Of a DNA stretch of 64,000 nt, positions 1-64,000 are shown piece by piece (the stretch's first letter is position 1; each line of letters opens with the position of its first letter). The translations under genes were made by a program, and so were the position numbers. This stretch comes from a virus: positions 51,895-115,894 of IMG/VR virus record IMGVR_UViG_3300042892_004016; one strand, written 5' to 3'. The notes beneath the pieces were generated by a model. That model saw only the letters and a program-made list of their open reading frames with translations, made no database searches and was not told where the DNA came from.

Positions 1-114
1 TCAAGCACAACACAGATTTAGTTAAATTATACTCCGGCTCACCAGACACCACGTCAATTCACAGCAGTACACCCAACACAGAAGTAGTTTAAACACAACA
101 GCAGTAAAAAAATT

Positions 115-625
115 AGTTTGATCGAGGTTCCTCGATCCTCCTTGAGTCAGCCGGGGTAAGGCCCGTAGCCGATGGATCTGGAGTATGCCCAAGAGTGATC
201 TTGGGGAATACCGAGAGGGCAATCAATATAGGGAACCCTCAATGAGTTTATAGTACACTTTGTCTTGAAACTATAAAACATGCGTCGCGGAAGAATTGTG
301 TTAGGCACAATAGCTTCACTACAGTCCCATCAAACTTTACAGAGCGACCGGTGGCGAATAATAGCAGAAAAGAGCTGATTATTCGGGGAACAGACAACAA
401 AGGATGATGGTCATGGCATGTTTATGATTTTTCCATTGGTAGTGCTTAATAGCACTACCATGGCTTCTAATCGGCATGTGAGTCTTAATACTAATAAGAT
501 ACCAGTAAATTAATCCCGAACATATGAGTGAGTGAAACGAACGAATAGAGAAGGGATTAGATGAGCGTTAGCTCATCTCTAGAGTAGTAAATGATATAAC
601 CCATTAGCATATGGTGTGCTATGGC
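115..625 (+). ncRNA. Candidate large structured non-coding RNA (or structured origin-like region)
   Basis: No credible ORF. More than 10 stem-loops in ~500 nt, e.g. 120-137, 188-205 with a GUGA (GNRA) loop, 247-277, 295-311, 355-385, 433-463 and 559-578. Long-range pairings 168-173/470-475, 327-338/399-410 and 511-517/553-559. Confidence 0.5.
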
Positions 626-802
626 TTAGAAGAATGGCATCTGTGATTTCTTGGTAGTCTCTAAGTTTTCTTCAATAATCTCATTAAGTGATACCAGTTC
701 GTCAGGACTCATGTTCAACACATCAGTATAAGATACTGACCCGCGCATGTACCAGGCTATTCTTTGTGCGTTCTTTTTGATAGCCTTTACGTCTTTCTCC
801 AT
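626..802 (-). CDS. T4 gp51-like baseplate hub assembly / tail chaperone C-terminal segment (58 aa from ATG; frame stays open upstream to 862)
   Basis: Translated by hand (below ORF-track cutoff): MEKDVKAIKKNAQRIAWYMRGSVSYTDVLNMSPDELVSLNEIIEENLETTKKSQMPFF. Lies directly downstream of the gp26-like gene, in its -1 frame. Confidence 0.7.
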   Translation of the reverse strand: MEKDVKAIKKNAQRIAWYMRGSVSYTDVLNMSPDELVSLNEIIEENLETTKKSQMPFF

Positions 803-849
803 ATTTTCAACCAGCTTCGTTATACCCGGGGAGTCTAGGTATAGAAGCT

Positions 850-1680
850 TTAGCCGAAAAAATCGCTTACATTCAACGTGAATGGTTGATCATATTCATG
901 TTGACAACTGTTACATGCGATATGCAACGGCTTGGTCTGCGTAGTCTCTCTTAGTGCCACACTGCGATCTTTGATCATATCAAACGTGTTCTTGTCAGTG
1001 TTGTACAAGAAATCCAGTATGTATGGCTTTTCAGTAACCACTAGTTCTGGTGTGGCAATGTATTCAATGGTATTGGCCAGTACTTCTACCGTGGAATCAG
1101 ATATGATCTTCAGTGCTTCACTTGTTCTTTTTTCTTTATCTGCTCCTTCTTCCATGGCGCTGATACTGTAGAACAGCTTTTGCATCTCAAACTGCTTGAT
1201 GGTACTGGCAGTGAGTTCTTTGAATGACAGTGATTTGAACTTGATTTTGAGATCGTTGATATGCAGTGGAATCTCATAATCACCGGGTACAAAGTTGTTG
1301 AGTACAATACTCAAACTAACGCCATATTGTGCTGTTTCGCTGCAGCTGGGGCAAGTGACTTCCATTTCCATTTCATTGCCGTTTGTTGCAATTTTGATAG
1401 CCACCAGTATGGCATCCAGATCAGTGCTGCTGATTGCCCAGGCATCGTGTATGCAGGGTACGCAACTGCGTATGATGTCTACAACTGCGCTGCCGTTGTA
1501 CAGTGCGTCTGGGGTTTTGCTGGTAATCTCATCAATTGCCGTCATGGGATAGACTGGAATTTCTCCGGTTTCGGGCATAGAAATAGTGGCTGCAGTGTAG
1601 CCCAAGCCCCTGCTGGGCAATTTCAAATAGATGCCGGGTCTGCGAAAATACTGTTTTAGTGGGTTATGATCTATGCTCAT
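850..1680 (-). CDS. T4 gp26-like baseplate hub assembly protein / tail assembly chaperone
   Basis: LKLPSRG start, PMTAIDE, DLDAILVAIKIAT, two CxxC pairs (CPSC, CNSC) and C-terminal DFF, typical of gp26-like proteins. AGGAG SD upstream on the minus strand. Adjacent to tape-measure-like genes. Confidence 0.75.
   Translation of the reverse strand: MSIDHNPLKQYFRRPGIYLKLPSRGLGYTAATISMPETGEIPVYPMTAIDEITSKTPDALYNGSAVVDIIRSCVPCIHDAWAISSTDLDAILVAIKIATNGNEMEMEVTCPSCSETAQYGVSLSIVLNNFVPGDYEIPLHINDLKIKFKSLSFKELTASTIKQFEMQKLFYSISAMEEGADKEKRTSEALKIISDSTVEVLANTIEYIATPELVVTEKPYILDFLYNTDKNTFDMIKDRSVALRETTQTKPLHIACNSCQHEYDQPFTLNVSDFFG
856..862 (-). promoter_or_regulatory. Putative -1 ribosomal frameshift slippery site T TTT TTC
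   Basis: Minus strand reads GAT TTT TTC GGC TAA. This X XXY YYZ heptamer is one codon before the stop, and the -1 frame is open into the 626-802 ORF. Confidence 0.65.
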
Positions 1681-1710
1681 TGATTTCTCCTAATATGGGC
1701 TGGTTGACAG

Positions 1711-1736
1711 ACTAAATATACTGAGAAGTATTTAGT
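1711..1736. promoter_or_regulatory. Pair of opposed T4-late-like promoters (ACTAAATA ... TATTTAGT)
   Basis: Perfect 8-bp inverted repeat 1711-1718/1729-1736 between divergent genes. Each half carries the TAAATA core seen upstream of many genes in the window. Confidence 0.6.
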
Positions 1737-1760
1737 GGGTAAAAGCAACCGGATAATATA

Positions 1761-4004
1761 ATGGCAGATCAAAGAGAAATACTAGAAGAATTGAACCGTG
1801 CAGCCCGTAGTTTGAGCGATGCCAGTGCGCAGCTGGATCAAAGCAATAGGGCGGCCTCAGTGACTGTCAATCAGGCCGTTAACAGCCTGCAGCTAATGGG
1901 ATCAGGTGCAATAGAGTTTTCCCGATCACTGACCAATGGACAAGAGGGCATGTCAAAATATGGTTCTGCTATTGCTGACGCGGCCAGCGGTCTGGGCGGA
2001 CTGGCGCAGTTGGCTGGTGGTCCATTTACGTTTGTGCTGGGCGGGCTGATAAAAATAGTGGGCGCAGTGGTGGGTTCAGTGCTGAAAAGCAATGACACCA
2101 TAATATCAGGCTATGACAAGCTGGCTGATGTGGGCGGAGCTGCCGCATTCAGTACTGATAGCTTGATGGCAGCGGCCGGCGCTGCAGATTTTCCCGTCGC
2201 AAACGGTTCCTTTACTAAATTAGTTGACACCATGAGTAAAATGGGCGGAGACCTAATGGGTCTGGGCTCCACCGCTGGTGAAGGCATGAAAAACTTCCTA
2301 AAGATATCCACTGTGGGGGCTGATGTAAGGCATCAGTTTAACAGATTGGGTATCAGCCAGGAAAAACTCACTCAGGTTCAGGCTCAATATGTGTCTACTC
2401 AGTTGAAGATTGGTGGATTACAGAACAAAGAAACAGACCAATTACGTAAAGAATCATTAGAATACGCCACAGAGCTGATTGAACTGTCTGCAGTAACTGG
2501 TCAAAGTGTAGATCAGATTGCAAAAAATCGGGATGAGGATGCGAAAAATTTAGCTTGGCAATTAAAGTCACGTGAGATACTGGCGCAGGCAAATGGCGAG
2601 GCCATTATGAAGCGGCTGAATGCTGGGCTTGAGTTATCCAGCAAATATGGCGCAGAGCAACGTTCGGGTATACGCGATGCTATGTCAAGGGATGCCCTGA
2701 TTACACCCGAAGCAATAAGTTTGGGTAATCAATTTGCTCTTGCTGGTGACGATTTGTTGCAGGCAATTGCTGATCTCAAAGCTGATAGAATTACTGCGAC
2801 TGATTTTGACCTGCGCATGAAGGTCGCCATAAACAAAGTTGCAGACCAATATGGCCGAACTTTTATGCTGGCTGGAAACGATACTGCAAAACAAACGGCT
2901 ATAACTTCAGACAGCCTAACAGGCGCCGCCAAACAGATAGCCAAGGGCAGTCTTGATCAAGCTGCACTTGACGTAGCTGCGGGTAAAGTACGCGCTGACT
3001 CTGCAAAACAAGCCCAAGATGCATTAAAGGATACCAGCCTGGCACTGGCAGAAGCTTTTGACAAGTTTATATCATTGATATCAGGCGCAGTTAACAGAGG
3101 ATTTGAGGCCTTGATGTATGCGTTTAAGGCCTTGACCAAGGGTATTTTTAAATTTTTAACCAGTCATGCCTCATTATTTGGAGCCGAGGACATGGATCAG
3201 TCGCTTCCCTACATGTTTGACAGCATTGAAGATTTGGTCAAGATGCAACAAGCTTCAGTTGCTGCCCTGGCTGAAGTGGAAGGAAAAAAACTGTGGGTGC
3301 TGAAGCAAAAAGGACCGAAGCCGAATATAGCTGAGGGCTTGATAGCAACAGCCAGGATGAATCTGATTGAGGGAGAAGAAAAAAAAGTCAAGGCTCAGAA
3401 GGCTGGGGTTACGTTGGCGTTGCAGCAATTGTTGGGCACAAAGGATGTAGACAAAGCACTCAAAGAAAAAGAAGCGGCAGCGGCAGTTGAGCGCAAAAAA
3501 CAAGAGATAAAGGACGCAGCAGCAAAGGTCAGCGCACCCGTAGCAGCTATTAGCGCTAATGTTGAGGCACCAGCTGCTGCTGCAGCACCAAAAACTATTT
3601 CAATCGGCGCTGGCACGGTTGCTCCTCCAACTGAAAAATTTGATAAGGGCGGCGTAGCCAAGCACCCAATGATGTCATTGGGTGCCAGTCCCAATAGTGG
3701 ACCCATAGATATCTCATTACCTGGCGGTAGAGATATTCCCACTACCCTGGAGATGCCGGCAAACCTAACCAGCCAGCGAGATAGTCTATTAACTCAAACT
3801 GAAAGCATAGACAGAATCTTATCTGGATATACGTCCAATCTTACTGCTGCAGTGGGTAATACTCCTACCACCGCACCAGCATCGACCAGGTCGTTCAATA
3901 ATGATATGATAGTAGCACTATCATACAAACTGGATGAGTTGTTGAATAAAATGAAAGACAATACCAGTTTGCAGAGCGAATTACTAGCACTTTCAAAAAG
4001 ATAA
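1761..4004 (+). CDS. Tape-measure-like protein, paralog 1
   Basis: 747 aa, Ala/Gly/Leu-rich and predicted helical. Shares motifs with the next ORF (FNRLGISQEKL vs FLKLGIGPEQL; LSAVTG vs LSMLTG; FDKGGVA vs FAEGGVA). Lies between hub chaperone and portal. Confidence 0.6.
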   Translation: MADQREILEELNRAARSLSDASAQLDQSNRAASVTVNQAVNSLQLMGSGAIEFSRSLTNGQEGMSKYGSAIADAASGLGGLAQLAGGPFTFVLGGLIKIVGAVVGSVLKSNDTIISGYDKLADVGGAAAFSTDSLMAAAGAADFPVANGSFTKLVDTMSKMGGDLMGLGSTAGEGMKNFLKISTVGADVRHQFNRLGISQEKLTQVQAQYVSTQLKIGGLQNKETDQLRKESLEYATELIELSAVTGQSVDQIAKNRDEDAKNLAWQLKSREILAQANGEAIMKRLNAGLELSSKYGAEQRSGIRDAMSRDALITPEAISLGNQFALAGDDLLQAIADLKADRITATDFDLRMKVAINKVADQYGRTFMLAGNDTAKQTAITSDSLTGAAKQIAKGSLDQAALDVAAGKVRADSAKQAQDALKDTSLALAEAFDKFISLISGAVNRGFEALMYAFKALTKGIFKFLTSHASLFGAEDMDQSLPYMFDSIEDLVKMQQASVAALAEVEGKKLWVLKQKGPKPNIAEGLIATARMNLIEGEEKKVKAQKAGVTLALQQLLGTKDVDKALKEKEAAAAVERKKQEIKDAAAKVSAPVAAISANVEAPAAAAAPKTISIGAGTVAPPTEKFDKGGVAKHPMMSLGASPNSGPIDISLPGGRDIPTTLEMPANLTSQRDSLLTQTESIDRILSGYTSNLTAAVGNTPTTAPASTRSFNNDMIVALSYKLDELLNKMKDNTSLQSELLALSKR

Positions 4005-4010
4005 CAACCA

Positions 4011-6509
4011 ATGGCCGAAGAACAGAATCCAGCAGAGTACAATGACCTCGTAAGAGACTTTACCAATGCGACCAAGCAATCGGAAGCGTCGGCCAAGCGT
4101 GGCAAGGATACAGTAGACACATTGAAGTTTGCAATTAGAGACTTGGGTAGAGTGGGCAAGACGGCCTTTACTGGTATACTTGATGTCAATGGCAGTTTTA
4201 GTTCAATGAATAATTCAGTAACCAGCGCGGGCAATATGCTGCGAAGGCTAACTGGTAGCAATTATAAAACCACAACTGCGCTGTCATTGGTAATCACTGG
4301 CATTGAAAAAACAATAAAATCATTGTTTGGATTCAATGATTCGATGATTAAGTTTTATGACGGATTGGGTGAGTACGGTATAACTGTAGGTCACAGTTCG
4401 GATCAACTGCTGAAATTGGCACACAGTGCTGGGTACTATTTGGAAAAGTCCGAGGCGTTCTCTAAGCTGTTGACTGAAACTGGCGACTCCCTGCTAGCAT
4501 TGGCACCAACTGCCTCCGAGGGAGCGGACAAGTTGGCGCTGATATTTAATAATACTCAGGGTAAAACACAAGAAGAATTTCTCAAGTTGGGCATAGGTCC
4601 CGAACAACTGAATAAGATGCAGCTTGATTATATCAAATTGCAGTCAGGATATGGCGCCAAGCTTTCAGGAAATGCGGATCAAATCAGAGAAAGATCAGTG
4701 CAGTATGCACTAAGCATTAACAAGCTGTCCATGTTGACCGGAGCCAGACGAGAAGCGGTGGCACAGACTCTTGCTGCGGCAAATGCAGATACCAAATTTG
4801 CACTAAAAAAACGCATGCTTGAGCAAGAGGGCAACCTACAGGCCATAGATGCGTTCGATCAAACAGGCACTCTGCTCAATATTACTCTGGGTGAAAAACA
4901 CGCGGCTGCATTCAGAGACCTAGCTGCCAACCATACTGCTACTACACTAGAAGGCAAAGCATTGCTGTCAAAAACTGGTGGTAGGATAGTGGGTTGGGTT
5001 AGGCAGTTGGAAGCAGGTCAACTGACTGGAATTGATGTTGCCAAACTTATTGCCAAAACGGAATCAGAATATGTCAGGACTAACCAAGAAGCGGTGAGTG
5101 CTAGTGAAGACTTTCGTAACAACATGTTTTTGAATGGTAAAAGCATGACGGCTGATGCAATACTATCGCAAATAAAAACAGAAAAAGATGTAGAAGAAAT
5201 GATTAAAAAACGTCAAGCAGGAATAGACGACGCCAAGCGTCTGCAGAACAGTCAATTGAATACGGAGAGAACGGTTAATATAGCTTTGGATAGGTTAAAA
5301 CTTGCTGTGTCCGGCCCTGCCAATTCTGTGTTTATTTGGTTGATTAAAAAAATGACACAGTTGGCGACTGGAGTATTAAAACTAGCGCTACAGCTACCAA
5401 TTGGAGAAACACTAAAAGAAAATTTGGAAGAATTTCGTAAAATTTTAGGCGGCGATGTCGAAATACAGCAACAGCTTGATGATATTAACAAAGAAGTCAG
5501 CAGAACCTCAGAGGAAACTGAAGTCTATGCAAGGATCAGCGGCAATCTTGTGGCTGCAGAAAAAGAAAAAGCACTGGCAGAACAACAGAATATACTACTA
5601 ACAAAAAGAATACAAGCTGGAGAAACAATTGATCCCAACATATTACGAGAAAATGAACTTAACCTAACCAAAAAACGAGCTGAAGTAGCAGAAATCAAAA
5701 AACGCGAAGCTGATTTGCTTAAAGGTAGAACTGTGGTTCAACTTGAAGCAGAAAAAAAAGAAGCTGAGGCTCGTAGAGAAAGATACAGAGAAACACTACG
5801 TCCTCATGAGGTAACTGCATATGAGGAAAGACGAGTTCAAGAGGCCAAACAACAGGCCAATAATTACTCTGGTCTTAATATTAAGGGCGCTGAATCTATA
5901 GCAGGTGGGCCAGTGGATCCCAAACTTATAGAATTGGCCAGACGAATACAGGCCGCAATTCCGGGGGTAAAATTTACGGCGTTCAACGACTTAACTCATA
6001 AACGTGGCAAACACGTTACTGGAACTGCTTTGGATTTTACCATGGATCCTCCACCCAAGAATGCAGAAGAAGCCAAACTGATAAAGAAAAAGTTGTATGA
6101 TTTGGGATTTAGTACCGCATTGGACGAGTATTTTACAGAACGGTCACCCGGTGCTACAGGACCCCACTTTCATGCGGCCTTTGCTGAAGGAGGTGTAGCA
6201 ACCGGTTCCAAATCAGGATACGAGGTAACACTGCATGGAACTGAAGCTATCATTCCACTGTTGCCCAATAACACAGTACCAATAAAATTAAAAAATAAAG
6301 ACAAATTATCAGATTTTAGCAGCATAACCAATTCAATCAAATCTAAATTAGCTGATGTTATGGCTAACCAGATAAACAGTGCTGCAGGCAATGATGCACT
6401 CACTGAATTGTTGGTTAACATGATTAGAGGCAAATTCGTTGCCATGATATCACAAGTAGAAATGAGCAATTCGGTACAGAGTGAGCTAAAAATGTACCTA
6501 CGTAACTAA
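4011..6509 (+). CDS. Tape-measure-like protein, paralog 2, with C-terminal M15/LAS-type Zn peptidase domain
   Basis: 832 aa, helical/coiled-coil. Near the C-terminus carries H-x6-D (KHVTGTALD) and HxH (GPHFH) motifs of LAS metallopeptidases. Confidence 0.6.
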   Translation: MAEEQNPAEYNDLVRDFTNATKQSEASAKRGKDTVDTLKFAIRDLGRVGKTAFTGILDVNGSFSSMNNSVTSAGNMLRRLTGSNYKTTTALSLVITGIEKTIKSLFGFNDSMIKFYDGLGEYGITVGHSSDQLLKLAHSAGYYLEKSEAFSKLLTETGDSLLALAPTASEGADKLALIFNNTQGKTQEEFLKLGIGPEQLNKMQLDYIKLQSGYGAKLSGNADQIRERSVQYALSINKLSMLTGARREAVAQTLAAANADTKFALKKRMLEQEGNLQAIDAFDQTGTLLNITLGEKHAAAFRDLAANHTATTLEGKALLSKTGGRIVGWVRQLEAGQLTGIDVAKLIAKTESEYVRTNQEAVSASEDFRNNMFLNGKSMTADAILSQIKTEKDVEEMIKKRQAGIDDAKRLQNSQLNTERTVNIALDRLKLAVSGPANSVFIWLIKKMTQLATGVLKLALQLPIGETLKENLEEFRKILGGDVEIQQQLDDINKEVSRTSEETEVYARISGNLVAAEKEKALAEQQNILLTKRIQAGETIDPNILRENELNLTKKRAEVAEIKKREADLLKGRTVVQLEAEKKEAEARRERYRETLRPHEVTAYEERRVQEAKQQANNYSGLNIKGAESIAGGPVDPKLIELARRIQAAIPGVKFTAFNDLTHKRGKHVTGTALDFTMDPPPKNAEEAKLIKKKLYDLGFSTALDEYFTERSPGATGPHFHAAFAEGGVATGSKSGYEVTLHGTEAIIPLLPNNTVPIKLKNKDKLSDFSSITNSIKSKLADVMANQINSAAGNDALTELLVNMIRGKFVAMISQVEMSNSVQSELKMYLRN

Positions 6510-6513
6510 AAGC

Positions 6514-6519
6514 TAAATA
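6514..6519 (+). promoter_or_regulatory. T4-late-like promoter core TAAATA (representative; also at 8305, 8619, 12550, 14274, 14620, 33013, 43841, 50986, 55774, 58258, 62123)
   Basis: Recurrent TAAATA in intergenic positions upstream of structural genes. The T4 gp55 late promoter consensus is TATAAATA, with an exact match at 50984-50991. Confidence 0.7.
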
Positions 6520-6524
6520 ATACT

Positions 6525-8297
6525 ATGTCATATAAAAAGCGTTTTTCTGGATCAAATACCACCGGTCAACTGAGTCCCATATCGGGAATAAACAGTAATA
6601 CCAGTAACTGGAACAGTACTGGCAAGAGCACTGGTTACAATAATCAAGAATTTGGTTACAAAAACTACATGAACAGGCTGCCCGAAGTGTACACTGGGCA
6701 CCCAAATCGCATTGAGCGTTACAATCAGTACGAAATGATGGACGTGGATGCTGAAGTAAACGCCTGTCTAGACATCATTGCTGAGTTCAGTACACAGAAA
6801 AATGAACACAACGGCACACCATTTAACATTGATTTCAGAGAAGATCCAACTGAACATGAAGTCGATATAGTCAAAAAACAACTACAGCAATGGTGTAAAC
6901 TGAACGAATTTGATACCAGAGCATTCAAAGTTTTCAGAAACTCCATCAAGTACGGTGATCAAGTATTCATTCGTGACCCAGAAAACTTCAAGTTATACTG
7001 GGTGGACATGACCAAGGTAACCAAGGTCATTGTCAACGAAAGCGAAGGCAAGAAGCCGGAGCAGTATGTAGTCAAGGATATAAATCCAAATCTAGAAAAT
7101 CTATCAGTGGCACAGAAAGTGTCAACTGATTTTGCCGCCAATCCCAGTACTGGTTTTGGTGGTACTGGTGGTGGCGGAGCAGCACAGGGATATACGGTGC
7201 CATCTATGCCCGGCGGAACCACAGGCAGCAGATTTAGTTTGGGACAGAATGAAGCAGCAATTGATGCCAAACATATTGTGCATCTTAGCTTGACTGAGGG
7301 CTTGGATCGTTACTGGCCATTTGGTCAGAGTATCTTAGAGAACATCTTTAAAGTATACAAGCAAAAAGAATTATTAGAAGATGCGATTTTGATCTATCGT
7401 ATCAGTCGTGCCCCAGAGCGCAGAATGTTCAAGATTGATGTGGGTAACATGCCCAGTCACATGGCCATGGCGTTTGTGGACAGAGTTAAGAACGAGATTC
7501 ATCAGCGCAGAATACCCAGCGCTGCAGGTGGTCAAAGTGGCATGGATGCCACTTACAACCCATTGAGCATGAACGAAGACTACTTCTTTCCCATGACAGC
7601 AGACGGTCGTGGTAGCACAGTTGAGATGCTGCAAGGCGGTCAAAATCTGGGTGAAATTGACGACTTAAAGTATTTTAACAACAGATTAGCACGTGGGTTA
7701 CGTGTGCCCAGCAGCTACTTGCCAACTGGTCCAGACGATGGACAGTCACCATTGAACGATGGTAGAGTTGGTACTGCAATGATTCAGGAATTCAGATTCA
7801 ACGAATATTGCAAAAGACTACAGAACTACATCAGTCAGAAGTTTGATGAAGAATTCAAACTGTTTCTAAGATGGCGTGGATTCAACATTGATTCAGGTTT
7901 GTTTGACATCAAGTTCAACGAACCACAGAACTTTGCTGCGTATCGTCAAAGCGAACTGGACAAGGACCGAGTGGCAACATTTGGTGCCATGGAAGGCTTT
8001 CCCTATATATCCAAACGTTTTGCTCTCAAGCGTTTCTTGGGATTGAGCGAAGAAGAAATAAAAGAAAACGAACAAATGTGGCGTGAAGAACGTGAGAAGC
8101 CTGAGGATACTGAACCCAAGGGCAGCGATCTTAGAAATATTGGTATCAGCGCAGGTGACATGGAATCTGATATGGAAGAAATAGCTGGCATGGAAGCACC
8201 ACCAGAAGAAACGGAACCAGGTGCAGTGGCTCCACAAGTACCGGGTCCTGAAGCACTGGGTGGTTTACCTGCAGCTCCAACTCCTACTGGAATGTAA
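6525..8297 (+). CDS. gp20: Portal vertex protein (T4 gp20-like)
   Basis: LLEDAILIYRISRAPERRMFKIDVGNMP, EDYFFP, GGQNLGEIDDLKYF and LRVPSSYL are hallmark gp20 motifs. Confidence 0.97.
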   Translation: MSYKKRFSGSNTTGQLSPISGINSNTSNWNSTGKSTGYNNQEFGYKNYMNRLPEVYTGHPNRIERYNQYEMMDVDAEVNACLDIIAEFSTQKNEHNGTPFNIDFREDPTEHEVDIVKKQLQQWCKLNEFDTRAFKVFRNSIKYGDQVFIRDPENFKLYWVDMTKVTKVIVNESEGKKPEQYVVKDINPNLENLSVAQKVSTDFAANPSTGFGGTGGGGAAQGYTVPSMPGGTTGSRFSLGQNEAAIDAKHIVHLSLTEGLDRYWPFGQSILENIFKVYKQKELLEDAILIYRISRAPERRMFKIDVGNMPSHMAMAFVDRVKNEIHQRRIPSAAGGQSGMDATYNPLSMNEDYFFPMTADGRGSTVEMLQGGQNLGEIDDLKYFNNRLARGLRVPSSYLPTGPDDGQSPLNDGRVGTAMIQEFRFNEYCKRLQNYISQKFDEEFKLFLRWRGFNIDSGLFDIKFNEPQNFAAYRQSELDKDRVATFGAMEGFPYISKRFALKRFLGLSEEEIKENEQMWREEREKPEDTEPKGSDLRNIGISAGDMESDMEEIAGMEAPPEETEPGAVAPQVPGPEALGGLPAAPTPTGM

Positions 8298-8328
8298 CTT
8301 GTGATAAATACATTATAGGAACCACCGG

Positions 8329-8550
8329 ATGAAACTTTTTGAAATGTTCGAGCCAGCAGTTAAGGGTTATCAAGATGAAGAAGATGACAATAGCAAGCCA
8401 CGGTGGAAAGAAAGTCGCAAGACTAAACTTACCCTAAGACAAATAAACAAGTTGCGCAAGATGAATGATGTGCGCAGCTACGAAAAAGCACAGAGTTTAA
8501 AGAAAATACGCAATCAATACAAACCAGTTGAACAAGCACCCGTAATGTAA
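8329..8550 (+). CDS. Small basic head-module protein (hypothetical)
   Basis: 73 aa with its own TAAATA (8305) and AGGA SD. Lies between portal and core genes. Confidence 0.75.
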   Translation: MKLFEMFEPAVKGYQDEEDDNSKPRWKESRKTKLTLRQINKLRKMNDVRSYEKAQSLKKIRNQYKPVEQAPVM

Positions 8551-8580
8551 AAGTTCAGCTATTTCCCGCCAAAACGCAAA

Positions 8581-8605
8581 AAAACAGCACATATTGTGCT
8601 GTTTT
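8581..8605. terminator. Intrinsic terminator-like hairpin (possibly bidirectional)
   Basis: AAAACAGCAC-atatt-GTGCTGTTTT, followed by TAAATA at 8619. Confidence 0.65.
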
Positions 8606-8659
8606 CTCAGCTATGCACTAAATAATTTCACGAAGCCATTTCTATAGGAGAACTTTACA

Positions 8660-9457
8660 ATGGATAACAAAAAATTTGAACAACTGATCGACTTGATCAT
8701 CAATGAAAATGAAGACCAAGCTCGTGCTCTATTTCACGATATCGTCGTTGAAAAGTCAAGAGAAATTTATGAATCAATGATGTATGCTGATGAAGGCATG
8801 AATCCAGAAGGCGGTCAAATTGGTGACCTACTGGACGAAATTGACGTAGAACAAACCCAAGGCGTTACCGAAGAAGATGACGAATTTGATGACATCGAAA
8901 TGGCCGGCGACGAAGACATGGGCGACGACATGGGCGACGAAGACATGGGCGACGAAGAAGAAGAATTAGAAGACCGCGTTGTTGATTTAGAAGACAAGCT
9001 GGACCAGTTAATGGCTGAGTTTGAAGAACTAATGGGCAGCGACGAAGAAGACATGGGCAGCGACGAAGACATGGGCGACGACATGGGCGATGAAGACATG
9101 GGCGACGAAGAAATGATGGAAGCATCTGACGACGAAGACCAATTGGCTGAGTCAGTTCAACTGCAAAAAGTAGCCACTGCTAAAATGGGCGATGACGGTG
9201 CAAACTCCAAGAGTGTAGCATTGAGCAAGCCAAAGCTAGTACAGACTGGTGCTAAATCAGTTAACTTTAGTCAAGGTGACGAAAAGGGCCGCACAGCTCC
9301 AACAACACAAACAGTTAAAGGCGACTTTAAAAATGCAGTAGGCATCAAAGGTGCAAAAACAGAAACAGCACCAAAGCCGCACACAGCACAAGCAACTGGT
9401 GTCAACACCAAGAGTCCAATGGCTGAGTCAAAAAAGTCAACAAAAGTAAGTAAGTAA
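8660..9457 (+). CDS. Acidic prohead core/scaffold-like protein (position of T4 gp67/gp68)
   Basis: 265 aa with a very acidic centre (DEDMG/DDMG repeats) and a Lys-rich C-terminus. Lies between portal and protease. Confidence 0.7.
   Translation: MDNKKFEQLIDLIINENEDQARALFHDIVVEKSREIYESMMYADEGMNPEGGQIGDLLDEIDVEQTQGVTEEDDEFDDIEMAGDEDMGDDMGDEDMGDEEEELEDRVVDLEDKLDQLMAEFEELMGSDEEDMGSDEDMGDDMGDEDMGDEEMMEASDDEDQLAESVQLQKVATAKMGDDGANSKSVALSKPKLVQTGAKSVNFSQGDEKGRTAPTTQTVKGDFKNAVGIKGAKTETAPKPHTAQATGVNTKSPMAESKKSTKVSK
8905..9112 (+). repeat. In-frame 12/15-bp tandem repeats (GACGAAGACATGGGC / GACGACATGGGC)
   Basis: Two clusters (~8905-8960 and ~9035-9112) encoding DEDMG/DDMG. Confidence 0.85.
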
Positions 9458-9473
9458 GAAAGTCCGAGACCAA

Positions 9474-10124
9474 ATGGCTTTGTATCTCAAAGAACACTTA
9501 ACATTCGACCGCGCTAACATGGTGGTCGAAAGCGTTAAGGAATCTGACGGCGAACTAAAGACCCTTTACATGAAGGGTATTTTCATTCAGGGCGGGGTTA
9601 AAAACGCAAATGAGCGCGTTTACCCTGTTTCTGAAATTGAAAGCGCAGTTGGAACGTTAAACGAACAAATCAAAGATGGTTACAGCGTGTTGGGTGAAGT
9701 TGATCATCCAGACGATCTTAAAATCAATTTAGACCGCGTATCACACATGATTACAAATATGTGGATGGACGGTCCTAATGGTTTTGGAAAACTAAAAATT
9801 TTACCAACTCCCATGGGTCATTTAGTACAGACCATGCTGGAGAGTGGTGTCAAACTAGGCGTAAGCAGCAGAGGTAGCGGAAACGTTAACGATGGTGATG
9901 GCCGTGTCAGTGACTTTGAAATAGTCACTGTGGATATTGTCGCACAACCTAGCGCACCTAACGCATATCCCAAAGCAATCTATGAAGGCATGATGAACTT
10001 GAAGCATGGACATAGACTGTTGGACATTGCAAAAGATGCAAGTAGCGATAAAAAAGTACAGAGGTTCTTAAAAGACGAAGTAATTCGCCTTATTAATGAT
10101 CTCAAGATTAAAGGGAAAAAATAA
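9474..10124 (+). CDS. gp21: Prohead core protease (T4 gp21-like)
   Basis: GIFIQG..KNANERVYP, LGEVDHP, GVSSRGSG and DIVAQPSAPNAY motifs. Confidence 0.96.
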   Translation: MALYLKEHLTFDRANMVVESVKESDGELKTLYMKGIFIQGGVKNANERVYPVSEIESAVGTLNEQIKDGYSVLGEVDHPDDLKINLDRVSHMITNMWMDGPNGFGKLKILPTPMGHLVQTMLESGVKLGVSSRGSGNVNDGDGRVSDFEIVTVDIVAQPSAPNAYPKAIYEGMMNLKHGHRLLDIAKDASSDKKVQRFLKDEVIRLINDLKIKGKK

Positions 10125-11227
10125 TGACTTTAGAAATCATTAAACCATTACTTGAGAGTGGAATCATCAACGAAGAAACCAGCGTCGCCATAAACGAAGC
10201 TTGGGAATCCAAGTTAAATGAAGCTCGTGAGCAAGTACGTGCAGAACTCAGAGAAGAATTTGCACAGCGTTATGAACATGACAAAGATGTAATGGTGGAA
10301 GCCCTAGACAAGATGGTCACTGCAAGTCTATCAACTGAAATTGAAGAATTTCAATCAGAAAGACAAGCGATGAATGAAGACCGTGTTAAAGCCCAACTAA
10401 AATTGCGCGAAAGTGCCAGCAAGTTCAATGAATTCATGGTAACAAAATTATCAGAAGAAATCAGAGAACTACGTGGTGATCGCAAAATGCAAAATGAAGG
10501 TCAACAAAAGCTTGAGCAATTTATTGTTCATGCTCTTGCCCGTGAAATTAAAGAATTTGCGGAAGACAAGCAAGCAGTAGTTGAAGCTAAGGTCAAATTA
10601 GTAGCAGAAGGTCGTAAGCAATTGGTAGCACTGAAACAGAAGTTTGTTACAGAAAGCGCCAAGCGTATGAATGATGTTGTTACTAGTCATCTTAAAGGGG
10701 AAATGAGTCAATTGAAAGAAGATATCAAAACTGCTCGTGAGAACAGCTTTGGTAGAAAAATCTTCGAAGCGTATGCAACCGAATTTAGCGTTACTCACTT
10801 AAATGAGAAAGCTGAAACTCGTACATTGCTGTCACAGTTAGAAGAAAAAGATCGTCAATTGGCAGAATCCATCAACTCAATCAATGAAACAAAACAATTG
10901 GTTGAGAGCAAAGAACGTGAAGTTCGTGTTATTAAAGAATCCAATCTACGTGAAAAGACCATGAGCGAACTGCTCGGAACTCTTAATCAAGAGAAAGGCA
11001 CTTTAATGCGCAACTTACTAGAAAGCGTCCAGACCCCGCGTCTTCAGACTGCTTTCGACAAGTATCTCCCAGCAGTTCTTAACAACGCCCCAGATAAAGC
11101 TGTTAGCACTAAGGTTTTAAATGAAAGCGTAAAAGAAGTAACCGGGAACAAAGCTGCAATCAAACAAAAAGTTGATGCTGACCAACGTGATAACGTTATC
11201 GATATCAAACGTTTGGCAGGGCTTTAA
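10124..11227 (+). CDS. gp22: Prohead core scaffold protein (T4 gp22-like)
   Basis: 367 aa Glu/Lys-rich coiled coil between protease and major capsid gene. GRKIFEAY motif; TAATG overlap with gp21. Confidence 0.85.
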   Translation: MTLEIIKPLLESGIINEETSVAINEAWESKLNEAREQVRAELREEFAQRYEHDKDVMVEALDKMVTASLSTEIEEFQSERQAMNEDRVKAQLKLRESASKFNEFMVTKLSEEIRELRGDRKMQNEGQQKLEQFIVHALAREIKEFAEDKQAVVEAKVKLVAEGRKQLVALKQKFVTESAKRMNDVVTSHLKGEMSQLKEDIKTARENSFGRKIFEAYATEFSVTHLNEKAETRTLLSQLEEKDRQLAESINSINETKQLVESKEREVRVIKESNLREKTMSELLGTLNQEKGTLMRNLLESVQTPRLQTAFDKYLPAVLNNAPDKAVSTKVLNESVKEVTGNKAAIKQKVDADQRDNVIDIKRLAGL

Positions 11228-11258
11228 TTAATAGACATACGAATTAGGAGAAATATTT

Positions 11259-12455
11259 ATGTCACAAGTACTCTTAGAAGGCCGTTGGGACGAAACCAAA
11301 GAAGCTCTGTTAGAAGGCTTAAAAGGTAATCGTCGTTCAACAATGGGTGTTATTTTAGAAAATACCCGTAAAAATTTATTACGTGAATCAAGTGCTGGCA
11401 CAACTACTGCTGGTAACATCGCAACACTTAACCGTGTTATTCTGCCTGTTATCCGTCGTGTAATGCCAACAGTTATCGCTAACGAACTAGTCGGCGTTCA
11501 GCCAATGACTGGTCCAGTTGGACAGATCCACACACTACGTGTACGTTACGCACAAAGCATGACTGACAGTTCAGCAGCAGCTACTTCTATCACCGCTGGT
11601 GAAGAAGCACTGAGCCCATTCAAGATTGCACAAGCATATTCACGTACACCACAAGGCGCATCATCCGCAACCGGTTATACTGGTAACGATACTGCTGCTC
11701 TTGAAGGCAATGGCGGTAAACAGATCAGCGTACAAATCCTACGTCAAGCTGTTGAAGCTAAGTCACGCAAGCTACAAGCTCGCTGGACATTTGAAGCTGC
11801 ACAAGACGCTCAATCACAACACGGTATTGACGTTGAAGCAGAAATCATGGCCGCACTAGCACAAGAAATTACTGCTGAAATCGACCAAGAGATCCTCTTG
11901 AGCCTACGTACATTAGCTACAACTGAAGAAACCTTCAACCAAGCTACTGTTAGTGGTACAGCTACATACGTTGGTGACGAGCACGCTGCTTTAGCTGTTC
12001 TGATCAATCGTGTTGCTAACAAAATCGCTCAACGCACTCGTCGTGGCGCAGGTAACTGGGCAGTTGTTAGCTCAGCAGCATTGACTGTTCTTCAGTCAGC
12101 AACAACATCAGCTTTTGCACGTACCACAGAAGGTACATTTGAAGCACCTACAAACACCAAGTTTGTTGGTACATTGAATGGTGCAATGCGCGTGTTCGTT
12201 GACTCATATGCTCCTGACACTACACCTGTATTGGTTGGTTACAAAGGTTCAAGTGAGACAGACGCAGCAGCATTCTATTGCCCATACATTCCATTGATGA
12301 GCAGTGGTGTTGTTCTGGATCCATCAACCTTCGAACCAGTCGTTAGCTTCATGACTCGCTATGGTTATATCGAGTTAACTAACACTGCCAGTTCGTTTGG
12401 TAATGCAGCCGATTACGTTGGTGAAATCGGAATCAGCAATCTTACATTCCAATAA
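11259..12455 (+). CDS. gp23: Major capsid protein (T4 gp23-like)
   Basis: RRVMPTVIANELVGVQPMTGPVGQI, AKSRKLQARWTFEAAQD, EITAEIDQE, FYCPYIPL and MTRYG motifs. Strong AGGAG SD. Confidence 0.98.
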   Translation: MSQVLLEGRWDETKEALLEGLKGNRRSTMGVILENTRKNLLRESSAGTTTAGNIATLNRVILPVIRRVMPTVIANELVGVQPMTGPVGQIHTLRVRYAQSMTDSSAAATSITAGEEALSPFKIAQAYSRTPQGASSATGYTGNDTAALEGNGGKQISVQILRQAVEAKSRKLQARWTFEAAQDAQSQHGIDVEAEIMAALAQEITAEIDQEILLSLRTLATTEETFNQATVSGTATYVGDEHAALAVLINRVANKIAQRTRRGAGNWAVVSSAALTVLQSATTSAFARTTEGTFEAPTNTKFVGTLNGAMRVFVDSYAPDTTPVLVGYKGSSETDAAAFYCPYIPLMSSGVVLDPSTFEPVVSFMTRYGYIELTNTASSFGNAADYVGEIGISNLTFQ

Positions 12456-12485
12456 TCTTATTGGTTGTACTATTGATGAAACAAG

Positions 12486-12513
12486 AAAAAGAGCACTTCG
12501 GTGCTCTTTTTTT
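12486..12513 (+). terminator. Rho-independent terminator after the major capsid gene
   Basis: AAAAAGAGCAC-TTCG-GTGCTCTTTTTTT: cUUCGg tetraloop plus U-tract. Confidence 0.92.
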
Positions 12514-12560
12514 GGGCTAAATTTATTTTCGTAATGCAGCAGAATATGATAAATAACTGT

Positions 12561-13367
12561 ATGAAACATTTTATATACAAAACTACCCATATTAATGGCA
12601 AGTACTACATTGGGAGACATAGTACAGTCAACATAGATGACGGTTATATTGGCTCAGGTAAATGGCCTAAATCAATTAAGGACAAATCCGAATTGACCCG
12701 TGAAATTTTAGAATATGCGCCTGATGAAGCTACACTAAAATTAAAGGAAGCACTGTATTTGGCTGAGCATTACGGTAAACCACAGTGCATGAATCTTACG
12801 CTTGATCCAATTGGATTTGACAGTGTAACTAACCCTATGAAAAATCCTGAAATTACTGCCAAAATTAGTGGAGAGAACCATTGGTCTAATGTTGATCCAG
12901 AAAAATTCAAAGAGGCGTTTGCAGGCGACAATCATTGGCTGAATAAAAATCCCACTCGTAGAGAAGAATTCATAAAGAACCATCCAAACAAAGATGGTAG
13001 AAACGCAAAGTTAGCGTATGCCAGAGGAACGCACAACAGCATAGCAAACAATCCCAGTACAGTAAATGCGGCCAACGGAACACACCATTGGCAGAATGGA
13101 AAAAGCCCCAACTACCAGGGCAAGCTAAACAAAAAACTGGTCAAAGAAGGCGTCCATAATTTTTTGGGACCTGAACTCAATCAAAAACGAATTGATGAGG
13201 GTACGCATAATTTTGTTGGATCAGCAGCAAACTTAAAGATGTTAGCAGAGGGCAAGCATCCATCGCAGAAGAAACAAACATGTGAGCACTGTAGCAAAAC
13301 AACCAGTGCAGGCATGTACACCAGATGGCACGGTGCCAAATGTAAGAACAACCAGGAATCCCAATGA
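12561..13367 (+). CDS. Free-standing GIY-YIG (Seg-like) homing endonuclease
   Basis: FIYKTT..NGKYYIGRH..DDGYIGSG N-terminus, GxH(N/H/P) repeats and a C-terminal CxxC..H..C knuckle. Start moved from 12501 (inside the terminator) to ATG 12561, just after TAAATA. Confidence 0.85.
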   Translation: MKHFIYKTTHINGKYYIGRHSTVNIDDGYIGSGKWPKSIKDKSELTREILEYAPDEATLKLKEALYLAEHYGKPQCMNLTLDPIGFDSVTNPMKNPEITAKISGENHWSNVDPEKFKEAFAGDNHWLNKNPTRREEFIKNHPNKDGRNAKLAYARGTHNSIANNPSTVNAANGTHHWQNGKSPNYQGKLNKKLVKEGVHNFLGPELNQKRIDEGTHNFVGSAANLKMLAEGKHPSQKKQTCEHCSKTTSAGMYTRWHGAKCKNNQESQ

Positions 13368-13672
13368 AAGAACTAAAACAAAACGAAGTGGTAGAAGTAT
13401 TACCAGATGGAACTGTGTATTATTTTGATTTGGATGTGTGTAATAATGCAGCAGAGCAAGCAATGGAAAAGCTACTTGAACTGGAGGGTGTAGAACCCAA
13501 TTTTGATTTTACTGCCAGTGTATTTCATTTGTTCGTGGAAGCAATTTACATTTTGACTAATTCGGGCTGGTCTACCGAAGAATTGTTAACTGAAGTATTG
13601 ACTCACAGTGATGCCAACGATAACATTACACTTGAGTTTGACGATCAGGAAGAAGACGATGAGGACGACTAA
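13364..13672 (+). CDS. Hypothetical acidic protein
   Basis: 102 aa ORF with ATGA overlap with the endonuclease gene. Confidence 0.7.
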   Translation: MKELKQNEVVEVLPDGTVYYFDLDVCNNAAEQAMEKLLELEGVEPNFDFTASVFHLFVEAIYILTNSGWSTEELLTEVLTHSDANDNITLEFDDQEEDDEDD

Positions 13673-13674
13673 TC

Positions 13675-14256
13675 ATGAAGATAAATGAAATTGAGTTGAT
13701 TGGTTCACAAAACTTCCCAGTTGAAGCAGTTGAACTGTGGCTGGATAAGTCTAGTCCAAAGGGTATGCTAGAAAATTTTGTAGTCAATTATGTTGAATAT
13801 CAAGATCAACGCGGAGTTATTTTAACTGACGCTGATAATAAGATTGCAGCGTATGCTGGATTCGCTAGTAGGCTCAATGGAAAAGTATGGCAAGCACAAA
13901 ATGCAGTGACATACGCACCCTATCAAGGCCAAGCTCTAGTTGGCAAAATTTATAAAATGGTTAAAGAAGAATTTAAAGTATCCATACAAAGTGATACCCA
14001 ACAAACTGCTAGTGGTATGAAATTGTGGACTAAGACTTTGCCCAGTCTGGGCATGAAGCCAATGATATTTGACACAGAAACAGATAGAATAATCAATCCT
14101 GCCCAAACTAAGATTAATATGTATCCAAAGGGCAACCTAGAAAAGCAGTGGCGCTATACTTGGATTCTGGAACGATTTGACTACTACCCGGAACAAAACT
14201 TATTAGCTGAGGGTTCTCTACTGATGCCGTATGTGGGCATATGGTATAAAGACTAG
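13675..14256 (+). CDS. Hypothetical protein, possible GNAT-like fold
   Basis: 193 aa. YQGQALVGKIY resembles acetyl-CoA-binding motif A, followed by IQSDTQQTASGMKLW. Begins MKINEI. Confidence 0.5.
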   Translation: MKINEIELIGSQNFPVEAVELWLDKSSPKGMLENFVVNYVEYQDQRGVILTDADNKIAAYAGFASRLNGKVWQAQNAVTYAPYQGQALVGKIYKMVKEEFKVSIQSDTQQTASGMKLWTKTLPSLGMKPMIFDTETDRIINPAQTKINMYPKGNLEKQWRYTWILERFDYYPEQNLLAEGSLLMPYVGIWYKD

Positions 14257-14283
14257 ATTTGTATTATATAGAATAAATACGAT

Positions 14284-14526
14284 ATGGAAAACATTAACGA
14301 TCTTAAAAGAATGTCAGGCATAGTAAATGAATCAAAGTATGGTCAAAAGTTTGATCAGTTTCATGGCCCATTTAAGAATGACGGGAAGAAAGTCCGAGAT
14401 AAAAATTCAAAAGAACTCTGTGAATGTGAAGATACACAAACTGCAAAAGAATTAGCAGCGGTGCTTACAGACATTAAACAATTGCGTGAACTTTGTACAA
14501 AAATCAGTTCACTGCCTAATCGTTAA
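14284..14526 (+). CDS. Small hypothetical protein
   Basis: 80 aa with TAAATA 4 nt upstream. N-terminal INDLKRMSGI resembles the gp22 C-terminus. Confidence 0.7.
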   Translation: MENINDLKRMSGIVNESKYGQKFDQFHGPFKNDGKKVRDKNSKELCECEDTQTAKELAAVLTDIKQLRELCTKISSLPNR

Positions 14527-14555
14527 AAATTCTCAACGGGATGGGAAGACAAACC

Positions 14556-14586
14556 AGCGCACTGTTCGCATAAAGTGCGCTTTTTT
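14556..14586 (+). terminator. Rho-independent terminator
   Basis: AGCGCACT-10 nt-AGTGCGCT followed by a T-run. Confidence 0.8.
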
Positions 14587-14654
14587 GTTGGCGCTCAACT
14601 GCTGTTTGTCCAATAATGATAAATAAGTGATAAGAATAACGATTAGGAACATAC

Positions 14655-15314
14655 ATGGCAGCAGACCCATTCAATTCGGCAGGTGGATACACTTACAACA
14701 TACCTCCCGTACCGTTTTTAGACAGTACTGGCAATTTAACTGTGGCTAATGCCACAGTTTCAGGTAATATTATCGCCGGCGATACCATAACTGCAACTAC
14801 GTTTGTGGGAAACTTGGCGGGTGGATTTTCAATTGACGGCCCCAATACTGGTATCTTATTCAACAACGCAGGCTCTGCTGATCCAATTGGCACAGTAACT
14901 TACAGTGCCAGCACTGACACAGTTACAGTAGCAGGCAACTTGATTGCCAATACGTTTACTATAGGCGCAAACAACAACGAATTCAGCACCAGTCAAGTGG
15001 TATTTGCTACCACGAACAGCAGCGGCGTTAATCAGCAGTTACATTCAGTATTGGCCAGTACGATTTGCAGTATAGAGTACATGGTAATTGCCACAGATGC
15101 AATCAGTAATACCAGACAGACCAGCAAACTGATTGCCAGCGTATTGGGCAGTGATGTTGGATACTATGAATTTGGTACCATTGATATGAACGGTGGAGTG
15201 GGTGACTTTAAAGTAAATCATGACAATGGTAACATAACATTTACCGTGACCCCTATAACTGCCAATCCAACACAATATAAAATAATGATAACTTCTTATA
15301 AAGAAGGACTATAA
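14655..15314 (+). CDS. Virion structural/fibre protein (first gene of the array)
   Basis: N-terminal PFNSAGG motif. C-terminal ~100-aa beta module (SIEYMV..QTSKL..YYEFGTI) related to those of ORFs 15318 and 22384. Confidence 0.7.
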   Translation: MAADPFNSAGGYTYNIPPVPFLDSTGNLTVANATVSGNIIAGDTITATTFVGNLAGGFSIDGPNTGILFNNAGSADPIGTVTYSASTDTVTVAGNLIANTFTIGANNNEFSTSQVVFATTNSSGVNQQLHSVLASTICSIEYMVIATDAISNTRQTSKLIASVLGSDVGYYEFGTIDMNGGVGDFKVNHDNGNITFTVTPITANPTQYKIMITSYKEGL

Positions 15315-15317
15315 CAC

Positions 15318-17498
15318 ATGTCAATAAAGGCTCTAAATTCGGTAGCAGGATTCTCAGTAGGAGAAAATCCAAACATTGTTATTCTGGCCAATGGCGACAT
15401 TGTAACCAACAACGCCAATTTAACAGGTAACATTTCAACCTATGCAGTACTGAGTGACAACTACCTGTACAGCAATGGTGCTCCCTATGACTTTAGCAAT
15501 GCTGCAGGTAACGCAACTGAACTGCAATTCAACACTGCCAATGATTTAGATGCCAGCAACAAACTGACATTTAACAAAACCAGTGGCTTGCTATCAGTAG
15601 ATGGCAACATCTCTGCCAGATATTTTATTGGTAACATAACTGGTAATATATCAGGAAACTTAACAGTACCTGGTGTAAACCAATCTATAATTTATAACAA
15701 ACTGGGCAATGCTGGTGGCAGCTCACAGTTTACATTTGATGAAGACACTGGGCTGGTTACGGTTGATGGCAATATCTCCGCATACGATATCACCGCCAGC
15801 AATTCAGTCAGCGCAGTTACACTAGCTGGTTCATTAGTCACTGCACTGCAACCCAATATTACCAGTGTTGGCTTACTATCTAATTTAGCAGTAACTGGCA
15901 ACATTGCTGTTGGAAATGCAGTATTGGGCAATCTAGCTAGCGCCAGTTACTTCAGTGGTGATGGATACTTGTTAGCCAATGTTACTGGCGCCAACATCAC
16001 CGGTGTTGTAGCTAATGCCACAACCAGCGTAAATGCAACCACAGTAACAGGTGCAACTCAAACTGCAATTACTCAAGTGGGTCAACTTACCACATTGAGT
16101 GTACTTGGCGATGTAACTACTCAAGCCAACATAACAGCCGCCGGCAACGTTCAGGCATTTGACTTGACCACCAGTAACAGTATTACTACTCTGGGTCTGG
16201 CTTCATCAGACACACTGACCGTAGTTGGATTAGCCAACGTGGGGCAGCTCACCGCTAACACAGTAATTGGCAATCTGATACCAAATGTTGACAACACGTA
16301 CAGTTTGGGTAACTCTACTCAAGCTTGGAACAAACTGTATGTGGGCAGTGCAGGCATCCAATTGGGCGATAGCTTAATCACTGATGTAAGTGGCGTACTC
16401 ACCACTGGCAACGCCAACATAGTAAGTGCTCTGACTGCTAACAACATAACAGCAACCGGCAATATTACTGCACAGCGTGATGTGTATATTACTGGTAACC
16501 TTACAGTAAGCGGCAGCACAGAATATATTGATGTAACCAACTTAAGCGTAGCTGACCCAATTATATCATTGGGTGGCGCTGCCGAGGGCATGGGCGCACA
16601 GGCATATGATGGTCTAGATCGCGGGTTATTATTACACAATTACAAGCCTGATGGTTCGGCTGCACAAGATCAATTCTTTGGTTGGAAAACTGCTGATAAC
16701 GAATTTATCGCTGTCAGCAATGTAGCCGCGACTGCCGGTGAAACTATTATTGTAAATGAGTATGCTAACATCAGAGCCAATACTTTTATTGGTAATATTG
16801 CAGGACAAGTAACTACTGCCAGTCAAACTCAAATAACTCAGTTGGGCATACAGACAACATTAGAAATTGCTGGACTAACCACTGCCAATTCAATCACTGC
16901 CAATCTGTTGACAGTGCATGGTGTAACGTATCCTGTAGCAGACGGATTAACTGGACAAGTACTGACCACTGATGGCAGCGGCAGCTTGTATTTTGACACC
17001 CCAGTAACATCAGAATTACACAATGGCACCAGTAATGTAAAAGTTGATCTGAATAGTAATGTCACAGTAAGTGTAGCAGGTGTTGCCAATGTGTTAACTG
17101 TGACATCAGCTGGTGCTGATGTAGCGGGCGCATTTACTGCAGGCACAGTTAGCGCTGCAACCAGTGTACAACTGGGCATCACCAATATTGGTTGGGCAAC
17201 TGCCACTACCAATACTATCAGCCCCAATCAATTGATAGCTCAAATACCCACTGCCTCTGTTAGGGGCGTAGAGTTTTTCATCAAGGGCGAAGATGTGGCG
17301 GGTGCTAAATATAGTGTAGAGACCATAACAGTAGTGCATAATAACAGCACAGTGGATTATTCCAAATATGGAGCAGTAACAGTGGGTGGACTAACAGGGG
17401 TATTGAGTGTAACTTATGCAGATGATAGCATAAATCTGTTGGTATCACCTGGTAGTAGTAATGCAACTGTGTGGACAATGCAGTACAAAACGATTTAA
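15318..17498 (+). CDS. Fibre protein
   Basis: 726 aa with QPNITSVG repeats, a DPII..DRG knob module and a C-terminal beta module. Confidence 0.75.
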   Translation: MSIKALNSVAGFSVGENPNIVILANGDIVTNNANLTGNISTYAVLSDNYLYSNGAPYDFSNAAGNATELQFNTANDLDASNKLTFNKTSGLLSVDGNISARYFIGNITGNISGNLTVPGVNQSIIYNKLGNAGGSSQFTFDEDTGLVTVDGNISAYDITASNSVSAVTLAGSLVTALQPNITSVGLLSNLAVTGNIAVGNAVLGNLASASYFSGDGYLLANVTGANITGVVANATTSVNATTVTGATQTAITQVGQLTTLSVLGDVTTQANITAAGNVQAFDLTTSNSITTLGLASSDTLTVVGLANVGQLTANTVIGNLIPNVDNTYSLGNSTQAWNKLYVGSAGIQLGDSLITDVSGVLTTGNANIVSALTANNITATGNITAQRDVYITGNLTVSGSTEYIDVTNLSVADPIISLGGAAEGMGAQAYDGLDRGLLLHNYKPDGSAAQDQFFGWKTADNEFIAVSNVAATAGETIIVNEYANIRANTFIGNIAGQVTTASQTQITQLGIQTTLEIAGLTTANSITANLLTVHGVTYPVADGLTGQVLTTDGSGSLYFDTPVTSELHNGTSNVKVDLNSNVTVSVAGVANVLTVTSAGADVAGAFTAGTVSAATSVQLGITNIGWATATTNTISPNQLIAQIPTASVRGVEFFIKGEDVAGAKYSVETITVVHNNSTVDYSKYGAVTVGGLTGVLSVTYADDSINLLVSPGSSNATVWTMQYKTI

Positions 17499-17524
17499 TC
17501 ACGGCCGGATAACGAGAACAATAT

Positions 17525-20500
17525 ATGGCATTAAAAAACTTTAATAGTGAATCAGGTTTTAGCGTAGGAGTATATCCTACCATTGAAGTTATTGATCGTG
17601 ATGGTAAAGTTATTGCCACTACGCTTGATGTATCTGGAGCTATCATAGCGCAGTCAACCCTGGTGGTACAGGGTGATGCCACCATATTTGGAAACTTGGT
17701 GGTACAGGGCACTGCTATTTACGCTAATGTAGAAACAGTAAACATAAAAGATCCAATTGTAGAGCAAGGCGGCAACCCTAATGGATATCCACTAACAGCC
17801 AATGACACTATTAACAGAGGTACTCTACTACATTACTTTGTGGGAGACTCAGCCACTGGCAGACCTGTGGATGCGTTCATGGGTTGGGATAGTAATAATA
17901 GCCAATTCACATTTGCCAGCAATATATCTTATGTAGAAAATGAAGTAATAGTACATGAATACGGTAATATACAGGCTAAGAATTTTGTTGGCAATGGAGC
18001 ACAGCTAACCAGTATTACTGGAGCCAGCGTTACTGGAATAGTAGCAGAAGCTGAATATTCAAACACTGCAAACTATTCTGCATATGCTGGAAACGTAACT
18101 GCATCTGCCCAGCCAAATATAACCTCACTGGGGTCATTAACTGGCTTGACAGTTGATGGAGACATCAATGCTGGCATAGTCACTGGTACATTCTTTGTTG
18201 GTAATGCATTCAGACTGGACCATATAAACGGCGCAAATGTAAGCGAAGTGTCTTTAGCTACTTTTGCAACATCAGCAGAACAAGCTAACAATTCTAACTA
18301 TGCAGGCAACGTAACGGTTCCAGCGCAACCGCTAATCACCAGTGTTGGAACACTAACTGGCTTAACAGTACACACGGCTGCAGATAATGGTAACATCACC
18401 GTAGATAATGCCAATTTAGGCAATTTAGCAGTTGCCAACTTCTTCTCAGGTGACGGACGCTTACTAAGCAATATAACTGGGGCTAACGTAACCGGTGAAG
18501 TTGACTTTGCTGCAACAGCAAACGCAGTAACAGGGGCCAATGTAGCTGGTGAAGTAAGATTTGCCAATCTGGCAACATACGCAACCAATGTGGTTGCATC
18601 AGCCCAACCAAATATTACCAGTGTTGGTACGCTTGACAGTCTGGCTGTTACTGGTGCTGTTACTGCCAGTTCGTTCAGTGGCAGCGGCGCCAGCTTATCA
18701 GATATTAACGGTGCAAATGTAAGTGAAGTTCCCAATGCACATTATGCCAGCCTCTCAGGTTTGGCTGACGTTGCCACAGTATCAGGCACGGTAACTGTAG
18801 CAGCACAGCCCAACATTACCAGCGTGGGCATACTAACAAAATTAATAGTACACCAGGCTGCAGATGGTGGCAACATAGGAAATATCACGGCAGATAATGC
18901 CAATTTGGGCAACGCAGTTCAAGCCAATTACTTTTTAGGAAATGGCTCACTACTAACTGGTGTTGTGGTAGGCTTAGCAAATGCTATTGCCAATGGCGAC
19001 AGTAACGTATCGGTATTCAACACCACTATTGGACTATCGGCAAACAACACAGCCAATGTAGTGTTGATTACGTATGACGGTGCAAATGTAACGGGCAACT
19101 TAACAGTGACTAAAACAGTCACTGCAGAATCGATCACTGGTACTCTGACAACTGCCGCTAGTGCCCAGCCCAACATAACAAGCTTGGGTACTCTAACTGG
19201 TCTGACAGTAGAAGGTGCAGTAACTGTAACCAGTTTGGTTGGTAACATATCGGGCAAGATTGCTGCTCCTGGTAGTGAAAGTGAAATATCCTACAACAAA
19301 GATGGAAATCTTGCTGCAAGTGCTGCATTTGCGTTCAACGATGTAGCCAACATATTAACTGTTACTGGTAATGTAGAAGTATCAAACTACTTGACCAGAG
19401 ACAGCAAGTCAGTTCCTACGTTTGTGAGTTCAGGTACCAGCCCCGACAACCCACAACTGGGTGATCAATGGTATGACACTGATACCGATGTGATATATCA
19501 ATATATCTTCGATGGCGAATCATTTGCATGGGTTGATATAAGTACTGGCTTTATTAATGCCAACACACAGGCTACTCCAGATACACTAGCATTTAGAACA
19601 TCAACTGGAAACATCGCAGCCAATACATTTGTAGGCAATGGCTTATATGTAACTGATGCAACCATAACAGGCAACTTGGTAGTCTCAGGTGATACTGCAT
19701 ACGTCAATGTAACTGCCCTAAATATCAAAGACCCTATTATTCAATTGGGCAATCTCGCAGATGGCGCACCACTTACACTAAACGATGATAAAGACAGAGG
19801 CGAGGTATTACACTATTACAGCGGAGGCGCAGCCAAAGCCGCATTTATAGGGTGGGATAACAGCAATGCAGAGTTTGCATTTAGCAGCAATGTTACACTA
19901 AATGAAAACGTAGTAACTATCAATGAGTTGGGCAATGTCAGAGCAGGCTATTTTATTGGCGACGGCAGCGGATTAACCAATATTAATGCTGCGGGCGCGG
20001 GTATTACTGGAAACGTAGTCACGCTGGGTACACCAACTGACAGTGATATAGTCTCACCTGGCACAGTTACTACTTGGGAAACCACTACAACAGTGACAGA
20101 CGCGATTGACGACTTGAACGAAGCAATGGAGAACGTGAGAAACAATACTTACGTTAAGAGCGTTTCGTTTACTGGTACACCAACAGCAGGAGGTGCAGGA
20201 ACAACTGTCACCCTGACAATAACTTCAGTTGGTAATCCAAACAGATACGATATCACTTGGGGCGATGGCACACAAACTTTGGCAGCAACCAGTACCACGC
20301 CAACACATGTGTATGCAACCAATGTGGGATCACCCTACACTATAACAGTCAGAGCATATAACAATGCAGGCAGTGGAACCGGCAGTGAAGCCAGCTTCTC
20401 ACGTGCCAGTTATATAATAATTTACACAGCAAACCCGGTAGTAACTTTTGGATTATACAGAGCAAGCACCGGCGGCGCTGCACTATCTGGTAGCACACTT

Positions 20501-22384
20501 TATGCTTCAGAAGGCGAAACAGTCTATTTAGAGAATACAACTACAAACACATCAGGCGCAACAGTTACCTACACTATCAATTGGGGTGACGGCAATACTG
20601 ATACTATAGCCAGTGACAGTGTTGCAGGCGGAGTGGGCGGCGGCAGAAAGAGCCACGTTTATGCTACTGGACAGAACTCAGGTACTGGTACAAAAACAAT
20701 CACATTGACTATTACCAGTCACAATACAGCAACTCCTAGCTACATAGCAGCTGGTCCAAATAGTACAGCAGCTATCAAAGTATACGATCCTGCAATTGGC
20801 GCTCCTGCGGGACTCGGTACTAAGACAATCACATTCAGCAGCAGCGTGGGCACAAGTCCATATCTAGCTAGTGGATTTGCAAACAACACAGGCGGCGCAA
20901 CAACATATGTTGCGGGTGTCGCGGTAAACAGAATATTAACTGGCAGCGCGAACTCAGTTACATTGACCTCGTATGCATATGATGGCGACAGCGGTACACT
21001 AGCAGCATACATTAACGGTGTGGATTCAGGTAATATAGAGTTGACCTCTGCTGATAACTCAGGTACAAACGGCGCATTAATTCTGAACTCAGAGAGTGAC
21101 TATAACTTGCTAACCAGCGCTGGGCTATCAATCACATTTGCTCTGTCAATTTATAGTCCAGGGTTATACAAAGGATTAAAAGCCACTGTATCAGAAGCAG
21201 TCAGCGCATTGAGTCCTGGCGTGAACAACATGAAGTTAGCGCATACTACCAGTGGAAATACTAACATAATTGAATTTGTAAAAGATGATGTTACCCTGGT
21301 GCCCACAGTTGACTTGACTAATGCAACAGTTGCAAATGCCACTAACGGCACATATCGTTATATTTCGGGTATTCCATACTACAACACAGGTAGCCCTACT
21401 GTAACACTGGCGGGCGCCAACGTATACAATTGGATAGGTCAAACGTATCAGAATACCACTAGTCCCTTTCAAATTGCGGCGGGTACAAATGATGAAAGCA
21501 CAACAGGCAATGTGGTTGCAGCGCAAGCAAAAACATATGCGAACTTGGACGGTGCAGTAACATTCCTGTCAGGTGGCATACCAAAAGCAAATACAGGTAA
21601 CACCAGTGTAAATGCATACACTGTTGGCAGTCAATCAATAAATGTGGCTCCAGCTGGTATCGCAGCAGTGCAAACTGTCAAGTTCTTGGCCACTAACGTC
21701 AACGGCACTGGGGCATACGCTACTCACAGCAAAAAGATACAGGTGTTTACTGCAACTCCAAGTGGGTTTGTAGAGGACAGCATAGCATGCGCAGTTGGTG
21801 GAACCAATGCTGTGGCCAAGCGAATCGTAATAGATGGCACAGGCTCAACACGAGCATACAATTCTGCTACCAATTACTACACCAGTGGATTATGGTCTGG
21901 CGCGCAAACAATCGCAGGCACAGATAGTGCAGTGGTTCGTTGGAATGCACTGAAACATTATGCTACAGACTTGACTGCGTATCTGCCAGCTGGTCCTGAT
22001 TTAGCAACAGGCAGAAGCACTGCACAATATTTCTTTGGCGCGTTCAGCAGAACAGCAAAGAGCAGTTTTACTGTTACAATTACTGGAACAATACGAGGAT
22101 TGTACTTTGCTGCACCAGGATCATCAATAGATACTACCAGTACATTAAATGGCTGGTTAGATGCAAGTATAGCGTATAACGGTTCTGGTGTACCGGGAGC
22201 AAATGGAAATGGTTCAAATGGATGTACAGTGGGAACTACTGTGCCACTGGGCACTGCGATCTCAAATCAAACATACACGATAACATTGGGATCAGAGAGT
22301 ACAACTAACTCAACTGGCAATCAAATATTATTCTCTATTGCACTTAACGCAGGCGATACAGTAACATCATGGAGCTTTAGTTAA
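17525..22384 (+). CDS. Large fibre/structural protein with two PKD-like domains
   Basis: 1619 aa. AQPNITS repeats, two DPII..DRG modules, a GDQWYD module and PKD signatures (YDITWGDG..HVY, YTINWGDG..HVY). Confidence 0.75.
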   Translation: MALKNFNSESGFSVGVYPTIEVIDRDGKVIATTLDVSGAIIAQSTLVVQGDATIFGNLVVQGTAIYANVETVNIKDPIVEQGGNPNGYPLTANDTINRGTLLHYFVGDSATGRPVDAFMGWDSNNSQFTFASNISYVENEVIVHEYGNIQAKNFVGNGAQLTSITGASVTGIVAEAEYSNTANYSAYAGNVTASAQPNITSLGSLTGLTVDGDINAGIVTGTFFVGNAFRLDHINGANVSEVSLATFATSAEQANNSNYAGNVTVPAQPLITSVGTLTGLTVHTAADNGNITVDNANLGNLAVANFFSGDGRLLSNITGANVTGEVDFAATANAVTGANVAGEVRFANLATYATNVVASAQPNITSVGTLDSLAVTGAVTASSFSGSGASLSDINGANVSEVPNAHYASLSGLADVATVSGTVTVAAQPNITSVGILTKLIVHQAADGGNIGNITADNANLGNAVQANYFLGNGSLLTGVVVGLANAIANGDSNVSVFNTTIGLSANNTANVVLITYDGANVTGNLTVTKTVTAESITGTLTTAASAQPNITSLGTLTGLTVEGAVTVTSLVGNISGKIAAPGSESEISYNKDGNLAASAAFAFNDVANILTVTGNVEVSNYLTRDSKSVPTFVSSGTSPDNPQLGDQWYDTDTDVIYQYIFDGESFAWVDISTGFINANTQATPDTLAFRTSTGNIAANTFVGNGLYVTDATITGNLVVSGDTAYVNVTALNIKDPIIQLGNLADGAPLTLNDDKDRGEVLHYYSGGAAKAAFIGWDNSNAEFAFSSNVTLNENVVTINELGNVRAGYFIGDGSGLTNINAAGAGITGNVVTLGTPTDSDIVSPGTVTTWETTTTVTDAIDDLNEAMENVRNNTYVKSVSFTGTPTAGGAGTTVTLTITSVGNPNRYDITWGDGTQTLAATSTTPTHVYATNVGSPYTITVRAYNNAGSGTGSEASFSRASYIIIYTANPVVTFGLYRASTGGAALSGSTLYASEGETVYLENTTTNTSGATVTYTINWGDGNTDTIASDSVAGGVGGGRKSHVYATGQNSGTGTKTITLTITSHNTATPSYIAAGPNSTAAIKVYDPAIGAPAGLGTKTITFSSSVGTSPYLASGFANNTGGATTYVAGVAVNRILTGSANSVTLTSYAYDGDSGTLAAYINGVDSGNIELTSADNSGTNGALILNSESDYNLLTSAGLSITFALSIYSPGLYKGLKATVSEAVSALSPGVNNMKLAHTTSGNTNIIEFVKDDVTLVPTVDLTNATVANATNGTYRYISGIPYYNTGSPTVTLAGANVYNWIGQTYQNTTSPFQIAAGTNDESTTGNVVAAQAKTYANLDGAVTFLSGGIPKANTGNTSVNAYTVGSQSINVAPAGIAAVQTVKFLATNVNGTGAYATHSKKIQVFTATPSGFVEDSIACAVGGTNAVAKRIVIDGTGSTRAYNSATNYYTSGLWSGAQTIAGTDSAVVRWNALKHYATDLTAYLPAGPDLATGRSTAQYFFGAFSRTAKSSFTVTITGTIRGLYFAAPGSSIDTTSTLNGWLDASIAYNGSGVPGANGNGSNGCTVGTTVPLGTAISNQTYTITLGSESTTNSTGNQILFSIALNAGDTVTSWSFS

Positions 22385-23781
22385 TGGCTATTACCGATAT
22401 TCAAAAAACAGACTTTCTGTGGAAAAAGTTAGGTTATGGCGTAGCCAAAACTGACACTGACACTAACAAGAAAGCATACGAAGAATCCATATCAAGCCCG
22501 CTGCTTATTCGCGGTGATAGGATTTGGCAAGAGTCAGGGTCAATCCCAACAGTAAAACCAACTGCCACTACCAGTTTAGTTACCATATATAAAGATGGCA
22601 CTGGCTCGTGGTTATCCACAGTAAAAACCACAGAAGATGCCACTGCCAGTGATAACAAGACTTGGAAAACCAATTTAACAGATTGGATCAGTCCTGAGTT
22701 TGGCGCATCCTATCAGGTAGAAGTGTACATTGACAGTAGTAGTGCTGCCAACCCACAAACTACTGGTACTAAAATATTTTCTGCTGGATCTGGCAACAAC
22801 GATGAATGGTTCTTTGATTATCAAGCGGGCGTCTTGCACTTTATTGGTGCAAACTTACCCACTGCAATCACTACTGGAGTAACTGGCAAAAGCATCTATG
22901 TGAGTGGTGCCAGATACGCCGGTGGTCTTGGCTTTGGTAGCAGTTCAATTTCCAGCATTGGTAACATTGTAATCACTGGCAACACCATAGCCACCATAAA
23001 CGATGCCAACATCATACTGGATCCCAGTGGTACTGGCAATGTTCGGGTAGTTGGTAATCTGTTTACAGACAATATACTAACAGACAACTATTACTATGCT
23101 AATGGCGTTGCATTGGACATGCAACAGCCAGCCGGAGTCAATACTCAGATACAATTTAACTCCACTGACAACTTTGGCGCAAGCGCAAATCTTACATTTA
23201 ATGCAGCTACTAACAAACTAACAGTAGTTGGTAATATAGAAGCAACCTACTTGTTTGGCGATGGCGGGCTATTAAGCAACATCATATCTACCAGCGGTGT
23301 CGCCACCACGATAACAGCGTCAGCACAGCCCAATATTACCAGTGTGGGAACAACCCTGACTATAGGCACAGCAGAGTCAAGTACTTACATTGATAACGGA
23401 AGTATCACTGCATCCGGTAATCTGGTAATAAACGGCGGGAATATATCACTGGGTGGAGCAGTACTGGCAGTGAGTGGAGCTGGTGCAGGAATCAGCGTAG
23501 TAACTGACACTGTGGTAGATTCGTTCGCAATAGAAGATTTCAGGACAGCTAAATATATCATAAAAGCGGGAAATGACATGGGCTACCAGTCATTGGAAGT
23601 ACTATTGATTCATGACGGTATCGACAGCTATATTACAGTATATGGGGCTATCAGCACTGTGGAATATGACGATATCATTACGCTCACCAGCAATATAGTT
23701 TCAGGCAATGTCAAGTTGTATGCTACTGGTTCAGATACCAATACAGTAGTGAACTTCTTGAGCACTTATGTTAAAGATTGA
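22384..23781 (+). CDS. Virion structural protein
   Basis: 465 aa, TAATG-coupled to the previous gene. Globular N-domain (EWFFDYQAGVLHF), short fibre, C-terminal FRTAKY..EVLLIHDG..YGAI module. Confidence 0.7.
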   Translation: MAITDIQKTDFLWKKLGYGVAKTDTDTNKKAYEESISSPLLIRGDRIWQESGSIPTVKPTATTSLVTIYKDGTGSWLSTVKTTEDATASDNKTWKTNLTDWISPEFGASYQVEVYIDSSSAANPQTTGTKIFSAGSGNNDEWFFDYQAGVLHFIGANLPTAITTGVTGKSIYVSGARYAGGLGFGSSSISSIGNIVITGNTIATINDANIILDPSGTGNVRVVGNLFTDNILTDNYYYANGVALDMQQPAGVNTQIQFNSTDNFGASANLTFNAATNKLTVVGNIEATYLFGDGGLLSNIISTSGVATTITASAQPNITSVGTTLTIGTAESSTYIDNGSITASGNLVINGGNISLGGAVLAVSGAGAGISVVTDTVVDSFAIEDFRTAKYIIKAGNDMGYQSLEVLLIHDGIDSYITVYGAISTVEYDDIITLTSNIVSGNVKLYATGSDTNTVVNFLSTYVKD

Positions 23782-23796
23782 GGATAATATATAATT

Positions 23797-24603
23797 ATGG
23801 CAAATAAATATTTTAATGTTAAAGACGGAATAAAATCCGGTAACATAACATTAGAAGCCACTTCGGGTAATGCCAATCTGGGTAACATAAAGTCAACTGG
23901 TGTAGTTTCTGCCGTAGACCTGATCCTGTCTGGCAATGTACGAAGCAACCTCTTACCCAATGTAACTAACACGTTTTCGCTGGGATCTTCCAGCCAGGTG
24001 TTCACCGATGTATTTGTAGCTAACTCAATCGCTCTTGCCGGGCAAACTATAGTAGGAAACACCGCGGCCAACACTGTTGTGATTTCGGGCAATGTTATTA
24101 TTGCCCAAGCCAATGTAACCAATATAAAAGTAACTGATAAGATAACCACAGCAAACTTTAGAGTTACAGAACTGGCCAATATTGAGAACATACTTGTCGC
24201 CAATCAAGCTAACTTTAGCAACGGGATTTCAGTATCTGTTCTGGCTACATTGAATGAACTAAGAGTAACCACCACAGCAAATACAGCTAACTTAACAGTC
24301 ACAAATACTGCTACAATTGAGACCCTCTCTGCTAATAATATAACTGGAAACTCTCTGACCATCAACCTTGACGCAGAAATCAAGGGTAATCTGGCAGTGA
24401 ATAAGCAGCTGGTGATAAATAGTACTACTGATTCTACCACAACCGACACAGGTGCAATTGTCGTCAAGGGTGGGGTAGGAATTGAGAAGGATTTGACTGT
24501 TGGGGGCAATATTAATCTGGCAACGCAGACTAATAAAACCCCAAAAGCTGGCATTAACTATAATGACAGCGGCACCGGCAGTATAGATTTTGGATTTAAA
24601 TAA
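23797..24603 (+). CDS. Fibre protein
   Basis: 268 aa. KYFNVKDG start, TGAIVVKGGVGI motif, C-terminal SIDFGF. Confidence 0.7.
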   Translation: MANKYFNVKDGIKSGNITLEATSGNANLGNIKSTGVVSAVDLILSGNVRSNLLPNVTNTFSLGSSSQVFTDVFVANSIALAGQTIVGNTAANTVVISGNVIIAQANVTNIKVTDKITTANFRVTELANIENILVANQANFSNGISVSVLATLNELRVTTTANTANLTVTNTATIETLSANNITGNSLTINLDAEIKGNLAVNKQLVINSTTDSTTTDTGAIVVKGGVGIEKDLTVGGNINLATQTNKTPKAGINYNDSGTGSIDFGFK

Positions 24604-24621
24604 TTTTTATAGGAAAACAAT

Positions 24622-25566
24622 ATGGCAGCAGTAAAAGCAAGGCTCACGAACGACGGTACATTACTGACTGTTGGTGAGTTTGATGAAACCCTTGAAGTAA
24701 GAGATTGGGTAACTGATGAACTTAGTCCCCATAGTATTACGGCAGATAACATATTCTCTGATGAGTTTGATGAAGTCACTATGGGGCTGGGCGGCGCAAG
24801 TGGCGGTTCGTTAGAATTCAACGGTACTACTCAAAAACTAGATTTGGGCAGCAGTGAAGATTTTCAATTTGGTAGAAACACAGTTGGATCAAATGCCAAC
24901 GACTACACAATTGAGGGTTGGTTCTTTATAAGAGCTGAGCCTATTCCATACATGAGACTATGGTGCTTTACTGACGGAGACAACGTTGAAGTTTTGGGCA
25001 GTTCGGTATATTATTGGAATGGTGGATCTCCTGTTACCAGCGGGGCCGGAGTAATTACTCCTAATGCATGGTATCATATTGCATTAGTTAGAAATGGCGG
25101 AACGGTAAAGCTATACGTAAATGGAGCTTTATCAATCACTGATAGCAGTGGTGGAGTAGACAGTGCAAGTTCACGTATACTAACAATCGGTGGAGAAGCA
25201 ACCAATTCGGTAGGTGGTCAGGATCCCACGCCAGCCGTATTTGACGGATATTTCAAAGGAAGAATTAGCCAATTTAGAATTGTTAAGGGAGATGCTGTTT
25301 ATACTGCACCGTTTTCCTCTAATAATTTAACACCATTTACAGCAGTATCAGGAACAAAATTGTTGCTAAATGTAGCAACGCAACAAACTTTGATAACAGA
25401 TAGTTCGGGAACGAATAAAACTGTTACAAACACAGGCGGGGCAATGTTTAGTTCATCTACCCCATTATCAACAGCGAACAACGGAGCAATGAAACAGTTA
25501 AAGACTGGTACACTGCGAGTTCTAAACGAGATTGATGAACATACAGGTATAATTACACCTGAATAA
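24622..25566 (+). CDS. FDE-type adaptor with inserted LamG/ConA-like lectin domain
   Basis: Termini match the 76-aa ORF at 29429. Interior has LamG signatures YTIEGWF, WYHIALVR, LYVNG and FKGRISQFR. Confidence 0.7.
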   Translation: MAAVKARLTNDGTLLTVGEFDETLEVRDWVTDELSPHSITADNIFSDEFDEVTMGLGGASGGSLEFNGTTQKLDLGSSEDFQFGRNTVGSNANDYTIEGWFFIRAEPIPYMRLWCFTDGDNVEVLGSSVYYWNGGSPVTSGAGVITPNAWYHIALVRNGGTVKLYVNGALSITDSSGGVDSASSRILTIGGEATNSVGGQDPTPAVFDGYFKGRISQFRIVKGDAVYTAPFSSNNLTPFTAVSGTKLLLNVATQQTLITDSSGTNKTVTNTGGAMFSSSTPLSTANNGAMKQLKTGTLRVLNEIDEHTGIITPE

Positions 25567-25595
25567 ATTATAAACCCAATTAAAGGAAATTAAAA

Positions 25596-28500
25596 ATGGC
25601 AAAACTAAAAAGTGGCACGCGAGTATATGGTGGTCTTACAGTTGATACAACATTACTGGTGCAAACAGATGCAACAATTACCGGTAACTTAACAGTTAAC
25701 GGAACAACTACTTCGGTAAACACTACCAACATCACCGTAAAAGATCCAATCATTGATCTGGGTGGTGGTGCTGATGGTGCGGCACTGACAACTAATGATG
25801 GCAAAGATCGCGGTACGTTATTACGCTATTTCGATGCAGCCGCAGAGACACCAGTAGCTAAAAATGCATTCATGGGCTGGGACAACTCGTCTGGTGAATT
25901 TGCAGTAGCCTCGAATGTCACCATTGTTGGTGAAATAGTAACCTCATACACTTACGGTAACGTTAGAGCAGGCATATTCCACGGCGATGCAGCCGGATTA
26001 ACCAATATTCAAGGTGCTCAGGTATCTGGTACTGTTGCTTTAGCATCAGCAGCTACAACTGCAGGCACAGTGACAACAGCAGCACAACCTACTATTACCA
26101 GTGTTGGTACACTAACTGGGTTAGATGTAAGCGGAACAACTGACTTGTCAACTGTAAACAGTGATGGTATTGTTACTATATCAAACGCAACAGCAGCAAC
26201 CTCAACTACATCTGGTGCACTACAAGTAACAGGCGGCGCTGGCATTGGTGGCAATCTGCACGTTGGTGGAACAATCACTGGTAGCTTCTCAGGAACAACC
26301 AGTGCACCTGGTTCAACCACACAAGTCGTGTTTAACGATGCCGGTACATCTAACGCAACTGCAGAGTTTACTTTTAATAAAACTACTAACACAGTAAGTA
26401 CAGTTAACTTGGTATTAAGTGGCGCAGCTAATGTTGGCACTGATATCAACATGACTGGTGCTACTGCCAGCATTAAGGGTACAACTCTTACTGCTAACGG
26501 TTCAACTGCATTAAATCTAGAAGGATCAACATCAAATATCGCATTGGCTGCGACTGGTGCAATCATCACAACTGCAGGCGGCAATGTAAAGCTTGATAAT
26601 AGCGGTGACTTAACTCTCAGTACAGGCGCTCTAAAACTACCAAATGCAAATATCAGTTCAACTGGTACAGCTAATTTAGGTGGTGCATTAAATGTTGTTA
26701 ATACTGCTAACGTAGCTGATGTTATTGCTAGAAACTTTACTGAAAATCAAATCGCATACTCAGACGGTACTAGCAAATTAGTTGGTTCAGGTAGTTTCAC
26801 TTACAATGCAGGTTCCAGCACATTAGCTGCTCCTACAGTAAGTGCAACTGACGTAAATACTGCTAATGTAACAGCAAGTAGTTTGACAGAAACCCGCGTA
26901 ACATTCGCTGGTACAAGTGGCAAATTAGTTGACAGTGCAAACTTAGCGTTCAACTCAACATCCAAAACGTTATCAGTTGACAATGCTACAATGTCTGGTA
27001 CTGCACAAGCAGCAGAAGTTATTGTTACTACGCTGACATCAACACGTTTACCGTTCGTTGACTCAGACAAATCATTGACAGACAATGCAAACTTAACATT
27101 TACTGGTGGTAATGTACTAACAGTAACTGGTAATGTAGCTGCAACAAACATCCTAACCGATAACTTACGTTATGCTAACGGCGTGGCATGGGACTTACAA
27201 CAAGCTGCTGGTGACACTGGTCAAATTCAATTCAATAACGGCGACGACTTCACAGCAAGTGCAAATCTATCATTCAACACAACTGGTAACACGTTAACTA
27301 CTGATAATTTACAATTAAACGCTGATGCAAATGTAGCTAATGCAACTGTCAGAAGTTTAACTTCAGGTCGTGTTACTCTTGCAGGTACAGGTGGTAAGTT
27401 AGAAGATAGTTCAGGCCTAACATTTAGCTCTAGTAACCTAGCAGTTGCTGGTAACATTGCAATGAGTGGTGCAGCTAATATTAGTGGTGCAAACGTTGTT
27501 AGCGCAACAACTGCTAATATCACAACTTTAAATGCAACCGGTAGTGCTGACATTGGCATTGATTTGAAAGTTAGTGGTAATGCAAACGTTGTTGGCACAT
27601 TAAAAGCAGGTGATACAACAATTGCTGGTAACTTAACAGTAACTGGTACTACAACAAGTGTTAACACTACAGTCACACAACTTACTGATCCAGTATTCGA
27701 ATTAGGCGGTGGCGCCAATGGTGCACCATTGGATACAGATGACGGTATGGATCGCGGTCTGGTACTGCACCGTTATGAAGGTGCTTCAGTAGTAGATTCA
27801 TTTATGGGTTGGGACAATTCTGCATCAGAATTTGTCTTAGCTAAAAATGTAACAATAACAGATAACGTTGTTATAGTTCCTGGAACTACCGCTGCTGAAA
27901 TAACAGCAAATCTTGGTGACTTGCGCATCGCTAACATTTTTGCACAAAACGCTAACTTTGGTGGTGTCGTATTCTCAGAAGGCAACGTTACTTTAGGTGC
28001 TGGTAGTAAATTCGTTGGTACTCTTGAAGGTGACGTAGTTGGTAACTTCAGCGGTGACATTACAGTTACTGGTGGTGCAGGTGCAATTCAATTTGCTGAC
28101 GCAGACGATCTACTAACATCCAGTGCTAATTTAAACTTTGTTGATAGTACACAAACATTAACGGTTGGTAACGGAACAACTACCGGTGAAGTTAAAGCTA
28201 ATTTAATAACAGGTACACTAACAACAGCAGCACAGCCAAATGTGACTAGTGTTGGTACATTAACAAGCCTAACGGTAACAGGCGATGTTGCAGCAGGTAA
28301 TGTTAAGACAAATAATCTGTTATATGCAAATGGCGTTGCTTGGGATCTACAACAAGCAGCTGGTGATACAGGTCAGATCCAATTTAACAACGGTGATGAT
28401 TTCTCAGCAAGTGCGAATCTAACATTTGCGGACAACACACTGACTGTTACCGGTACTGCAAACGTAATTGGTACAGTTAATGCAGCTAATGTAACTGTTT

Positions 28501-29417
28501 CTAGCTTAAGTAATACCTATGTTACATTTGCAGGTCTAAATGGCAAGTTAGTTAACAGTACTAACTTCAAATTTGACACTGCTACTAACACATTAGATGT
28601 TACTGGTACTGCAAACGTAAGCGGTACAATTAATGCAGCTAACGTAACTGTTTCTAACTTAACTGGTGGCCGCGTAACTTTTGCTGAGGCGTCAACTGAT
28701 AGATTAGTTGATAGCACAAACTTAACATTTGATGCAACCACTGATACGTTAACAACTATTACTGCTAATGTAACAACATTGAACTCGGGTACTATTGTTA
28801 ATACAGGCGACATTACAGCTGGTAACGTTTATGCTAACTCAGGTACAGTTAAAGCTACTTACTTAACGGGTTTATTAACAACAGCAGCGCAGACAAACAT
28901 AACAAGTTTGAGCACATTGACAGGATTGAGTGTTAATGGTACTGCAAACTTGAGCGCAGTCGGTAATGTAATTATTACTGGTGGTACTGCTGGACAATAC
29001 CTAAAAGCAACAAACAGCTCAGGTGGATTAGAGTATGCTTCATTAGATACAAGTATCATTGCAAATGATACAAGTAACGTGACTATTGCTACTGCTAACG
29101 GAACAGTTAACACAAATGTTAATGGTTCACTAAAGCTTGAAGTTACTGGTACTGGTGCAAATGTAACTGGTATATTAGAAGTCTCTGGTAATGTTAACAG
29201 TGACAACTTGAACACTGGGTTAATTACTGCTGATGCAAACGTTGACAGTACAAGCTCAATTACAGGAACTGTTAAAGTTACAGGTGGTTTAGCTGCAACA
29301 GGTAATATATACACTGGAAAGTCAGTTGGTTTTGCTGATAACGCCGGTGGATCTGCAAGTAAAGCGTACATTCAATTCAACGCAACAGCAAACAGTCTAG
29401 ACTTTATCTTCGATTAA
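25596..29417 (+). CDS. Long fibre (stalk) protein
   Basis: 1273 aa. MAKLKSGTRVYG start, internal duplications (YANGVAWDLQQAAGDTGQIQFNNGDDF twice), C-terminal SLDFIF. Confidence 0.75.
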   Translation: MAKLKSGTRVYGGLTVDTTLLVQTDATITGNLTVNGTTTSVNTTNITVKDPIIDLGGGADGAALTTNDGKDRGTLLRYFDAAAETPVAKNAFMGWDNSSGEFAVASNVTIVGEIVTSYTYGNVRAGIFHGDAAGLTNIQGAQVSGTVALASAATTAGTVTTAAQPTITSVGTLTGLDVSGTTDLSTVNSDGIVTISNATAATSTTSGALQVTGGAGIGGNLHVGGTITGSFSGTTSAPGSTTQVVFNDAGTSNATAEFTFNKTTNTVSTVNLVLSGAANVGTDINMTGATASIKGTTLTANGSTALNLEGSTSNIALAATGAIITTAGGNVKLDNSGDLTLSTGALKLPNANISSTGTANLGGALNVVNTANVADVIARNFTENQIAYSDGTSKLVGSGSFTYNAGSSTLAAPTVSATDVNTANVTASSLTETRVTFAGTSGKLVDSANLAFNSTSKTLSVDNATMSGTAQAAEVIVTTLTSTRLPFVDSDKSLTDNANLTFTGGNVLTVTGNVAATNILTDNLRYANGVAWDLQQAAGDTGQIQFNNGDDFTASANLSFNTTGNTLTTDNLQLNADANVANATVRSLTSGRVTLAGTGGKLEDSSGLTFSSSNLAVAGNIAMSGAANISGANVVSATTANITTLNATGSADIGIDLKVSGNANVVGTLKAGDTTIAGNLTVTGTTTSVNTTVTQLTDPVFELGGGANGAPLDTDDGMDRGLVLHRYEGASVVDSFMGWDNSASEFVLAKNVTITDNVVIVPGTTAAEITANLGDLRIANIFAQNANFGGVVFSEGNVTLGAGSKFVGTLEGDVVGNFSGDITVTGGAGAIQFADADDLLTSSANLNFVDSTQTLTVGNGTTTGEVKANLITGTLTTAAQPNVTSVGTLTSLTVTGDVAAGNVKTNNLLYANGVAWDLQQAAGDTGQIQFNNGDDFSASANLTFADNTLTVTGTANVIGTVNAANVTVSSLSNTYVTFAGLNGKLVNSTNFKFDTATNTLDVTGTANVSGTINAANVTVSNLTGGRVTFAEASTDRLVDSTNLTFDATTDTLTTITANVTTLNSGTIVNTGDITAGNVYANSGTVKATYLTGLLTTAAQTNITSLSTLTGLSVNGTANLSAVGNVIITGGTAGQYLKATNSSGGLEYASLDTSIIANDTSNVTIATANGTVNTNVNGSLKLEVTGTGANVTGILEVSGNVNSDNLNTGLITADANVDSTSSITGTVKVTGGLAATGNIYTGKSVGFADNAGGSASKAYIQFNATANSLDFIFD

Positions 29418-29428
29418 TTGAGGATACC

Positions 29429-29659
29429 ATGTCTGTGATTGCGGCAAGGCTGAGCAATACCGGAACACTCTACTCCAACACTGTTGGAGTAGGGTTCGAT
29501 GAAATCAGTAAGAACCATATAAGCGTCACCCCAACCGGGGTGTTCGCTACTGGTTTGGATGAAGTCACCGGAACAGAAAACGGTAGTGCTATGCAACAGC
29601 TAAATACTAATGTACTACGAATTTCGGGAGTTTTTGACGAAGTATCTGGAATAGCATAA
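29429..29659 (+). CDS. Small FDE-type adaptor protein
   Basis: 76 aa with GAGGA SD. Paralogous to the termini of ORF 24622. Confidence 0.7.
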   Translation: MSVIAARLSNTGTLYSNTVGVGFDEISKNHISVTPTGVFATGLDEVTGTENGSAMQQLNTNVLRISGVFDEVSGIA

Positions 29660-29688
29660 GTAGTATGTACATTTTGAGATAAAAAAAT

Positions 29689-32589
29689 ATGGCATTACTA
29701 CAGTCAGGTACTAGAATATACGGAAACGCAATAATAGACACCAGTCTATCTATTAGTGGATCCGACACCAGCACTAGCAACTCCACCGGAGCACTAAAAG
29801 TATCCGGTGGCATAGGTGTAGTTGGTAATGTATTCAGTTCTGGTAATGTAACAGCACTAAACGCCAATTTAGGTAACCTTGTGGTTGCCAATTACTATAC
29901 TGGCACACTAACAACAGCAGCACAACCAAATATAACCAGCGTGGGCACACTAACTCAGTTAAGTGTGTCGGGTAACGCAACCATTACAGGTAATCTCACA
30001 GTCAACGGCACTGCTTTCTACGCCAACGTGGTTACCCTAAACGTAAAAGACCCTATAATTGAACAGGGCGGTAGCACAGATGGTGCACCACTTGTAGCAG
30101 ATGACGGTGTAGACCGAGGTCAATTACTACATTACTATGATCAAGCACCCATTGATGCATTCATGGGCTGGAAAAATGCAAACAGCGAATTCATATTTGC
30201 CAGCAACGCATCATTAACAGATAACACAGTAACAGTAAACTCATTGGGCAATGTCAGAGCCAATGCATTTATTGGTACTTTTATTGGAACGGCTGATACA
30301 GCAAAACAAGTTACAGAAAGCACACAGTCTAACATAACCAGTGTTGGAACTCTCACCAGTTTAACAGTGAGTGGCGATATAACTGGCACACTGGCCACAG
30401 CAGCACAACCCAATATAACCAGTTTAGGTAACTTAACTGGACTTAGAGTAACTGGCGTATCTAACGTTGGTCCAATTGGCAATCTAAAGATAACCGGTGG
30501 TACAAACGGATACGTAATACAAACAGATGGAACTGGCAACTTAAGTTGGGCAAATCTCAGTGCTAGCTTGGGTAATGCCAATGTAGCAGGCAGTAACACA
30601 CAGATTCAATACAATGATGGCACTAATCTAGCAGGCAGTGCCAATCTTACATTCAACGCATCAACCAGTACGCTGGCAGTAATAGGCAACATTACTTCTA
30701 CTAATGCTCTTTTAGGTAATCTGGCAACAGCCAACTTCTTTAGTGGCGACGGTAGCTTATTAACCAATCTAAATATTGCAGCAGCCAGCGTAGCAAATGC
30801 AAACTATGCGGCCTATGCAGGCACCGTAACAACAAACGCACAGCCCAACATCACCAGTGTTGGTACATTAACCAACTTGACGGTTAGTGGCTCCACCAAT
30901 CTGGGAGCAGTGGGTAATGTATCAATTACTGGTGGTACTGCTGGCTATGTATTAAAAACAGATGGCACTGGCAACTTAAGTTGGGTAGCGCAACCCAGTG
31001 TCAGTTCAATTACAGTAGATAATTTTACTGGTAACGGAGTACAAACTCAGTTCACTCTGAGCACCACGCCAGCAAACGTTAATCAAACTTCAGTTAACTA
31101 CAATGGCACAACACTACTACGCAGTGCGTACACACTGTCAGGTGCAGTTATCACCTTCAGTGGCGCTCCTGCAGATGGTTCATTACTTGAGATAACATCT
31201 ATCAGTGCAATGATTGGCACTGGTGGCACCAGTGTCAGCGCTGGAGTAAAAATTACTGCAGTGACTCCACCGGCACCGCAAACTGTAGTAGATATTGCAG
31301 GTGGAGAAACAGTTACGGTGACTGGCAGTGGATTCAACTCTGGCGTCATCTCATATATAGATTCCACAGCATGTACTACAACTTATGGCAATAGCACCAG
31401 TCTAACATTTGTTACTCCTGCGTTTGCGGCCGGACTCTATAATTTATTCTTGTACAATACTGATGGCTCCAGTGGCGTTAAGCCAGCTGGCATAAGATTC
31501 AATCAGCCTCCGGTTTGGGTTACAAGCGCAGGCGCTCTACTAACATCCGGCATGAATTCTTCATATGCAACTGCAGTGGCAGCTACTGGTACTGGAATCG
31601 CATATAGTGTAACTTCCGGCTCGCTGCCCACAGGGTTAAGCTTAAATTCGAGTACCGGTGACATCACTGGAACCCCTACCGTAGAACAAACAGCCAACTT
31701 CACTGTAACAGCAGTTAACAGTTACAATCAACCTACTGCACGATCATTTAGCATACAGATATTGGGTGCAGCTATGGTCGATTATTTAGTAGTGGCCGGA
31801 GGCGGTAGCGGAGGATCATATGGTGGTGGTGGTGGTGCCGGCGGCCTAATATATGCTACTGAAGTTGCATTTACTCCCGGTACTGCGTACACTGTAACAG
31901 TGGGTGCGGGCGGCGTTGCAACCCCTACTGCCGGAGTTATCGGGGCTAATTCGACAATAACCGGTGCTGGATTTGCCAGTGTGATTGCATATGGTGGAGG
32001 CAGAGGAGGAAGTCAACTTAATACTCCTCCTATTGATGGTGGCGATGGTGGATCGGGTGGTGGCGCCGGAGTAAACGGTAGTGGTTCAGCTGTTGGTGGT
32101 AAAGGAGTTTATCCAGGATCAACCTATATAAGTGCTGCACGACAGGGATATGATGGTGGCGCATATAATACTGGTGGAAATAACAATGCAGGTGGTGGCG
32201 GCGGTGCTGGAGGTGCAGGATATAATAGTGGTTCAGCTGGTAATGTAGGAGTCGGCGGCGCCGGCGCATCAAATTCAATAACTGGCACTGCCATAAATTA
32301 CGCAGGTGGCGGCGGTGGCGGCGGCTATGGCGGGTTAAGTTTGGGTGGCGCTGGTGGCGGCACAGGCGGCAGTGGCAGTGGTACACTTGCTACTGCTGGC
32401 ACAGTTAACACTGGTGGTGGCGGAGGTGGCGGTGGTTATAGTCCATCAACTGGCGGCAATGGCGGCTCGGGTGTGGTTATCCTCAGAACAGCATTTACCG
32501 CTGCATCAACTACGGGGTCACCTACTGTAACTACCAATGCAGGATACAACGTATACAAGTTTACCACTTCAGGTACAATAACATTTTAA
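29689..32589 (+). CDS. Fibre protein with IPT/TIG, Ig-like and glycine-rich tip domains
   Basis: 966 aa. MALLQSGTRIYG start, VTVTGSGF (IPT), GSLPTGLSLNSSTGDITGTP (putative Ig), DYLVVAGGG polyglycine domain. Confidence 0.75.
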   Translation: MALLQSGTRIYGNAIIDTSLSISGSDTSTSNSTGALKVSGGIGVVGNVFSSGNVTALNANLGNLVVANYYTGTLTTAAQPNITSVGTLTQLSVSGNATITGNLTVNGTAFYANVVTLNVKDPIIEQGGSTDGAPLVADDGVDRGQLLHYYDQAPIDAFMGWKNANSEFIFASNASLTDNTVTVNSLGNVRANAFIGTFIGTADTAKQVTESTQSNITSVGTLTSLTVSGDITGTLATAAQPNITSLGNLTGLRVTGVSNVGPIGNLKITGGTNGYVIQTDGTGNLSWANLSASLGNANVAGSNTQIQYNDGTNLAGSANLTFNASTSTLAVIGNITSTNALLGNLATANFFSGDGSLLTNLNIAAASVANANYAAYAGTVTTNAQPNITSVGTLTNLTVSGSTNLGAVGNVSITGGTAGYVLKTDGTGNLSWVAQPSVSSITVDNFTGNGVQTQFTLSTTPANVNQTSVNYNGTTLLRSAYTLSGAVITFSGAPADGSLLEITSISAMIGTGGTSVSAGVKITAVTPPAPQTVVDIAGGETVTVTGSGFNSGVISYIDSTACTTTYGNSTSLTFVTPAFAAGLYNLFLYNTDGSSGVKPAGIRFNQPPVWVTSAGALLTSGMNSSYATAVAATGTGIAYSVTSGSLPTGLSLNSSTGDITGTPTVEQTANFTVTAVNSYNQPTARSFSIQILGAAMVDYLVVAGGGSGGSYGGGGGAGGLIYATEVAFTPGTAYTVTVGAGGVATPTAGVIGANSTITGAGFASVIAYGGGRGGSQLNTPPIDGGDGGSGGGAGVNGSGSAVGGKGVYPGSTYISAARQGYDGGAYNTGGNNNAGGGGGAGGAGYNSGSAGNVGVGGAGASNSITGTAINYAGGGGGGGYGGLSLGGAGGGTGGSGSGTLATAGTVNTGGGGGGGGYSPSTGGNGGSGVVILRTAFTAASTTGSPTVTTNAGYNVYKFTTSGTITF

Positions 32590-32604
32590 TTAAAGGAAAC
32601 CAAA

Positions 32605-32967
32605 ATGGCACATTTTGCACAAATAGATGATACAAACACAGTAGTACAAGTTATCGTAGCAGAGCAAGACTTTATCAATTCAGGAGCAGTAGGACCTGCA
32701 GATAAATGGATTCAAACCAGTTACAACACATATGCTGGTGAACACAAACTGGGTGGCACTCCAATGCGCAAGAACTACGCTGGCATCGGATACACATACG
32801 ACCCAGCACTGGATGCGTTTTACGCTAAAAGCCCATTTGCCAGTTGGACTCTGAACACAGGTACTTGCCAGTGGGAAGCTCCTACTCCAATGCCAGTGGC
32901 TGAGGGAAAAATGTACAACTGGGATGAGGCTACTACCAGCTGGACTGAATCAGATGTACCACAATAA
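32605..32967 (+). CDS. Small fibre-associated protein (possible assembly chaperone or tip partner)
   Basis: 120 aa, MAHFAQID..WIQTSYN..RKNYAGIGYTYD. Follows a glycine-rich tip gene; AAGGA SD. Confidence 0.6.
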   Translation: MAHFAQIDDTNTVVQVIVAEQDFINSGAVGPADKWIQTSYNTYAGEHKLGGTPMRKNYAGIGYTYDPALDAFYAKSPFASWTLNTGTCQWEAPTPMPVAEGKMYNWDEATTSWTESDVPQ

Positions 32968-33038
32968 TAACAATTAAGCTATACTAGCTTACCCATAATG
33001 CTTAAGATAAGCTAAATATAGATATAAGGAAAACTGAC

Positions 33039-36000
33039 ATGTCAATCACACTACTACAACCATTCAACTTAGATACAACCAAAGACTACACCTTTACTAC
33101 GGTAACGGCCAATATAAAAACAGACAATTTGCTGTATGCAAATGGCTCCGCTTGGAGTTTTGTCTCAGTTGCAGGATCAAACACATACCTACAATTCAAC
33201 GATAGTGGTAGTTTTGGCGCAGTTGCCAATCTAGCATTCAATAAATCAACTAACACGCTGACGGTAGATAATATCGTAGCCAATGGTAGTGGATTGACTA
33301 GCATAACTGGCGCTAATGTAACTGGTGCAGTTGCATTTGCAACAACAGCCAACGCAGTAGCAGGCGCCAATGTTTCAGGTGCAGTGGCATTCGCAACGAC
33401 TGCCAATAGTGTAGCTGGTGCAAATGTTTCAGGTACTGTGGCAAGTGCTACAGTAGCAGCAAGTGCAAACGCAGTAGCTGGTGCTAATGTAAGTGGTGAA
33501 GTCAGTTTCGCAGCAACGGCCAATAGTGTAGCTGGAGCTAATGTAAGTGGTACAGTTGCAAGTGCTACCGTAGCATCAAGTGCCAACAGTGTAGCCGGCG
33601 CTAACGTAACTGGTCAAGTAGCCAACGCACTGGTATCAGGTACTGTGTATACCAATGCACAACCAAATATCACAAGTGTTGGTACCCTAACTGCATTGAG
33701 CGTTACTGGTACAGCAACAGCAGGTAACTTAAGTACCAGCGGCACATTAGCTGCTGGCGATGCAACTATTACTGGTAATCTAACAGTAAGTGGTTCTACT
33801 ATAACTGCCAATGTCACTACTATCAATGTCAGAGATCCAATCATTGAGCAGGGTGGCGACACAGCCGGAGCATTGACTACAAATGACGGCAAAGACAGAG
33901 GTCAGATACTACATTACTATGATGGCGCTGCAAAAGATGCGTTCATGGGCTGGGATAACAGCAATGGAGAATTCGCATTTGGTAGCAATGTTACCACGCT
34001 AAATGAAGTTATTACATATAATACATTGGGTAACGTAAGAGCCAATGTGTTTATTGGTGCTCTAAGTGGAGCAGCCACAACAGCAGGTACAGTAACAACA
34101 AACGCACAACCAAATATTACTTCAGTTGGTACACTGAGTGCCCTATCTGTTACAGGCAACATATCATCAGGTAACGCCAGTTTAGGTAATTTAGCAACTG
34201 CCAGCTACTTCAGTGGTGATGGTAGCTTATTAACCAATTTAAACATCTCGGCAGCTACAGTAGCCAATGCAAACTATGCAGCTTATGCAGGTAACATAAC
34301 AACGGCAGCACAGCCAAATATTACAAGTGTTGGTACACTAACTGATTTGAGTGTAACTGGTAACATTGGTGCAGGTAATGTAACTGCAGTCACTACAGTA
34401 ACTGCAGCTCAGTTTGTGGGTAACGGCGTAGGAATAACAAATATAGCTGGTGCTAATGTAACAGGCACTGTAGCAAGCGCCACTGTGGCAGCAAGTGCAA
34501 ATGCAGTAGCAGGTGCTAATGTCTCAGGAACGGTAGCCAGTGCCACAGTAGCAACCACTGCAAACGCAGTAGCAGGTGCTAACGTATCAGGCGAAGTCAC
34601 ATTCGCAGCAACAGCCAATGCAGTAGCTGGCGCGAATGTCTCAGGCGCGGTTGCATTCGCAACAACTGCCAATGCAGTAGCAGGCGGCAACGTAAGTGGT
34701 CAAGTAAGCTACGCAGCAGTAGCCAATAGCGTAGCAGGTGCTAACGTAAATGGTGAAGTAGCTAATGCAGCATTCTCCACACTCTCAGGAACAGCAAGCA
34801 CTGCCAATGCAGTAGCTGGTGCCAATGTTTCAGGTGCAGTGGCTTTTGCAACAACTGCAAATAGCGTAGCAGGTGCCAATGTAAGTGGTACAGTCTCTAG
34901 TGCAACCAATGCAACAACTGCAGCAACCGCAAATAGTGTAGCAGGTGCTAACGTAACTGGTGCAGTAAGTTTCGCAACAACAGCAAACGCTGTGGCAGGT
35001 GCTAATGTTTCAGGTGCAGTTGCATTTGCAACAACCGCAAACGCAGTAGCAGGCGCCAATGTCTCAGGCGAAGTCGCATTCGCGGCAACAGCAAACGCAG
35101 TGGCAGGTGCAAATGTCTCAGGACAAGTAGCTAACGCACTGATAGCAGGTACAGTATATACAAACGCACAACCAAACATTACAAGCGTTGGTACATTAAC
35201 TGCGCTATCAGTAACAGGTAATATTAGTTCAGGTAACGCCAGTCTAGGTAATGCAGCCAGTGCCACTTATTTCATCGGTGATGGTAGCCTATTAACTAAT
35301 CTCAGTATCTCAACCGCTAGTGTAGCAAATGCAAACTATGCTGCATATGCAGGTAACGTTACGATAGCAGGACAAGCAAACATTACCAGTGTTGGGACAT
35401 TAACAAGCCTAGCAGTAACTGGTAACATTGGTGCAGGTAATGTAACTGCAACTGGTACAGTAACCGCAGCCCAGTTTGTGGGCAACGGCGTAGGAATAAC
35501 AGACGTAGCTGGTGCTAATGTTAGTGGTCAAGTAGCTAATGCACTAGTTGCAGGCACCGTATATACTAATGCACAGCCAAACATTACAAGCGTTGGTACA
35601 TTAACCAGCTTGACAGTTACTGGTACAGCAACAGCAGGTAATTTAAGCACTGGTGGCACATTGAGTGCAGGCGATGCAACTATAACAGGTAACTTGACTG
35701 TTAGCGGTGCTACTATAACTGCCAATGTTACTTCAATCAATGTCAAAGATCCAATTATTGAGCAGGGCGGTAATACTTCTGGTGCGCTATCTACAAATGA
35801 CGGCAAAGACAGAGGTCAAATACTACACTACTACACAACAGCTCCAGTTGATGCGTTCATGGGTTGGGATAACTCAAATGCAGAATTCGCATTTGGTAGC
35901 AATGTAAGCATAGCAAGCGAAGTAACTACATTTAACACTCTGGGTAACATTCGTGCGCAACACGTGTATGCTAACATAGATGCTGCAAACATAGTAGGAA

Positions 36001-37232
36001 CAGTGGCCAGTGCCACTATAGCAGCTAGTGCAAATGCAGTAGCTGGTGCCAATGTCTCAGGCGCAGTTGCATTCGCAACAACAGCCAATGCAGTAGCAGG
36101 CGCAAATGTTTCAGGTGAAGTTACATTCGCAGCAACAGCAAATGCAGTAGCTGGTGCGAATGTAAGTGGTCAAGTAGCTAATGCATTGGTAGCAGGTACA
36201 GTATACACTAACGCACAACCAAACATTACTTCAGTTGGTACACTAACTGCGCTATCAGTAACAGGTAACATTAGTTCAGGTAACGCCAGTTTAGGTAATG
36301 CAGCCAGTGCTACGTACTTCATAGGTGATGGTAGTTTACTAACTAACTTAAGCATTGCATCAGCCAGTGTAGCAAATGCAAACTACGCTGCATATGCAGG
36401 TAACATAACAACTGCAGCACAACCAAATATCACCAGTACTGGTACACTAGTTAACTTGGCAGTATCAGGTAACGTTGTTCTTTCTGGCGCAAACGTAACA
36501 CTGGGCACAGTGGCAAATCTACATGTGGCTGGTGGTACTGCTGATTATGTGTTAAAAACAGACGGTTCAGGTAATCTAAGTTGGGTAGCACAGACTCCTT
36601 CAGCAGTGGTCACAGTAGACAACTTCACTGGCAATGGAGTAGCAACAGCATACACCCTGTCAGTTGATCCAGTCAGTGTAAACAATGTGTTGGTTAACAT
36701 AAACGGTGCAACTCAGTTAAGAGAAGCATACTCAGTATCAGGCACTACTCTGACATTTAGTTCAGCACCGCCTAATACTTCAAAGATTGAAATCACTACA
36801 TTTGGCTTAACTGCTGGTGGCGCGGGTGGTGGCGGTGCAAGTGCATTAAACGACTTGACCGATGTAACTATAACATCACCTAGTACTAATCAAGTTGTAA
36901 AGTACAATGGAAGCAGTTGGGTAAATGCTACTATCCCTGGAGTTAGCTACGTAGATGTTGTTGCTAACTACTCATTGGTTGCAGGTACCAAATATATTGT
37001 TAACACATCAAGTGCCAACTTGACACTGACATTGCCTAGTTCAGGAACACTGGGTGAAGAAATCAGTATCATAGACGGTACAGGTAATGCCAGTACTCAT
37101 GCAATCACAGTGGCTAGGAATGGTGGCAATATTCAAGGATTGGCCAGTGACATGACTGTTAGTACAGATAGAGCAGCGTTTACTCTAGTGTACTACAACA
37201 GCACTCAGGGTTGGATTCTCACTAACGTTTAA
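33039..37232 (+). CDS. Long repetitive fibre (stalk) protein
   Basis: 1397 aa with 18-aa tandem repeats and a large internal duplication. C-terminal TLTLP..GEEISIID..ITVARNG..LVY..GW module resembles T4 gp34-type repeats. Confidence 0.78.
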   Translation: MSITLLQPFNLDTTKDYTFTTVTANIKTDNLLYANGSAWSFVSVAGSNTYLQFNDSGSFGAVANLAFNKSTNTLTVDNIVANGSGLTSITGANVTGAVAFATTANAVAGANVSGAVAFATTANSVAGANVSGTVASATVAASANAVAGANVSGEVSFAATANSVAGANVSGTVASATVASSANSVAGANVTGQVANALVSGTVYTNAQPNITSVGTLTALSVTGTATAGNLSTSGTLAAGDATITGNLTVSGSTITANVTTINVRDPIIEQGGDTAGALTTNDGKDRGQILHYYDGAAKDAFMGWDNSNGEFAFGSNVTTLNEVITYNTLGNVRANVFIGALSGAATTAGTVTTNAQPNITSVGTLSALSVTGNISSGNASLGNLATASYFSGDGSLLTNLNISAATVANANYAAYAGNITTAAQPNITSVGTLTDLSVTGNIGAGNVTAVTTVTAAQFVGNGVGITNIAGANVTGTVASATVAASANAVAGANVSGTVASATVATTANAVAGANVSGEVTFAATANAVAGANVSGAVAFATTANAVAGGNVSGQVSYAAVANSVAGANVNGEVANAAFSTLSGTASTANAVAGANVSGAVAFATTANSVAGANVSGTVSSATNATTAATANSVAGANVTGAVSFATTANAVAGANVSGAVAFATTANAVAGANVSGEVAFAATANAVAGANVSGQVANALIAGTVYTNAQPNITSVGTLTALSVTGNISSGNASLGNAASATYFIGDGSLLTNLSISTASVANANYAAYAGNVTIAGQANITSVGTLTSLAVTGNIGAGNVTATGTVTAAQFVGNGVGITDVAGANVSGQVANALVAGTVYTNAQPNITSVGTLTSLTVTGTATAGNLSTGGTLSAGDATITGNLTVSGATITANVTSINVKDPIIEQGGNTSGALSTNDGKDRGQILHYYTTAPVDAFMGWDNSNAEFAFGSNVSIASEVTTFNTLGNIRAQHVYANIDAANIVGTVASATIAASANAVAGANVSGAVAFATTANAVAGANVSGEVTFAATANAVAGANVSGQVANALVAGTVYTNAQPNITSVGTLTALSVTGNISSGNASLGNAASATYFIGDGSLLTNLSIASASVANANYAAYAGNITTAAQPNITSTGTLVNLAVSGNVVLSGANVTLGTVANLHVAGGTADYVLKTDGSGNLSWVAQTPSAVVTVDNFTGNGVATAYTLSVDPVSVNNVLVNINGATQLREAYSVSGTTLTFSSAPPNTSKIEITTFGLTAGGAGGGGASALNDLTDVTITSPSTNQVVKYNGSSWVNATIPGVSYVDVVANYSLVAGTKYIVNTSSANLTLTLPSSGTLGEEISIIDGTGNASTHAITVARNGGNIQGLASDMTVSTDRAAFTLVYYNSTQGWILTNV
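33305..36190 (+). repeat. Degenerate 54-bp (18-aa) tandem repeats, consensus ~AFATTANAVAGANVSGxV
   Basis: Clusters at about 33305-33630, 34445-35135 and 36000-36190. Shorter runs occur in ORFs 49099 and 55786. Confidence 0.85.
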
Positions 37233-37241
37233 TATAGTATA

Positions 37242-37275
37242 AAAAAGCACAGACTATGATTAGTTTGTGCTTTTT
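37242..37275. terminator. Intrinsic terminator (bidirectional type)
   Basis: AAAAAGCACAGACTA-tgat-TAGTTTGTGCTTTTT. Confidence 0.8.
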
Positions 37276-37319
37276 AAAATGTCATTGCCTGGCATATCCC
37301 ATCAAATAACAAAGAGAAC

Positions 37320-37402
37320 AATAAATGTCAGATTACAGTACACTAAAAAACGCAGCAATAATTGAAACAATATCTACCCCAACTTCAAATACAGACTTGG
37401 GT
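37320..37402 (+). repeat. 83-bp exact direct repeat, copy 1 (copy 2 at 38865-38947)
   Basis: AATAAATGTCAGATTAC...GACTTGGGT is identical in both places and covers the start and first 26 codons of two adjacent genes. Confidence 0.93.
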
Positions 37403-38845
37403 ACAGTAGAAAACACTTACGGTAATATTTACTTGAGTGGAAATGTAAACTTAAACGGCGTTGACGTAAACTCGACAAACGTGCTTGGGCCAAAAGTAGC
37501 AACAATTACTTACACGGGTGATGATACTGCAGCAGATCCTGCAGGTGGGCAAACAGTAACTTTAACTGGCTCTGGATTCAATCTTGGAGCTAGTGTGTTG
37601 ATAAGTGGAGTTAGTCCCAACGTTGTTACACGAGTCAGCAGTACTGTTCTCACATTCACGGCGCCAGCACAATCTGTCGGAAACTACACTCTTTATGTGA
37701 TCAATCCAGATGGTGGAACTGCAATATTTCTTCCGGGCATGTCATATAGTGGAACTCCCACTTGGAGTACTAGCTCTGGTTCATTGGGTATTACTGGATC
37801 AGGCGGCAGTACTGCATTTACTGTAGTCGCCACCGGTGACGCTCCTGTAACTTACAGCGTAACCACCGGTGGGCTTCCAGCTGGGGTCACGTTAAACGCC
37901 AGTACTGGCGTTATATCCGGTACTGCCCCGGTACTTGCTTCAACAACCACTTACAACTTTACAGTGACTGCAACAGATGCGCAAAATCAAGAAACTCCAC
38001 GTAATTTTAGTATTACCGTTAACGTAAATCCATCGGCAACCGGTGGCACGGTCACAACTGTGGGTGATTACAAAATACACACGTTCACCAGCAGCGATAG
38101 CGTAATTTTCTCAAGTGGTGGTTCGGCACAGTATTTGGTTGTTGCAGGTGGTGGCGCCGGCGGCACTGGTAACTACGGCGGTGGCGGCGGCGCGGGTGGT
38201 TTCTTAACTGGCAATGTTGATTTTAGTTCAGCTACATATACCGTAACAGTTGGCGCAGGTGGCATTGGTCAAGGTAGCCAATCTCTCCGCGGCGGCAATG
38301 GGGCAAACAGTGTAATATCTGGCACAGGTGTATCAGTGACTGCAGTGGGTGGTGGTGGTGGTGGCAGCAGAAATAATGACGCAGCAGGTGGAAACTCAGG
38401 CGGCGCTCCAGGAGGCTCGGGCGGTGGCGCAAGTTTTGTAAGCTCTGCCGGCGGCAAGGGTGTTTACCCAGGATCAACTTTCATAGATGCACCAAGACAA
38501 GGTTACGACGGTGGAACAAACCCAGCGGGACAATATGCTGCAGGTGGTGGTGGTGCGGGTGGCGTTGGGCATGACGGAACTAATTTTGCAAATAGGTCTG
38601 GTGGTGCCGGCTTAGCCAACCCAATTACAGGATCAACTGCAGGCGTATTGTCAGTCTCAACTTATTATTTGGCTGGTGGTGGCTCAGGTAACTTTAACGG
38701 CGGCTCTCCGTATGCACTGGGTGGTGCGGTGGGTGGCGCCGGCACCGCAGGATCAGGAGCTGGAGGACTTGGAGGATTTAGTCTAAACGGAGCAGGATCC
38801 GCCGGCGGCTCTGGTGTAGTGGTTATCAAGTATAAATTTCAATAA
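37325..38845 (+). CDS. Tip protein: IPT + Ig-like + glycine-rich domain
   Basis: 506 aa. MSDYSTLKN start, GDDTAADP.GGQT..GSGF, polyglycine C-domain. Confidence 0.75.
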   Translation: MSDYSTLKNAAIIETISTPTSNTDLGTVENTYGNIYLSGNVNLNGVDVNSTNVLGPKVATITYTGDDTAADPAGGQTVTLTGSGFNLGASVLISGVSPNVVTRVSSTVLTFTAPAQSVGNYTLYVINPDGGTAIFLPGMSYSGTPTWSTSSGSLGITGSGGSTAFTVVATGDAPVTYSVTTGGLPAGVTLNASTGVISGTAPVLASTTTYNFTVTATDAQNQETPRNFSITVNVNPSATGGTVTTVGDYKIHTFTSSDSVIFSSGGSAQYLVVAGGGAGGTGNYGGGGGAGGFLTGNVDFSSATYTVTVGAGGIGQGSQSLRGGNGANSVISGTGVSVTAVGGGGGGSRNNDAAGGNSGGAPGGSGGGASFVSSAGGKGVYPGSTFIDAPRQGYDGGTNPAGQYAAGGGGAGGVGHDGTNFANRSGGAGLANPITGSTAGVLSVSTYYLAGGGSGNFNGGSPYALGGAVGGAGTAGSGAGGLGGFSLNGAGSAGGSGVVVIKYKFQ

Positions 38846-38869
38846 ACAAAATAACAAGGATAGAAATAA

Positions 38870-40756
38870 ATGTCAGATTACAGTACACTAAAAAACGCAG
38901 CAATAATTGAAACAATATCTACCCCAACTTCAAATACAGACTTGGGTTCTGATGCAAATAGATATGGCAATATCTTCCTGCAAGGAAATTTAGCTATTGG
39001 TAACTTAGTAGCAAACGAATCCACACTAGTATCACCAAAGATTAGCGGATTAACTTATGTGGGTGATGATACTGCGGCCGACCCTACTGGAGGACAAACT
39101 ATCACTATTAACGGTAGTGGTTTTGCACTTGGGGCAGTGGTTTACGTAGCAGGATCAGTGGTAGGAGTTACGGCGGTAGTAAATGCTTCTACTATCACAT
39201 TCACAAGCCCTGTAAAAAATGCAGGTAATTATGCATTGGTCGTAGTAAACTTAGATGGTGGTACAGCTACGTTTATTCCAGGCATGCAGTATTCAGGAGT
39301 TCCCAGCTGGAGTACTAGCGCAGGTAGTTTAGCCAACGTATATGAATATTCGTCAGTAAGCTCAACTTTAGCAGCCTCTAGCGACACTGCAGTAACTTAC
39401 GCAGTGACCTCAGGTGCATTACCTACTGGTGTTACCTTAGCCGCATCAACCGGTGTAATATCAGGAACAACACCAGCAATTGCCAGTGGAGCAAACACAT
39501 ACAGCTTTACTACCAGCGCAATAGATGGAGAAAATCAAGATACTCCTAGAAATTTTAGCATTACGGTAAATGCCGATTCAGTTGCTTGGTCAAGCCCTGC
39601 AGCCAACGCAGCCCTTACTACCACCGTTGGAGACATATTTGTTCAGGCATTGAGTGCAACCAGCGCAGCAGGCAAATCAATAACATACACTGCAAATGCG
39701 CTACCTGCAGGATTAAGTATAGTTGGTGCGAACATTACCGGCACTCCTACTACTGCAGGAAGTGTAACCTCACTGCTCACTGCTACCGCTGCGTCAACGG
39801 GAAAAACAGCTACCAGAACAATTAGCACCACTGTAGCGTCCCCAGTTATGGCAGCAACTGGTGGAACAGTAACATACGATGGTAACTTCAAGATACACAC
39901 ATTTACTACGTCAGGCACATTCACAGTTTCTACTGCAGCTACCGGAGCCAACACTGCTACCGTGCTTGCAGTGGCTGGTGGTGGCAGTGGTGGATCTACT
40001 GGTTGCGGCGGAGGCGCAGGCGGATTGCTATATGGAACCTACACGTTTGCACCACAGGCCTATACAGTGACCATTGGAGCTGGCGGCTCAGGACCCACTG
40101 CATCAGTTACGCAGGGAAACAAAGGCAGCAATACTGTAATGGGAGCTGCAACTGCAATTGGTGGTGGAGCCGGAGCGAACAATACTGACGGTACCAGTGG
40201 TGGTAGTGGTGGTGGTTCAGGTTATAGCCCAGTTTCAGCCGGCGGCGCGGTACAGCAAACCGACAGTGGTGGCTTAACAGGATTTGGTAGTGCAGGCGGC
40301 CAAGGAAAAGACTATGGTTCATATTCATATGGCGGTGGTGGTGGCGGTGCAGGGGCAGCAGGTGAAGGATTCGTAACCGGTGGTGGCAACAACGCTGGTG
40401 GTAAAGGTTGGGCTGGCGGCATTGGAAAAGCATATAGCATCAGCGGCACTAGCTTATACTATGCAGGTGGTGGCGGCGCAGGCGGATACTTTGGTAGCGG
40501 TGGAAACAGTGGTAACGGTGGTGATGGCGGTGCAGGCGGTGGCGGTGGTGCAGGTGGCGGCGTAGCTGCCTCATACGATCCCGGCACCAGTGACACCGGT
40601 CGCGGAGCTACAGCTCCGGAAACGCGCACCCAGGGCAGAGGTGGTAGTGGCGGCCCCAACACCGGTGGCGGTGGCGGTGGCGCAGTCTACGGATATGGAT
40701 ATGGTTACGGCGATGGTGGATCAGGCGTGGTCATCATCAGATATCAGTATCAATAA
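38870..40756 (+). CDS. Tip protein: IPT + 2 Ig-like + glycine-rich domain
   Basis: 628 aa. First 26 aa identical to ORF 37325, middle close to ORF 40781. Confidence 0.75.
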   Translation: MSDYSTLKNAAIIETISTPTSNTDLGSDANRYGNIFLQGNLAIGNLVANESTLVSPKISGLTYVGDDTAADPTGGQTITINGSGFALGAVVYVAGSVVGVTAVVNASTITFTSPVKNAGNYALVVVNLDGGTATFIPGMQYSGVPSWSTSAGSLANVYEYSSVSSTLAASSDTAVTYAVTSGALPTGVTLAASTGVISGTTPAIASGANTYSFTTSAIDGENQDTPRNFSITVNADSVAWSSPAANAALTTTVGDIFVQALSATSAAGKSITYTANALPAGLSIVGANITGTPTTAGSVTSLLTATAASTGKTATRTISTTVASPVMAATGGTVTYDGNFKIHTFTTSGTFTVSTAATGANTATVLAVAGGGSGGSTGCGGGAGGLLYGTYTFAPQAYTVTIGAGGSGPTASVTQGNKGSNTVMGAATAIGGGAGANNTDGTSGGSGGGSGYSPVSAGGAVQQTDSGGLTGFGSAGGQGKDYGSYSYGGGGGGAGAAGEGFVTGGGNNAGGKGWAGGIGKAYSISGTSLYYAGGGGAGGYFGSGGNSGNGGDGGAGGGGGAGGGVAASYDPGTSDTGRGATAPETRTQGRGGSGGPNTGGGGGGAVYGYGYGYGDGGSGVVIIRYQYQ

Positions 40757-40780
40757 ACAACATAATAAAGAGAAAAATAA

Positions 40781-43753
40781 ATGTCAGATTACAATAGCTT
40801 AAAAAACTCAGCACTAACCAACCCAACTGGTAACCTAGATTTGGGATCTGCCACTAACCGATATGGTAACATTTTCCTTCAGGGAAATCTAGCCATTGGT
40901 AATTTAGTGGCAACTGAAACCAGTTTAGTATCACCAAAAATCAGCAGTTTGACTTATGCTGGTAATGACACTGCAGCCGACCCCACTGGCTCACAGACTA
41001 TCACCGTCAACGGCAGTGGATTTTCCAGTGGTGCAGCAGTGTATGTAGCAGGTTCAGTGGCATCAGCAGTCACAGTGGTCAGCTCTACTCAGGTCACGTT
41101 CTCCAGTCCTGCAAAAAGTGCAGGCAATTACACGCTGATACTGGTCAATTCAGATGGCGGCACTGCCACATTCATTCCAGGTATGCAGTACTCAGGCGTA
41201 CCCAGCTGGAGTACCAGCAGTGGTAGTTTAGCCAGCGTATACGAGTATGATGCAGTCTCCAGCACATTGGCAGCAACCAGTGATAGCCCAGTAACATACT
41301 CAGTAACATCAGGCGCGCTACCCACAGGTGTTACATTAACTTCAGCTACTGGTGTAGTAGCTGGCACAGCACCCAGCCAAGCATCTGGCTCAACCACTTA
41401 TAATTTTACTACCAGCGCAATAGATGGTGAGAATCAAGACACACCCAGAAACTTCAGCGTCACTGTTAACGCAGACGCAGTTACTTGGTCAAGCCCTGCA
41501 GATAGTACAACATACTCATTAGAGCAAGGCATTGCGATGGCTAATGTGGAATTGAGCGCATCCAGCGCAGCAGGTAAAGCAATCACATACACAGCCGATA
41601 GCTTGCCCACTGGATTGAATATAAGTGGCAGCAATATCGTAGGTACTCCTACTGTGGCGGCCAACACCAGCAGTACACTAACTGCTACTGCCAGCACAAC
41701 AAACAAAACAGCAACTAAAGTGGTAAACTGGACAGTATCGGTAGCCACTGATGCATATTTCAAGTCTGTTTCTTTACTATTAACTGGTGATGGGGTAGCT
41801 AACAATGCAACCAATAGTACATTCACCGACAGCAGCACCACTGCTCTCGCTATGACCAAATATGGTAACACTGCTCAGGGCGCTTTTAGTCCGTTTAGTC
41901 CAACCGGTTGGAGTGCTTATTTTGACGGCAGTGGCGATTATTTAACAACCACTGGATTTGGATTATCCACAGACTTTACCGTTGAGTTTTGGAGTTATCT
42001 TACCGCGCAACCAACTGGTGGGTATTTTATGTCTGCAAGTAGCTCTGGTCCCATTATAGGAGTGGAAGCTACTAAAACAATTTTGGGGTGGAACGGTGGC
42101 TGGATACTTAATCCTCCAAATGATTCTGCTATTTACCCAAACGGAGTGTCTCCATTAAATCAATGGAATCACTGGGCAGTTGTAAGAAGTTCCGGCACTA
42201 TTCGGTTTTACTTAAATGGGGTAATGCTTGGCTCGTCTAGTAGCGGCAGCGTCGCAAATGATGCCTCTATGTCGCAAACATGGGGAATTGGAGCATCAAA
42301 TGACGGGCAGTCAGTAAACGTACCGCATTATATGAGCAACTTTAGAATGTCAAATGTTGCCAGATACAGTGGATCAAGTGTTATCGGCGCCAATTTTACA
42401 TTACCCACTGCAGACTTTGTTAATGATATAAACACTATATTATTAACATTACAAAGCAATAGATTTAAGGACAACAGCACTACTCCTAAAGCAATTACCG
42501 CAGCGGGAGATGCAAAAGCGCAAGCATTTAGTCCATATGCTCCTACTGCTTCATACAGCGCCGCAACACATGGTGGCAGTATGTATTTTGATGGCAATGA
42601 TAACCTAGATGGCGCAGCAAACAATTCTAACATGAGAATGGGTACCGGAGACTATACAGTTGAGGGCTGGTTCTACCAATCAACGCTGTATTCTACGTAT
42701 GGAACAGTTTTTGAAATAGGCGCCGGTACCTCAGGCACCGGCGGCATACAATTCTCTATAGGTAATCAATCTCAGGGTGGAGTAAGAATTTACGCATATA
42801 ACGGTACCAATGGTTATGTGGGTGGCTTTATAACAAATCCTCCTCTAAATACATGGAATCACATTGCCTGGGTCCGTAGTAGCGGAGTTATGAAGATTTA
42901 CTTAAATGGTGTGGGCAATGCAGGTGGCGCACATACCGGTGACCTAACTGACTCATCAACGGTAACAGTAGGCGGCGAGTTCTCACGTAACGCATCGTTT
43001 ACGTATAATGGTTATATCTCGGATCTGCGTGTAGTTAAAGGCACTGCGGTCTACACCGGCAATTTCACTCCACCAACGGCTACATTAACAGCAATTTCAG
43101 GAACCTCACTGTTACTTAAAGGAACAAGTGCAGGTATAATTGATGCTTCTGGTAAGAATGATTCAGAGACAGTAGCTGATACAAAAATCAGCACCAGCGT
43201 GAAAAAATACGGTACCGGATCAATTTACTTTGATGGTACCGGAGATTACTTGCTATTTCCCGCTACCACAAACACCCAGTTAACTGGTAATTTTACAATT
43301 GAATTTTGGATGAATCCATCGGCAGCTGCGGTTGGCGGTGGCGACAAGGCAATAGTGGGATTAGGTAGCTCTGATCCACAAACCACTGTGATTAGATTAG
43401 TTGGTGCGCAGCTTCAATTTTGGGTGAATGGATCAACTTCTGGTATTGGTAGTGGATCCACTACTAACATAGCAGCCAATACATGGTACCATGTGGCTTT
43501 AGTTAGATACGGTACTGCGTCCAATAATGTAAAACTGTATCTCAACGGAGTTGCTGAGGGATCATTATCTGGAGCAAGAAATGATATAATTCCTCCATCT
43601 GGACAAAGTTCTGCAATGGCTATCGGTCGTCATGGAGCAACACAAAATGAAGGGTATTACAGTGGATACATTGACGAGTTTAGAGTGTCTAAAGGCGTCG
43701 CCAGATATACAACCAACTTTACTCCGCCAACCGCTAAATTTAATCTAAGATAA
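40781..43753 (+). CDS. Tip protein: IPT + Ig-like + three LamG/ConA-like domains
   Basis: 990 aa. MSDYNSLKN start; repeated YFDGxGDYL, FTVEFW, WNHxAxVR and YLNG motifs. Confidence 0.78.
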   Translation: MSDYNSLKNSALTNPTGNLDLGSATNRYGNIFLQGNLAIGNLVATETSLVSPKISSLTYAGNDTAADPTGSQTITVNGSGFSSGAAVYVAGSVASAVTVVSSTQVTFSSPAKSAGNYTLILVNSDGGTATFIPGMQYSGVPSWSTSSGSLASVYEYDAVSSTLAATSDSPVTYSVTSGALPTGVTLTSATGVVAGTAPSQASGSTTYNFTTSAIDGENQDTPRNFSVTVNADAVTWSSPADSTTYSLEQGIAMANVELSASSAAGKAITYTADSLPTGLNISGSNIVGTPTVAANTSSTLTATASTTNKTATKVVNWTVSVATDAYFKSVSLLLTGDGVANNATNSTFTDSSTTALAMTKYGNTAQGAFSPFSPTGWSAYFDGSGDYLTTTGFGLSTDFTVEFWSYLTAQPTGGYFMSASSSGPIIGVEATKTILGWNGGWILNPPNDSAIYPNGVSPLNQWNHWAVVRSSGTIRFYLNGVMLGSSSSGSVANDASMSQTWGIGASNDGQSVNVPHYMSNFRMSNVARYSGSSVIGANFTLPTADFVNDINTILLTLQSNRFKDNSTTPKAITAAGDAKAQAFSPYAPTASYSAATHGGSMYFDGNDNLDGAANNSNMRMGTGDYTVEGWFYQSTLYSTYGTVFEIGAGTSGTGGIQFSIGNQSQGGVRIYAYNGTNGYVGGFITNPPLNTWNHIAWVRSSGVMKIYLNGVGNAGGAHTGDLTDSSTVTVGGEFSRNASFTYNGYISDLRVVKGTAVYTGNFTPPTATLTAISGTSLLLKGTSAGIIDASGKNDSETVADTKISTSVKKYGTGSIYFDGTGDYLLFPATTNTQLTGNFTIEFWMNPSAAAVGGGDKAIVGLGSSDPQTTVIRLVGAQLQFWVNGSTSGIGSGSTTNIAANTWYHVALVRYGTASNNVKLYLNGVAEGSLSGARNDIIPPSGQSSAMAIGRHGATQNEGYYSGYIDEFRVSKGVARYTTNFTPPTAKFNLR

Positions 43754-43772
43754 TGTAAATCGGGCTAATAAA

Positions 43773-43799
43773 ACAAAGATCAACACAGTTGATCTTTGT
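43773..43799. terminator. Intergenic hairpin (terminator or processing site)
   Basis: ACAAAGATCAA-cacag-TTGATCTTTGT, an 11-bp perfect stem. A U-tract is present only on the minus strand. Confidence 0.55.
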
Positions 43800-43850
43800 C
43801 ATTAACGGGGACTAGTATAATAGTAATTAAAAAAAAACAATAAATACAAT

Positions 43851-46800
43851 ATGGCATTAATAACTAAAGTACCCGGACTAATCGTCGATGAAACAAGCAA
43901 TTTTACATTCGCCAACGCCAATGTAACTGGAAACCTGACCTCAGGCAACGCCAATTTGGGCAATCTAGCGACAGCTAACTATGTCGCCGGAACCCTCACA
44001 ACAGCGTTACAGCCCAATATCACTCAAGTTGGCTCACTGGCCAATCTGACAGTTACTGGCAATATAACTGTGGGTGCTGTCAAAACCAACAGTTTACTGT
44101 ACGCAAACGGCGAGGCTTACGCAATTGGCGGCGGAATTACCATTGCAGGCACTAATAGTCAAGTACAATTTAACAACGCTAGCAGCTTTGGAGCAAGTGC
44201 AAATTTCACGTTCAACACCAGCACAAACACACTGAGTGTAGACAAGATTGCAGCAGACGGTGGATTATTATCAAATATCGCAGCAGCAAATGTATCAGGT
44301 ACCGTAGCCAACGCAACCTATGCAACTAGTGCAGGCACAGCAACAAGTGCCACCACTGCTACTACTGCAGGCACTGTAACAACAAACGCCCAGCCAAATA
44401 TCACCAGCGTGGGCACACTCAGTGGCTTGACAGTCAACGGCAATATCACATCAGTCAACGCCGATTTGGGCAATGCAGTTACCGCCAATTTCTTTATAGG
44501 CAGCGGCGCGAATCTAAGTAACCTACAGGCCAGCAACATAACTGGCACAGTAGCCAACGCCACATATGCAACTAGTGCAGGTACCGCAACATCAGCGGGT
44601 ACGGCTACTACGGCCACCTCAGCTACAACAGCAGGTACAGTAACAACTGCAGCACAGCCCAATATCACCAGCGTTGGTACATTAAGCTCATTGACGGTAA
44701 CTGGCAATGTAACTGCTGACTATTTTATTGGCTCAGGTAACAATCTAAGTAACATACAGGCCAGCAACATAACTGGTACAGTGGCAAATGCAACATATGC
44801 CACTAGTGCAGGTACCGCAACAAGTGCAGGCACTGCTACTACAGCAGCCACAGTAACAACCAATGCACAACCAAATATTACCAGTGTTGGCACGCTAAGC
44901 GGGCTAACCGTTAATGGCAATATCACTGCTACTAATGCTGATTTGGGCAATGCAGCCACTGCCAATTATTTCCTTGGTAGCGGTGCAAACTTAAGTAACA
45001 TACAAGCTGCAAATGTAACCGGCACAGTAGCCAATGCCACTTTCGCAACTACAGCAGGCACTGCAACAAGTGCTACAAGTGCTACTACAGCTGGCACTGT
45101 AACAACAAACGCACAACCTAACATCACCAGTACTGGTACACTGAGTGGCCTAACGGTCAATGGTAATATCACCAGTAACAATGTTATAGTTAACGCAAGC
45201 ACAGCAAGCACAAGTAAAACTACAGGTGCATTAACAGTTGCCGGCGGCGTTGGTATTAATAATGATTTAACCGTTGGCAATTCAATCACTGTTGACGGCG
45301 GCGCCTACGGTAATGTGGTTGTAACTCAATTTGGCAGTGTGTTTGCACACGGTAGTGGGCCAAATCCTCGTGCTATTTACCAGGCCAGAGCAGCCGACGG
45401 TATTGCAGGTTTGGGTATGCAGGCCTACTCAGGACTCAACGGGCAAATTTATTCTAACACAGGTTTTACTTTTACAACTGATGCAACTGTCAGAGATAAA
45501 GATTTTCCAACTGGAGGTACAACCAGAGCAACGATTGACTCAACTGGACTAACAGTAACCGGTATAGCAAATATAAGCGGTAATATTAGCGCATTAAATG
45601 CCAATTTAGGCAACGCAGTCACTGCCAATTTCTTTATCGGTGATGGAAGTTTGCTTACTGGCATGCCAGCAGCGTCTACTGCCGCAACAGTAACAGCCAG
45701 CGCACAGCCCAACATCACTAGCACAGGCACACTAGCTAACCTATCAGTGTCGGGCAATGCTGCATTCACTGGCGCGAACGTAAGTTTAGGCAGTATAAGC
45801 AATCTACACATCACCGGCGGCACTGCCAACTATGTATTAAAAACTGACGGAGTTGGTAATTTAAGTTGGACTGCAATGCCGCCATCTACGTCTATCGTAG
45901 TAGACACCTTTACTGCTAATGGATCAGCCTCAACGTTTTTATTAAGTACTGCCCCAGCCGACATCAACCATACGTTTGTTACTATTAACGGGGTAAACGC
46001 AACTAAAGATAGTTACAGTTTAGCCAATGCAAACGTGGTATTAAACGAAGCACCAAATAACGGAGATTACGTTGAAGTAACTACGTTTTCTACATTAACA
46101 GTTGACGGCTATGGAAACAATGCCGTCAAAAACTATCTTAATACCTTTGATGGAAACATCATCCCTTCAGCTAATATTACATATGACCTGGGATCAAACA
46201 CGAACCGTTGGAAAGATTTGTATTTGAGTAGTAGTACTATCTACTTGGGCAATACTGCGGTCAGCGCAGAAGATATCCTGCCCATTGATTTAACGATTGC
46301 ACCAGAAGTATTAGCTATACAAATAGCAGCGCCTGCAGCCGGCGATGATACAACGTGGCTATGGACTTGGGAAACCAGTACTTTACCATTTGCCAGAACT
46401 GCAATTGTAAACAGCCCGCAAACAAATGTTCCCTTGTACAAGCAAGGAACCTATCAAATCAATAACTTCGCCAATGAGCAAACTGGTGTTATGACTCAAC
46501 GCCATGTGGCATACCTCAAGTGGATAGATGGATCAGGATACGACAACTTAGTAAGCTGGGCAGTCAACGCCGGCAACGTGTCAATGTCAAATCCAAATAT
46601 TAATGGCAACGCAGCAACTACAGTACAACGAATCAATGTGAGTGTGCCCAGTACAGTTACTCCACCCACATTAGTAGCACCAAACGTGTCGTATGGTGTT
46701 AGTTTTGCAAATGTTGGCGCGTATACAATAAGTGATTCAGCCGATGGTGACAATAAGAACATAGGACCATTATACAAAGGCGGCACTTATACTTTTAATT

Positions 46801-47486
46801 TAGCCGCTAGCTTAGCTAGTCACCCGTTTTACCTAACAACTGATAACGGCACAAATTTTGTAGCCAATACTTATTTTGGTGAATATACTACTGGCGTTAC
46901 TGGTAGTAGGGGCAATGGACAAGCTGGATACACAACACTAACCTTTGTAGTGCCAGTGGGTGCACCAAGTACACTGTATTATCAATGCGGTGTACACGCA
47001 AGCATGCGTGGCGCGATTACTATTAAAGATTTAGCAGTAGAAACTAACGTCAATGGTAATTACGTATTGTATCTACAACATAGCCACGAGGGACACAAGA
47101 CCCCAGTTGAGATTAGACCACTACCAAGTTTAGTAAATCAGATGTGTATTGTGTACGATCAGAGTACTGGTAAATTCGTACCACAAGACTTGGCTACGTA
47201 TGTAGAAAACACACCAAGCTTTAAAAACAAGATTCAAGAAGTAGCAGGAACTGCTACTCTAGTTGCTGCAGATGGTGTAGTAGTAGTTCCTACTGTTAGC
47301 ATAGTAGAAGATGCTAGTTATCTTCCACTAGTTGGTAACAAAAATGGTGACATTACTTATACACAAGACACCGAAACACTTTACATTTGGGATAATAATG
47401 CTTGGGTAAGCACAAAAGCAGCAGCAGTCGCAACTGGACCAAGCACAGGAAAAACATTTACAATGGGATTAATTTTCGGGGGATAA
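43851..47486 (+). CDS. Long fibre (stalk) protein with a cupredoxin-like domain
   Basis: 1211 aa with AQPNITS repeats, SHPFYL...LYYQCGVHASM and C-terminal TMGLIFGG. Confidence 0.72.
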   Translation: MALITKVPGLIVDETSNFTFANANVTGNLTSGNANLGNLATANYVAGTLTTALQPNITQVGSLANLTVTGNITVGAVKTNSLLYANGEAYAIGGGITIAGTNSQVQFNNASSFGASANFTFNTSTNTLSVDKIAADGGLLSNIAAANVSGTVANATYATSAGTATSATTATTAGTVTTNAQPNITSVGTLSGLTVNGNITSVNADLGNAVTANFFIGSGANLSNLQASNITGTVANATYATSAGTATSAGTATTATSATTAGTVTTAAQPNITSVGTLSSLTVTGNVTADYFIGSGNNLSNIQASNITGTVANATYATSAGTATSAGTATTAATVTTNAQPNITSVGTLSGLTVNGNITATNADLGNAATANYFLGSGANLSNIQAANVTGTVANATFATTAGTATSATSATTAGTVTTNAQPNITSTGTLSGLTVNGNITSNNVIVNASTASTSKTTGALTVAGGVGINNDLTVGNSITVDGGAYGNVVVTQFGSVFAHGSGPNPRAIYQARAADGIAGLGMQAYSGLNGQIYSNTGFTFTTDATVRDKDFPTGGTTRATIDSTGLTVTGIANISGNISALNANLGNAVTANFFIGDGSLLTGMPAASTAATVTASAQPNITSTGTLANLSVSGNAAFTGANVSLGSISNLHITGGTANYVLKTDGVGNLSWTAMPPSTSIVVDTFTANGSASTFLLSTAPADINHTFVTINGVNATKDSYSLANANVVLNEAPNNGDYVEVTTFSTLTVDGYGNNAVKNYLNTFDGNIIPSANITYDLGSNTNRWKDLYLSSSTIYLGNTAVSAEDILPIDLTIAPEVLAIQIAAPAAGDDTTWLWTWETSTLPFARTAIVNSPQTNVPLYKQGTYQINNFANEQTGVMTQRHVAYLKWIDGSGYDNLVSWAVNAGNVSMSNPNINGNAATTVQRINVSVPSTVTPPTLVAPNVSYGVSFANVGAYTISDSADGDNKNIGPLYKGGTYTFNLAASLASHPFYLTTDNGTNFVANTYFGEYTTGVTGSRGNGQAGYTTLTFVVPVGAPSTLYYQCGVHASMRGAITIKDLAVETNVNGNYVLYLQHSHEGHKTPVEIRPLPSLVNQMCIVYDQSTGKFVPQDLATYVENTPSFKNKIQEVAGTATLVAADGVVVVPTVSIVEDASYLPLVGNKNGDITYTQDTETLYIWDNNAWVSTKAAAVATGPSTGKTFTMGLIFGG

Positions 47487-47487
47487 T

Positions 47488-47844
47488 ATGACAGCACCAA
47501 ACACACTAAACGTTTCAAATGTTACATTGAAGACAGCGTTCGCTACTCTTACAACGGCAACTGCCAATGTAATAACTAACTCAGCTAGTAGCAATACGGC
47601 AGTAAAATTAAATAACTTAGTTTTAACTAATTACAGCGCAAGCCCGGTTACAGCCAATGTAGTGGTTAACCGGAGCGCAACTACATATTATCTTGCCGGA
47701 TCACTTGCTATCCCCGCAAACTCAACATTGGTTTTATTAGGCAAAGATACTGCACTGTACTTAGAAGAAGGTGATGTAGTGCAAGCAAATTCTTCTGCTA
47801 ACACTGCTGTTAGTTTTGCAGGTTCATATGAAATCATAGCGTAA
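47488..47844 (+). CDS. 118-aa adaptor-like beta protein (MxAPN type)
   Basis: Paralog of ORF 62328; shares STLVLLGKDTALYLEE. Confidence 0.72.
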   Translation: MTAPNTLNVSNVTLKTAFATLTTATANVITNSASSNTAVKLNNLVLTNYSASPVTANVVVNRSATTYYLAGSLAIPANSTLVLLGKDTALYLEEGDVVQANSSANTAVSFAGSYEIIA

Positions 47845-47845
47845 A

Positions 47846-49084
47846 ATGGCAAGAAACAGACTGAATTATGGTATAATAGGTCCTGTTCAAACAGTGACCA
47901 CTGGCACCACTGGCATCGCCGCCTCCGCTATGGATGCAACACTGTTAAAAACTACAAACAACTGGTTAGCTTCACCAAATGCACCCACTATTACTCAACT
48001 GCTGCCTACTCCTACTCAAGTAACCGTATCGTTTTCTGCCCCTGCCATCACTGGTGGACTTGCAATTACACAGTATACAGCTACGGTAAACCCTGGCAAT
48101 TTTTCAGCAACCGGATCTTCTTCTCCAATTATAGTTACAGGATTGACTATTGATACCGCGTATACGGTAACAGTACAGGCTTCTAATAATTTGGGACTAG
48201 GCCCAACTACGGCGGCATCTAGTTTCGTCACTCCTGCAGAAGTTAATATAGATTATTTACTTGTCGCAGGTGGAGGCGCGGGCGGCACTGGATACTATGG
48301 TGGTGGTGGTGGAGCAGGAGGCATGGTAACCGGAAGTACAACTATTTATGGATTAACTACGTATACAATCACCGTTGGCGCAGCCGGCGGCGGCTCTGGA
48401 TCTGGTACCGCCAGAGGTGGTAACGGATCAGACTCTACATTGGTGGGTTCTGCGTTTACAACAATAACTGCAATTGGCGGTGGCGGCGGCGGTAGCCGTA
48501 ACGGCGATGCAGCAGGTTTGGGTGCCTCTAGTGGAGCAGATGGTGGTTCAGGAGGCGGCGTGGGATTCAGCTATCCCGGCACTACTGTTATAGGATCATC
48601 AAAAGGCGGAGATGCACTGCAACCCTCATCGGCCAGTGGTGGATATGGTAACAAAGGCGGTGGTCAGCGCGACCCTGCATTGGGTTATAGACTAGATGGT
48701 CAGGGCGGCGGCGGCGCTGGTGGCGCAGGAACCGAAACTCAAGCCAACGACGTTGGTGGAGTAGGAATGCAAAGTTCAATCACAGGAACGGCCACATACT
48801 ATGCAGGTGGCGGTGGCGGAACTTATCCAACATCCTTGTCAGCCGGCGGACAAGGCGGTGGCGGACAAGGCAACGGCGGCACAGGCGGCACAAACTTGGG
48901 CGGTGGCGGCGGCGGCGGTGCTGGTAATGGAGCTAACGGGGGTTCCGGTGGCTCTGGAGTGGTTATTATTCGGTACACTGACTCAAAGCCAGCTGCTACG
49001 TCAACTACAGGTTCGCCCACAATTACCGTTACCGGTGGATATAGAATATATAAATTTACCGGCAGTGGAACAATTACGATTTAA
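47846..49084 (+). CDS. Tip protein: fibronectin type III + glycine-rich domain
   Basis: 412 aa. FN3 pattern PNAPT..VSFSAP..ITQY..VTGL..YTVTVQASN, then DYLLVAGGG polyglycine domain. Confidence 0.75.
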   Translation: MARNRLNYGIIGPVQTVTTGTTGIAASAMDATLLKTTNNWLASPNAPTITQLLPTPTQVTVSFSAPAITGGLAITQYTATVNPGNFSATGSSSPIIVTGLTIDTAYTVTVQASNNLGLGPTTAASSFVTPAEVNIDYLLVAGGGAGGTGYYGGGGGAGGMVTGSTTIYGLTTYTITVGAAGGGSGSGTARGGNGSDSTLVGSAFTTITAIGGGGGGSRNGDAAGLGASSGADGGSGGGVGFSYPGTTVIGSSKGGDALQPSSASGGYGNKGGGQRDPALGYRLDGQGGGGAGGAGTETQANDVGGVGMQSSITGTATYYAGGGGGTYPTSLSAGGQGGGGQGNGGTGGTNLGGGGGGGAGNGANGGSGGSGVVIIRYTDSKPAATSTTGSPTITVTGGYRIYKFTGSGTITI

Positions 49085-49098
49085 GTGGATACTACAAC

Positions 49099-50988
49099 AT
49101 GACAATTATAAGAAAAATAAAACCGTTTAACCTAGATAACAATGCAAGTTTCACATTTGGAAACGTCACCGCCAATGGCAATGTTATAGCTAACGGTAAC
49201 ATTTCTACGACTAATGCAAATTTAGGCAACGCAGCCACTGCCAACTTCTTTATTGGTAACGGCAGTTTACTTACTGGACTGCCTGCCGGATACACAAACT
49301 CAAATGTAGCCAGCTACCTACCAACTTATACCGGTAATATCACATCAGGTAACGCTAGTTTAGGCAATGCAGTAACTGCCAACTTCTTTATTGGCTCTGG
49401 TAATAATTTAAGTAACCTACAAGCTGCAAACATAACTGGCACAGTGAGCAGTGCAACTACTGCAGGCACTGTCACAACAGCAGCACAGCCAAATATCACT
49501 AGTGTTGGTACATTAACCAGTATCACTGCATCAGGTGATGCCACAATCGGCGGCAACCTAACAGTAAACGGTACTACAACCACAATTAATGCAACTACTC
49601 TAAATGTAGCTGACTTAAATATCACACTGGCAAATGGTGCAACAACTGCGGCTGCAGCAAACGGTGCTGGACTAACAGTTAACGGTGCTTCAGCAACAAT
49701 GCTGTATATATCAGGCACTGATACTTGGGACTTCAACAAACCAATAGTTGGCAACTTAACTGGCCTTGCCTCAAGTGCCACTGTAGCAGCCAGTGCAAAC
49801 GCAGTAGCAGGTGCTAATGTATCAGGTGAGGTAACATCCGCAGCAACTGCCAATGCAGTAGCAGGTGCTAATGTCTCAGGCCAAGTAGCCAACGCACTAG
49901 TTGCAGGAACGGTTTATACAAACGCACAACCCAACATCACCAGTGTGGGCACTCTAACTTCATTGGTAGTGGGCAACGCCACATCAAATACTACATTCGG
50001 TAATGGTACAATAACCGCATTAGGTAACATTGCGTTTAGTGGAGCCAATATAAGTTTAGGTAGCGTAAGTAATTTGCACATTACCGGTGGCACTGCTAAT
50101 TATGTACTACAAACAGACGGTAGTGGTAATTTAAGTTGGGCCGCCACCGCCGGCGGTGGCGGTGCAGTATCCGGCAGCAACACACAAATTCAATTTAACG
50201 ATGGTGGCGTATTAGGAGCCAGTGCCAATTTATCATTCAACAAAACTTCTAACACACTGTCAACTGACAGACTGGTTGCAGTTAACGGCGCAAATTTAGG
50301 CAGTGTGAGCAATGTCTACATCTCAGGCGGCAGTGCCAATCAGATATTAAAAACAGATGGTGCAGGCAACCTCACTTGGATGGCTCAGCCAGCTGCCACT
50401 ATCACAGTGGATAATTTTACTGGCACAGGTAGTCAAACCACATTTACACTGAGTGTAATACCCACCAGCATAAATCAAACAGTAATCAACTACAACGGTG
50501 CATTCCAGTTACGCAGCGCTTATACACTATCTGGCGCCAATGTTATCTTTACTGAGGCGCCAGAATCTGGCTCTGCGGTTGAGGTAACTACTACTCTGGG
50601 ACTAATCAGTGGTGCAGGTGCATTTGTAACCAGAACCTACACTGGCAATGGCATTGCAAACACGTATGCAGTTACCAGTGGCTCTACTGTGTCCAGTGTG
50701 CTGGTCAGTGAAAATGGACTAGTACAAACACCCACCACAGACTACACTATCAGTGGCAGTACCCTGACATTTGTCAATGCGCCAGGTAGTGGAATACAAA
50801 TACAAGTTCGTGAATTGGCAATTGCGGTTGCAGAATTCTCAGGCAACTTGGGCGCGGTTGCAAACTTAACAATTACAGGCGGCGCCAACGGTCAAGTACT
50901 TACCAGCAACGGTGCCAGTGGAGTCAGTTGGCAGACAATCACTGTACCTACAGTGCCTGAATCGTTGAGCCCATTCTTATTCTTATAA
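49099..50988 (+). CDS. Fibre (stalk) protein
   Basis: 629 aa. KIKPFNLDNNASFTF start, two (F/Y)TGxG modules, C-terminal SLSPFLFL. Confidence 0.75.
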   Translation: MTIIRKIKPFNLDNNASFTFGNVTANGNVIANGNISTTNANLGNAATANFFIGNGSLLTGLPAGYTNSNVASYLPTYTGNITSGNASLGNAVTANFFIGSGNNLSNLQAANITGTVSSATTAGTVTTAAQPNITSVGTLTSITASGDATIGGNLTVNGTTTTINATTLNVADLNITLANGATTAAAANGAGLTVNGASATMLYISGTDTWDFNKPIVGNLTGLASSATVAASANAVAGANVSGEVTSAATANAVAGANVSGQVANALVAGTVYTNAQPNITSVGTLTSLVVGNATSNTTFGNGTITALGNIAFSGANISLGSVSNLHITGGTANYVLQTDGSGNLSWAATAGGGGAVSGSNTQIQFNDGGVLGASANLSFNKTSNTLSTDRLVAVNGANLGSVSNVYISGGSANQILKTDGAGNLTWMAQPAATITVDNFTGTGSQTTFTLSVIPTSINQTVINYNGAFQLRSAYTLSGANVIFTEAPESGSAVEVTTTLGLISGAGAFVTRTYTGNGIANTYAVTSGSTVSSVLVSENGLVQTPTTDYTISGSTLTFVNAPGSGIQIQVRELAIAVAEFSGNLGAVANLTITGGANGQVLTSNGASGVSWQTITVPTVPESLSPFLFL

Positions 50989-51000
50989 ATAGAGAAACAT

Positions 51001-51330
51001 ATGACAATCACATACAAAGTCTTAGGACAATTGAATCCCGCAGCAACAACAGCTACTACACTGTACACTGCTCCATCATTAACCAGTGCAGTGGTATCTT
51101 CACTCACTATATGCAATCAAGCCGCAGCGGTTGGTACCTTTAGAATAGCAGTTAGACCAGCTGGAGCCACTCTTAGTGCAGTACACTATGTTGCATACGA
51201 CACTGCTATACCTGCGCTAGACTCAATCACACTGAGCATAGGTATGACATTGGCCACTACTGATGTAGTTACTGTATACGCAAGTTCTGCCACCATGAGT
51301 TTTAGTCTGTTTGGTTCGGAAATCAGCTAA
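51001..51330 (+). CDS. 109-aa adaptor-like beta protein (YxxLGQ type)
   Basis: Paralog of ORF 58896; same length and shared LGQ, LYT, CNQ, GMxLAxTD and LFG motifs. Confidence 0.72.
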   Translation: MTITYKVLGQLNPAATTATTLYTAPSLTSAVVSSLTICNQAAAVGTFRIAVRPAGATLSAVHYVAYDTAIPALDSITLSIGMTLATTDVVTVYASSATMSFSLFGSEIS

Positions 51331-52202
51331 TGGCACTGAAATCGCTTACTGCACAAAATTTGTCATCGCAGCGATTTAACGTTGCGAGAGCTAATAACCC
51401 TCTATTGTTCCCTACAATTGACTATTTGATAGTCGCCGGCGCCGGCGGCGGTGGCGCGGGCCATGCAGGCGGCGGTGGCGCTGGTGGATTATTGCAAGGA
51501 AGTTTAGCTGTTAGTGGACAAACCTACAATTTAATAGTAGGTGGTGGTGGTAACGGTGGAGTATATGGTTCTACCACTTCAGTCAATGGATCACCCTCTA
51601 CTGGGTTTGGCTTAACTGCTATTGGTGGTGGATATGGTGGTGGGCAAAACCAACCAGGTACAGCTAACAGGAATGGCGGATCTGGGGGTTCAGGTGGAGG
51701 AGGTGCAAACACCACTGACGGTACAGGTACAGGTGGCACAGGCACTGTTGGTCAAGGTAATAACGGTGGATCTGGTTCCGGAGGGTCTAATTGGGCAGGT
51801 GGTGGTGGTGGTGGTGCCGGCGCGCAGGGAGCAAATAATCCAAGTACCTCACAAGGAGGTGCAGGTGGTATCGGAATCGCTTCCTCAATTACAGGATCGG
51901 CTGTGTACTATGCTGGCGGCGGTGGCGGCGGTGGCGGAGGCAGTGGCGGATCCGGCGGTAACGGTGGTGGTGGTGGTGGCACAGGCGAAAATTCCGGCCC
52001 AGGGTCTGCTGGAACGGTTAATACTGGTGGCGGAGGTGGCGGCGCCCGAAATAGTTCGGGCGGTAATGGCGGCTCTGGTATAGTTATTATTCGTTACCCA
52101 GATTCGTTTGGTGCAGCATCTACAACCGGCTCACCCACGATAACAGTAGCAGGCGGCTACAGAGTATACCAGTTTACCGCCTCAGGTAGTATAACATTTT
52201 AA
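51330..52202 (+). CDS. Glycine-rich tip protein
   Basis: 290 aa, TAATG-coupled. DYLIVAG..GGG polyglycine domain ending YQFTASGSITF. Confidence 0.75.
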   Translation: MALKSLTAQNLSSQRFNVARANNPLLFPTIDYLIVAGAGGGGAGHAGGGGAGGLLQGSLAVSGQTYNLIVGGGGNGGVYGSTTSVNGSPSTGFGLTAIGGGYGGGQNQPGTANRNGGSGGSGGGGANTTDGTGTGGTGTVGQGNNGGSGSGGSNWAGGGGGGAGAQGANNPSTSQGGAGGIGIASSITGSAVYYAGGGGGGGGGSGGSGGNGGGGGGTGENSGPGSAGTVNTGGGGGGARNSSGGNGGSGIVIIRYPDSFGAASTTGSPTITVAGGYRVYQFTASGSITF

Positions 52203-52218
52203 GATTTAGAGAAAATAC

Positions 52219-55200
52219 ATGACAACCAAAATTGTACTAGAAAATATTGCAGACACCTCACTGGCTACCTTAACTGGTCCAAAAGTGTCAAGTATTGTGT
52301 ATGTGGGTGATGACACTGCTGCTGCGGTAGAAGGTGGACAAAGCATAACATTACTGGGCAGTGGTTTCAGTGCAGGCGCCAGCGTACTGGTCAGTGGCAC
52401 AGCAGCAACAGTGGTCACAGTGGTAAGCAGCACACAGATTACGTTTACCAGTCCACCACAGACAGCAGGCACCTATGTGATTTATGTGATTAACTCAGAT
52501 GGTGGCACTGCCATTAGCATTCCTGGAATCAGTTACAGCGGAACGCCCAATTGGTCAACCAGCGCCGGCAGTTTAGCCACAGTGTATGAGACTGCCAGTA
52601 TCAGCAACACGGTCACCGCAACAGGTGATGCTCCAATAACCTATAGTTTAGCCAGTGGTACCTTACCCACAGGCTCTACATTGGACAGCAGCACTGGATT
52701 ACTCAGTGGCACTGCACCAGCAAGTGCTGGTAGTACCACATATACCTTTACAATTCAAGCCAGTGATTTACAAAATCAAACTACCAACAGAACATTCAGC
52801 GTTACTGTCGATGCCGATGCAGTAACTTGGAGCAGTCCAGCAGACAACACATCATACACGTTAGAGCAAGATAGTGCCATGGCCAATGTGGTGTTGAGCG
52901 CTGCCAGCGCAGCCGGCAAGTCAATTACATATACTGCAAACAGTTTGCCCACTGGCATCAGCATAAGTGGCAGCAACATAGCAGGTACCCCCACTGTCAC
53001 AGCCAATACTACCAGTATAATAACAGCCACGGCCGCAGTCACTAACAGAACTGCAACCAGAACACTAAACTGGGTGGTAAGTGTGGCTTCTGATCCTTAT
53101 TTTAAAAATACTGTTTTATTATTAAATGGTGAAACTACAACCCCAACATGGCTAGATGATGCTAGTACTAATAATATTCTAGTAACTAATAGAAGTGATT
53201 TTAGAACAAACGCTGGAATAATACCGACTGGACGTACTCCCTATAACAAGACGACATATCCCAATGCAGGTAGTGCATGGTTTGCCGGGGAAGGATATGA
53301 TACACTAACTTATACACAGCCTGCGATTAGTACTGTGTTTACTATGGAAATGTGGATATATCCTACAGCCGTTCAAAGCGACCGATGGATATACGGAGGC
53401 GCATCGTCTGGTCCGTTGTTTGTGATTAATGGCCAAATGGGATTGGCTTTTGGTCACCAAGGAGCATTTGCTTTTTATACTGCGGCAAATATTCTTACGG
53501 TGAATACCTGGGCCCACGTTGCAGTCGTGCGCACCGGAACCGGTGCTGGCGAATGTAAAATGTATTTAAACGGCACACTGGTAACTCCCGCTTCCGGCTC
53601 GTTTACAGATAGTACTACCTTTGGGTCACAGTCAGTCACAATAGGTGGCGCTATAAACGGTTACTCTCAACTGTATATTGGTCACATTGCCGATCTTCGT
53701 ATTGTTAATGGTACTGCAGTATACACTGGTAATTTTACAGCGCCCGCTGCACCACTAACAGCAGTTGCAGGTACAGTATTTCTATCATTACAGTACAAAC
53801 AAGGCACTACCAATTCAGGATTTGTAGATGATAGTACCAACGGGTTCCCTATTATTCGGTCTGGCAATTCTGCGCAAGGCTCGTTCAGCCCACATAGTCC
53901 AACCGGCTGGAGTAATTACTTTGACGGTACCGGAGATTATTTAACATTACCAAGCTCGGCCAACTTATCACCGGGGTCAGTTTTTACATTTGAAGCATGG
54001 ATCTTTTTGCCAATCGCGGCAGTGGCAGGTGCAACTATATACGGAGCAGGCGGCAGCGGACAAATGCAAATTGGATACGAAGGTACGGGAAATTGGGGAG
54101 TGGCAGCCCGAACAACGGCCTGGAGATTTACCTCTACTACGATCCCAATTGTAGGACAATGGAATCATATCGTCGTAAGTAGAGGCGGTACCGGAACTAA
54201 TCAAACAAGCTTATTCTTAAATGGAACCCGGGTTGCCAATGGAACAGTATCGGATGCGTTCAATACGACAACTTCGTATCAAGTTGGATATGATAACGGG
54301 GGAGGCGGCGCCTCATGGACCGGATACATATCAAGTTTACGTTTAGTACCAGGGGTCGATGTATATGGATATACGAATACAACCATTACTGTACCCACTG
54401 CACCGCTGACAGCAGTTGCCAGCACTGCGTTATTGACTTGCCAGAACAATAGATTCATTGACAACAGCACTAACAATTTCACACTCACTGCCTCGGGTGA
54501 CGTAAAAACACAGGCATTTAGTCCCTTCGCACCTACTGTTGAATACAGTGCTGCTACTCATGGTGGCAGCATGGGGTTTGATGGTACAGGGGATTATTTG
54601 GTTACTTCAGGGGCAGCATTGGATACTGGTGCAGGAACCTCAGATTTCACTATGGAGTGCTGGGTCTATAACAAAGGGTATTCTGGTAGTCAATACGGAC
54701 GAGGAATTTTCACATTCTACCCAGCTGCTGGATACGCAAATAGTAGATTTATGTTTCGGCTGAATAATGGTGGAGACCAAATAAACGTCTTTATGTATAT
54801 ATCTGGAACGTTACACATCAACACAACATCGACCGCATTAGCCACACCAAACGCGTGGACTCACCTTGCATTTGTACGACAATCTGGTACTTTTAAACTT
54901 TACATAAACGGAGTTCTGGATTTTTCTTCAACCGGTATATCTGCTAGTCTTAATACTTTTGATAAATTTGATATTGGTAGAAATCAAGACGGTAGTTTAC
55001 CAGATTTTAACGGAAATATTTCAGACTTCCGTTACGTTAAAGGTACTGCTGTGTATACCGCTAACTTTACTCCACCTACAGCACCGCTAACTGCAATTTC
55101 AGGAACTCAACTGTTGCTCAAAGGAACAAATGCAGGCATAATTGACTCTACTGGTAGAAACGATTTAGAAACGGTTGGCTATACTACCGCAGAGCCAGGA

Positions 55201-55773
55201 CGTAGACAACCAGAAATTAATACTCAAGTAAAAAAGTATGGAGACAGCAGTATATTTTTTGGTGGCACTGGGGATTATTTATCTACTCCAATTACTTTTT
55301 TAAATGGAGATTTTGGTACTGATAATTTTACTGTAGAATTTTGGATGAATGCTACTGGTGCAGGAACTTATGTTGCAGTTGTTGGAACACAAAGTATTGC
55401 TGGTACTACTGCCGGCATGTGGAGAATTAGTAATAGACTCAATTCAGCAAATGGTATTTATTTTAATTATACTACCGGCAGCGCTTTTGTCGATATTACA
55501 TTCAGCACAACAAATTACAACGACGGAACTTGGCATCACGTTGCTGCCTGCAGAGCCTCAGGAACATTAAGAATGTTTGTTGATGGGGTTTCAGTCGGAA
55601 CTCCCACAGCCGTATCACAAAACCTATCCTCCGGCCAAAAAACAGTTGTTGGTTATAATGCACAGGATACTCAATATTACACTGGTTACATAGACGAACT
55701 CAGAATAACTAAAGGTGTAGCAAGATATACAACAACATTTACGCCACCCGCTGCAGCGTTCATCACAAGGTAA
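52219..55773 (+). CDS. Tip protein: IPT + Ig-like + four LamG/ConA-like domains
   Basis: 1184 aa with four FTxExW...WxHxA repeats. N-half similar to ORF 40781. Confidence 0.78.
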   Translation: MTTKIVLENIADTSLATLTGPKVSSIVYVGDDTAAAVEGGQSITLLGSGFSAGASVLVSGTAATVVTVVSSTQITFTSPPQTAGTYVIYVINSDGGTAISIPGISYSGTPNWSTSAGSLATVYETASISNTVTATGDAPITYSLASGTLPTGSTLDSSTGLLSGTAPASAGSTTYTFTIQASDLQNQTTNRTFSVTVDADAVTWSSPADNTSYTLEQDSAMANVVLSAASAAGKSITYTANSLPTGISISGSNIAGTPTVTANTTSIITATAAVTNRTATRTLNWVVSVASDPYFKNTVLLLNGETTTPTWLDDASTNNILVTNRSDFRTNAGIIPTGRTPYNKTTYPNAGSAWFAGEGYDTLTYTQPAISTVFTMEMWIYPTAVQSDRWIYGGASSGPLFVINGQMGLAFGHQGAFAFYTAANILTVNTWAHVAVVRTGTGAGECKMYLNGTLVTPASGSFTDSTTFGSQSVTIGGAINGYSQLYIGHIADLRIVNGTAVYTGNFTAPAAPLTAVAGTVFLSLQYKQGTTNSGFVDDSTNGFPIIRSGNSAQGSFSPHSPTGWSNYFDGTGDYLTLPSSANLSPGSVFTFEAWIFLPIAAVAGATIYGAGGSGQMQIGYEGTGNWGVAARTTAWRFTSTTIPIVGQWNHIVVSRGGTGTNQTSLFLNGTRVANGTVSDAFNTTTSYQVGYDNGGGGASWTGYISSLRLVPGVDVYGYTNTTITVPTAPLTAVASTALLTCQNNRFIDNSTNNFTLTASGDVKTQAFSPFAPTVEYSAATHGGSMGFDGTGDYLVTSGAALDTGAGTSDFTMECWVYNKGYSGSQYGRGIFTFYPAAGYANSRFMFRLNNGGDQINVFMYISGTLHINTTSTALATPNAWTHLAFVRQSGTFKLYINGVLDFSSTGISASLNTFDKFDIGRNQDGSLPDFNGNISDFRYVKGTAVYTANFTPPTAPLTAISGTQLLLKGTNAGIIDSTGRNDLETVGYTTAEPGRRQPEINTQVKKYGDSSIFFGGTGDYLSTPITFLNGDFGTDNFTVEFWMNATGAGTYVAVVGTQSIAGTTAGMWRISNRLNSANGIYFNYTTGSAFVDITFSTTNYNDGTWHHVAACRASGTLRMFVDGVSVGTPTAVSQNLSSGQKTVVGYNAQDTQYYTGYIDELRITKGVARYTTTFTPPAAAFITR

Positions 55774-55785
55774 TAAATACATACT

Positions 55786-58092
55786 ATGGCACTCACTAAA
55801 TTACCCGGATATACACTAGATACTACTAAGAACTTTACATTCGCCAACGCCAATGTAACGGGTAATATCAACACTGGCAACGCCAACTTAGGCAACGCAG
55901 CCACAGCTAATTTCTTTATTGGCAACGGCAGCTTACTCACTGGATTAGCAGCTGGATACGCAAACAGCAACGTGGCCAGTTACTTGCCAACTTATGCTGG
56001 TAATATAACATTTACCAATGCAGCAGCTACAGGCAACATAATCCCCACTGCAAATGTCATGTACAGTCTGGGTAATGCAACCAACATGTGGAAAGATGTG
56101 TATGTTGGTCCTGGCTCACTGTATGTTAATAATGTAAAGGTACTGGAACAAGTTTCTACTACTATGATATTCTCAGCGGATATCAATCAAAACATCAGAA
56201 TAAACACCAGCGGTACAGGCGATATAGAACTATTACCCGCCGGCACTGGTAAGATTGCAGTTAAAGGCGCATTGCAGATACAGAGCAATGTCAATGTAAC
56301 CACCAACGACGGCAATGCAGTTAATTTCTCAGTGCCCATATTGGTAGACAGTATCACCAGCAAAACCGCAAACAGCGATCTTATATTAACCGCCGCCGGA
56401 ACTGGATCAGTTAAAGTATCTGATGACTTTGTAGTAACCGGCAACCTAACAGTTCAGGGCGTGGCCAGTATACTGAGTGTGACTTCACTGAGTGTTGAAG
56501 ATAATATAATTGATATCAGTGCAGAAACTACCGGTGCTCCCAGTAATAATGCAGGCATCAGAGTAGTACGTGGTGACGAGGCCGCAGTTCAGATCAGATG
56601 GAACGAAACCACTGATACTTGGCAGTTTACCAATGACGGCTCTGTTTATTCAAACTTGGGTGCTGGCTCATCCTATGCAAACAGCAACGTGGCCAGCTAC
56701 TTGCCAACCTATACTGGTAATTTAACGGCAGGCAACATAAGCACTAGTGGCGTGTTAACTGCAGGCGATACTACCGTAACAGGCAACTTGACAGTCAGTG
56801 GAACCACAGTCACTGCCAATGTCACTACCATTGTAGTTAAAGATCCAATTATAGAACAGGGCGGCAACACTGCCGGCGCACTAACTACCAATGACGGCAA
56901 AGACAGAGGTCAGTTATTGCATTACTATACCACTGTGCCAGTTGATGCATTCATGGGTTGGGATAACTCAAATGCAGAATTTGCATTTGCCAGCAACGCC
57001 TCTGTATCAGGAGAAGTCGCCACATTCAACAGCTTTGGCAATGTTCGTGCAAACTTCTTTATAGGCAACGGCAGTGCATTAACTGACATAGCTGGCGCCA
57101 ATGTAACTGGCGCAGTTGGATTAGCCACGTATGCAACAACTGCCAATAGTGTAGCAGGAGCCAATGTAAGTGGAACGGTTTCTTCAGCCACTTACGCAGC
57201 TACAGCAAACGCAGTAGCAGGTGCTAATGTAACAGGAGCTGTTAGTTTAGCCACATATGCAACAACAGCCAATAGTGTAGCAGGTGCCAATGTAAGTGGT
57301 CAAGTAGCCAATGCATTATTAGCTGGAACAGTATACACAAATGCACAGCCAAATATCACTTCAACAGGTACATTAACAAGTTTGGCAGTTACAGGCAACG
57401 TCACTACAGGCAACGCCAATTTAGGCAACGCAGCCACAGCCAGTTACTTTATAGGTGACGGCAGTTTACTGACAAATTTACCTGCAGGCTATGCCAACTC
57501 AAATGTAGCCAGTTACTTGCCAACCTACACTGGCAATTTAACTGCAGGTAATGCTAATATTACCAGTGCATTAACCACTGCCAATTTAACAGTTACTAAC
57601 AAGACCAATCTAGGCAGCAATGCCAATATAACAATTACTGGCGGCACCGCTGGATATGCACTGACAACTGATGGTACAGGAAATTTAAGTTGGAGTGCAG
57701 CCTCAGGCGGCGGTGGTGGTGGATTAACCTACACTGCGGCAACCACACCACCAGCAAGTGGCAATATAGCAGGCGACCAGTGGTTTAACACCACAGCCAA
57801 TGTATTGTACGAATATATAAATGACGGTACAAGCACCTACTGGGTAGACATGCAGACCCCCACAGTGGGTGCAGCAATTTCTACTACCTATGTTAATCGC
57901 AGCTATACTGGTGATGGCACCACAGCCACTTACACTGTGTCCACTGGATGCACTGTCAACAACATTTTAGTATTCTTAAATGGTATCTGTCGGATGCCAA
58001 CCACTGACTACACGGTAAGCGGCACAGTGCTAACACTGATTCCAGCGCCCACTGCAGGCACAGTTATTCAAGTGAGAGAATTACCAAGATAA
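55786..58092 (+). CDS. Fibre (stalk) protein
   Basis: 768 aa. MALTKLPGYTLDTTKNFTF start, three ANSNVASYLPTY repeats, GDQWFN module, C-terminal YTGDG..IQVRELPR module. Confidence 0.75.
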   Translation: MALTKLPGYTLDTTKNFTFANANVTGNINTGNANLGNAATANFFIGNGSLLTGLAAGYANSNVASYLPTYAGNITFTNAAATGNIIPTANVMYSLGNATNMWKDVYVGPGSLYVNNVKVLEQVSTTMIFSADINQNIRINTSGTGDIELLPAGTGKIAVKGALQIQSNVNVTTNDGNAVNFSVPILVDSITSKTANSDLILTAAGTGSVKVSDDFVVTGNLTVQGVASILSVTSLSVEDNIIDISAETTGAPSNNAGIRVVRGDEAAVQIRWNETTDTWQFTNDGSVYSNLGAGSSYANSNVASYLPTYTGNLTAGNISTSGVLTAGDTTVTGNLTVSGTTVTANVTTIVVKDPIIEQGGNTAGALTTNDGKDRGQLLHYYTTVPVDAFMGWDNSNAEFAFASNASVSGEVATFNSFGNVRANFFIGNGSALTDIAGANVTGAVGLATYATTANSVAGANVSGTVSSATYAATANAVAGANVTGAVSLATYATTANSVAGANVSGQVANALLAGTVYTNAQPNITSTGTLTSLAVTGNVTTGNANLGNAATASYFIGDGSLLTNLPAGYANSNVASYLPTYTGNLTAGNANITSALTTANLTVTNKTNLGSNANITITGGTAGYALTTDGTGNLSWSAASGGGGGGLTYTAATTPPASGNIAGDQWFNTTANVLYEYINDGTSTYWVDMQTPTVGAAISTTYVNRSYTGDGTTATYTVSTGCTVNNILVFLNGICRMPTTDYTVSGTVLTLIPAPTAGTVIQVRELPR

Positions 58093-58093
58093 T

Positions 58094-58243
58094 ATGGCTA
58101 CCACTGTATCATACACTGATATTAGCACTACCAGTTTTTCCAGTATAAAACCTAGAATCTCTAATATTGTAGTCACTACCGATTCATACGTGGCCAGTGG
58201 TGCTACCTTTACACCGCCAACAACCGAGGTATTAACCAAGTAA
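58094..58243 (+). pseudogene. 49-aa in-frame internal-deletion remnant of an IPT/LamG tip gene
   Basis: Hand translation MATTVSYTDISTTSFSSIKPRISNIVVTTDSYVASGATFTPPTTEVLTK. The start resembles the starts of ORFs 52219/59227 and the end resembles their TFTPP C-termini. Confidence 0.65.
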
Positions 58244-58282
58244 CTGAAATATTATCATAAATACACATTGAGAACATAAACT

Positions 58283-58882
58283 ATGGCATTTCCAACATCA
58301 CCTGCAGACGGGCAACTAGCACAGCAAAACGGTATATACTATATCTATGCCAGTGCCACCAGCAGCTGGACCAGACAACCGGCAGTGTCCAACTCAATTT
58401 TCAGCATTACCACTAACACGTTTACCGGTGACGGCGCCACTAACAGTTACTCGCTGAGTTCGATACCAACAAGCACTGACTTTGTTTCAGTAAACGTTAC
58501 CGGCATTCTACAACAAAAATCAGCATACACTGTCAATGGTGGCTTATTGACTTTTACTGAAATACCAGCCAATGGTGCAGCAATAGAAATCAGAACTCTG
58601 GTAGCCAGTGCAGTAAGTATACTGACTGGATTAGTGTACGATAATTTTACTGGTGATGGTTCTACGACAGTGTATGGATTGGCCACTAGCCCACTCAATA
58701 AGACCTACACAATGGTCACAGTGGGCGGCATTACACAACTAAAAACCAGCTACGATTTAGCTGGATCAATATTAACATTCACTACTGCACCTCCCAGCAC
58801 AAGTCCAATTGAAGTTGTAACATTTGGACCTGCACCAAGCGCATCTGACGCTGTACTTCACCCATTTTTTATGATGGGTTAA
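58283..58882 (+). CDS. Short branch/connector protein
   Basis: 199 aa. MAFPTSPADGQ start, two FTGDG modules, C-terminal LHPFFMMG. Confidence 0.72.
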   Translation: MAFPTSPADGQLAQQNGIYYIYASATSSWTRQPAVSNSIFSITTNTFTGDGATNSYSLSSIPTSTDFVSVNVTGILQQKSAYTVNGGLLTFTEIPANGAAIEIRTLVASAVSILTGLVYDNFTGDGSTTVYGLATSPLNKTYTMVTVGGITQLKTSYDLAGSILTFTTAPPSTSPIEVVTFGPAPSASDAVLHPFFMMG

Positions 58883-58895
58883 TAAAGGAATAAAC

Positions 58896-59225
58896 ATGGC
58901 ATTTTCATATCAAATATTAGGACAAACCAGTCCCACAGCAACCACTAACACTGACTTGTATACTGTGCCAGCAGCCAACTCTGCCATAGTAAGTACACTG
59001 GCAGTTTGCAATCAAAACAGCAGTGCAATCTCATACAGAGTGGCAGCTAGAAAGAATGGCGCAGCATTGAGCACGGATCATTATATTATATACAACGGCA
59101 CAATACCAGCCAATGACACAGTAACACTGACATTTGGCATGAGTTTGGCTGCAACTGATATTATCACTGTGTATGCAAACACAGCTAACGTCAGCTTTAC
59201 TTTATTTGGAACACAGGTATCATAA
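58896..59225 (+). CDS. 109-aa adaptor-like beta protein (YxxLGQ type)
   Basis: Paralog of ORF 51001; AAGGA SD. Confidence 0.72.
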   Translation: MAFSYQILGQTSPTATTNTDLYTVPAANSAIVSTLAVCNQNSSAISYRVAARKNGAALSTDHYIIYNGTIPANDTVTLTFGMSLAATDIITVYANTANVSFTLFGTQVS

Positions 59226-59226
59226 A

Positions 59227-64000: not shown

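What the first reader, a model, noticed from the sequence alone, without database searches (positions are those of the whole stretch)
115..625. ~500-nt densely structured non-coding segment: candidate large phage ncRNA
Seen: almost the whole interval folds. Local stems are GATCGAG/CTCGATC (120-137), CCCAAGA-GTGA-TCTTGGG (188-205, GNRA loop on the + strand), GAGGG/CCCTC (215-240), TTTATAGT/ACTATAAA (247-277), ATTGTG/CACAAT (295-311), CGAATAAT/ATTATTCG (355-385), a 10-bp perfect stem at 437-460 and AGATGAGC/GCTCATCT (559-578). Nested long-range helices CCATCA..CTTT/AAAG..TGATGG (327-410) and GCCGAT/ATCGGC (168-173/470-475) would close multibranch domains. The rest of the window is tightly packed with genes, so 600 nt without a gene stands out. 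I could not recognise tRNA, tmRNA, RNase P or group I/II intron cores. Inference: an unclassified large structured RNA, or a structured replication/packaging origin.
Basis: partly seen in the sequence, partly recalled or inferred. Interest (0 to 1): 0.8.

Follow-up and report, generated by a model that had tools for sequence, protein, structure and literature searches.

The report
Knotted large RNA of jumbo phages
The gene-free gap behind the resolvase gene of this uncultured giant T4-like phage encodes a real, intricately folded, doubly knotted non-coding RNA of about 360 bases plus a hairpin tail; over 150 related phage contigs keep it at the same spot, no RNA catalogue lists it, and its job is unknown.

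Summary
The finding is real. Window 120-478 (+ strand) is the core of a large structured non-coding RNA, and 511-578 is a conserved hairpin tail.

- **Conservation:** Two motif scans of IMG/VR fetched 157 contigs carrying it (136 distinct sequences). It always sits directly after a PDDEXK/RusA-like resolvase gene that ends a gp55-gp47-gp46 operon, and usually converges on gp51/gp26.
- **Structure:** On 108 sequences, 98 proposed base pairs are 89.9% paired, against 30-43% when partners are slid. 77 pairs show compensatory double changes and 0 of 500 shuffles reach this. A model-fitted alignment of the central domain gives 97.1%.
- **Fold:** About 17 helical segments, a four-way junction, a GNRA-capped hairpin and two pseudoknots (325-328/386-389; loop 260-265/392-397).
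All eight local stems hold. Both long-range helices do not.
- **Strand and coding:** G-U excess and GNRA loops point to the + strand. There is no coding periodicity.
- **Known families:** Nothing in Rfam matches, including RF01718, GOLLD, ROOL, group I introns and RNase P. My model found no copy in phages Phosso and Atu_ph07 or in the PA5oct resolvase-hub locus. One of its most conserved motifs is absent from 185,579 prokaryote genomes.

Function is unknown. My best guess is a trans-acting folded RNA (scaffold or ribozyme). A replication-primer role is a rival. This scan has already reported the same RNA family on other genomes.

The parts
105..116 (+). Conserved A-rich leader (UAAAAAAAUUAG; AAAAAUUnG in most relatives). 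It ends 4-7 nt before P1. Possible -10-like promoter element or single-stranded 5' leader.
   Evidence: Conserved in alignments. The consensus sigma-70 scan found no promoter here, so the promoter reading is inference only.
120..137 (+). P1 hairpin (GAUCGAGG-UU-CCUCGAUC).
   Evidence: Compensatory variants such as GGCUCA/UGAGUC, GUCCUG/CAGGAC and GGUCGGG/CCUCGAC. 6 of 7 pairs have double changes, although MAFFT misaligns this variable stem.
138..183 (+). P2 (138-141/180-183, CUCC/GGAG) enclosing P2a (146-148/171-173) and hairpin P2b (150-155/162-169). The invariant box CCUCCUUGAG lies here.
   Evidence: P2 is 100% paired with CUUC/GAAG and CUCU/AGAG variants. 147:172 and 150:169 covary.
188..205 (+). 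P3 hairpin capped by a GNRA tetraloop (GUGA here). Some relatives carry 40-90 nt insertions in its tip.
   Evidence: 188:205, 189:204, 191:202 and 192:201 covary with up to 5 pair types. Loops are GCGA, GCAA, GUAA or GUGA in most rows of A2.
209..353 (+). Four-way-junction domain closed by P4 (209-213/349-353). It holds P5 (215-219/236-240 plus 223-225/232-234), P6 (242-244/279-281 plus 247-254/270-277), P7 (284-289/343-348) and P8 (290-293/314-317 plus 295-300/306-311).
   Evidence: 97.1% of cells paired and 42 of 50 pairs with double changes on the model-fitted alignment A4, which also includes P10. The same helices are 95-100% paired on the MAFFT alignment, except the variable P8.
318..342 (+). 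Highly conserved junction strand ACUACAGUCCC...UUUACAG. 325-328 is the 5' strand of pseudoknot PK1. 335-336 covary with 354-353.
   Evidence: ACUAC is invariant in 108 sequences. 325:389 occurs as U-A, C-G and A-U. 353 covaries with both 209 and 336.
356..384 (+). P10 hairpin (356-362/378-384 plus 363-365/374-376).
   Evidence: 9 of 10 pairs with double changes; 98.6% paired on A4.
386..397 (+). 3' strands of the two pseudoknots: PK1 386-389 pairs with 325-328; PK2 392-397 pairs with the P6 loop 260-265.
   Evidence: PK1 is 96.2% paired with all 4 pairs double-changed. PK2 is 97.3% paired with 5 of 6 pairs double-changed. In a swap test PK2 cognate duplexes are 2.9 kcal/mol better than non-cognate ones.
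409..419 (+). Box A (GGUCAUGGCAU), first of two short words that change together between relatives.
   Evidence: 411:471 identity co-variation (GG 55, UU 23, GA 24). Matching one-base insertions occur in both boxes.
437..467 (+). P11 hairpin (437-446/451-460) with the near-invariant stem GGUAGUGC/GCACUACC, followed by AUGGCUUC.
   Evidence: Near-invariant even in 28 copies fetched without using this motif. G438A with C459U double change in L141 and L147. G-U variants fall only on the + strand.
469..477 (+). Box B (AAUCGGCAU), the twin of box A.
   Evidence: As for box A. Direct A-B pairing is not supported by a swap test.
480..510 (+). Variable A/U-rich linker between core and tail.
   Evidence: Little conservation and many indels.
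511..578 (+). Tail. A long irregular hairpin (511-517/553-559, inner stem about 521-529/541-548) is tipped by GA-[GU-GAA-AC]-GA (530-540). A second hairpin follows at 559-566/571-578.
   Evidence: The mini-hairpin covaries (GCGAAGC, GUGAAAC, ACGAAGU, ACGUAGU). 561:576, 564:573 and 565:572 covary. The mini-hairpin motif occurs only here in the 116-kb record. No U-tract terminator.

Best explanation
Window about 120-578, + strand, is the gene for a large non-coding RNA of a clade of uncultured T4-like jumbo phages. It is read in the same direction as the upstream gp55-gp47-gp46-resolvase operon. It is either co-transcribed with that operon or starts from a weak -10-like element just before P1 (inferred). 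The RNA folds into a compact body: a 5' arm (P1-P3 with a GNRA loop), a four-way junction (P4-P8), hairpins P10 and P11, and two pseudoknots that tie the P6 loop and the conserved junction strand to the segment 386-397. A separate hairpin tail follows. The fold and its selection are shown. What it does is inferred. The many invariant unpaired or sequence-fixed positions (CCUCCUUGAG, ACUACAG, AACCGGU, GGUAGUGC/GCACUACC-AUGGCUUC) suggest that it acts as a folded RNA in trans, as a specific protein-binding scaffold or a catalytic RNA. It probably acts during the DNA recombination/replication to late phase of infection, rather than as a regulator of a neighbouring gene.
For: Same gap, same synteny and full-length similarity in 157 viral contigs, while the flanking proteins are only 39-84% identical. 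106 of 375 core positions are at least 95% conserved and 51 are invariant. Covariation: 89.9% paired against 30-43% for slid partners, 77 of 98 pairs with double changes, 0 of 500 shuffles; 97.1% and 42 of 50 pairs on the model-fitted alignment. Both pseudoknots are supported. Strand: 581 G-U cells against 204 A-C cells, and GNRA loops read on the + strand. No period-3 conservation and no consistent ORF. One copy per genome. It stays directly after the resolvase gene even where extra genes separate it from gp51. There is no downstream gene in the same direction to regulate. Contigs from metatranscriptome libraries of three studies cover it, one running from the resolvase gene into P1-P3.
Against: No discrete transcript, 5' end, 3' end or strand of expression was shown: the RNA data are contigs that also cover the flanking genes and may contain DNA. 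No promoter or terminator consensus was found. No partner protein, ligand or substrate is known. All copies come from one syntenic clade, so gene-neighbourhood association carries no information, and related sequences inflate shuffle statistics. Sequences were fetched with exact motifs, which biases apparent conservation of those motifs.
Confidence: 0.55

Rival explanations
1. Replication-origin RNA. The transcript is a structured pre-primer, as ColE1 RNA II is, or as the R-loop RNAs of the T4 origins oriF and oriG are. It would fold so as to stay hybridised to the DNA in the A/T-rich linker (480-510) and prime leading-strand synthesis. The twin boxes would be iteron-like repeats or DNA-gripping words.
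For: It lies at the end of the recombination/replication-linked gp46/gp47/resolvase operon. A variable A/U-rich stretch follows the conserved core. Two short words co-vary in identity like direct repeats. In a complete 367-kb relative the RNA lies 5 kb from the local minimum of cumulative GC skew and the main divergent strand switch. In phage Phosso a structured, ORF-poor 1-kb gap lies between an RNase HI gene and the resolvase gene. The roles of ColE1 RNA II and of T4 origin transcripts are established knowledge, not tested here.
Against: GC skew here follows gene orientation and the minimum is 5 kb away, so it is weak evidence. Primer RNAs do not normally need two pseudoknots and about 100 near-invariant positions. 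The Phosso gap is not detectably homologous. No origin mapping exists.
Confidence: 0.15
2. Cis-acting 3' element of the resolvase operon. A compact knotted fold at the mRNA 3' end would block 3'-5' exonucleases, direct processing, or insulate the two converging transcription units from each other.
For: It starts 27 nt after the resolvase stop and sits between convergent genes. One metatranscriptome contig runs from the resolvase gene into the element. The tail hairpins lie where both operons should end.
Against: Stability or terminator elements are usually simple hairpins. This one has about 17 helical segments, two pseudoknots and long invariant unpaired strands. There is no U-tract terminator on either strand. 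In several relatives extra genes separate it from gp51, so an insulator between those two operons is not the constant feature.
Confidence: 0.15
3. A DNA-level element (origin, packaging or recombination site) whose hairpins form in single-stranded DNA. The RNA would be irrelevant.
For: The tail contains a GNA-triloop mini-hairpin with flanking G-A pairs. This motif is known to be very stable in DNA (established knowledge; sequence). The fold z-score is good on both strands.
Against: Wobble pairs are asymmetric: 581 G-T cells on the + strand against 204 A-C cells. GNRA loops and two covarying pseudoknots are hallmarks of RNA tertiary folds.
Confidence: 0.05
4. A very divergent or degenerate member of a known catalytic RNA class: a group I intron remnant or an RNase P-like RNA.
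For: T4-like phages often carry group I introns (established knowledge). The order P4 5' ... PK1 5' ... P4 3' - hairpin - PK1 3' recalls the P3/P7/P8 pseudoknot of group I introns. The size is close to bacterial RNase P RNA (my reading).
Against: No Rfam hit at E<=1 in the window or E<=10 in 20 relatives. There are no flanking exons: the resolvase ORF is complete and the downstream sequence is full of stops. An extra helix (P7) encloses the PK1 strand, which group I introns lack. The U that would be the bulged U of an RNase P P4 helix covaries as a Watson-Crick pair (325:389).
Confidence: 0.03

Closest known systems
GOLLD (RF01998) and ROOL (RF03087) large ornate RNAs
   Same: Large (over 350 nt), multi-helix, pseudoknotted non-coding RNAs with many conserved unpaired positions. 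They are often carried by phages or prophages and their function is unknown. Cryo-EM shows that they work as folded RNA assemblies (PMC12286853).
   Different: No sequence or structure match. This RNA is smaller, is not next to tRNA genes (none in the window), is fixed at one syntenic site behind a resolvase gene, and is confined to uncultured T4-like jumbo phages. Multimer formation has not been tested.
The unnamed resolvase-adjacent pseudoknotted 'twin-box' RNA reported by this scan on other jumbo-phage genomes
   Same: Same position (after the resolvase gene, facing gp51/gp26), same size, two pseudoknots and two short boxes that change together (against my).
   Different: Those are AI notes on other DNA. 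Sequence overlap with my copy is only 4-7 of 83 short words, so this window holds a fairly distant member. Its closest non-identical relative is 81% identical in the core.
Polynucleobacter-1 motif (RF01718; Weinberg et al. 2010, PMC2864571)
   Same: Earlier notes of this scan name it as the closest catalogued motif. It is also a freshwater or estuary RNA motif of unknown function.
   Different: Not matched here: no hit at E<=10 in this record, in four relatives' whole records or in 20 relatives' loci, and none at E<=1 in the window.
ColE1 RNA II and T4 origin (oriF/oriG) R-loop transcripts
   Same: A structured transcript of several hundred bases beside replication/recombination genes, followed by an A/T-rich stretch. 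This is a works-like comparison only.
   Different: No homology. No origin has been mapped. The degree of tertiary structure and sequence invariance is much higher than in those primers.

Membership tests
Any Rfam 15 family (4227 models) | Covariance-model match at or near the gathering score | tested here: not met
   0 matches at E<=1 in window 1-3000. In 20 relatives' loci only six chance-level hits at E 0.29-9.8 to unrelated families.
Polynucleobacter-1 (RF01718) | Model score of at least 37 bits | tested here: not met
   No match at E<=10 in the own record and in four relatives' records of 244-525 kb. None.
GOLLD / ROOL | Match to RF01998 or RF03087 | tested here: not met
   No Rfam match of any kind.
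GOLLD / ROOL | Frequent adjacency to tRNA genes | tested here: not met
   ARAGORN finds no tRNA in the 64-kb window.
Group I intron | Match to RF00028 | tested here: not met
   No Rfam hit.
Group I intron | Insertion in a host gene with two exons | tested here: not met
   The upstream ORF is a complete 185-aa PDDEXK protein. There is no exon-like frame downstream.
Group I intron | P3-P7 pseudoknot core with P4-P6 domain | tested here: inconclusive
   The pseudoknot order is only partly similar. An extra helix, P7, encloses the PK1 strand.
Bacterial RNase P RNA | Match to the RNase P models | tested here: not met
   No Rfam hit.
Bacterial RNase P RNA | P4 helix with a conserved bulged U | tested here: not met
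   The AGUCC-like segment pairs with 386-389, and U325 covaries as a Watson-Crick pair.
Resolvase-adjacent double-pseudoknot RNA of jumbo phages (family defined here and in earlier notes of this scan) | Position directly after the PDDEXK/RusA-like resolvase gene, on the same strand | tested here: met
   Window 93-625 follows the resolvase ORF that ends at 92. The same arrangement holds in every locus that extends far enough to include the gene.
Resolvase-adjacent double-pseudoknot RNA of jumbo phages (family defined here and in earlier notes of this scan) | Four-way junction plus two pseudoknots supported by covariation | tested here: met
Resolvase-adjacent double-pseudoknot RNA of jumbo phages (family defined here and in earlier notes of this scan) | Two short boxes flanking the conserved hairpin that co-vary in identity | tested here: met
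   411:471 and matching insertions.
Intrinsic terminator | G+C-rich hairpin followed by a U-tract | tested here: not met
   No terminator-like site in 93-625 on either strand.
Primer or origin RNA (ColE1 RNA II type) | Persistent RNA-DNA hybrid and a mapped replication start at its 3' end | not testable with these tools
   Only indirect context is available: the operon and a GC-skew minimum 5 kb away.

The most novel reading that the evidence does not exclude
The RNA is a new natural ribozyme or a self-assembling RNA-only machine of jumbo phages. Alternatively it is the structured primer that fires the phage's replication origin, with the twin boxes as its DNA- or protein-recognition words.
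Probability: 0.2. Interest if true: 0.9.

Novelty: new variant of a known kind. Interest (0 to 1): 0.78.

Why it matters
Large, highly conserved structured RNAs are rare. Almost every class whose function was solved turned out to carry out a basic process, for example the ribosome, RNase P, group I and II introns, tmRNA and riboswitch-ribozymes. It has a well-determined secondary structure with two pseudoknots and is absent from Rfam. That makes it a ready target for probing, cryo-EM and function hunting. It may also reveal an RNA-based step in the replication or recombination of giant phages.

Tried and rejected
- **Rfam:** scans of the window, of 20 relatives' loci and of the Phosso locus gave nothing.
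- **GenBank phages:** blastn of the region found no match.
- **Cultured relatives:** nhmmer on the Phosso, Atu_ph07 and PA5oct loci, and model R1 on the whole Phosso and Atu_ph07 genomes and on the PA5oct and Phosso loci with filters off, gave no significant hit.
- **Prokaryote genomes:** a P11-based pattern gave 0 hits.
- **Promoter and terminator scan:** nothing in the gap.
- **RNA-seq:** runs X1-X4 hold the sequence. All are Logan contigs that also span the flanking genes, so they show neither a discrete transcript nor its strand. Parts without cover mean nothing.
- **Twin boxes:** direct pairing of box A with box B is rejected by a swap test (cognate -4.22 against non-cognate -4.28 kcal/mol). 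Both boxes are most complementary to the P2b region, but with only a 0.4-0.5 kcal/mol cognate advantage, so this is undecided.
- **Resemblance to 5S rRNA:** words such as UGGUAGUG and CCGAAC...AGUGAAACG are shared. I judged this chance: they are not collinear, sit in a different structural context, and give no Rfam 5S hit.
- **Anti-Shine-Dalgarno reading of CCUCC:** rejected, because it is paired with GGAG in P2 and covaries.
- **Small conserved protein:** rejected by the lack of period-3 conservation and of a consistent frame.
- **Literature:** three searches found no description of this RNA. The two genome-language-model preprints I opened do not mention it. My look-up in the IMG/VR-based catalogue of structured RNAs in viruses and phages (PMC10690425) failed on a term-length error and was not repeated, so that catalogue is unchecked.

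Full report
**Where the window lies**

The window is bases 51895-115894 of a 115,894-base IMG/VR virus record that CheckV rates 28% complete. Its genes are those of a T4-like jumbo phage:
- a T4-type portal (PF07230, E 3e-106);
- a gp26-type baseplate hub (PF12322);
- many very large structural genes.

The closest cultured relatives by portal and hub proteins are distant. They are Sinorhizobium phage Phosso, Agrobacterium phage Atu_ph07, Pseudomonas phage PA5oct and Rak2-like phages (29-54% identity).

Upstream of the gap, on the + strand, lies an operon of four genes:
- a gp55-like late sigma factor;
- gp47 (SbcD-like);
- gp46 (SbcC-like);
- a 185-aa PDDEXK/RusA-like resolvase, which ends at window 92.

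On the - strand, a 58-aa gp51-like ORF (626-802) and the gp26-like hub gene (850-1680) converge on the gap.

**The observation**

Bases 93-625 hold no ORF of note. They fold better than dinucleotide shuffles on both strands, with z = -3.33 on + and -4.88 on -. There is no tRNA or tmRNA in the window and no Rfam match at E<=1.

**Relatives**

- The hub protein led to three syntenic loci. In these the gap is better conserved at the DNA level than the flanking proteins (53-61% identity), with obvious compensatory changes.
- A second scan used a different anchor (CCUCCUUGAG...CUGGAGU). It added 36 more copies, 28 of them without the 16-mer, which removes that ascertainment bias.
- In all, 157 loci and 136 distinct sequences carry the element.
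- Synteny is constant. The resolvase gene lies directly upstream on the same strand, and gp51/gp26 lie downstream on the other strand. Where extra genes are inserted, the element stays with the resolvase gene.
- Contigs reach 525 kb, and two relatives' records are rated complete at 367 and 525 kb.
- The window's copy is 62-81% identical to the others in the core. One near-identical contig is the exception.

**Structure**

Mutual information on a 108-sequence alignment recovered the helices seen by eye and revealed two pseudoknots. In window coordinates, on the + strand:

| Element | Pairing |
|---|---|
| P1 | 120-127/130-137 |
| P2 | 138-141/180-183 |
| P2a | 146-148/171-173 |
| P2b | 150-155/162-169 |
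| P3 | 188-194/199-205, GNRA loop |
| P4 | 209-213/349-353 |
| P5 | 215-219/236-240 and 223-225/232-234 |
| P6 | 242-244/279-281 and 247-254/270-277 |
| P7 | 284-289/343-348 |
| P8 | 290-293/314-317 and 295-300/306-311 |
| P10 | 356-362/378-384 and 363-365/374-376 |
| P11 | 437-446/451-460 |
| PK1 | 325-328/386-389 |
| PK2 | 260-265 (P6 loop)/392-397 |

Counts on the tool-made alignment A2:
- 89.9% of 9481 cells are standard pairs, against 30-43% when partners are slid by 1-3 columns.
- 77 of 98 pairs have changes on both sides.
- None of 500 shuffles reaches any of the five measures.
- PK1 is 96% paired and PK2 is 97% paired, and nearly every pair in both shows double changes.

I built a covariance model of 206-400 (R1). 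It realigned 100 copies, giving 97.1% pairing with 42 of 50 pairs doubly changed. That alignment is fitted to the structure, so it leans towards it.

Position 353 covaries with both 209 and 336, and 335 covaries with 354. This suggests a junction base triple or an alternative pairing.

**Strand and coding**

- In the proposed pairs, G-U occurs in 581 cells and A-C in 204. A-C would be G-U on the other strand.
- The P3 loop reads GNRA on the + strand in most rows of A2.
- The rare variants in the invariant P11 stem are G-U on the + strand.
- Conservation has no period-3 component, and the longest open frames are short and inconsistent.

So this is a + strand RNA, not a protein gene.

**Extent**

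- The conserved core runs from about 112-120 to 478.
- A variable A/U-rich linker follows at 480-510.
- A conserved tail follows. It is a long irregular hairpin (511-559) tipped by a covarying GA-[NN-GAA-NN]-GA mini-hairpin (530-540), and then a hairpin at 559-578.
- The mini-hairpin motif occurs only here in the 116-kb record, so it is not a genome-wide repeat.

**Twin boxes**

Segments 409-419 and 469-477 flank P11 and change together in identity: T/T or G/G at 411/471, and the same extra C, G or A in both.
- A swap test does not support pairing between the two boxes.
The cognate advantage is small and no compensatory change is seen.
- This remains unexplained. A shared reader (protein or third strand) or alternative pairing is possible.

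**Expression**

Metatranscriptome runs from three studies hold the sequence. When laid on the locus, their contigs cover the element. In two runs they also cover both flanking operons. One 505-nt contig runs from the resolvase gene into P1-P3. Contigs cannot show strand, ends or level, and DNA carry-over is possible. So expression is plausible but not shown. No sigma-70 promoter or U-tract terminator is found. A conserved AAAAAUUnG leader just before P1 could be a -10-like element; this is inference.

**Comparison with known RNAs**

- No Rfam family matches the window or 20 relatives.
- Earlier notes of this scan name RF01718 (Polynucleobacter-1) as the closest catalogued motif. It does not match this record or four relatives' whole records at E<=10.
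- Model R1 finds exactly one copy in the own record. It finds none in the complete genomes of Phosso and Atu_ph07, and none in the PA5oct resolvase-hub locus.
- A P11-based pattern is absent from 185,579 prokaryote genomes.
- The topology recalls group I introns only loosely and differs from RNase P (see the membership rows).
- Literature searches found no description. One relevant catalogue, PMC10690425, could not be checked because the look-up failed.

The nearest known kind is the group of large ornate phage-borne RNAs, GOLLD and ROOL. It shares their style but has no homology to them.

**Earlier work in this scan**

The scan has already reported this RNA family many times on other genomes, with the same conclusions: real, doubly pseudoknotted, twin boxes, not in Rfam, function unknown. 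I re-derived these points independently on this window.

**Function**

What is shown is a strongly selected, compact RNA fold at a fixed genomic site. What follows is inference.
- *Best reading (0.55):* the amount of invariant sequence outside helices, the sequence-fixed P11 stem, the GNRA loop and the two pseudoknots argue for a trans-acting folded RNA, either a protein-binding scaffold or a ribozyme.
- *Primer/origin RNA (0.15):* suggested by the recombination operon, the A/U-rich linker, the repeat-like boxes and a GC-skew minimum and strand switch 5 kb away in a complete relative. That skew follows gene orientation, so it is weak evidence.
- *Cis-acting 3' element of the operon (0.15):* possible, but it seems over-engineered for that role.
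- *A pure DNA element, a degenerate known ribozyme or a coding region:* unlikely.

**Caveats**

- All copies belong to one syntenic clade, so the sequences are related and shuffle controls overstate significance. The slid-partner control and the many independent pair types are the stronger evidence.
- Sequences were retrieved through exact motifs.
- No R-scape, probing or transcript mapping was possible here.

Noticed in passing
L124:6224-7237 (Sinorhizobium phage Phosso PV764938.1, about 229759-230772): A 1-kb stretch without annotated genes and with only short ORFs lies between an RNase HI gene and the Holliday-junction resolvase gene. Its first half folds far better than shuffles on the locus - strand (z -6.44). 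It has no Rfam hit and no detectable homology to the RNA studied here. It may be an analogous RNA in a cultured phage.
   Followed up: partly
L186:2168-3680 (Pseudomonas phage PA5oct NC_071039.1, about 75667-77179): Between the RusA-like resolvase gene and the baseplate-hub region, only four tiny annotated ORFs (38-50 aa) fill about 1.5 kb. This could be another unannotated RNA region at the equivalent spot. My models found no homology.
   Followed up: partly
window 8298-8659, 14257-14654, 29418-29688 and 61840-62327: Four other gene-free gaps of 270-490 nt. The first two contain terminator-like hairpins followed by T runs just upstream of the next gene (for example AACAGCACATATTGTGCTGTTTT before 8660).
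   Followed up: no
window about 1700-1760, 6500-6524, 8610-8630, 33010-33030: A recurring CTAAATA (T4 late-promoter-like TATAAATA variant) motif lies 10-60 nt upstream of several structural genes, including both sides of the divergent gp26/tape-measure region. It is probably the late promoter of this phage. The RNA's own upstream region lacks it.
   Followed up: partly
L001:809-929 (own record 51295-51415, junction of gp46 and the resolvase gene): Metatranscriptome contigs of runs X1 and X2 carry 771 other letters in place of 119 here. In many relatives the distance from gp46 to the RNA varies by 0.6-1.9 kb. This indicates a variable extra gene between gp46 and the resolvase gene.
   Followed up: no
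own record G000:C1:22464-36251 (upstream of the window, - strand): A single open reading frame of 4595 codons, one of a run of very large - strand structural genes.
   Followed up: no
window 209, 336 and 353: Position 353 is complementary to both 209 and 336 across relatives, and 335 pairs with 354. This suggests a junction base triple or two mutually exclusive pairings, possibly a conformational switch.
   Followed up: partly
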